Positions 1-64,000 of a stretch of 64,000 bases of DNA are shown in pieces. Location of the stretch: positions 189,689,198-189,753,197 of the forward strand of contig NC_133622.1 of NCBI RefSeq assembly GCF_048593235.1, in the 5' to 3' direction. This stretch comes from Sminthopsis crassicaudata. Lineage: Eukaryota. Position 1 is the stretch's first letter. Every line of letters begins with the position of its first letter. Made by a program: the position numbers and the translations under genes. The notes beneath the pieces are model-generated. The model had not been told where the DNA came from and did not search any database. It worked only from the letters and a program-made list of their open reading frames with translations.

Positions 1-689
1 GAAGGAGGCAAGAAAAAAAGAGAAGTTCAGACCAAGTGCCAGGAGAAATCTGAAGCTTGGAGATCATCTCTAGTGGATTAGAGATGCTTCCTGGAAGAGG
101 AGTGACATTAGAATTGTCCCTTTGAGAGCGAGAGAGACTTCAGTAAGTGGGAATGGGAGTAGGAGAAAGGACACCAAGGATAACACAGTTGAGGTCCAGA
201 TACTTAAATCCTGTGCAGGTACTTGAAAAAGGTAGAAGAAAAATGGGGAACAGGAAATAAGTTTGACAAGAATGTAAATTAAGTGAAACTGTCATCTGCG
301 ATAAATAGATTAAAGCTTGATTAGGAAGGGTCCTGAAGGCCAACCCAAGGAATTTATACTTTGTTCTACTGTCAGTATAGATGCACTACAGGTTTTTTAG
401 GTTGAAAAATGATAGAGGTTCATAAGATTTGGACCTAAATGGGACTTTTCAACCCAATGTTCTCATAATACAGAAGAAAAAAATTAGACTCTATAGAGGA
501 GAAATAATTTATTTACCAAGGTTCCATAGTTACTACAAATGGAAGAGCCGAGATTTCAAATCAAGTTTTTTGACCCCTAATCTTAGACTCTTTCTGCTAT
601 TCAAAGCTGCTTTTCATATCATAGTAAGATTTGGGAAAGACCTGAGCTTAAAAATACCAAGATGCATGCTGGGCCACTGTCAGTTATAC

Positions 690-790
690 TGACCTATCTT
701 GCCACTGAATTCTGATGACCAGAGAAAGATATTGAAGCTGATGACTTTGCACAGCCCTGCCTCACTTAAATGCATTCATTTGCAAGTCTA
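690..790 (+). mobile_element. 3' tail of an RTE-related marsupial SINE/LINE
   Basis: Tail motif gatgtcattggtcctctttgagaatgaaggatgaacaacaac resembles RTE-derived marsupial elements; boundaries approximate. Confidence 0.45.
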
Positions 791-2404
791 GACATCCCTT
801 CCTGATGTCATTGGTCCTCTTTGAGAATGAAGGATGAACAACAACGTTTCATAGTGATACATTAGGAAGATTACTCCGGGAGCATGGGTGAGCTATGGAT
901 TGTTAAGGAGAGACTAGAAAGGAGGTTATTATACTGGTCCATGGCCGGTAATAAGGCGTGGAGTTAGGGGAAGTGGAAGAGGAAGAGATGGAAAGGAGGA
1001 ATATTGTGGACACAAATCTTTCCTGTTTTTGCCTTCACCACCTTACTTCTGAATCCTGTTTTCCCAAAATTTTTTTTCAAAGCACAGTTCAAAAGCTATT
1101 TCTTCTAGAATGTCTTTTTTTGACCTCCAACTGATAGTGGCCTTGTCAATTAACTTGAATTAATTTTATTTATGTAACACATACATATGTACCTGCTATT
1201 TCATTGGATAGAATGGAAGGCAGGAGTTGTTTAATTTTTAGCTCTGCTTCCTCTGCTTCTAAGACAATGCCAAGTACATAGTAGGTGCTTAATGATTGAT
1301 TGATTTTCTTCTCAAGACATACATGAAGTTAATGATTGAACCAGGCCTGGAATGCAAGTCTTTTGACTCAGATTTACTGTGTTGTGATGCATTTATGAGA
1401 GAAAGTCCCCATCTAGCCTCATAGGCCAGGGGATGGGGTAGTAAGAGGAGAACTGGGTTTGAAATTCAAGGACCTTGATTAAAATCCAAGTTCCAACACC
1501 TACAATCCATATGATCTTTGGTGAGTCAGTTTTCGTATTGTAAAATGGTATATCTTCAAAATGAGGAGGTTTGACTGGGATTTCTCTAGGGTCCCTTCCA
1601 GCCGTGACATTCTGTGCTAAGATTCCTAGAGAGGCACAGAGTCATGTTCTAAACCATTGATCTTCAGAGTTTGTTTATAACTCCATTTCAGACCTAAGGC
1701 CATTACTACAAAGCTATCAATACAAAGCTTGTATTTCAAGGAGATTTCTGACACTGAACTCCTTGGCCTTGATGGAAATGCCTACAGTTTCACCATAAAC
1801 ACCTTCTTTATAGGGTGTGCCTGGCTTGTGTAATGGGAAACATATTTGAGCCTCCTTAGGAAAAGATGGGCACTAGATCCAAAGATAGAACATGGCTGGA
1901 ACAGTAGTGAAGGCTCTCTGTTAGTGAATCCAGTGGCCCTTCAACTTCTTCTTTGAAGAAGGGGTATGAGAATTACCAGTATTAACTTCTATGTACTATG
2001 GTGTTCATACTGGAATATAGCTCAGGAAGGCTTGGGCCAAGGGAAATAGGAAACTGAACAATGATCTGGTCCTGGCAAGGCTGGCTGTTTGCTGTGTGCA
2101 AATACCTTCCTTTCCCTAGGCTTCAATTTTCATGCCTGCAAAATGGAGGAGTTTGGCCAGATTGAAGCATCGTGGTACCTTGGAAAGAATATTATCTCTA
2201 GAGTCAGAAGACCTGGGCGTAAATCCTCCTTTGAGTCTTGCCAATTGTATAACTTTGAACAAATCACTTTAGCATCCCAAACTTCAATTTCCTTATCTGT
2301 AAAATAAAGGAGTTGGACTAGATGATCTTTGGGGTCTTTTCTATCTCTAGTTTTATGATCCTTTGCTTCTTACAGTCAATGTTCTAACATCTTTTTTTAA
2401 TTCT

Positions 2405-2965
2405 TTTTTTTTTAATTAAAGCTTTTTATTTTCAAACCATATGCAAAATCTTGCATTCCAAATATCCCCCCTCCTTCCCTCCATCCCTTCCTTTATGTGG
2501 CAAGTCCAATGTGTTAAATATGTGCAATTCTTCTGTACATATTTCCACAATTATTAAGAAAATTCAGATAAAAAAATGAGAAAGAAAACAAAATGAAAGC
2601 AAACACCACAAAAGTGAAAATACTATAACATCCTTTTTAAATAGTATTTTATTTTTCCAAATACATACAACATTCACCTTTGTAAATCCTTGTGTTCCAA
2701 ATTTTTCCTCCTCCTCAAGACAGCAAGTAATCTGATATAAATTAATCATATGCACTTCTTCTAAACATATTTCCAGATTCATCATGTTGCACAAGAAAAA
2801 TCAGATTAAAAGAAAAAAAACACAAGAAAAAATAAGCAAATAACAACAAAACAGTGAAAATACAATGCTTTGATCCATTTTGTCTCAATAGTTCTTTCTC
2901 TGGTCGTCAATGGCTCTCTCCATCACAAGTCTATGGAAACTGCCTCAAATCACTTCATTGTCTAA
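2405..2965 (-). mobile_element. Two adjacent L1 3'-UTR fragments
   Basis: Poly-T followed by the aaagctttttattttcaaa...tatgtgcaattctt...aaaagtgaaaatact motifs that recur in the other L1 tails of this window. Confidence 0.7.
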
Positions 2966-3687
2966 TATCTTTTTAAAACTTGATCATTCTGTGTTTCAAG
3001 GTTACCTTTAGAACCAATATTCTTTACTTCCAGCTCTTAGGTTTTATGTTCTGTGATTCCATTAATTAAAGGATCTGAAATACAATCAGTCTACTTTACT
3101 GGGTCTCCTAGAAACACAACTGTCACCTGTTAGGAGAAAGGGTAACCATTTGCATCTTATTATGAATTAGAGAGTTGGATGAATTAGCTGTCTCTTGGAG
3201 AGCTGACAATCCAACCTGGAGCAACTAGCTAGTCATTAGCTTTTTAAAGTGTTGCTACAGCCCAAGAGTTGAGTGAGGTTCAAAACCATAGTCCTTGCCT
3301 TTAGGAAATTTCCAGTCTGGCTGGAGAGACAAGACAACACCTGGTAAAGAAAAAGGAGAAGATAAGTATGTAATCACTAGTAGCATACATCAATATTTGT
3401 ATTTCAACACTGCCAACCATCTGCAAGATTGTCTCTGTGGATGCTTCCTTGTTTAATACCTTCTATCCTTCATGCCTTAGAAAAGGTATCCAGTTTTGTA
3501 GAGCTGGCCAAAGCCTGCTCTTTGATGCTGTCACTAGCTTTCCAGAGCTGAAAGATTGTCCCTGGTGCCATATTGAAACAGCAGAAGAGGACTTTACAGA
3601 GAAGAGTGTGTGGTGTGACCCTAAATGTTTTCTGGGATTAGGAGGAAACTGGGTCTGGGCAAGGGAAGTCATCTGTCATTATGCGAG

Positions 3688-3963
3688 NNNNNNNNNNNNN
3701 NNNNNNNNNNNNNNNNNNNNNNNNNNNNNNNNNNNNNNNNNNNNNNNNNNNNNNNNNNNNNNNNNNNNNNNNNNNNNNNNNNNNNNNNNNNNNNNNNNNN
3801 NNNNNNNNNNNNNNNNNNNNNNNNNNNNNNNNNNNNNNNNNNNNNNNNNNNNNNNNNNNNNNNNNNNNNNNNNNNNNNNNNNNNNNNNNNNNNNNNNNNN
3901 NNNNNNNNNNNNNNNNNNNNNNNNNNNNNNNNNNNNNNNNNNNNNNNNNNNNNNNNNNNNNNN
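3688..3963. other. Assembly gap (N run)
   Basis: Run of n. Confidence 1.
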
Positions 3964-4370
3964 TATCATGATATTTTAAGAAACATCAGAAATAATCACT
4001 TAATATATAAATATATATGTATTTATACTGGGTGTCCCACAACCCTTAATGTAGAGTTGAACTTTGAGTAAAATATCAGGAATGTTACATTACTATTTTA
4101 CTTAAACTTTAATAGCTTATATTTACATTTTGGTACAACCTGCCTAGTATGTGTACCAAAAACAACCAAAACCAAATTTTATTATATGTCTTTGAAGGAT
4201 GTTCTTAATGATGTTTTTACTTTTCTTCAATGTGTCCCACTTGACAGGATAGAGTTGAGGACACAATCCAATAAGATAAAGTTTAAAAGGGACTGATGCA
4301 AAATCTGACAACTGGATTAAAAAAATCCACTTTACAAGTTCAAAGTAGAGGTGGTATTAGTGATGGAGTC

Positions 4371-4837
4371 TGTTAGGATTATTAGATGAGAACTCAGGTT
4401 GTATGGACAGTGACAAGGTGAGAATTCAGGTTGTCTGGACAATTACAAGGTGAGAACTCAGGTTGACTTGACAGTTCTCTGGCTCAGACCTTTGGCTTGG
4501 GCTATTAAAGGGAGTTTACACCTTAAGAATTCTAAGAGGAGCAAGCTCATTGGTTGGAGTACTTCTTCCCAGAATCCCTTGCACTATCCCACGCCCATTC
4601 TCTGGGAGGATAAAAGAGGACACCACTCCAGAGATAGGAGAAGACTCTGTACTACATCAGGCTTGATGGGGCTCTCTGCAGGAAGGAAAGTCACTTCTCT
4701 GGACAAGAGTTAACGACAACTGCCTGGAGACAACAGTTCTCTACAGGAAGAAGAATCTGTCCGAGAGATTTGAGTTGACACAGCAGATCTCTTCCCAGAG
4801 AGCGATCGGCAGCTTCTGGAGACAACAGCACGTTACA
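4371..4837 (+). mobile_element. ERV 5' LTR (467 bp)
   Basis: TG...CA termini (TGTTAGG...CGTTACA); three tandem ~32-bp U3 repeats at 4386-4475; ATTGG box near 4550 and GATAAAA near 4609; immediately followed by a PBS. Confidence 0.85.
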
Positions 4838-4839
4838 AT

Positions 4840-4857
4840 TGGCACCCAACGTGGGGC
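4840..4857 (+). promoter_or_regulatory. Retroviral primer-binding site, tRNA-Lys(1,2) type
   Basis: TGGCACCCAACGTGGGGC matches TGGCGCCCAACGTGGGGC at 17/18 (one CpG decay) and starts 3 nt after the LTR end. Confidence 0.85.
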
Positions 4858-4964
4858 AGGACCTTTCCTTATTCTGACAAGGACTTATTCTGAGCCCTTC
4901 AGAGGAGCTAGACCTGACCATAGCAGGAGTCTTCATTTGAAAAAAGATAGTGATTCACTTGAAA

Positions 4965-5830
4965 AAGAGCTAGATACCACTACATACTTCTCAGATTGAC
5001 TAAGATGTCAGGGAAAGATAATGATAAATGTGGGCAAGGATGTGGGAAAACTGGGACACTAATACATTGTTGGTGGAGTTGTGAACTGATCCAACTTTTC
5101 TGGAAAGCAGTATGGAACTATGCCCAAAGGGCTATCAAACTATGCATATTCATTGCTCCAATAGTGTTTCTATTGGCCTGTATCCAAAGAGATCATAAAA
5201 AAGGAAAAAGGACCTACATGCACAAAAATGTTTGTGCAGCCCTTTTTGTAGTGGCAAGGCACTAGAAACTAAGTAGATGTCCATTAGCTGAATAATGGCT
5301 GAATAACTTATGGTATATGAATCCTTATGAAATATTATTATTCTATAGGCAATGACCAGCAAGATAATTTCAGAAAGGCCTGGAGAGACTCACATGAACT
5401 GATGCTAAGTGAAGTGAGTAGGATCAAGGGGCCATTGTACACAGCAACAAGAAAATTATGTAATGATCAACTCTGATGGAAGTGTCTCTTTCCAACAAGG
5501 AGGTGATTCAGGCCAGTTCCAATGGTCTTGTGATGGAGAGAGCCATCTGCATCCAGAGAGAGAGCTTTGGAGACTGAATGTGGATCACCTTTTTGGTTGT
5601 TTGCTTACCTTTTGTTTTCTTTCTCTTTTTTTTCTTTTTTGATATGATTTTTCTTGTGCAGCATAATTATGGAAATATTTATAGAAGAACTGCTTATGTT
5701 TAGCACATATTGGATTGCTTGCTCTAGGGGAGAGATGAAAGGAAGAAAAGGAGAAAAAATTTGGAATGCAAGGTTTGGTAAGAGTGAACGTTGAAAACTA
5801 TGTATATATTTTGAAAATAAAGAGCTATTT
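4965..5830 (+). mobile_element. L1 3' end (ORF2 C-terminus relic plus 3'UTR)
   Basis: Relic translation GKDNDKCGQGCGKTGTLIHCWWSCELIQLFWKAVWNYAQRAIKLCI is typical of the L1 ORF2 C-terminus; ends in AAAATAAA. Confidence 0.85.
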
Positions 5831-5834
5831 TAAA

Positions 5835-6400
5835 AGACCTGAGGTTTTAGTGGACTGTAAGCTCAATATATCCATAGCCAAAAAAGTGAAAGAATTTGGG
5901 CCTCATTGGGTTCACTTATAGCATTATGGTTTGGTCAGCCTACACCTAGAGTACTATGTACAGTTTGGGGCAACATTTTTGGAAGGACATCAATCACCCA
6001 GAGAACTTCTTCAAAAAAAGGTACAATAAGAATGGGAAGGGTCTTAGCTTCATAATACCCTAAGAGCAGAACTATGGAACAGAGGGAAGAGAAATTAATT
6101 TGAAGGCAGTGGAACTGGATTCAAACTGTCTATACTACACTAGACAAGTCATCTCAGGTCTTTTAGAACTCACTTTATTAAGCTATAAGAAGGACTAGAT
6201 AACTTGAAGGATCCCTTCCAGTGTCAACTCTATAATATTGTGAACTGGGGGTGTTTAGCCTGGGAAAGAGAAGTTCTGGACCATATGATAAGTGTCTTCA
6301 AAGGCCTGAAGACTTGTCTCACGGTATTTGTTCTGCTTGGTCCCAAAAGTCAGAGGTAGAAGCAGTGGGTGTGAGATCTTTAGGAAAGATTTAAGCTTGT
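5835..6400 (+). mobile_element. L3/CR1 relic; its 5' part lies at ~4230-4350 and it is interrupted by the LTR/L1
   Basis: gaggttttagtggactgtaagctcaat...ctagagtactatgtacagtttgggg...gtttagcctgggaaagag are CR1/L3 RT-region motifs. Confidence 0.6.
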
Positions 6401-8367
6401 TAAAGAGGCAATACTAGTGCAGGTCTCAGGACTGAGGGCCCTTCTGAGACTCTGGGGTTCTGTTTCCCCTATGAGATAATGAGATTTTTGAGGAAAGAGT
6501 CAGGTTCTGTTCTTGTTCCTCCTATTCCCCCCAATTCTCTGAGTCTGCTTGTCTCTTGCAGACTGTAAGCTCACTGAAGGCAGGCTCTAAATACATTCTT
6601 TGTCTTTGGCAGTGTAGCTTGGTACCCAGGCAGAACTCATGACATACTTGGAGTCTCCCCCATTAGAGAGTAAGCTTCTTGAGGGTAGAGAAGGTCTCAT
6701 TTTTGTGTTTAGCATAATTCTTGGCACCTAGTAAGGCATAATAAATGCTTGTTGAAGCACTGATTGATAAATGAATAAATTTGTTACTCAGAACCATTCT
6801 GAAATCAGATGGAAAATCTGAGGATTGGAAACTCTCTACCATTTTGGGGAGGTGGTGGCGTAGAAGAAGAAGGCATTGTCAGAGCAGGAAATCTACCTCA
6901 GCTGGGAAAGGGGGAGGGAGATTCTAGTCCATCAAAGCCCCTATTCAGCATAGCCTGGGCTGGCCACACGCATCTCCTAGCACTTCCCTATGCCTTAAGT
7001 TGTGGGTCGACCCGGGCCAGAATGTCTGACAATTTCTTCAGTCTGACTCTTCCCTGGGGAAAGCTAGTGCAGACCCGAAGCCTTTTGGGTGATCACTTCA
7101 GCAGACCCTCCCCCTTCCCCCAGGACCCCACACTCTGTTCCTTCTAATCGAAACAATATCGCATTATAGCTTGAGCCTTCTTGGTTCTATCTGTTTTCTC
7201 TCAAAGAGTATTTGTTTTATATCTGACATGTTTATATATGGTAACTGTTTGTTAAAGAAATCTGTCAGCGTAACTGCCTGGCCGGAAACTCTTGGCCCAA
7301 AGCCAGAAAGGCCTTCCTTGAAAACCCTTCTTCACGAGGGGACCCAGGGGTTGGATGCCTACCCAGAAAAGGGACAGTGTTAGCCTCCATGGGAAGGGCT
7401 TCATGGGAAAGAACCTGGTTTGTACTCGCTGAAGACCTGTCCAGGAGTCATCTGGGAGTGGTTCTCCCCCTCCCCAGCCCCCCAGCAAACATTCCGAGCA
7501 GGACTCACCCTTTGTCCCAAATCAGGGAACGACATTTATGAGCTGCTGCTGAATGGGACCAGAAGGTCCTTTAAGAAAGCAGAAAATATGTACAGTTTTG
7601 ATCATATCAGGGGGACATTTCCGAGAAAGAGACATCTTTGGTGTAGGATCAGGGAGGAGGAAAAGAAAATAAGGAGCCTCTCTTTTATCTGTTTTTAGGG
7701 AGCTGAGCCACCTTTTATTCTCTGGCCAGGAAAGCTTTTCAAAGACAGACACAGGGCAAAACACCGACAACAGCAGCTTGTATTTCTCCAGGACTTTGCA
7801 GTTTGTAAATTGCTCATGTTTTGTAGACACTCCCTTTTCTATAGCATTTCATGGGATGTGGAATGCTTTCTCACCTCCACTCTGTGGTGGTAATGGTGGA
7901 GAGTAAAAAGATTCCTTTTTTTCCCCCAGTGATTGAGACAATTGGAGTTTAGTGACTTGCCCAAGGTCACACAGTTAGTAAATGTTAAGTGTTTGAAGCT
8001 GGATTTAAACTCCAGTTCCTCCTGACTCCAGAGTTGGGTGCTCTATGCACTGTGTCATCTAGGTGCCCCTGAAAGGGATTATTATTATTATTATCATTTT
8101 ACAGAGCAGAAAAGAGGTGAAAAATACAAAGAGGGATGCCAGGATCCTTAGCTGGTACCATAAGTGGGCGGAGTGCTAGTTCTGGAGTTAGGAAATCCTG
8201 AGTTTAAGCACTGTCTCAATGACTTCCTAGCTATATAATCCTGGGCAAGTTACTTTACTTTTCTCAGCTTCAGCTTCTTCACAATGGGGATAAAAACAGC
8301 AAACTCCCAGGGTTGTTGTGAGAGTTGAATTAGATAATAGATGTGAAGTGCTTTGAAAACTTTAAAT

Positions 8368-8567
8368 CCATCTATCCATCCATTTGCCCATATTCCCATA
8401 TATCCATCCATTCACCCATCTATTCATCTATCCATCTCTTTCTCCACTCAACTATCCATCATCCATCCACCTATTTATCCATTAATCTACTCATCTTCCC
8501 ATCTATTCATTCATTCATTCACCTGTCATATCTCTCTCTTTCCATCCATCTTCCCATCTATTCATCC

Positions 8568-8605
<38 letters not shown>

Positions 8606-8625
8606 TTATCTATCTTTCACTATCT
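8368..8625 (+). repeat. (CCAT)n/(TATC)n compound microsatellite
   Basis: Degenerate tetranucleotide array seen directly. Confidence 0.9.
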
Positions 8626-8977
8626 CTATCTCAGTGTCTGAAAAATAGTAGACTCTTAATAAAGGTTGTAGAATGAATGAACAAACCCAGCATTTGAAAT
8701 CCAAATAACTGGACTTGAACCCTTGCTTTACTGCTTACTATCTTTGTGATTTTGGGCAAGTGCCTTTCCTACTCTGAATCTGTCTCCTCTTCTATACAAT
8801 GATTATCTGGTCATTGGACAGAGATTGGACAAGATAAATGGTCTTCCAATTCCCTTCTAGCTTTAAGTCTATTCTCTATAAACCCAGGTCTCTGGACTCT
8901 GAATCTAGAGCTCTTTTTACTATTAGTATACCACTCCCCAGAAAGTATTGTTGTTCTTTATTCATATCACCTTAAGA

Positions 8978-9237
8978 AAAGTGTGCACCCATACTTATAC
9001 CTTTGGAATCTAATACTTAATGTGCAACAAGAAAATGGTATTTACACACATATATTGTATCTGGGTTATATTGTAACACATGTAAAATGTATGGGATTGG
9101 CTGTCATCGGAGGGAGGGTGTGGAGGGAGGGGGGGATAATTTGGAAAAATGAATACAAGGGATAATATTATAAAAAAATTACTCATGCATATATACTGTG
9201 GAAAAAAATTCTAAATTAAAAAAAAAAAGTGCACCCC
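8978..9237 (+). mobile_element. 5'-truncated young L1 3' tail with poly(A) and probable TSD
   Basis: Same 3'UTR family as 10141-10520; A-tail; flanks aaaagtgtgcaccc / aaaagtgcaccc. Confidence 0.75.
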
Positions 9238-9401
9238 AGACACAGCAAAGAAATAAGATGTCACCATGGTGGATAGATCTAAGTTAGTGAGATTTGTATA
9301 TTTATAGAATTTTGCATTTGGAAAGCACCCCATGGTCATAGAAAGTTAGAGTTGAAAGAGATCTTTGGGATCATGAGAGTAGGAACAGCCAGTTTATCTG
9401 G

Positions 9402-9525
9402 TAGTATATGTCAGCTTATTTTATATTCTGCAACTTTACCCAAGTTGTTAATGATTTCAACTAGTTTTTCAGTTTATTCTCTAGGATTCTTTAAGTGTAC
9501 CTATTATATTATCTGCAAAGAATAG
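9402..9525 (-). repeat. 124-bp inverted local copy of L1 segment 11432-11554
   Basis: Hand alignment of the reverse complement shows 6 substitutions and 1 indel over 124 nt. Confidence 0.85.
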
Positions 9526-10140
9526 TATAGACGTATCCCACCATCTAACACAATTCCCTGTACTTAACAGGTGTTTAATAAATGTTGGTTGAATAAATGA
9601 AGAAACCAAGATCCAGAAAATGAAATAGATCTGTCCAAGGCAATGTAGCCATTAAGTAGCAGGGCTAAGTCTAGTAGTACCCAAATCTCTTGCTTCTCAA
9701 ATTGATGTTTCTCAGCCTTATAGAAACATTTCCACAGGAGTATTAGCATGGCATAGTATATAGTGGAAGGCATATTGGCTCTGGAACCAGGAGACTGGGG
9801 ATCCCGGCCTCATGTTCATCACTTAATGCTTCTGTGATGTTGAGCATCATTGAGGAAACAATGGAGATGTGTACGGTGGATATGAGCAGGGCTGTAACAC
9901 AACCCCAATGAGAACTCCAAACAACTGGAACGAACACTATTATTGGAGATACATACAATGGAAAAAAAGAAGATAGGCTATCATGGGGAAAAAAACAAAG
10001 ATGGATAGCCTGGTTATTTTCTACTGGTGTTCTTTGAAATGTCAAGAGAAATCATTGAAGGTTCCCAGCAAGATGAGAACCTGAAGAGAGGGCAGGAGAA
10101 GGCTAAAGGATAAAATATTTGTTAAAAAAAAACAACAACA

Positions 10141-10520
10141 ATTTTTTTTAAATTATATATATATATATATATTTTATAATATTATCCCTTGTATTCATTT
10201 TTCCAAATTACCCCCCCTCCCTCTATTCCCTCCCCCCGACGACAGGCAATACCATACATTTTACATGTGTTACAATATAGTCTAGGTACAATACATGTGT
10301 GTGAATATCATTTTCTTGTTGCACAATAAACATTAGAATCCGAAGGTACATGCAACCTGGGCAGACAGATATTAGTGCTAACAATTTACATTCACTTCCC
10401 AGTGTTTCTTCTCTGGGTGTAGCTACCTCTGTCCATCATTGATCAACTGGAAGTGAGTTGGATCTTCTTTATGTTGAAGATTTCCACTTCCATCAGAATA
10501 CATCCTCATACAGTATTGTT
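10141..10520 (-). mobile_element. 5'-truncated young L1 (3'UTR) with TSD
   Basis: Poly-T head; aacaacaacaatttt is present on both flanks. Confidence 0.85.
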
Positions 10521-10589
10521 GAACAACAACAATTTTAATGTTCAAAACTTTGTTCTGAGAAATTTTAAAAAATATTTAAAAATTAAAGC

Positions 10590-13500
10590 AATTATTAAAG
10601 ATATTTTACCCAATTATATGCCAATAAATCTAACAATCTAAGTGAAATAGATGTTTGCAAAAAATCTAAATTGCTCAGATTAACAGAAGAGGAAATAAAA
10701 TACTTAAATAATCAAGTATAAGGGAAAAAAAATTTAAAAGCTATCAATGAATTTCCTAAGACATAATCCCCAGGACCAGATAAATTCACAAGAGCATTTT
10801 ACTAAACATTTAAAGAGCAATTAATTCCAATACTATATAAACTATTTAGAAAAATAGACACAGAAAGCAATCTATTAACTTACTTTTAGGGTGCAAATAA
10901 GATGCAAATAATGGTGCTAATACTTAAACCAGGAAGAGCTAAAACAGAGAAAGATAATTTTTACCAATTTCCCTAATGAATATTTATGCAAATTTAAAAA
11001 TAAAATACAACTAATGAAATTACAACAATATATCATAATGATCTCACACTATGACCAGGAATGCAGGGTGGTTCACTATTAGGAAAACTAATAGCATAAT
11101 TGACTCTAATAAATAACAAAATCAAGAGAAATAACATAATTACAGATAAAACTTTTGACAAAATACAACATTTATTCCTATTACAAAACACTGGAGAGTA
11201 TAGAAATAAATGGGACTTTTCTTAAAATGATAAGTAGGATCTTTCTAAAACCAGCAAGAAGTATTTTCTGCAATGGGGCTAAACAAGAAACTTTTCTAAT
11301 AAGACTAGAGTAAAGCAAGAATGCTCACTATCATCATTATTATTCAATTTTGCATTAGAAATTCTAGTTATAGCAATAAGAGGAGAAAAAGAAATTGAAG
11401 GAATTAGAAAGGCAAGGAGGAAGCAAAATTTCTATTCTTTGCAGATAATATAATAGATATACTTAGAAAATCATAGAGAATAAACTGAAAACTAGTTGAA
11501 ATCATTAACAACTTGGGTAAGGTTGCAGAATATAAAATAAGCTGACATATACTATCAGCATTTCTACATGTTACTAACAAAGTCTAGCAGCAAGGGAAAA
11601 AAGAGAAATTTAACTTAAAATAACTATAGATAATATACAATACTTAGGAATATGCTTGTCAGAACAAACCCAGGAACAATATGAGCACAATTGCAAAATA
11701 ATTTTCACATAAACTTTCTTTTTTTTTTTCAGTTTAATTTTTATTTTATTTTATAATTATAACATTTTTTTGACAGTACATATGCATGGGTAATTTTTTA
11801 CAACATTATCCCTTGCACTTACTTCTATTCAGATTTTTTCCCTTCCTCCCCCAACCCCCTCCCCCAGATGGCAAGCAGCCTTATATATGTTAAATATATT
11901 ACAGTATATTCTAGATACAATATATGTGTGTAGAACCGAATTTTTTGTTGCACAGGAAGAATTGGATTCAGAAGGTAAAAATAACAGTTTACATTCATTT
12001 CCCAGTGTTCCTTTTCTGGATGTAGCTGGTTCTGTCTATCATTAATCAATTGGAATTGGATTAGCTCTTCTCTATGTTGAAGAAATCCACTTCCATCAGC
12101 ATACATCCTCATACAGTATCATTTTTCATATAAACTTTCACAGAAAATAGAAAAATATTAATTGCTTATAGATAGGCCAAGCCAATATAATAACAATGGC
12201 AATTCTACCTAATTAGTTTTCTCAGTGCCATACCAATCAAACTACCAAAATTAGTTTATAGGCCTAAGAAAAAAATCATAAACAAAAACTCACCTGGAAG
12301 AACAAAAGGTCAAGAATGTCAAGGGAATCAATAAAAATAAATGGGAAAGAGGATGGCTTAGCTGTACCAGATCTCAATTCACAAACCAAGGTAGCAATCA
12401 TTGAAATAATCTTGTGCTGGCTAAGAAATGGATCAGTGTGATAGATTAGTTTACTCATTTATTTAATATTTTAAACAGTTACATTCAAAACAATTTTTTT
12501 TACATTTTTTTTTTTTTTATTTTGAGTTCTAGGTTCTCTCCTTTATCCCCTCCCCCACAATTTGGAGACCACATATGAAGTTATGCAAAACATTTCCATA
12601 AAAGTTAACATAGATCTCCCACCCTAATGAAAATAAAAGTTGGTAGATTAGTTTAAATATTCCATACACAGTAGCAAATGATCAGAGTAATCTGGTGTTT
12701 CATAAGTCCAAAGATTCAAGCTTTTGGAACAGAAAATCAGTATTAGGAAAACTGAAAATCAATTTGGCAGAAACCAGGTGTAAACCAACATCTCACACCA
12801 TTTGCCAAGATAACAACAAAATGAGTACATGATTAAACCACAAACAACTTAGAGAAATAGTTTATCTGTCAGAGCTTTGAATAAGGTAAGAATTTATGCT
12901 CAGTCAAGACAGAGTATTATGGGATGTAAAAGTAGATATTTTTGATTATATTAAATTAAAAAGGTTTTGCAGAAACTGAACCAATGCAGCCAAGATTTGA
13001 CAGAAAGTAAAAAACTGGGGAAATTTTTTTAATGGCAAGTTTTTCTGATAAAGACCTCATTTCTCAAATATATATGTAGAATCAAATCAAATTTATAAGG
13101 ATACAAGCCATTCCCCAAATGATAAATGGTCAAAGGATAAGAACAGGTAGTTTGCAGAAGTAGAAATCAGTTATAGTTATATAAAACTATTCTGTTTTTC
13201 TATTATATTTATATATAGAATATAAATATATTCTTTATTTATATAAAAATATAATCACTATTGATTAGAGGAATACAAATTAAAACAATTCTGAGGTATC
13301 ACCTCTCACCTATCAGATTGGCTAAAATAGCAGAAGAGGAAAATGACAAATGATGAAGAGGATGTGGAAAAACTGGGACACTAATGTAGTGAACTTCTCT
13401 AGCCATTCTGGAGATCAATTTGGAACTATACTCAAAAGGCTATAAAACTGTGCGTTCTCTTTGAACCAGCAATACTACTACTAAATATGTATACCAAATA

Positions 13501-14150
13501 GAGTTTTTATTTTTGTTTTTTAGGAAAGAAAAAGGAACTATATGTACAAAAATATTTATAACAGATCTTTTTGTGGTGGTAAATAATTTGAAATAGAGGG
13601 GATGTCCGTTAATTGGGGAATGGCTGAACAAGTTGTAGTATATGATTGTAATGGAATTTTGGTATGCTCTAAGAAATGACCAACAGGATGATTTCAGAAA
13701 AGCCTGAAAAGACTTACATGAACTGATGCAAACTGAAATGAACAGAGCTAGGAAAATATTGTACACAGTTACAGTAATATTGTACAATGATCAACTGTGA
13801 ATAATTTAGTTAATCTAAGTAATAGAATGACCTAAAACAACTCCTAAGAACTCATGATGAAAAATGCTGTCCACTTCCAGAGAAAGAACTAATAGAGTCT
13901 GAATGCCAATTGAAGCACACTTTTTTTTTTTAAACTTTCTTTACTTTTCTTGGGGTTTTTTTTGTCTGTTTCCCCCCACCCCCCACAACATGACTAATAT
14001 GTTTTTCATGTCTGCACTTGTATAACCTCTAAACATTCCTTTTCTTTTTAATCAGGGAGGTGGAGATTCTGGCAGGGAGGGAATTTGGAGCTCAAAGTTT
14101 AAAAAAAAAATGAATGTTTAAATTTTTATTTGTACTTGGAAAAGATTAAA
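10590..14150 (+). mobile_element. Old degraded L1 ORF2 plus 3'UTR, interrupted by younger insertions
   Basis: L1 ORF2 relic motifs (ccaggaccagataaattcacaag, ctctttgcagata, gaatataaaataa, aagccattccccaaatgataaatggtcaaagg); many stops. Confidence 0.9.
11720..12120 (-). mobile_element. Young 5'-truncated L1 nested in the old L1
   Basis: Same 3'UTR family as 10141-10520 and 56275-56648; flanks cacataaacttt / catataaacttt look like a TSD. Confidence 0.8.
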
Positions 14151-14231
14151 CTATTTGGATACATGTTTAAAATTTTTTTTTAACATTCTCCCCCCACCCC
14201 GTGCGCTGGTGCCCCCTCCCCCCCAAAAAAA

Positions 14232-14370
14232 GGGTTAAGTGACTTGTCCAATCACTGGCCGGAAGAGGAGTTTCTTTGCGTCAGGAAACAGGGAGAGAAG
14301 TGAAAGGAAAGCCTATTAAACCAGCTGCCAGAGAGGTGTGAACAAGAGGATGGCAGGGTCACACAGCTAG
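14232..14370 (+). mobile_element. MIR/CORE-SINE fragment split by a ~108-bp insertion copied from the CDK11-like CDS
   Basis: gggttaagtgacttgtcca [insert] gggtcacacagctag; the uninterrupted motif gggttaagtgacttgcccagggtcacacagct occurs many times elsewhere in the window; insert 14257-14358 matches 15186-15286 at about 91%. Confidence 0.8.
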
Positions 14371-14637
14371 GTAATATTCCTTTAAAAAAATTGAGTCCCA
14401 AATTCTTTCCCTTCTAGGGAAAATGCTTAGAAAACAATGAAAAGCTTAAGTCTGATCTCCTCACTCACTCTTTCCCCCTGCCCCCCGTGCTCCCTTTCCG
14501 TGCCCCTCCTCCCTTCTCCTTCCCGTCTTAGTCAGAGCACTTAGCTCACTTTACTCATTTCTCTTGGTTGCTTAGTTGGAGTAGCAGCAAAAGGCCGTGG
14601 CTCCGGCCAGTTTTTGGTTTAGCTCCAAAAATAAAAA

Positions 14638-16662
14638 ATGAGTAATCAAAAGAATTCTTGGAGAGTGAAAACTTTAGATGAAGTTCTTCAGGAGAAGAAG
14701 GGAAGGAAGGAACAAGAAAAAATGGACGAGGCTAAGGGCATGAAAAATTCCCACGATCTGGATTCCCTCCACGAGGAAGAACTGAGAGATCCCTGGGAGA
14801 CAAGATCCAGGAATTCCCTTCGCAGGAGGGAAGATGCCTCTTTGGCTGTCACACCTGCTCGGTCCACGTTACCAGAAACAAACTCTCTTCCCTGGACAAA
14901 GAAACGCCGATGCCGCGGTCATTCAGAAGAAGGTCGCAAGCGTGCCAGGATGGAAACGCGGGAGCGAGAAGCCGAGCGTCGGGCCCAGCTGGATGAAGTG
15001 CTTCCAGAATGGGAGAGGCGGAAAAGGAGGGAGAGGGCCCGAGAGCGTTATGGGAGGGAGAGCCATCCTGTGGAGGCGCCGCCCCAGAAGGGAGAGCGAG
15101 AGTGGACCATGAGGGAGCAGCAGCAGCAGCAAAGGGAACCGGAGCGGGAGAACCGGGAGGAGCAGGACAGGCGCAAAGAACCGGAGGCCGGAAGAGGAGT
15201 TTCTTTGCGTCAGGAAACGGGGACAGAAGTGAAAGGAAGCCTATTCAACCAGCCGCCGAAGAGGTGTGAACAAGGGGATGACAGGGAGCCGAGCAAAGAG
15301 GAGAAACTGGAAGAGAGGGATCTTCTTTCTGGTTTACACGATATAAATGACAGGGAGAGGACGCCCAGTTCAGCTGAGTCCTCCTCAGTAGAATCGGGAT
15401 GTGGCTCTGAGGAGGAAGAAGGGAACAGCTCAGAAGAGGAGGAGGACACAGGAAGCAATTCTGAGGAACTATCTGAGCAGTTTTCTGATAGTGTGAGTGA
15501 AGAGGAAGAGAAAGGAGGCCAAAGGTTAGTTGTTAGGGAGTCAATATTTGATCGACATTTCAGAGAGATGGAAGAAGTACTTCCGAGAGAACTTCACAAA
15601 AATGACTCCGACAGGAGGCCACAACTCAGTGGTCGAATACAAGGAGATGATGGCCCAGACAATCCAACAAATCCTACAGAGATGAAACGGGAGCCCCCCA
15701 CATGTTTTCCTGCCTTCCAGGGTTGTCGGAAACTGGATGAATTCCTGTGTCTGAACAGGATAAACGAGGGCAGATATGGTGTGGTATACAGAGCAAAGGA
15801 TAAAAAGACCCATGAAATTGTGGCTCTGAAAAAATTGAAAATGGAAAAGAAAAAAGACGGCTTCCCAATTAACTTCCTCAGGGAAATCAATATCATGCAG
15901 AAAGTTCAGCACCCCAATATTGTCGCTGTCCGGCAGATCGCGGTGGGCAGCCATTTGGACGAGATTTATATTGTAATGAATTACGTGGAGCAAGACCTCA
16001 GGAAGTTCATGAATACCATGAAGCGGCCCTTCCTGCCAGAGGAAGTGAAAACGCTGATGATTCAGCTCGTTCGGGGAGTGAAGTATCTCCATGACAACTG
16101 GATCCTTCATCGGGACCTCAAGCCTTGCAACTTGCTCCTCAGTAACTCGGGCATTTTAAAAATCGGTGATTTGGGGCTGGCCAGAAAATATGGCAACCCG
16201 AGAAAAGCCTACACTTCCGTGGTGGTGTCCCTGTGGTACCGGGCTCCCGAGTTGTTACTCGGAGCCCAGGAATATTCCACCGAGATAGACATGTGGTCAG
16301 TGGGCTGTATATTTGGAGAGCTCTTATCCAAGGCGCCTCTATTTCGAGGGAAATCAGAGATTGACCAGATCAACAAAATCTTTAAGAAGCTGGGAACTCC
16401 AACTGAGAAGATTTGGCCCGGTTACAATGACCTACCGGTAGTGAAGAACGTAACGTTTGAATATCAACCCTCTAATCAATTAGCGACAAGATTCGGGGCC
16501 CTTCTCTCTGACCGGGGCTTCGAACTGTTGAACGAGTTATTGATCTACGACCCCAGGAAGAGGATCAACGCACAAGACAGCCTGGCGCATGAATACTTCA
16601 GAGAAAGCCCACTTCCAATTGACCCCTTCATGTTTCCCATGTGGAGGCCCAAGATCGAGTAG
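14638..16662 (+). CDS. CDK11B: Intronless CDK11 (PITSLRE/CDC2L, p110-type) retrogene, 674 aa, probably an intact Ser/Thr kinase
   Basis: N-terminus [21 protein letters not shown] resembles CDK11 MGDEKDSWKVKTLDEILQEKK. RE-rich and poly-E regions are present. The kinase domain runs QGCR...[54 protein letters not shown]. One continuous ORF covers what is a ~20-exon parent gene, so this is a processed copy and not the parental locus. Confidence 0.93.
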
Positions 16663-16790
16663 AACAGTCTCACACGAGGCCTAGGGCTCCAGAAGGACTT
16701 GATCGTAGCCAGATTATAACGGGAGACCCAGGCCGCCATCTCACCGTCATCAACCAGGGAAATGTTCAGCTGGGCAGTTCACACAAACTT
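16663..16790 (+). pseudogene. Decayed remnant of the CDK11 C-terminal tail after the new stop
   Basis: In-frame *NSLTRG resembles QQRVKRG; then in a shifted frame PRAPEG-LDRSQ...HLTVINQG resembles PRPPEGGLGYSQ...HLTTTNQG. Confidence 0.75.
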
Positions 16791-17620
16791 CACACCAGGC
16801 CACAGAGCACAGGCAACCGGGAGGGAATTACAACCGGACCTAGCGAGGGGCACGGGGGACAGGCTGGGGTGGAGGGGCTGGAGGACAGGCCTCGGGGGTC
16901 CTTCTGCTCCCCCACGGGGCACGTGCAGCTGAGAAAGACAGAGGGGACGGAGGGGGACGCCCTGCAAACGTGAGAACGTGTGTGTGTTGTTATTTATTAC
17001 ATGATTTTACCAACTAGAGTTTTTCTGTTGACCCCTTTCTTCTGGACCCCAACGTGCTGGAGGTGGGGGGTGGGGGGAGATCCTTTGGGGGAGCCGGAGC
17101 CCGCCGTCCCTGCGGTCACCCCCGAGCGCCGGCCGCTCCCTCCCGCGCGGAGAGGCTGCTTACAAAGGCCCGAGTGTTGCGAATCAAGTCCGTTTTGTCT
17201 TCGCAGTAAAACTGGAGTCGAGGAAGGTTTTTTTCCCCTTTCCTGGAGACACCGTGCCCCGTTTCCAGCCCCGCGGGGACGGCGCGCGATCCCCGGGCCG
17301 CTGGTTGGGAAGCCCGAACAAAAGCGACTTTATTGTCCCTGGAGTAGAGGGTGGAAAGCGCCGGAGCTTTGGGGGGGGGGGAGGGGGCAGCTAGCCCGGT
17401 GCAAGATGAGCATGGGTGTCGGGACAAAAAACGGAGAATGCGGACTTTTCGGAGCGACGATCTGAGCAGTTTTTTGATGGAATGAGTGATGAGGAAGGAG
17501 ACCAGAGCTCTTCCCACCGTTAGACTCTCCCTCCCCGTCCGGCCCTTCCCTCTGCCCCATCCCCCCCCCCCCTCCTGGGCCCCTTGTCCCACCCTCGATC
17601 ACACCTCTTCTCCCTCCTCC
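16700..17620. promoter_or_regulatory. GC/CpG-rich island downstream of the retrogene
   Basis: Dense CpGs (cgcgcgg, ggcgcgcgatccccggg) against a CpG-depleted background; judged by eye. Confidence 0.6.
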
Positions 17621-19479
17621 CTACCCCTCCTCCCCAGCTCTCCCCTGGGCCCCATCTTGCCAGGCAGGAAACTTCAGATAGATTCACACTGATCGACTCT
17701 AGGAGGGAACGAGCTCTTCTCACGTTCCATTTACTGTTTTAAAGAGGGCAGTGCTACATTCTTTCGGTCTGTTCATTCATTGATTCACTTCATTATTCCT
17801 TTAGAGCTGGAGGGAGAAGCAGTCTGTGGTACGGAATAACATATAGGACAAGAAGCTGGGTTAGAATACCCTGTCCCACTGGTGCTTCCCACGGGGTCTT
17901 CCTGGATAAGTCATCTAACATCTCTGAGCCTCAGTTTGCTCATCTTTAAAAAGAGGGAAATGAACTTGATGGCTTTCAATTGATTATTTTCCAATCAGTT
18001 AACGTTTATGGCTCCCACCAGCGCTAGATCCTAGGAGAATTTTCTTTCCCCATTAGGTTTGGCTGGTGGGGACTATTTTTCTGTTCATATGTCCCACTGA
18101 CTAGAGTGTGGCAGATACTTATGAAATGATGGTGTTTATTTGTTTACCCTTTTTTTAATTTGTGAGAACTCCCAAGGAGAAATCTCCATTCACCAGTAGA
18201 ATGTGGCAGGTACTTAGTAAATGATTGTGAGTTGTTGTGGTTTTTAACCTATTTTTTATTTGTAGTGTTACCATATGGAACTCCCAAGGAGAAAACTTCC
18301 CCATTCAACAGAGTAGATCATCATCTTCTCCACAACAGAAGTTTTTTGTTTTTGTTTTTTTTTTCTTTTTCCAGTCGCCTGGGACACTGAGGCAAAGTTA
18401 CCTGTCCAGAGTCACACAACCTGTATGTGTCATAGATCCTTTGGCTCTCCACACAATGACACTGCCTGTCTTGATTGATTTTTCAGATTCATTTGATGCA
18501 AATGACTTGTATTTAGTTGTTTTCTTGTCCTTATCAGACTAACCTTCTTGAGAGCAGAGACTGTATTTTTACCTCCTCTCTTCTTCAGTTCTTTCCCCAT
18601 CCCACGAGGACTTTGGGCTAGATAGCTCTAAAGTTACTTCCAGCTCTAAACTGCAACTTGGTTCATGAAATGCATGTCTAATAATCAGAGCTGTAACTAT
18701 GATGGAGTGACTGGGGTTTTGATTCAGGGCTACTTCGGTAATTTGCCAGAAATAATTAGTTAAAATAGGGAACTACCAAAGTGAGCTCTCCATCTTCTCC
18801 CAAAGATTTATGTCGCTCTTTCCACATATCTGACAACTGAATTTGTCTTAAAAAATTGATTTGGGGACATATTTCATGCTGCTGTTGCATCTAGCATTTT
18901 AGGTTAGTGAGAGTTCGGATGGTAGAAACAGTCATGTGTCAGAGGAATTTTTAGAGAGGAGGGGAGCGAGTCTGTTCAAATATCCAAATCACATTTCTGA
19001 TAAATCAAGGCCTGACTGAAACACTAGGATTTGAGGCCTTGGTAAAGGGTCTAGCAAGATGCTTCCTATCAGAGGGCTGGGCTAAGGCTCATTCTACCAA
19101 GTTTGGGTTTTATCAGCTACTCATACTTTGTTTTCAATTGCCACTTCAGCTAATCAAGACAGGCCCATGAACTAACCTCAGTCCTTACTGCTAAATTATT
19201 TGAGCTCACTACATAATAAATGCTATTGTCTGGTGTAGTCCATTCAAATCATTTTGGTTAGGTCAAGTAAATCAACCATTCCCTAGTCTTCCTGGATTCC
19301 AGCCTGCATTGGCTATGCTGATGGGGAGAGGAGAGGAGACCTGGGCCTTCAAGCAGTTCAGAATCCGAAGATCTTGGCCACCGGGAGCTCACAAACTGGG
19401 GGAGACAGAGGAAGAACAACCCCATATGGAGGAATAAGTACTATGTGTCTGGCACTGTACTAAGCATTATTATTTTTTT

Positions 19480-19735
19480 TAGTAATTTTACAATGTTGAC
19501 AATTGCCAAACCTTTTGTTCTAATTTTTCCCCTCCCCCCCAGATGGCAGGTTGACCAATTCATGCTAAATATGTTAAAGTATAAATTAAATACAATATAT
19601 GTATACCTGTCCAAACAGTTGTCTTGTTGTACAAAAAGAATTGGACTTTGAAATAGTATACCATTAGCCTGTGAAGGAAATTAAAAATGCAAGAGGACAA
19701 AAATAGAGGGATTGGGAATTCTATGTAGTGGTTCA
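19480..19735 (-). mobile_element. 5'-truncated L1 3'UTR
   Basis: Same subfamily as 60112-60356 (gatggcaggttgaccaat...gactttgaaatagt). Confidence 0.75.
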
Positions 19736-20382
19736 TTGCATTATTACAAATATTACCTCACTTGATCCTCACAACAACCCAGAAGAGATATTATTATTTC
19801 CATTTTGCTGTTGAGGAAACTGAGGTAAACAGAGATTATTTAACCTTGCCTAGTAACAAGTCTAACAGCTTGGCAATATCCACAGCTGAACTTGAGCTCA
19901 GGTTCAAACAGCTGCTCTTATTAACAACCGCATAATATATTCACTTAACATTTACAGTTCACTAAGTGTTTGCTTCCTAATTGACTTCCTTCTGTAATCC
20001 ATACTTTATATAGCTGTCAGTGGTATTTATAAACTCCAGGTCTTTCCTGATCAATAAATTCCACTGCCCCCCTGAGACTGAAGTACAAATTTCTCCATCA
20101 GACATTGAAAACCCCTCACAGTTTCCTCCTAAATTTATTGTACATTATTCTCCAATACTCAATCTACTTTACAGTATATATCACATTTAATCTCTTGCCT
20201 CCATGCCTTTGTACAAGAAATCCCCATGCCTGGAATGCCCTTTTTACCTCTGCCTCTTAGAAATGATAAATTCCTTTAAATCATAGCTCAAATGCCAGTC
20301 TTGCTTTATTTAGGCTGTAGATCTGTTGGCCACTTATCCTGATATTAATCTCACATTTATTTTCTATATACTTTGTTTATGC

Positions 20383-20383
<1 letters not shown>

Positions 20384-20427
<44 letters not shown>
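20384..20427 (+). repeat. (TG)n microsatellite
   Basis: Seen directly. Confidence 0.98.
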
Positions 20428-20429
<2 letters not shown>

Positions 20430-23400
20430 TACATGTGTGTTGTCTCCCATAACAGGATGTTAGTTCCTCTAGGGTAGATCTTTCATTTTTGTCTTGGTTA
20501 TTTCTAGTGCCTAGCACTGGGATTAGATAGTAGGAGCTTAATAAATGCTTCCTGACTGTTTTCATTGATGTCTCATTTAATCATTACTAAAAACTGGAAG
20601 TAGACAGAGCAGTTCTTAGTATGTGAACTTTACCAACAAGGGAGCTTTGAGTAAGAAGGCTAGCCCAAGGTCTGGCTATGACTGATGAAATGGAGACTGG
20701 GACACAGATCTTTCTGATTTCAAATCCAACACTCTTTGTATGCTTCTAAGTAGGAAGAGGATGGAAATTCAGAACAAGGTGAGATAGCAGTTGAACAGGA
20801 GTTGAAGAAAGAGTTTTTGAGGTTGTGGGGTAGGAGCTGGGCAGGTTTTGGAATGGAGGAGAGAGGAGAGATCCTTAGAAATGGTCCATCTCAGGGATCT
20901 AGATTCCACTGATCTGTGGTCTACTTTTTAGGCCAGTTCCTTTCATGAAACTGGTCCAAGGGGCCTATTTTTGCCTCTTTGACCTTTACTTTCTCTATTC
21001 ACAGATTAGAGAGGATGTATGATGAAAGAAAGAGTTAAAGATTTCACCTTCAAACTGGAAAGAACTGAATTCAGGTCCTGCTTCTCATACATGCTAACCA
21101 TGTGACCCTACACAAGTCACTTAATCTGGATGTGCTCCAGAAAACTATAAGGCTTTAAACTGCAGAGAAATTACCGATTGTGCCCTTGTAGAAGGGAGCT
21201 TTCTCTCCCATACTAACCAACATAGGTTCAACTTCCATTCATATGACTTATCAATTTAGAGCAGCATAACTTTTAGGGTCATTTAATAGTTTTCAGACTT
21301 TTTGGACTCAGGACTTGAACACTTTATCTCCCCACACTCCACCCAAGACCTTATGCTTTTGTGCATAGTCCTGTTGATATTTATTTATTTTTTGTTTGTT
21401 TGGGGTTTCATTGCAAGGCAATAGAGGTTAAGTGACTTGCCCAGTGTCACACAGTCTGGAAGTATTAAGTATCTGAGGCTATATTTGAGTCAGGTTTTCT
21501 TCCCTCCACAGACCCTGCTCTATCCACTGTGTTCTCTAGCTGCCCTTTTGTTGATATTTAGAAATTAAATTATTAAAAATGAAAACATATCAGTATCATG
21601 ATACTGAATCAATAAACATTTAATAAGTGCCTACTCTGTGCCAGGCACTGTGCTAAGCATGAAGGGAACAAAGAAAGATAAAAGATGAATTTTGCTCTTC
21701 AGGACCTCCCAGCCTAGAAATTCACTGGATAATTTGATCAAAGAAGCCTTTAAATCCCACTCAGAGATCCTGAAGCCTCGTGGATCTTCCAGACCACCAA
21801 GTTCATTTGATTCCCAGAAGTCCAAGATAGACTGGCTCCTATCCCTAAAGAATTCCCTCTCTCCTTCTATTGCCACTCTCTGCAGATGCAGGAACTCAGC
21901 CCTCTGCACCCTTCTTCCTTTCCCAATTCTTCCTGATTCCACACCTTCCAGGATACAGGAGACTTTTTTCTTTCTTGAATTTATTCATAAAGGACAAGAG
22001 AATGCAAATTCAGGTATAAGACACGAGAAGATCATTAGCTGAACTTTGGAAAGAAAATTCACCAGTTCCAGACTAAGGGGCCCCTCAGCCTTCTATCCTA
22101 ATCTTTAACTCAAATGTTTCTCTAGGCAGAGCTTTCCACAATGGGAGCCTCTATACCACATCCAGCTCCCTGGTCTTCTCCCTGCCCCCAAAAATGTTCT
22201 TTGTTTCCAGAACTGTCTCTTTTCTTCTACTCTTAGTGAATTCAGAAACCTCTCAATGATTTGGTGGGTTTTGTGGGCTGGACTATTCTTTCTTATTCCA
22301 TAATCCTTCTGCCCAAAATTTGGGAGATGATAGAATCATCCTTGAAATATTTTCTGGTGGCTTGAATATCATAGTAATTCTACCTACAACTACTCAGCAT
22401 ACTACCCAACAAATGGGGTATAATTCCCAGTCAGCCAATCACAAAGTAATTGCTCCTGCCTTTACTCCACCATCTTGGCTCCACTTCCCACAAAGTAATT
22501 GTTAATTCTTTACTCCGTGCCTGCCCTTGTTCTGGGGATAGAAGGAAAGGCAAAAACACTGTCCGTGGCTTCAATGAGCTCCTCAACAACATGAAAACAA
22601 GTAGGTACATATATGGTGTATGCAGAATAGTCAGGAGTTAAGCTCAGAGAGAAGGCACCAGTAGCTGGTGGGGCTACGAAATGGCTCCCATAGAAGGATG
22701 GCTTTGGGCTGAATCCCGAAGGAAGCCAGGGAAGCTGAAAAGGGAGATGAAAGGGGATATAGTTCTAAGAATAGGGAAGAACCAGCATGAGGAACAGAGA
22801 CTTTGTTGTGTTGTTTGGGTGAAACAGTGAGGAGGTCAGCGTAACTGGATCTAGTAATTGGGTCAAGAATAATGGGTAAGAATATTGAAAAAGTAGGAGA
22901 GGGCTAGGTTGTGAAGAGCTTTAAATGTAGGAGAGATAACTTCATATTTCATTGTTGAGGATAATAGGGAGCCAGTGCAATTTATTTAGAGGGAAATGCA
23001 ATAGAGCTATGTTTTAGGAAAATCACATTGGCAGCTGAGTGGAGGACAGGTTAGAATGGGGAGAGATTCAAAGAAGGGAGGCTACTGGCATTTACAATAT
23101 AGTACAATGGAAAGAACAGCTCTGTTGTCAAAGGGCGCAGGTTCAGATCCTACATGAGATGCTGTCTGCCTGTGTGGGACAATCATTTTGCTTTTTCATG
23201 GGTCTCAGGGTCATCATTTGTTAAACGAGGGGCATTGGAGCAGATGAACCTTTCCAGCTTTAGTTCTGGGTTCTGTGGTCTTTTCTGCTCTGATCTGCTT
23301 GACCAACTGATTTGACAGTCTCTTTCACATATGCTAGATTCCAGCCAGACTGGACAGCTTTGATCCTTGATCGTTCCCCCATCTGCCCATGCACAGAATA

Positions 23401-23989
23401 GATATGCTTCAATCTCCAGCGACTGAAAACATCTTTTCTTAAAGGTCCACCTCAAGTGCTACTTCCTCCTTTAAGTCTGTCCTGATTACTCCATCAGGGA
23501 CCCACAGTACTCTGTCACTTTCTCACAATTATAGGACTTGGGAAGGAAAAGGACATGTTTTTTCCCCCCTTCTATCTCTGTAGAGATAGGTTATCCCTAT
23601 AATAACTCCCCCTTTTTTGCTCTCTCCGAGCTCCCATCTTTCCCTATTTCCCCCTTCTCTACTGTCTACAAACACACTCAGTTTCTTTCATCCTTAAAAA
23701 TGGAGCCTACTCTTCCCTCAAAGATGCCATTCTATCTTTTTTCTCCCTTTCACAGCCAAACTACTAGAAAAAACCAATTCATCCTCTGCTGCTTCTATTT
23801 CCTCTGCCCTCACTCTGCATCCTGGTTTCTGACCTCATCGATCAACTGAACAGCTGTCTTCAAAGTTACTCATGATGTCTTCATTGCCTGCTAGCATGAC
23901 CTTGTTCCAGTCCTCATCTTTCCCGACCAGCCCTTTGGTCTTTACACAACAATGACCACTTTTTCCTCTTGCATATTCTCTTTATCACT

Positions 23990-51140: not shown

Positions 51141-51194
51141 TAGAATTCTTCTTAGTAGTAAGAAGAATAGAATTCTTCTTAGTAGTAAGAAGAA
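51141..51194. repeat. Perfect 27-bp tandem duplication of a hairpin-forming unit
   Basis: tagaattcttcttagtagtaagaagaa x2; TTCTTCTTA-GTAG-TAAGAAGAA stem-loop. Confidence 0.95.
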
Positions 51195-51764
51195 GGTTTA
51201 CAACGAGTGTTACATATGCTAACACATTTAAGCCTCCCAACAACCCACTGAGGCAATCAAAAGACTTAATTCTTGCTACATTCAGCTGATGAAATCACAG
51301 ATCCATGTCCAAGAGAGGGTGGTTTGTGAATAGTTGGGCAGCTGCCAAACATCAGAGGCAACAGAGTAGGAGAAAGAGAATAGGTTTTGAAGCAGGAGAC
51401 TTGCTCTACTTCTAATTACCTGTGACCTTGAGTAAGTCCCTTTGCCCAAGTAATCCTCAGTTTCCCTTTCTTCTAAGTCCCAAAAAAGTGGACTTGTACT
51501 ACCTAGGAGGACTATTATGGGCTAAGTCCTTTGTAAGCCTTAAGATGCTATAAATAATAAATATAGCTAGAATTTAAACAATCCTTATGGGCTTGCAGAG
51601 TATTTTTACAAATATCTCATCAGCCTTACAACAGTCCTGGGAAGTAGATGTGATTATTACCTCCATTTCCCGGATGAGGAAACTGAGGCAGACAACAGTT
51701 AAGTAATTTGCCCAGGATCACATAACTAGTAAATGTCTGAGACAGGGTTCAAGCTGCTGATTTT

Positions 51765-52095
51765 TTTTGGTTACATATGTGCAATTCTTTTAAACATATT
51801 TCCATATTTATCATATTGTGCAAGAAAAATCAGGTCAAAAGGGAAAAAAAAACCTCAAAAAAGGAAAAAAAAAACCTAAGGAAACAACAACAAAAGGTGA
51901 AAATACTTGCTCTGATCTATATTTAGTCTCCATAGTTCTCTCTCTGGATGTGGATGGCACTTTCCATCACGGGTCTGTTGGAATTGCCCTGAATCACCTC
52001 ATTGTTGAAAAGAGTCACGTCCATCACAGTTGATCATCACGTAATCTTCTTGTAGCTGTGTACAATGTTCTCTTGGTTGTACTCACTTCACTCAG
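51765..52095 (-). mobile_element. L1 3'UTR fragment
   Basis: atatgtgcaattctt...aaaggtgaaaatact...ttgatcatcacgtaatctt. Confidence 0.75.
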
Positions 52096-55000
52096 GCTGC
52101 TGATTATTTTTAATGGTGTCATCACATTCCACTGTGGACCAATGAGCTCCCTTAGATCCCTCCAGCTGCCCACGTTCTGGGGGAAAAGAGCCAGTATGGC
52201 TTGTTTCCCAAGTTGAAGCCCCCATAGGTTTATTGTACTTCCATCTTCTTCTTGGGGGTCCCACTTCATCAGCCCAGCAACCCCCATCAGAGTCAGCCCC
52301 TGGACCTTTATTTGAAGGGGACAAAGTACAGTATATGTGGGGGTAGTCAGTTACAGGAACCAAGCTTCCCATTTCTCAGTGGGCTTGGCAGCAGTTGAAA
52401 GGATACAACTGCGTCTTCCAGCTGCTAGGGTTCGGGGACCTTCCAGTCATCCATCTCTCCTGACCCCAGCCTCGTAGGTCAGGCAGCTAGCTCTTCCTCG
52501 ATCACTCACCCCTTACTTCCCTGGCCCTAGAAGGCTTAGCTATGTATTTCTCGAGATCCTTTGGTCCCTAGAGGAACAGGGCTCTTTAATAATGACAATA
52601 ATAGCTTTCACATGGCAATTTAAGGCTTGTAAAGCACTACACGTGTTATCTCATCTCTGGGGAGCTGGAAGGGATTTTAGAAGCCATCTTGTCCAAGCTC
52701 TCACTTAACAGATGAGGATATTGAGACCCAGGTCACCTAATGAATGGGATGTCTGAATCCTGGTCCTCAGCTTCCAGGGCTAGGGCCCTTTTCCATCCTA
52801 CCGAGCTGCAGGTGCCTCCCCAGCAGTGACCCTGACAGGATGACAGTACAAGAGTTGTTTATACCCATTTTTGAGATAAGAAACTGAGATTCAGAGCAGA
52901 TCAATAACTTGGTCAGAATCTCAAGGATCAAGTAAGCAAATGACAGCCTTGGGATTTGAACTCAGATCCCTTGGGTACAAGGCAAGGGTTCTGTCTTTTT
53001 TCTTCATCAGTCACATGCTAGGTTGCTCCTCTTCTGCTCCTCTCTCAGTAAACCCAAGGGTCTTGTGAAAGTTCCTAATTTCCTCATAATTCATCCTCCC
53101 CCAACCCCCAGCACATTAAACACTTTCATCCTGACCCCACATCCTGTTTTACTATTGACCTAGCCCTTGCATTATTGAAATCACAGACTTCCAGGATTGA
53201 GAAGCACCCCAGAGGACATTAATCCAAACTCTGCCTGAATCACAAATCCCCTCTAAAACTTAGTGAGTGATCCAATGACTTCTTGGACTTCTCCAGTAAC
53301 AGAGCCCATCACCTGTGGAAGTTACCAGGACCACTTTTGGACAGTCCTGACAGGAAATCCTTCCTTTTGCTAAGCTGAAATCTGCTTTTTGGCAACACCC
53401 TATCTCCTCTCCCCTTTTGAGGGCTAGGAAAAATACACTGTACCCTTCTCCTCCACACCAAAGTCACTCACATAATTAAAGATGGCCATCATGACCACAC
53501 ACCCTTCCAATCCCCCATTCTCTTCTCCAGGTTAAACATCCCCAACTGATTTTTTCTATAGCTGCTCCCCAGCCACCCCCCTCCTCTGGACATCCCAGTT
53601 TGTCATCATGCTTTTTAAGGTGCAAGTGTAAAGAGTTCTGGGCTTGTTCTAAGACCCTTCCCAGACATTCTGATATTCTATTATTTTAAGTCCTAAGGCT
53701 TAGCATGAAGTTCTGACATTTTCTGAGCTCATGAAAGATTCTATAAGATGAAAATTGAAGGAGTTTTCAGTCCATCATCCAGATGTTTTGGCTTCAGTTC
53801 CTCACCCAGATGGTCTGGCTATATAATTCCTCATCCAGGTCCCTTTGCCAAAGTTCTGTATATGTGGAAACATCTGGGGATGGACAGAATTTTCCAGTGC
53901 ATAGCCAGATGTGAGGCTGCATGTAGACAAGAGGCAATTCATTTCTGGTGAATTTTATTTTTGGTTACCTTCATCCTTTTCGTTCTATTCCACTATGGGA
54001 TAGCATTAGTCTACAGAATTCTTCCTTATATGGATTTGAAATATGTCCCCTGATAACTCTACCCCCCCACTGGTCCTACTGCTGCTTTCTGGGGACAAAC
54101 AAAGCAAATCTAGCTCCTCTTCAAAATGTCAACCTTTCAGTTATTGGCTGGAGTTCAGTGGATTTGAAGACAAGAGATGTGAGTATAATAATAATAATTA
54201 ATGATAGTAATAATAATATTCGTATAGCTCTTTAGATTTTGTAAAGAGTTTCACGTATATCATTTCAGCCAAGTCCCAACTAGTCTCTTTACCTGTTGTA
54301 TGGCCTTAAGTAGATCACACTCCTCTCTTGAGACCCTTAGTTTCCTCTTCCGTGAAATGGAGATAACTATTTCAAAGGCTTATGAAGGGGACAATACTTT
54401 CTAAAATGCTTTGGAAATGTGAGCTCTTAGTACTTAAAAAAGACTCTTACTTCGAATAAAGTCTTCTTGCCTGGCTAAAACACTTCTTTCCACCCAATCT
54501 ACTCTGCAATGGCCCCTGAACTCCCACTATCCTAGATTGCCTTCCTCTACATTTGCTCAACTAAAGTCAGAACTCTAGATTTGATGGGGCAAACACCAAG
54601 TAGAATAAAACTATCAATCTCTCACTAACTTTTACTAGATCCCTTCCATCTTCATTTTCCTGCAATTCTCATCACTCTGTCACATTCTCATACACTTACA
54701 GTGTAATATCTCAGTTAACTAGAGCTCACTTATCCAATAGTCTTATCTATAAGGCTCCATCTTCAAAAGGGGAAGAAAGCAAGGTCAAAAAGTTTTTGAA
54801 GAGACAAATAGTGTCTAAATACAGTCTAAAGATGGTCTAAATATGGTGTCTATATATGATTTTTTGAATAAGTTTTTATTGTTTTTTGAATTATTCTTGG
54901 CTTTCCCATCATATCATCGTTTGCTTTTTCTCCCTAAGAGCCATTCCATTTACAAATAGTATCTTTTAAAAGTTGGGGAGAAATCATCATAAATGATTAA

Positions 55001-56274
55001 TACATTGAAAAAATTGTGTACTGTGTAACACTTGAGGACCTTTGATCTCCAATAAAGGGGATGAGAATTGTTTTCTCATATCTCTTCTGTTGAGCCACGT
55101 AACTGTCTTGTTTTGTGTATGTATGTGATTTTTCAATATTCTCTGTGTAGGCTTCTAATGTTAGATGCAGAGGTTCTCACTTGGAGCCTCATTTTATCCA
55201 CTAAACCTGGTGACCTAGAGATAATGGTTAAGTTATGTTCAACGAATTTCACTGGAGAAGTCGGCAACAATTTTTAGCATGGTAGAAAGGACATCGGGTT
55301 CAAAAAATCTGGATTTGAGTCCTTGCTCAGAATCTTGGCTAATTATTTTTCCTCTCTGAGTTCCAATTTCCTCCTATGTAAAGGTAAATGGATATTATGA
55401 TACTTGCTCTGTCTCCCTTTCTGAGCTGATATGAGGAAAATAGAATCTAGATCTGGAAAGGACCTTTGAAATAATTTATTCTAAGTCTCTCATTTTACAG
55501 ATAAGGAAACTGAGACCCCAAGCAGGAAGGGACTGTGTTAGGATCACTCAGGTGATAAACAGTAGAATTGCAATGTGAACGGAGGTCTTTGGACTCAAAC
55601 ACAATACTCCTTTCATTCTCCTTCACATTCACGTATGTGTGTGTATGTATATGTCACATGTGTGTATGCAATTCTTACTTCTGAAATATAAACCTTTGGC
55701 TCTAAAAGGCTCAAATCCTCAACTATCTGAAAAATTCTTATATTGTGGGTGAGCTGTCTGGATAAGCTGCCCATGTTTTCAATCAATAAACATTTATTAA
55801 GTACCTACTATGTGCCAGGCACTGTGCCAAGTTCTGGGGATACAAAAAGAGATAAAAGATAGTTCTTGAACTCATGAAGCTGACCATCTAATGGCAAGAC
55901 AACACGCAAATAAATATTCAAAGCTGTTTATTGCTGTATCTTTCTCCCTTCCTTGTCTCTCTCAAGAAAAGAATTTCAGAAGGATACAAGTTGGGAGGTA
56001 GAGGCAGTAGCCATAGTGTCAGTCAGCCAAAAAAAATGTATCAAACACTTACATGCCAGATACTGTGCTTAGTTCTGGGGATACAAAATGAAGCAAAAGA
56101 TAGTTACTAACTTTAAAGAGCTTACAATCTAAAGAACAGATGATGAGAGGGTTGAATTTAGGATCTAGGGAGATCTGAATGGGTTCAAACCCTGACTCAG
56201 ACTCACTGTCTGAACCTACTTAATTTCTCTGAAGGTTAGGAAATTCCCCAATAACAGTAAAGATGGGATAAATA

Positions 56275-56648
56275 GGAAAAAATAAATAAGAATGCCAAGA
56301 GCCAAGAGAGGAAGTGTCCTTTTTTTCCTCTTTAAAAAATTATTTTTAAAAAATTTTATAATTATAATTTTTTGACAGTACATATGCATAGATAATTTTT
56401 TACATTTTCCCTTGCACTCCCTTCTGTTCCGATTTTCCCCTTCCTTCCCTCCACCCCTTCCCCTAGATGGCAGGCAGTCCCATGCATGTTAAATGTGTTA
56501 TAGTATATCCTAGATACAATATATGTGCGCAGAAATGAATTTCTTGTTGCACCGGAAGAATTGGATTCAGAAGGTAAAAGTAACCTGGGTAGAAAGGTAA
56601 TAGTGCAAACAGTTTACACTCATTTCCCAGTGTTCCTTCTCTGGGTGT
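56275..56648 (-). mobile_element. Young 5'-truncated L1 3'UTR
   Basis: Near-identical family to 11720-12120. Confidence 0.8.
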
Positions 56649-57399
56649 AATGAGATGAAGTGTCTTGATTATACGAGAGCCAAAAGCTCAGTGTCACCAG
56701 ATGGAAGAATATATATGTATATGAGAAGACTGAAAAGGTAGAAGGGGATTGATTTAAGAAGGACTTTGAATGCTAAATAAAACATTTTGTGTTTGATTCT
56801 GGAAGCAATAGGGAACTACAGAAGTTTATTGAGTAGTGGCAGGGGGTGAGGGCTAGAGTAGGTGAGTGTGTGTGACATGATTGAATCTGTACTTCAGGAA
56901 AATCATTTTAGTGAGTGAAGGGGGAATCTGTTATAAATATCAAGCTTCAAGTTCAGGGTTGACATCCAGCTGCCAAACTTCCCAATAAGCCCCCCTCCCT
57001 CTTTAGGAAGGGACAGCCCTGCCTAGAAAGCCAGTGATTCCCTGAATGAAAATAATCCTGGTGTTCTTGAAGTCAAACAGCTGGTTCTGGCTGGCTGGGT
57101 TCAGGGTGTGAAAAGGTGAGTACAATGTGACTCTCCTATAGGGATGGTTTTTAACATCCCACTGGGGACAGCCTCGGATTTCTTCCCTAGAGTCACACAC
57201 AACTCAGCTGCTCTGCTCAAGGAGCCTCTCAGAGCTTATACTAATCCACCACGTGTGCAAAGAGCTTTACTGGCCCTATTCTGGAAATCTCTCATATCAT
57301 TAATGGCACTTTCAGCCCGCAATCCTATACAGCAGGTAGGGGGGCAATGTTATTGTAACCCATTTTACAAGATGGGAAACTGAGGCTTAAGATTTGAAG

Positions 57400-58985
57400 T
57401 GACTGCCAATCAAACTGCCAAAAATTATCTTAGACAGCTAGAAAAAGTAATAATATAATTCATCTGGAAGAACAAAAGGTCAAGAATATCAAGAGAATTG
57501 ATGAATAAAAAAAATAGAAAAGATGGTGACTTAGCAGTACTAGACCTAAAACTATATTATAAAACAGGAGTCATCAAAACCATTCGGTACCATCCAAGAA
57601 ATAGAATGGTGGATCAGTGGAATAGGTTAGATACACATGGCACAATAATCAGTGACTATAGTAATCTAGTATTTGATAAACCCCCAGTCTCCAGCTTCTG
57701 GGATAAGAACTCAGTATTTCACAAGAATTGCTGGGAAAACTGGAAAATAAAATGTTAGAAACTCAACATAGACCCACATTTCCTACTATATACCAAAATA
57801 AAGTCAAAATTTGTGCATAAAGAGTGATATCATAAGCAAGTTAGGAGAGCAAGGGGTAATTTACCTATCAGAACTTTGGAGAAAGGAGGAATTAATGACC
57901 AAAGAAGATCTAGAGAACATTATGAAATGCAAAATGGACAACTTTGATTACATTAAATTAAAAAGTTTTTGCATAAACAAAACCAGCAGAAACAAGATTA
58001 AAAGGGAAATATAAATCTGGGGGGGGGAATTTTCAAAGTCAGTGTTTCTGATTAAGGTCTCATTTCCAAAATATATAAAGAACAATGTCAACTTTATAAG
58101 AATTCAAGCCATTCTCCAATTGATAAATGGTCAAAGGATATAAGCAGACATTTTTTAGATGATGAAATTAAGACCATCTAAATCATATGAAAAATGCTCT
58201 AAATCACTATTGATTAAAGAAATGCAAATTAAAACTCTAAGGTATCATTTCACACATCTAAGATTGGCTAAAATGTTAGGGAAAGATAATGATAAATGTT
58301 GGAGGGGATATGGGAAAAGTGGGAAACTAATGCATTGTTAGTAGAATTGTGAACTGATGCATCCATTCTGGAGAACAATTTGGAATTATGCCCAAAGGGC
58401 TATCAAACTGTGCATATCCTTTGAACCAGTAGTGTCACTACTGGGTCAGTATCCAAGGAAACCATTAAGGAGGGGAAAGGACCCACATGTGCAAAATGTT
58501 TGTAGCAGTTCTTTTTGTGGTAGTAAATAATTGGAAATTTAGTAGATGCCCATCAATTGGAGAATGGCTGAACAAGTTGTGGTACATGACAGTAATAGAA
58601 TATTATTGTTCTATAAAAAATGATGAACAAGCTGATTTTAGAAAGTCCTGAAAAGATGTACATGAACTGATGATGAGCTAAACAAGCAGAACCAGGAATA
58701 CATTGTACACAATAAAAGCAAAAATGTGCGATGATCAATTATGAAAGACTTGATTCTTCTCAGTGGTTCAGTGATTCAAGGCAAACCCAATAAACTGGAT
58801 GAAAAACTCCATTTGCATCCAGAAAAAGAGCAATGGAGATTGAATGTAAATCAACACATGCTATGTTCACTTCATTTTCTGTTGTTGTTGTTTTTTCCCC
58901 TTTCCCACGGTTTTTCCTTCTTATTCTGACTTTTCTTTCCCAATGTGATTCATAAAGCAATGTGTATTTGAAACTTAGTTAGTTA
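57400..58985 (+). mobile_element. L1 ORF2 3' third plus 3'UTR, degraded
   Basis: Relic translations DLAVLDLKLYYKTGVIKTI, FWDKNSVFHKNCWENW and KCKMDNFDYIKLKSFC. Confidence 0.92.
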
Positions 58986-59720
58986 ATTAATTTTTTAAAA
59001 ATTGATTTGAAGTGATTAGACTACCAAGTCCTAAATTTCCCTGGTTTTGAAACCAGCACTTTTTTCTCATCTCTCTGCTTGTTTTTTGATTCTTCAAAGA
59101 GACTTTCAAGGAAGAGAGTGATCTATTACTCTAAAAAACCTATCTGAATCAGAAAGACTTTGTTTCAATAACCAAATCCCCATCACCCCCACATTCTAAT
59201 TCTGACCTTGAGTCAGATAGGAAGGTATTTAATCCACTATCTCTTCCAGTACAAGAGTCACCTCTATGGATGACAGGAGATGGCAGGAAGTTCAATACTT
59301 GTGAGGGCAGTCACTTCCCTTGTGGGACAGTTCTGTTTAAATTGAAATCTGCTTCTTTGTATCTTTGCCCTCATCCTCAGTTGCATCTAGATTTGCCTCT
59401 TGAGTCCAAGCCAAACAAATTTAATATTGCTTCCCCTTGAGGCAGCTAGCTGGTAAGATGGGTAGAACATGGAGCCTGGAGATAGGAAGACCAATCTGGC
59501 TTCAGATATAGTACTAGCTCCAGGCAAATCATTTAATTCTCATCTTTCTTAGTTTCCTCAGTGGAGATAATAATAACACCTACTTTATAAGGGTGTTGTT
59601 TCAAATTATATATTTGTAAAGAGTTTAGTATAGCAGCTGGCACAAAGTAGGTGCTTAATAAGTGCTTGTTTTCTCCCTCCCTCTCTTGATCCCTTCTTCC
59701 TTCCTTCTTTCTCTCCTCCT

Positions 59721-59864
59721 NNNNNNNNNNNNNNNNNNNNNNNNNNNNNNNNNNNNNNNNNNNNNNNNNNNNNNNNNNNNNNNNNNNNNNNNNNNNNNNN
59801 NNNNNNNNNNNNNNNNNNNNNNNNNNNNNNNNNNNNNNNNNNNNNNNNNNNNNNNNNNNNNNNN
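59721..59864. other. Assembly gap (N run)
   Basis: Run of n. Confidence 1.
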
Positions 59865-60111
59865 TTAAAGATAGTCCCTCATACAAGAATACAAGATATC
59901 TTTTCTCCAGGCTAAACATTCTTATTTCATCTAGCTCTTTTTTATATTACATGGTCTCAAGTCCCCTATCCATTCTGCTCACTCTCCTCAGGATATACTC
60001 TTTCCTTAAAGGTGGTGTTCAGAATTGAGCATAATACTTAGCTGTGGTCTGACCAGAGCAGGAGATGCAGGACTGAAATCTACTTCATTTTAGACACTTT
60101 GCCTTCATTTT

Positions 60112-60356
60112 TTAAAATAGTTTTTATTTACCAGATATATGCATGGATAATTTTACAACATTGACAATTGCTAAACCATTTGTTCCAATTTTTCCCCTCG
60201 TTCCCCTTCCCCCCCAGATGGCAGGTTGACCAATACATGTTCAATATGTTAAAGTATAAATTAAATACAATATATGTATACATGTCCAAACAGTTGTTTT
60301 GCTGAACCAAAAGAAACGGACTTTGAAATAGTGTACATTTAGCCTGTGAAGGAAAT
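60112..60356 (-). mobile_element. 5'-truncated L1 with 14-bp TSD
   Basis: tttgccttcatttt is present on both flanks. Confidence 0.85.
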
Positions 60357-60374
60357 TTTGCCTTCATTTTAAAA

Positions 60375-61270
60375 TAAATTTTTATTGACAGCTTTTATTT
60401 TTATATCACATATTATTATATATACTATATATTTATTATATCATATACATTTTCCCTGTATCTCTCCCCTCATTCTCTCCCAGAAAGGTATCCCTTATAA
60501 TAAAGAAAAGAAGGAAAAAAGCAAAAAAACCTAACTACCCCATCAAAAAAGGCTGATGTATACAGTGCTTCACATCCATAGTTCCCCATATATTTAAAGA
60601 AGTGGTGTGTAGATCTATTCTCATATCTCATATTTGGAACCGAGTTTGGTTACTACAATTTTGGCAATGTTCAGTTTCTGTTGTTTGTTGTTTTTTAACC
60701 ATTGACATTATTACAGTCGTCGTGCATATTATTTTTCTGTTTCTGCTCACTTCATTTTGTATCATTTCATATGTCTTCCCAAGCTTCTTTGCATTGATTA
60801 TAATAATTATTATATTATTGTGGCTAATTATAATCAGCTCAGAAATGCTCTATTATATTTATGCATAGCAACTTGCTTAGCCACTCCCCAACTGATGGAT
60901 ATCTACTTTTCTCCAATTCTTTGTTACCACATATAAAATTACTATTAGTAATCTTTCTTTTTTTGTCAATGACCACTTTATGCTTTATGCCTACCAGTGG
61001 AATCTCTGAGGAGAATGGAATGGAAATATTAATATTTCTCTTCCTGTATCTCTAAACTATTTTCCAAAATGGTTGAATCAATTCACAGCCTCCACCAACA
61101 ATGTATTAGTGTGCCTGTCTCTTCACAACCTTTTCAAAACTGATTATTCTTACTTTTTGCTATCTTTGCCTGACTGCTGGGTGTAAGGTTAAATCTCAGA
61201 ATTGTTTTTGTTTGTATTTCTCTTATTTATAATTTGGAGCATTCTCTCAAATCATCATCATTAGTTTACA
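60375..61270 (-). mobile_element. Older L1 3' fragment
   Basis: tttctgctcacttcatttt..., agccactccccaactgatggata..., gttgaatcaattcacagc. Confidence 0.7.
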
Positions 61271-61779
61271 ATTTGGGGTAAACACTTCATATGTATATTA
61301 TCTAACACCATGTCTTTTTAAATACATCCTACAATCATATCATTAATATAAATTAATGTTGACTAATGCATCTGATCATTCATATTAACTGAACCATAAC
61401 TCAAGGAAATGAGTGCTCGTCAAAAATATTTGCTATTGTCAAAGAAGAGATTCAGCTCATAGTTCAAGTGGAAAAAAAAGATTCCAAAGATAAGATGAGA
61501 GCCTTTAAATGCTCCTGATTCTGGATCATATGGTGCTAGTTACAGCAGGTCCCAGCACATTGGAAAACTTTCTAAATAGATCCATAATGATTCAGAGGAT
61601 TCCATCTAATAACCCAGGAAAAAAACAAAATGGATTTAAATTTTTATTTTTCAGATGACTATGTGTAGCAGAATGGATTTGTCCATAGCACTTTCCCATC
61701 AGTACTTATATATCTTCGATACTGTATATGAACAATAAATTGGAGAGGGGAAGCGATGTCTATAGTTTAACATAACATC

Positions 61780-62200
61780 AATATACATCCTTCTTTCCCT
61801 TCTATATCTAGATATGCATCCTTTCTTTCCTTCGACATCTCGATATACATCCTTTCTTCTTCTCAATTTCTTAATATTCACTCTTTTTCCTCTTTTTGTC
61901 TCAATACGCATCCTTCCTTCCCCTCTATATCTTGATATGCATCTTTTCTTTGTTTATTTTTACATACGTCTTTTCTTCCCTTCTAGATCTTGATATACAT
62001 CCTTTTCTCCTCTCAATTTCTTGTTATGCATCTTTTCTTCCATTCTATATCTCGATATATATCTTTTCTTCCTCTCAATTTCTTGATATTTATCCTTCCT
62101 TCCTCTCTATGTTTCAATATGCATCCTTTCTTCTTCTCTATGTTTCAATATGCATCCTTTCTTCTTCTCTATGTCTCAATATGTATCCTTTCTTCCTCTA
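61780..62200 (+). repeat. ~31-bp pyrimidine-rich minisatellite, about 13-14 units
   Basis: Unit approximately tctatatcttgatatgcatccttttcttcc; the last units are nearly identical to each other. Confidence 0.9.
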
Positions 62201-63698
62201 TAAATCAAGGAGTTCAAGTTAGATCACCACTTCTAAGGTTCTTGCCAATGGTAGCATAATACTCCAAGGTGTGTTCTGCTCCTGATCTTTGGGGTTCTTT
62301 ATTATTATATTTATATTGAGGTGATTCTGCATTTCGGTGATTATGGTACTTTAGCTGTACGAGCATCTGTGCATGTTTTTCAGGCATGCACTTTTGATTT
62401 CCACTGATGTCATCTCCTACTAAATATTCCTCTCATATAGAACTCTTCTCGATGACCAAGAAGTGCAATTAATTCAGCAAAGCAAACTGAGCCATTGACC
62501 ATGTCTAATGCAGCATAAGCCTCATTCTGCTCTGCAGCCCACCATGTCTCTACCAAAAGAAGAGAGGTATGTTTTCTCATTTGTTTTGGTTCTAGGTTTT
62601 AGCGGTTCCATGATTTCATCATTCTGTAATTCCGTGGTTCTCAGGGGTCCCCCCTCCCCAGAGCTGCTGCTCTCTTCCAGCACCCAGGACAGACCACGAA
62701 TAATTAGCTGAAATAGGGAGAGATGTGCTTTATAAAAAGAGGGGTGGGTGATACCGCCTGCCAATCCCTAACCATGTTCCAGACCCAGAGGCAACAGCAA
62801 AACCACGAGCACGCACTAAGCAACCCTCCCCCTGCCCCAGAGACTGAAGCTCTGGAGAAGCCACATAGCCAGGCGACTGACTGTCCTCCTCCAGTGCCTT
62901 GTTCACATCTGGGAGCCACCTTAGTAGGAGGAGCAAGAATGAAGTCTGGATCCAATCATGGCCAGGAGGAGAAAGGGCAGGGCTGCTCCTGCTTATGAGG
63001 AATGGGAGGAAAACTCCCAGAACAGCTATTTTTGGTTCCTAGTAACATGAAGTCACAAAAATGTCAGAGCTGGGAGGGATACTAGCTATGATCAAAACTT
63101 ACCATTTTAGAGAGGAGCAAACTGAGACTCTTTGACAGGATATGACTTATAAAACCATCAAATCTCCAAGTTAGAAAGCATCTCGGTCCAGATTAAATTT
63201 GAGCAGAATTTGACTCTATAGTATCCCTAAAATGTATTATGCAGACTCTCCTTTAAAAGTTCAAGTGATGGACTCATTATTTTTCAAGGAGGTCATCATT
63301 TTGGACAGCTCTTTTCCAAGGTCATACTAGAGCAACTTAGTGGCAGAACAGTGACAAATCCTTAATTTTCTCCCATATCATGGGGACTGCTGTGGAAGTA
63401 TGCTGGAGTACATGGACCCCTTTCCTACAATGATGCTTTTAAATGCATAAAACAAAATTCACTGGATTACAAAGGAAACTGTTTAAGTACAATTTACAAA
63501 ATATAAACTAAAAATCCAATCCACAGATTTCAGGTTAAAAACTTCTGCTTTATACTGTCTTTATGCAATTTATTATTATTATTAATTGAATATCCTGATG
63601 TCACAAGGCCCTGAAAACCCAAGAAAGAAGTTATAGGGCAGTAAGCAGGTAGCAACCAATCTTTATTAAACTATAATATTTCAAGAGCTAGCTTGAAA

Positions 63699-63704
<6 letters not shown>

Positions 63705-63740
<36 letters not shown>

Positions 63741-63742
63741 CA
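63705..63742 (+). repeat. (TAT)n microsatellite
   Basis: Seen directly. Confidence 0.95.
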
Positions 63743-64000
63743 TCCTATTAACTGTGATTTCACCTGGCAGCTTCTGAATAACTTACAAAATCTTCAAGAA
63801 GTCAGAGTTTGGGTCAAAAACCTAATCCAATTTAATAAGCATTTATTAAACATTTACTATAATCAAGGCACTGTGCTATGTACTGGGAATATGTAGGGGG
63901 AAAAAAAGTAAAAGGAAACAAATCTTCCCCTCAAGGGACTTTCATTTTCTCAAGTGGAATACAACATATTAACAGATGAGGGTCCCACCCCTGGTTCTTT

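What the first reader, a model, noticed from the sequence alone, without database searches (positions are those of the whole stretch)
14638..16662. Intact but fast-evolving CDK11 retrogene: candidate novel marsupial CDK
Seen: a single 2,025-bp ORF spans the whole p110-type protein from its first residues through the kinase domain, with no introns and no recognisable poly(A) tail or TSD, which suggests an old insertion. Knowledge: parental CDK11 has about 20 exons and its kinase domain is nearly invariant among vertebrates. By-eye comparison with remembered human CDK11B gives only about 70% identity in the kinase domain. The N-terminal half is far more diverged and carries several deletions, yet the frame is preserved throughout. 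Inference: this much divergence without any stop or frameshift implies selection on the protein, i.e. a functional lineage-specific paralogue, plausibly germline-expressed like many retrogenes.
Basis: partly seen in the sequence, partly recalled or inferred. Interest (0 to 1): 0.85.

Follow-up and report, generated by a model that had tools for sequence, protein, structure and literature searches.

The report
Old CDK11 retrogene, dead in devil
This is a real, intronless, transcribed copy of the splicing kinase gene CDK11 in a dasyurid marsupial; selection kept its reading frame open for a long time, but its protein now changes almost as fast as neutral DNA and the same gene is broken in the Tasmanian devil, so it is an ordinary, possibly fading, lineage-specific retrogene.

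Summary
Window 14638-16662(+) is one 674-codon ORF. It is intronless and collinear with CDK11B p110 from the first Met to just past the kinase domain. Identity to the marsupial parent is 74% in the kinase domain and about 53% in the N-terminal half.

Correction: the ORF is not the whole protein. A CAG->TAG nonsense change removed the last 52 residues, which in human CDK11 hold the auto-inhibitory pseudo-substrate.

The Tasmanian devil has the syntenic orthologue, and there it is dead: two in-frame stops and two frameshifts. No other marsupial orthologue appeared among annotated proteins.

Before the two species split, selection is clear. All of about 10 indels are in frame. The kinase domain diverged about three times less than the now untranslated tail.

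Since the split the picture is mixed. Amino-acid replacement is statistically neutral-like (omega 0.73 overall, 0.59 in the kinase domain, p about 0.05). The window lineage gained at least as many replacements as the devil pseudogene. Stops and frameshifts, however, are strongly depleted.

Four RNA runs hold 85-92% of the ORF's exact 31-mers, against 16-19% of the upstream flank in the three of them listed there.

Verdict: a genuine, expressed retrogene under weak or fading constraint, and a new member of a known kind.

The parts
14638..16662 (+). Intronless 674-codon ORF derived from CDK11 p110 mRNA (retrogene coding sequence, stop codon included)
   Evidence: ORF list; single tblastn HSP to wallaby CDK11B; human CDK11B is the best PDB match, E 3e-172
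14638..15705 (+). N-terminal p110-type region (basic, RE-rich and poly-E segments). About 53% identical to the parent, with about 10 in-frame indels
   Evidence: Four-way protein alignment; polarised counts
15757..16599 (+). Protein kinase domain (Pfam residues 374-654). Catalytic residues are kept. DFG is now DLG and PITSLRE is now PINFLRE
   Evidence: Pfam; residue map to human numbering
16660..16662 (+). Stop codon TAG, created from the parental CAG (equivalent to human Q744) and shared with the devil. It removes the pseudo-substrate tail
   Evidence: DNA alignment to the walrus CDS and the devil copy
16663..16795 (+). Untranslated relic of the parental C-terminal 52 codons. It is decaying: 5 indels in 153 nt and 44% mismatch at codon positions 1+2
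16796..17030 (+). Probable relic of the parental 3'UTR. The end is uncertain and no poly(A) is left
   Evidence: Only the length and a T-rich end motif resemble the walrus 3'UTR, and the similarity is weak (E 0.3)
14440..14637 (+). Upstream or 5'UTR-like segment conserved with the devil. The transcription start is unknown
   Evidence: Window-devil alignment. No homology to the walrus 5' flank beyond the start codon
14250..14358 (+). Insert of about 110 nt, specific to the window lineage, sitting inside a SINE core. It copies CDS nt 15186-15286 at 91% identity
   Evidence: the repeat finder D2/D4; blastn; the devil has the uninterrupted SINE core
17448..17497 (+). 50-nt fragment resembling CDS 15459-15508 (82%), lying in a GC-rich block downstream and also present in the devil

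Best explanation
A CDK11 p110 mRNA was reverse-transcribed and inserted at this autosomal site before the window species, an unnamed dasyurid about 8-9% diverged from the Tasmanian devil, split from the devil.

The copy became a real gene. For a long stem period selection kept the frame open and constrained the kinase domain. During that period a nonsense mutation cut off the C-terminal 52 residues, which in human CDK11 hold the auto-inhibitory pseudo-substrate (751-762) and the CHK2 site S752. The cyclin-binding PITSLRE helix, the DFG motif and residues of the pS752 pocket also changed.

The predicted product is a catalytically competent CDK11-like kinase that lacks this auto-regulation. It is transcribed in a restricted set of samples.

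Since the split, constraint on the amino-acid sequence has been weak. The devil copy has been lost. The window copy still has its frame protected, with no stop and no frameshift.

Shown here: retro-origin, synteny, the devil lesions, the substitution and indel statistics, and transcript presence at the k-mer level. Inferred: kinase activity, loss of auto-inhibition, and present-day function.
For: Retro-origin: one intronless HSP against a multi-exon parent.

Orthology: window 3433-26550 is collinear with devil locus L001 at 82-92% identity.

Stem selection: about 10 indels relative to the parent are all in frame. Mismatch at codon positions 1+2 against the parental CDS is 15% in the kinase domain and 28% in the N-terminal half, against 44% in the post-stop tail. 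All key catalytic residues are retained.

Selection on the frame after the split:
- About 9 stop-creating substitutions are expected over both lineages. Observed: 0 in the window and 1-2 in the devil. P(0 in the window lineage) is about 0.01.
- The ORF has 6 indels in 1973 nt, 4 of them in frame. The adjacent tail plus 3'UTR has 11 in 355 nt, and the flanks have 10-13 per kb.
- Only one indel, 15 nt and in frame, falls on the window lineage.

Kinase-domain omega is 0.59, against 1 at p about 0.05. Omega in the true frame is 0.61 against 0.86 and 0.87 in the two shifted frames.

Transcription: runs X1-X4 hold 0.85-0.92 of the ORF 31-mers. X2-X4 hold only 0.16-0.19 of the upstream flank; X1 is not among the runs listed for the flank. 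Runs X11 and X12 hold 0.00 of the ORF but 0.15 of the flank.

Against: The devil orthologue has 2 in-frame stops and 2 frameshifts, so the gene is dispensable in a close relative.

Overall terminal-branch omega is not significantly below 1 (ML 0.73, p 0.08-0.18). NG86 gives 0.61, at the 36th percentile of neutral simulations. Differences by codon position are 56/57/75.

The window lineage has more parent-polarised replacements (46) than the devil pseudogene (30). These include changes at otherwise invariant regulatory positions: T448R, S566C and P596S in human numbering.

ORF nucleotide divergence (9.3-9.5%) is no lower than that of the flanks (8.3%).

The exact protein is absent from a 15-billion-protein collection, so it is unannotated.

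No read-level data exist, so strand, transcript ends and tissue are unknown.

The ORF was picked because it is intact, which is an ascertainment bias.
Confidence: 0.6

Rival explanations
1. Retrogene at the start of decay. It was functional on the stem lineage, but constraint was lost around or before the dasyurid split. The devil copy has already broken. The window copy is a transcribed, not-yet-broken relic with no present protein function.
For: Terminal omega is indistinguishable from neutral. The window lineage has at least as many replacements as the devil pseudogene, 46 against 30. ORF divergence equals flank divergence. The devil copy carries disabling lesions. The ORF is unannotated. 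Retrocopies are often transcribed without having a function (general knowledge).
Against: Under neutrality since the split, P(no stop) is about 0.01. Between 4 and 12 indels per lineage are expected, 85% of them frameshifting, yet one in-frame indel is seen. The joint probability is about 4e-4 or less. Indel density jumps about tenfold immediately after the stop codon. The devil lineage also shows 3 of 5 indels in frame, which suggests that frame selection continued after the split. Kinase-domain omega is 0.59.
Confidence: 0.28
2. Rapidly adapting, neofunctionalised kinase. Omega near 1 is a mixture of purifying and positive selection on regulatory surfaces after the pseudo-substrate was lost. 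The gene would be a specialised, perhaps germline, deregulated CDK11 paralogue.
For: Window-lineage and shared changes cluster in regulatory elements. These are the G-loop T14-equivalent (T448R), the pS752 pocket (K524R, T565P, S566C), the T-loop SAP30BP contact and inhibitory site (S589N or D), P596S, and the PITSLRE helix (with PMC13324802). Polarised N:S is 46:7 in the window against 30:15 in the devil. The frame is protected. Transcription is restricted to some samples.
Against: No test gives omega significantly above 1. Synonymous polarisation rests on a saturated eutherian outgroup and is unreliable: the ML fit drove the window branch length to 0 in the kinase partition. Loss in the devil argues against an essential new role. 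The tissue is unknown.
Confidence: 0.1
3. The locus acts only as RNA, for example a regulatory or antisense transcript of parental CDK11, and the open frame is incidental.
For: Transcribed. Amino-acid replacement is neutral-like.
Against: An RNA-only role does not explain the depletion of stops and frameshifts confined to the ORF, nor the abrupt decay just after the stop codon. DNA identity to the parent is too low, about 75%, for extensive pairing.
Confidence: 0.02

Closest known systems
CDK11B / CDK11A (PITSLRE kinases, p110 isoform), the parental gene
   Same: It is collinear from the first Met to the end of the kinase domain. The kinase domain is 74% identical. Kept residues are the catalytic K467, E485, D562, K564, N567, D580, T-loop T595, gatekeeper M516, and the SAP30BP contacts W557 and Y587.
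   Different: It is intronless and lies at another locus. It lacks residues 744-795, which include the pseudo-substrate 751-762 and S752. PITSLRE is now PINFLRE and DFG is now DLG. K524R, T565P and S589N are changed; T448R, S566C and P596S are changed in the window lineage only. The N-terminal half is about 53% identical, with about 10 in-frame indels. It evolves roughly 10 or more times faster than the parent: wallaby and walrus parental kinase domains differ at only a handful of residues.
Tasmanian devil locus annotated 'LOW QUALITY PROTEIN: cyclin-dependent kinase 11B-like' (P0001) and the UniProt model P0351
   Same: It is the syntenic orthologue, with flanks 82-92% identical. It has the same start codon, the same TAG stop, and the same stem substitutions (DLG, PINF/MNF, K524R, T565P).
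   Different: The devil copy carries a TGA after a 45-nt deletion, a +1 frameshift, a TAG inside the kinase domain, and a -1 frameshift. Both annotation models skip these lesions. The window copy is intact.
Engineered CDK11 deltaC (pseudo-substrate deletion) of McGeoch et al. 2026, PMC13324802
   Same: Both lack the C-terminal auto-regulatory segment. In vitro the deltaC kinase is more active on SF3B1.
   Different: The retrogene truncation is natural and comes with many other substitutions, including changes in the cyclin-binding helix. Its activity and partners are untested.
Mammalian protein-coding retrogenes in general, often testis-biased with elevated dN/dS
   Same: It is an intronless copy of a multi-exon housekeeping gene. 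The ORF was kept for a long time, transcription is restricted, protein evolution is fast, and it was lost in one lineage.
   Different: Its expression site is unknown. No out-of-X movement is involved: the devil contig is 267 Mb, which from my own knowledge is far larger than the devil X, so the locus is probably autosomal.

Membership tests
CDK11 (PITSLRE) kinase subfamily | Closest sequence relatives are CDK11 rather than other CDKs | tested here: met
   PDB search gives CDK11B at 3e-172 and CDK2 at 2e-80. All top database hits are CDK11A or CDK11B.
CDK11 (PITSLRE) kinase subfamily | Complete protein kinase domain with catalytic Lys, alphaC Glu, HRD Asp, Mg-binding Asp and T-loop Thr | tested here: met
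   Pfam Pkinase at 374-654. K398, E416, D493, D511 and T526 are kept, equivalent to human K467, E485, D562, D580 and T595.
CDK11 (PITSLRE) kinase subfamily | PITSLRE motif in the cyclin-binding alphaC helix | tested here: not met
   The window has PINFLRE and the devil has PMNFVRE. T481N and S482F are shared derived changes.
CDK11 (PITSLRE) kinase subfamily | C-terminal pseudo-substrate segment (human 751-762) with S752 | tested here: not met
   It is removed by the CAG->TAG change at the Q744 equivalent. The relic downstream is out of the ORF. The feature is defined in PMC13324802.
CDK11 (PITSLRE) kinase subfamily | p110-type N-terminal extension (basic, RE-rich and poly-E regions) | tested here: met
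   It aligns to parental residues 1 to about 430 with about 53% identity. The segments are shortened but present.
CDK11 (PITSLRE) kinase subfamily | Binds cyclin L-SAP30BP and phosphorylates SF3B1 | not testable with these tools
   Only contact residues could be checked: W557 and Y587 are kept and S589 is changed.
Functional retrogene (expressed, selected retrocopy) | Intronless copy of a multi-exon parent at a new locus | tested here: met
   A single HSP. The parent is split over 15-38 kb. The flanks carry no recognisable protein domain.
Functional retrogene (expressed, selected retrocopy) | Poly(A) tail and target-site duplication | tested here: not met
   Neither is visible. This is expected for an old insertion and does not exclude retroposition.
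Functional retrogene (expressed, selected retrocopy) | Transcribed | tested here: met
   X1-X4 hold 0.85-0.92 of the ORF 31-mers. Flank background in RNA runs is 0.08-0.20, with X2-X4 at 0.16-0.19. Strand and transcript ends are unknown because read laying failed.
Functional retrogene (expressed, selected retrocopy) | Purifying selection on the coding sequence (dN/dS below 1) | tested here: inconclusive
   On the stem it is clearly present. On the terminal branches omega is 0.73 overall (not significant) and 0.59 in the kinase domain (p about 0.05), and NG86 equals the neutral simulation. Stops and frameshifts are depleted.
Functional retrogene (expressed, selected retrocopy) | Orthologues intact in related species | tested here: not met
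   The only orthologue found, in the devil, has 4 disabling lesions. No other marsupial orthologue appears among annotated proteins.
Processed pseudogene | Disabling stops or frameshifts relative to the parent | tested here: not met
   The window copy has none in 674 codons. The only truncating change is the shared terminal nonsense codon. The devil copy does meet this feature.

The most novel reading that the evidence does not exclude
Dasyurid marsupials evolved a private CDK11 paralogue that shed CDK11's auto-inhibitory pseudo-substrate and several inhibitory phosphosites (the T14 equivalent, S589 and S752) and remodelled its cyclin-binding helix. It would be a deregulated, tissue-restricted, spliceosome-activating kinase evolving under positive selection and retained in some dasyurids but discarded by the devil.
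Probability: 0.12. Interest if true: 0.7.

Novelty: new member of a known kind. Interest (0 to 1): 0.42.

Why it matters
If the gene is still functional, it is a natural experiment on CDK11 regulation. It is a kinase that lost the pseudo-substrate tail recently shown to restrain SF3B1 phosphorylation, and it carries matching changes in the pocket that receives that tail. It would also add a lineage-specific CDK to marsupials. If it is fading, it is a well-dated example of the death of a retrogene, intact in one dasyurid and broken in another. Either way it warns against two shortcuts. A long open frame and a raw dN/dS of 0.6 do not by themselves show protein-level constraint, because here the neutral expectation for that statistic is 0.65.

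Tried and rejected
1. Read laying. There is therefore no read-level coverage, strand, splice or transcript-end data. Expression rests on k-mer shares only.

2. Marsupial parental CDS DNA. Cluster look-ups of seven CDK11 clusters showed no marsupial other than the wallaby. Proteins derived from Logan assemblies (P0240-P0242, P0253) are eutherian-like or non-mammalian. I used the walrus CDS (L002) as the DNA outgroup and the wallaby protein as the amino-acid outgroup.

3. Naive NG86 dN/dS of 0.61, bootstrap 0.45-0.88. I rejected it as evidence of constraint, because neutral simulation with the flank substitution spectrum gives 0.65 (0.47-0.88).

4. Lineage-specific omega from the free three-branch model. 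It is unreliable, because synonymous sites are saturated against the walrus (ts about 7) and the fit put tw at 0 in the kinase partition. I therefore report only the models with equal terminal omega.

5. Dating from the tail divergence. The raw 44% mismatch implies an implausibly old insertion. GC and CpG decay and poor alignment of the last third inflate it, so I use it only as a relative control.

6. Long ORFs elsewhere in the window. None has a Pfam domain, so no host gene was identified.

7. Literature. I found no paper on a CDK11 retrogene.

8. Third protein search, with the kinase domain alone, to catch short orthologue fragments. It returned only the devil models.

Full report
**Observation**

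The window holds a single 674-codon ORF at 14638-16662(+). It stands in a GC-richer island (0.45-0.56) within AT-rich DNA. Pfam finds a complete protein kinase domain at residues 374-654. The best solved-structure match by far is human CDK11B (E 3e-172, against 2e-80 for CDK2).

tblastn with wallaby CDK11B (P0014, 780 aa) gives one uninterrupted HSP from 14638 to 16680. The parental gene, by contrast, is split into many coding blocks over 15.3 kb in walrus and spans 38 kb in wallaby. No poly(A) run or target-site duplication is visible.

Measured identity to the marsupial parent is 74% in the kinase domain (235/316). It is about 53% in the N-terminal half, which carries about 10 indels, all in frame.

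**Correction to the observation**

The ORF is not the whole p110. Its stop codon, TAG at 16660-16662, aligns with a parental CAG, the equivalent of human Q744. The next roughly 135 nt still align with the last 52 parental codons, but they are out of use and decaying. The devil has the same stop, so the truncation is older than the split of the two species.

**Orthologue and species**

The best database hit is a Tasmanian devil protein annotated 'LOW QUALITY PROTEIN: cyclin-dependent kinase 11B-like', with 79% identity. Its locus L001 is collinear with window 3433-26550 at 82-92% identity, so it is the syntenic orthologue. The window therefore comes from another dasyurid, about 8-9% diverged from the devil in neutral DNA.

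The devil copy is dead. Read from the shared ATG, it has four lesions:
- a TGA right after a 45-nt deletion;
- a +1 frameshift;
- a TAG inside the kinase domain (LDEI*IVMNY);
- a -1 frameshift.

The NCBI model and a UniProt model (P0351) both skip these lesions. Neither a full-length search nor a kinase-domain search found an orthologue in any other marsupial among annotated proteins. The window's exact protein is not in the 15-billion-sequence collection, so it is unannotated.

**Selection before the split (stem)**

All of about 10 indels relative to the parent are multiples of three. Only 15% of indels in the flanks are.

I compared codon positions 1+2 with the parental CDS at sites where wallaby and walrus agree. 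The mismatch is 15% in the kinase domain, 28% in the N-terminal half and 44% in the post-stop tail. The tail also has 5 indels in 153 nt. This is the internal control that an earlier first-reader note suggested (s1-192244), and it holds.

All catalytic residues are retained despite 25% replacement in the domain. The copy was therefore a functional gene for a long time. I did not attempt an absolute date, because the tail divergence is inflated by GC and CpG decay and by poor alignment.

**Selection since the split (terminal branches)**

Pairwise NG86 over 653 codons gives dN 0.090, dS 0.148 and omega 0.61 (0.45-0.88). The kinase domain gives 0.50 and the N-terminal half 0.68. This looks like constraint but is not.

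- I applied the context-dependent substitution spectrum of 13,228 aligned flank sites to the ORF. The neutral expectation for the same statistic is 0.65 (0.47-0.88), and the observed value sits at the 36th percentile.
- Reading the same alignment in the two wrong frames gives 0.86 and 0.87.
- Differences by codon position are 56/57/75.
- A three-branch GY94 likelihood model (window, devil, walrus parent) gives a common terminal omega of 0.73 overall (against 1, p about 0.08), 0.59 in the kinase domain (p about 0.05) and 0.86 in the N-terminal half. All are far above the third branch (p below 1e-5).
- Replacements polarised by the wallaby protein number 46 on the window lineage and 30 on the devil lineage; in the kinase domain the counts are 17 and 13.
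- ORF nucleotide divergence (9.3-9.5%) is not below flank divergence (8.3%).

At the amino-acid level, constraint since the split is therefore weak at best.

The reading frame is nevertheless protected.

- Neutral evolution predicts about 9 stop-creating substitutions over both lineages, or 4.3-4.6 per lineage. The window has none (P about 0.01) and the devil has 1-2.
- The window and devil copies differ by 6 indel events in 1973 ORF sites: 45, 3, 15 and 3 nt in frame, plus the two devil frameshifts.
- For comparison there are 11 indels in 355 sites of the adjacent tail plus 3'UTR, 4 in 277 sites of the 5' part, 17 in 615 sites of the GC-rich block, and 10-13 per kb in the general flanks.
- Only one indel, 15 nt and in frame, falls on the window lineage.
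- Even if the ORF were three times less indel-prone than the flanks, the joint chance of an intact frame after neutral drift since the split is about 4e-4.

Three of the five devil-lineage indels are also in frame. This suggests that frame selection continued in both lineages after the split and that the devil's loss is recent. Two caveats apply. Two of the 3-nt indels lie in triplet-repeat-like sequence. The ORF was also noticed precisely because it is intact.

**Expression**

Four RNA runs of one study (X1-X4, 650-850 Mb each) hold 0.85-0.92 of the exact 31-mers sampled from the ORF. Two small runs of another study hold 0.60 and 0.34. Many other RNA runs of the same organism hold 0.00.

As a control I searched the upstream flank 10000-14200. 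It is held at only 0.08-0.20 in all listed RNA runs, which is repeat background. That includes X2-X4 at 0.16-0.19, while runs X11 and X12 hold 0.15 of the flank and none of the ORF. X1 was not among the runs listed for the flank.

Parental CDK11 mRNA, at about 75% identity, cannot supply exact 31-mers. The ORF is therefore transcribed in a sample-restricted way.

**What the protein would be**

I mapped residues to human p110 numbering (window residue + 69 within the kinase domain).

Kept:
- K467, E485, the HRD D562, K564, N567, D580, T-loop T595;
- gatekeeper M516 and hinge N517 and V519;
- the SAP30BP contacts W557 and Y587.

Changed on the stem:
- PITSLRE to PINFLRE (T481N, S482F);
- DFG to DLG (F581L);
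- K524R, T565P and E445N.

Changed only in the window lineage: T448R (the T14-equivalent in the G-loop), S566C and P596S. S589 is N in the window and D in the devil.

McGeoch et al. 2026 (PMC13324802) report the following:
- Residues 751-762 are a pseudo-substrate that occludes the CDK11 active site.
- Deleting this segment raises activity on SF3B1.
- Phosphorylated S752 sits in a pocket formed by K524, K564 and S566.
- S589 contacts SAP30BP and is a candidate inhibitory phosphosite.

The retrogene thus encodes a natural deltaC CDK11 in which two of the three pocket residues have also changed. The reading that it is a catalytically competent, less auto-regulated CDK11-like kinase with a possibly altered cyclin interface is inference. 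This agrees with an earlier first-reader note (s1-192216).

**Verdict**

The most likely account (about 0.6) is a genuine, old, transcribed CDK11 retrogene. Its frame is still under selection in the window species, its protein is under weak or shifting constraint, and it has been lost in the Tasmanian devil.

The main rival (about 0.28) is that constraint has already ended and the window copy is an unbroken relic. An adaptive, neofunctionalised kinase is possible but unproven (about 0.1).

The locus is a new member of a known kind, the lineage-specific retrogene. It deserves much less than the 0.85 interest first assigned.

The scan has not reported this locus on other DNA. The three nearby notes are first-reader notes on this same window.

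Noticed in passing
window 14250-14358 (compare L001 9600-9650): An insert of about 110 nt copies the retrogene's own CDS (15186-15286, 91% identity). It sits in the middle of a SINE core about 280 nt upstream of the start codon. The devil has the uninterrupted SINE core, so the insert is specific to the window lineage. The junction shares a short CAGGG motif, which suggests a templated or microhomology-mediated event. Whether it affects the promoter is untested.
   Followed up: partly
window 17448-17497 (devil L001 12818-12883): A 50-66 nt fragment resembles CDS 15459-15524 (82-88%) and carries retrogene-specific residues (QF.DGMS). It lies about 800 nt downstream of the stop in a GC-rich block (17031-17650, GC about 0.60) and is present in both species. 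Its origin is unexplained.
   Followed up: partly
window 17031-17650: This GC-rich, CpG-rich block downstream of the retrocopy has a low substitution divergence from the devil (6.2%) but a very high indel density (17 in 615 nt). A UniProt devil gene model (P0351) splices from inside the ORF into this block. It could be a CpG-island promoter or an exon of another transcript.
   Followed up: no
window codon 289-291 (about 15500-15510): The Met that starts the IRES-driven p58 isoform in the parent (MSEDEE) is kept in the devil copy (GMSEEE) and in the downstream fragment (GMSDEE). It is Val in the window ORF (SVSEEE).
   Followed up: no
database hits P0007, P0017, P0023, P0026: Separate 'CDK11B-like' proteins of 743-764 aa are annotated in Peromyscus and Myotis species. 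They may be independent CDK11 duplicates or retrocopies in eutherians.
   Followed up: no
runs X5 and X26 (organism B): An RNA run (X5) of a second, coded organism holds 0.17 of the ORF 31-mers. X5 and X26 hold 0.11-0.12 of the flank 31-mers. This is compatible with a close relative, about 5% diverged, that also transcribes the locus.
   Followed up: no

Follow-up and report, generated by a model that had tools for sequence, protein, structure and literature searches.

CDK11 is a splicing kinase, and several residues that govern its activity have been described in the human protein. Phosphorylated T595 is held by the arginines R484, R561 and R585, and SAP30BP contacts W557, Y587 and S589, the phosphorylation of which (S589) may suppress activity (PMC13324802). 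Residues 751-762 form a C-terminal pseudo-substrate, with phospho-S752 lying in a pocket of K524, K564 and S566, and an engineered human CDK11 deltaC is more active on SF3B1 than the wild type (PMC13324802). T595 is reported to be indispensable for complex formation, with CDK7 as the kinase that probably sets it (PMC12721332). The main text of PMC13324802 gives no residue-level contacts between the PITSLRE helix and cyclin L. Extra CDK11-derived genes exist by annotation in rodents and bats, where the 'CDK11B-like' proteins of Peromyscus, Rattus and Myotis (P0007, P0248 and P0023; also P0017 and P0026) keep PITSLRE, DFG, KTSN, EEGTYG, YTPVVVT and the full C-terminal tail. No publication that links CDK11 with a retrogene or a marsupial was found in the literature.

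The copy described here differs from these rodent and bat genes in each of these features. It lies in a window of 64,000 nucleotides from Sminthopsis crassicaudata, the term window denoting the whole stretch of DNA that was analysed, and occupies the only long ORF of its region, one frame of 2025 bp:

14638-16662, plus strand: CDK11B-derived retrogene, an intronless ORF of 674 codons with a TAG stop (from the ORF list and collinearity with CDK11B)
15757-16599, plus strand: protein kinase domain, residues 374-654 (Pfam Pkinase, E=3e-67)

The top hits of the encoded protein in protein searches are all CDK11, and its best structural relatives are the solved human CDK11B chains (E=3e-172), which score 578 bits where CDK2 reaches 274. 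With the wallaby CDK11B protein (P0014), the ORF aligns over its full length, from the parental start codon on. The wallaby parental gene spans about 38 kb and contains multiple exons, and since the retrogene is collinear with it and yet free of introns, the ORF at 14638-16662 is a processed retrogene of CDK11B.

Around the retrogene, neither a poly(A) remnant or A-run nor a target-site duplication or flanking direct repeat was found, as would be expected of an old insertion, so that their absence is weak evidence. The neighbouring DNA carries what we take to be marsupial L1-like repeats, including an upstream stretch (13600-13900) that resembles the 3' end of such an element. Shortly before the ORF, some 100 bases (14257-14358) are a copy of the ORF's own positions 15186-15286, in two blocks with 96% and 85% identity. 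The collinear devil alignment has only about 39 bases opposite window positions 14189-14353, and the patch at 14257-14358 seems to be absent there, being a feature of the window lineage alone unless the devil has deleted it. Eight other long ORFs of the window gave no domain match in a Pfam search. The CDK11 gene or orthologue itself was also considered as the identity of the ORF and was ruled out, as a frame without introns that is collinear with a parent of several exons is a retrocopy.

The best protein match is a Tasmanian devil 'LOW QUALITY PROTEIN: CDK11B-like' (P0001). The corresponding devil locus (L001) is collinear with window positions 3433-26550 (22 kb) at 82-94% identity; the two copies are therefore orthologous, and the insertion predates the split between the window and devil lineages. 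This devil copy, the only orthologue available, is a pseudogene disrupted by two stops and two frameshifts, all of which are bypassed by the NCBI model P0001 and the UniRef-listed devil models P0252 and P0342. In window coordinates, the lesions are:

about 14913-14957: TGA at the junction of a 45-bp deletion
15701: +1 shift in a C run
15967-15969 (L001 11211-11213): TAT to TAG inside the kinase domain
16592: -1 shift near the end

Both species stop at the same TAG after K-I-E, so the C-terminal truncation is old. In the kinase region, 53 derived residues are common to both copies. Protein searches returned no other dasyurid protein of this kind beyond the devil, the only matches to the 205-residue motif-bearing piece were further devil gene models, and no marsupial CDK11B besides that of the wallaby appeared in protein searches and cluster listings.

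Individual residues were checked on the sequence, on an alignment to solved human CDK11B and on an alignment to wallaby CDK11B (P0014). Conservation was assessed in a panel of 95 diverse CDK10/11-like kinases, and changes were polarised at the amino-acid level using the wallaby parent protein. Every motif that the first-pass annotation had listed was recovered where it had been placed, within an intact ORF, and the catalytic core that it had described as intact is indeed retained: the VALK lysine K398 (15829-15831), the alphaC glutamate E416, HRD with D493, N498, D511, APE (16243-16251) and DMWSVG, together with the gatekeeper Met and the hinge. The positions that differ from the parent are as follows:

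15763-15780, plus strand: G-loop NEGRYG (parent EEGTYG; human 445-450); E376N common to the devil, T379R window-only
15865-15885, plus strand: alphaC helix PINFLRE (parent PITSLRE); T412N and S413F common to the devil, R415 and E416 kept
16108-16131, plus strand: catalytic loop HRDLKPCN (parent HRDLKTSN); T496P common to the devil, S497C window-only
16168-16176, plus strand: DLG for DFG (F512L), common to the devil
16195-16197, plus strand: N520, the equivalent of human S589; Asp in the devil
16210-16230, plus strand: T-loop YTSVVVS (parent YTPVVVT); P527S window-only, T531S common to the devil, T526 kept

Several of these changes fall on positions that hardly vary among the relatives. The Phe of DFG (F512) is present in 94 of 95 and the Thr of VVT (T531) in all 95, so that F512L and T531S lie on 99-100% conserved positions; the Ser of KTSN (S497) is found in 92 and the Thr of PITSLRE (T412) in 88. 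The cyclin-binding PITSLRE helix that characterises the CDK11 subfamily reads PINFLRE in the retrogene and PMNFVRE in the devil. Asn occurs at the PITSLRE Thr position in one relative out of 95, and the S413 column contains only Ser, Ala, Thr or Gly, never Phe. From helix periodicity, S413F probably lies near the cyclin-facing side of the helix, the one lead towards the altered cyclin choice that the first-pass annotation proposed. As a set, the five motifs nevertheless show no excess of change over the remainder of the kinase region (9/42 against 73/275 sites, p=0.57), and 6.7 changes are expected when site conservation is allowed for, compared with the nine observed. T496P is not an exotic change, as it brings HRDLKTSN closer to the ordinary HRDLKPxN kinase consensus; Pro occupies this position in 7 of the 95.

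Six of the nine motif changes (E376N, T412N, S413F, T496P, F512L and T531S) are common to the devil, which retains T379, S497 and P527 at the three positions changed in the window only (T379R, S497C and P527S) and carries changes of its own in or beside the same motifs (I411M, L414V, P521L and V528L). Free variation of the motifs among orthologues had been named in the first-pass annotation as an argument against its reading of an active kinase with altered control. Such variation is found in part, because three of the nine changes are species-specific and four further ones are added by the devil, the remaining six being present in both copies. The motifs are thus of mixed age, some of their changes being old and others the product of continuing drift.

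DLG in place of DFG is compatible with catalysis in other families, having been described in the active kinases Nek7 and RIPK1 and in type I TGF-beta receptors, and it also occurs in the active WNKs and GRKs. The remark in the first-pass annotation that DLG occurs in active kinases agrees with the descriptions of Nek7, RIPK1 and the type I TGF-beta receptors, and its reading of the retrogene product as an active kinase is plausible.

For comparison with human CDK11, 69 is added to the window residue number, an offset that was checked by K467, the 445-450 loop, M516, D580 and T595. The retrogene shares with its CDK11B parent the catalytic residues, the gatekeeper Met, the T-loop Thr T526 (human T595) and its arginine ligands R415, R492 and R516 (human R484, R561 and R585), as well as W488 and Y518, the equivalents of W557 and Y587; K495, the equivalent of K564, is likewise kept. 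It departs from CDK11B in its lack of introns, in the motif readings PINFLRE, DLG, KPCN, NEGRYG and VVS, in the Asn that stands for S589 and in the loss of the last ~52 residues, the end of the frame being marked by two features:

16660-16662, plus strand: premature TAG, at the same position in the devil; the protein terminates at a position corresponding to human residue 743
16663-16800, plus strand: decayed, frame-shifted remnant of the parental C-terminal tail (sequence reading; ORF 16641-16973)

As the stop corresponds to human position 743, the protein lacks both the pseudo-substrate (751-762) and S752. The tail remnant is recognisable in another frame, in which H-L-T-V-I-N-Q-G corresponds to H-L-T-T-T-N-Q-G of the parent; identity to the devil is 80.8% across 16663-17000, compared with 92.5% in the kinase part. 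The decayed tail forms an internal contrast to the open frame upstream. Two residues of the phospho-S752 pocket are also changed, namely K524 to Arg (K455R, common to the devil) and S566 to Cys (window-only), and T565 has become Pro (human numbering). The altered phosphoregulation proposed in the first-pass annotation is therefore supported at the level of the sequence and extends to more sites than it had named, as the pseudo-substrate and S752 are cut off and K524, the S566 pocket position and S589 are changed as well. The pattern is one of retained catalytic and activating features and lost CDK11-specific brakes. The residues kept are also the universally conserved ones, and the simplest reading would be that a working kinase core is still selected and that regulation was relaxed once the tail was lost. 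The engineered human CDK11 deltaC resembles the retrogene in being without the pseudo-substrate 751-762; the truncation of the retrogene differs in being natural, old and accompanied by many other substitutions.

Selection was assessed by comparing the codons of the window and devil copies, using NG86 with bootstrap, maximum likelihood (ML) under codon models and simulations for stops; the flank totals used alongside exclude an HSP that included 17915-17957. By NG86, omega is 0.60 (bootstrap 0.44-0.84), with 0.51 for the kinase part and 0.66 for the N-terminal part. ML estimates are 0.74 overall (p=0.09 against 1), 0.66 for the kinase part (p=0.13) and 0.80 for the N-terminal part (p=0.36), and omega exceeds 1 in no part tested. 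Rewiring of the regulatory motifs, as put forward in the first-pass annotation, is not borne out by these values, omega since the split being indistinguishable from 1. The dN of 0.088 equals the corrected flank divergence of 0.087, and mismatches between window and devil amount to 9.5% in the ORF and 8.2% in the flanks, so that the ORF shows no extra conservation. Derived residues number 46 in the window lineage, no fewer than the 31 of the dead devil copy (p=0.11), and three sites with a conservation of 93% or more (E433Q, V435A and S497C) have changed in this lineage. Taken together, omega, the match of dN to the flanks and the counts of derived residues indicate weak amino-acid constraint since the split. 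Relative to the wallaby parent, 82 of 318 sites of the kinase region are changed in the retrogene (about 74% identical), and a comparison of the wallaby and walrus parental kinase regions gives only 4 differences in 319 sites.

The reading frame tells of more constraint, with stops and frameshifts falling far short of the neutral expectation. Simulation of the window branch predicts 3.8-4.9 stops, and the probability of finding none is 0.8-1.7%; along both branches, one substitution stop is seen where 7.6 are expected (p=0.004). Indels in the ORF number 6, against about 25 expected from the flank ratio (about 11 at a conservative ratio), and four of these six are in frame, compared with 12.5% in the flanks (p=0.003). 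Substitutions avoided sites with a family conservation of 90% or more, both on the stem (4/85 against 49/232 elsewhere, p=3e-4) and on the two terminal branches together (5/85 against 38/232, p=0.016), as well as in the overall comparison of the window copy with the parent (8/85 against 74/232, p=2e-5). The scarcity of frame-breaking changes and the avoidance of conserved sites show that the gene has, through most of its existence, been coding and subject to selection that was weak yet genuine, and that it died recently in the devil.

The reading that we favour, with a probability of about 0.55, is that the window copy is a weakly constrained, dispensable and probably still catalytic CDK11 paralogue, of which the motif changes reflect loss of regulation. 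Having lost several of the brakes of CDK11, changing almost freely and being dead in the devil, the copy looks more like a loosely kept spare gene than a redesigned kinase. According to this scenario, a processed CDK11B retrocopy would have been inserted long ago in a dasyuromorph marsupial and retained as a protein-coding gene, and a nonsense change that preceded the divergence of the Tasmanian devil lineage would have cut off the C-terminal tail, which is auto-inhibitory in human CDK11. CDK11-specific regulatory positions, including the phospho-S752 pocket, the S589 site, the PITSLRE helix and the DFG Phe, may then have drifted, and the residues for catalysis and T-loop activation would have stayed under selection. 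After the split, selection would have acted mainly on the open frame, with amino acids changing at a near-neutral rate, and the gene would later have died in the devil. The present protein of the window species would most likely be a catalytically competent, less restrained CDK11-like kinase with a marginal, dispensable function, its motif changes being more readily explained by relaxed constraint and lost regulation than by purposeful rewiring.

An alternative that we hold to be rather improbable is that constraint has recently been lost in the window species too, so that the gene is on its way out and the open frame reflects inertia. It would account for an omega indistinguishable from 1, for a dN at the flank rate and for derived residues no fewer than in the dead devil copy, and the protein collection searched contains no annotated protein matching the ORF at 14638-16662. 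Neutrality along the whole branch, however, would leave the frame free of stops with a probability of at most 1.7% and free of frameshifts with one of at most 0.7%, so that constraint could have been lost only within about the last fifth of the branch. Adaptive rewiring is unlikely in our estimation: here an active kinase would have been reshaped for a different cyclin or none, escaping phospho-controls for a new function, for instance in the germline. The loss or alteration of every known inhibitory feature (the tail, S589, K524 and S566 of the pocket, the T14-like Thr) next to a full set of activating features would fit such a history, as would the bulky S413F where 95 relatives have only small residues (S/A/T/G), probably near the cyclin-facing side, the maintained open frame and an ORF CpG observed/expected ratio of 0.65 against less than 0.35 in the flanks, which hints at germline hypomethylation. 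Yet the motifs have not changed disproportionately (p=0.57), three of the nine changes are confined to one species, the devil has altered the same motifs differently and carries a dead orthologue, and none of the parts tested has an omega above 1.

A bolder version, which we consider a long shot, is that some dasyurids keep a germline-expressed, constitutively de-repressed CDK11 paralogue that acts with a partner other than cyclin L-SAP30BP or with none, as a lineage-specific splicing or meiotic kinase; it would be without the pseudo-substrate, the S752 and S589 control and the T14-like site, and would carry a bulky Phe on the cyclin-facing helix. Very improbable, finally, is a pseudokinase or decoy, in which the protein would be made and be catalytically dead owing to DLG, VVS and the G-loop Arg, binding cyclin L-SAP30BP or substrates. 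The near-invariant DFG Phe and the Thr of the P+1 loop have indeed changed in a frame that stays open. However, K398, E416, D493, N498, D511, T526 with its three arginines, the gatekeeper and the hinge have all been preserved, and pseudokinases usually lose some of these. Active kinases with DLG have been described, and the exchange of Thr for Ser retains the hydroxyl.

If the protein of the loosely kept paralogue is made and active, it would represent a natural experiment on CDK11 regulation, in which the pseudo-substrate tail, a feature described only recently, was truncated long ago, the residues that served it have drifted and DFG has become DLG in a CDK, and it could tell which CDK11 controls are dispensable for catalysis. 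Otherwise, it would join the lineage-specific retrogenes that are retained for some time and disappear from a sister lineage, an ordinary course in mammalian genomes.

Sequencing runs were screened for sampled words of the region 14400-17000. Four runs of one study contain 85-89% of these words and three smaller runs of another study contain 20-52%, none of the seven being recorded as RNA; twelve runs from the same species contain next to none. Run X5, which is labelled as a second organism, contains 20% of the sampled retrogene words, which suggests that a close relative carries a near-identical copy. The CpG observed/expected ratio, 0.65 across the ORF, rises to 0.87 at 17000-17299 and is 0-0.35 in the upstream flank. 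There are 34 CpGs found in the window copy only and 18 in the devil copy only (p=0.036), the devil copy having lost more; the pattern is compatible with, and gives a hint of, germline hypomethylation of a live locus in the window species. The stretch 17000-17600, which begins 350 bases past the retrogene stop, is rich in GC (0.61-0.63) and CpG (observed/expected up to 0.87) and resembles a CpG island. In the devil models P0252 and P0342, the kinase region is spliced to a plus-strand segment that corresponds to window positions 17216-17340.
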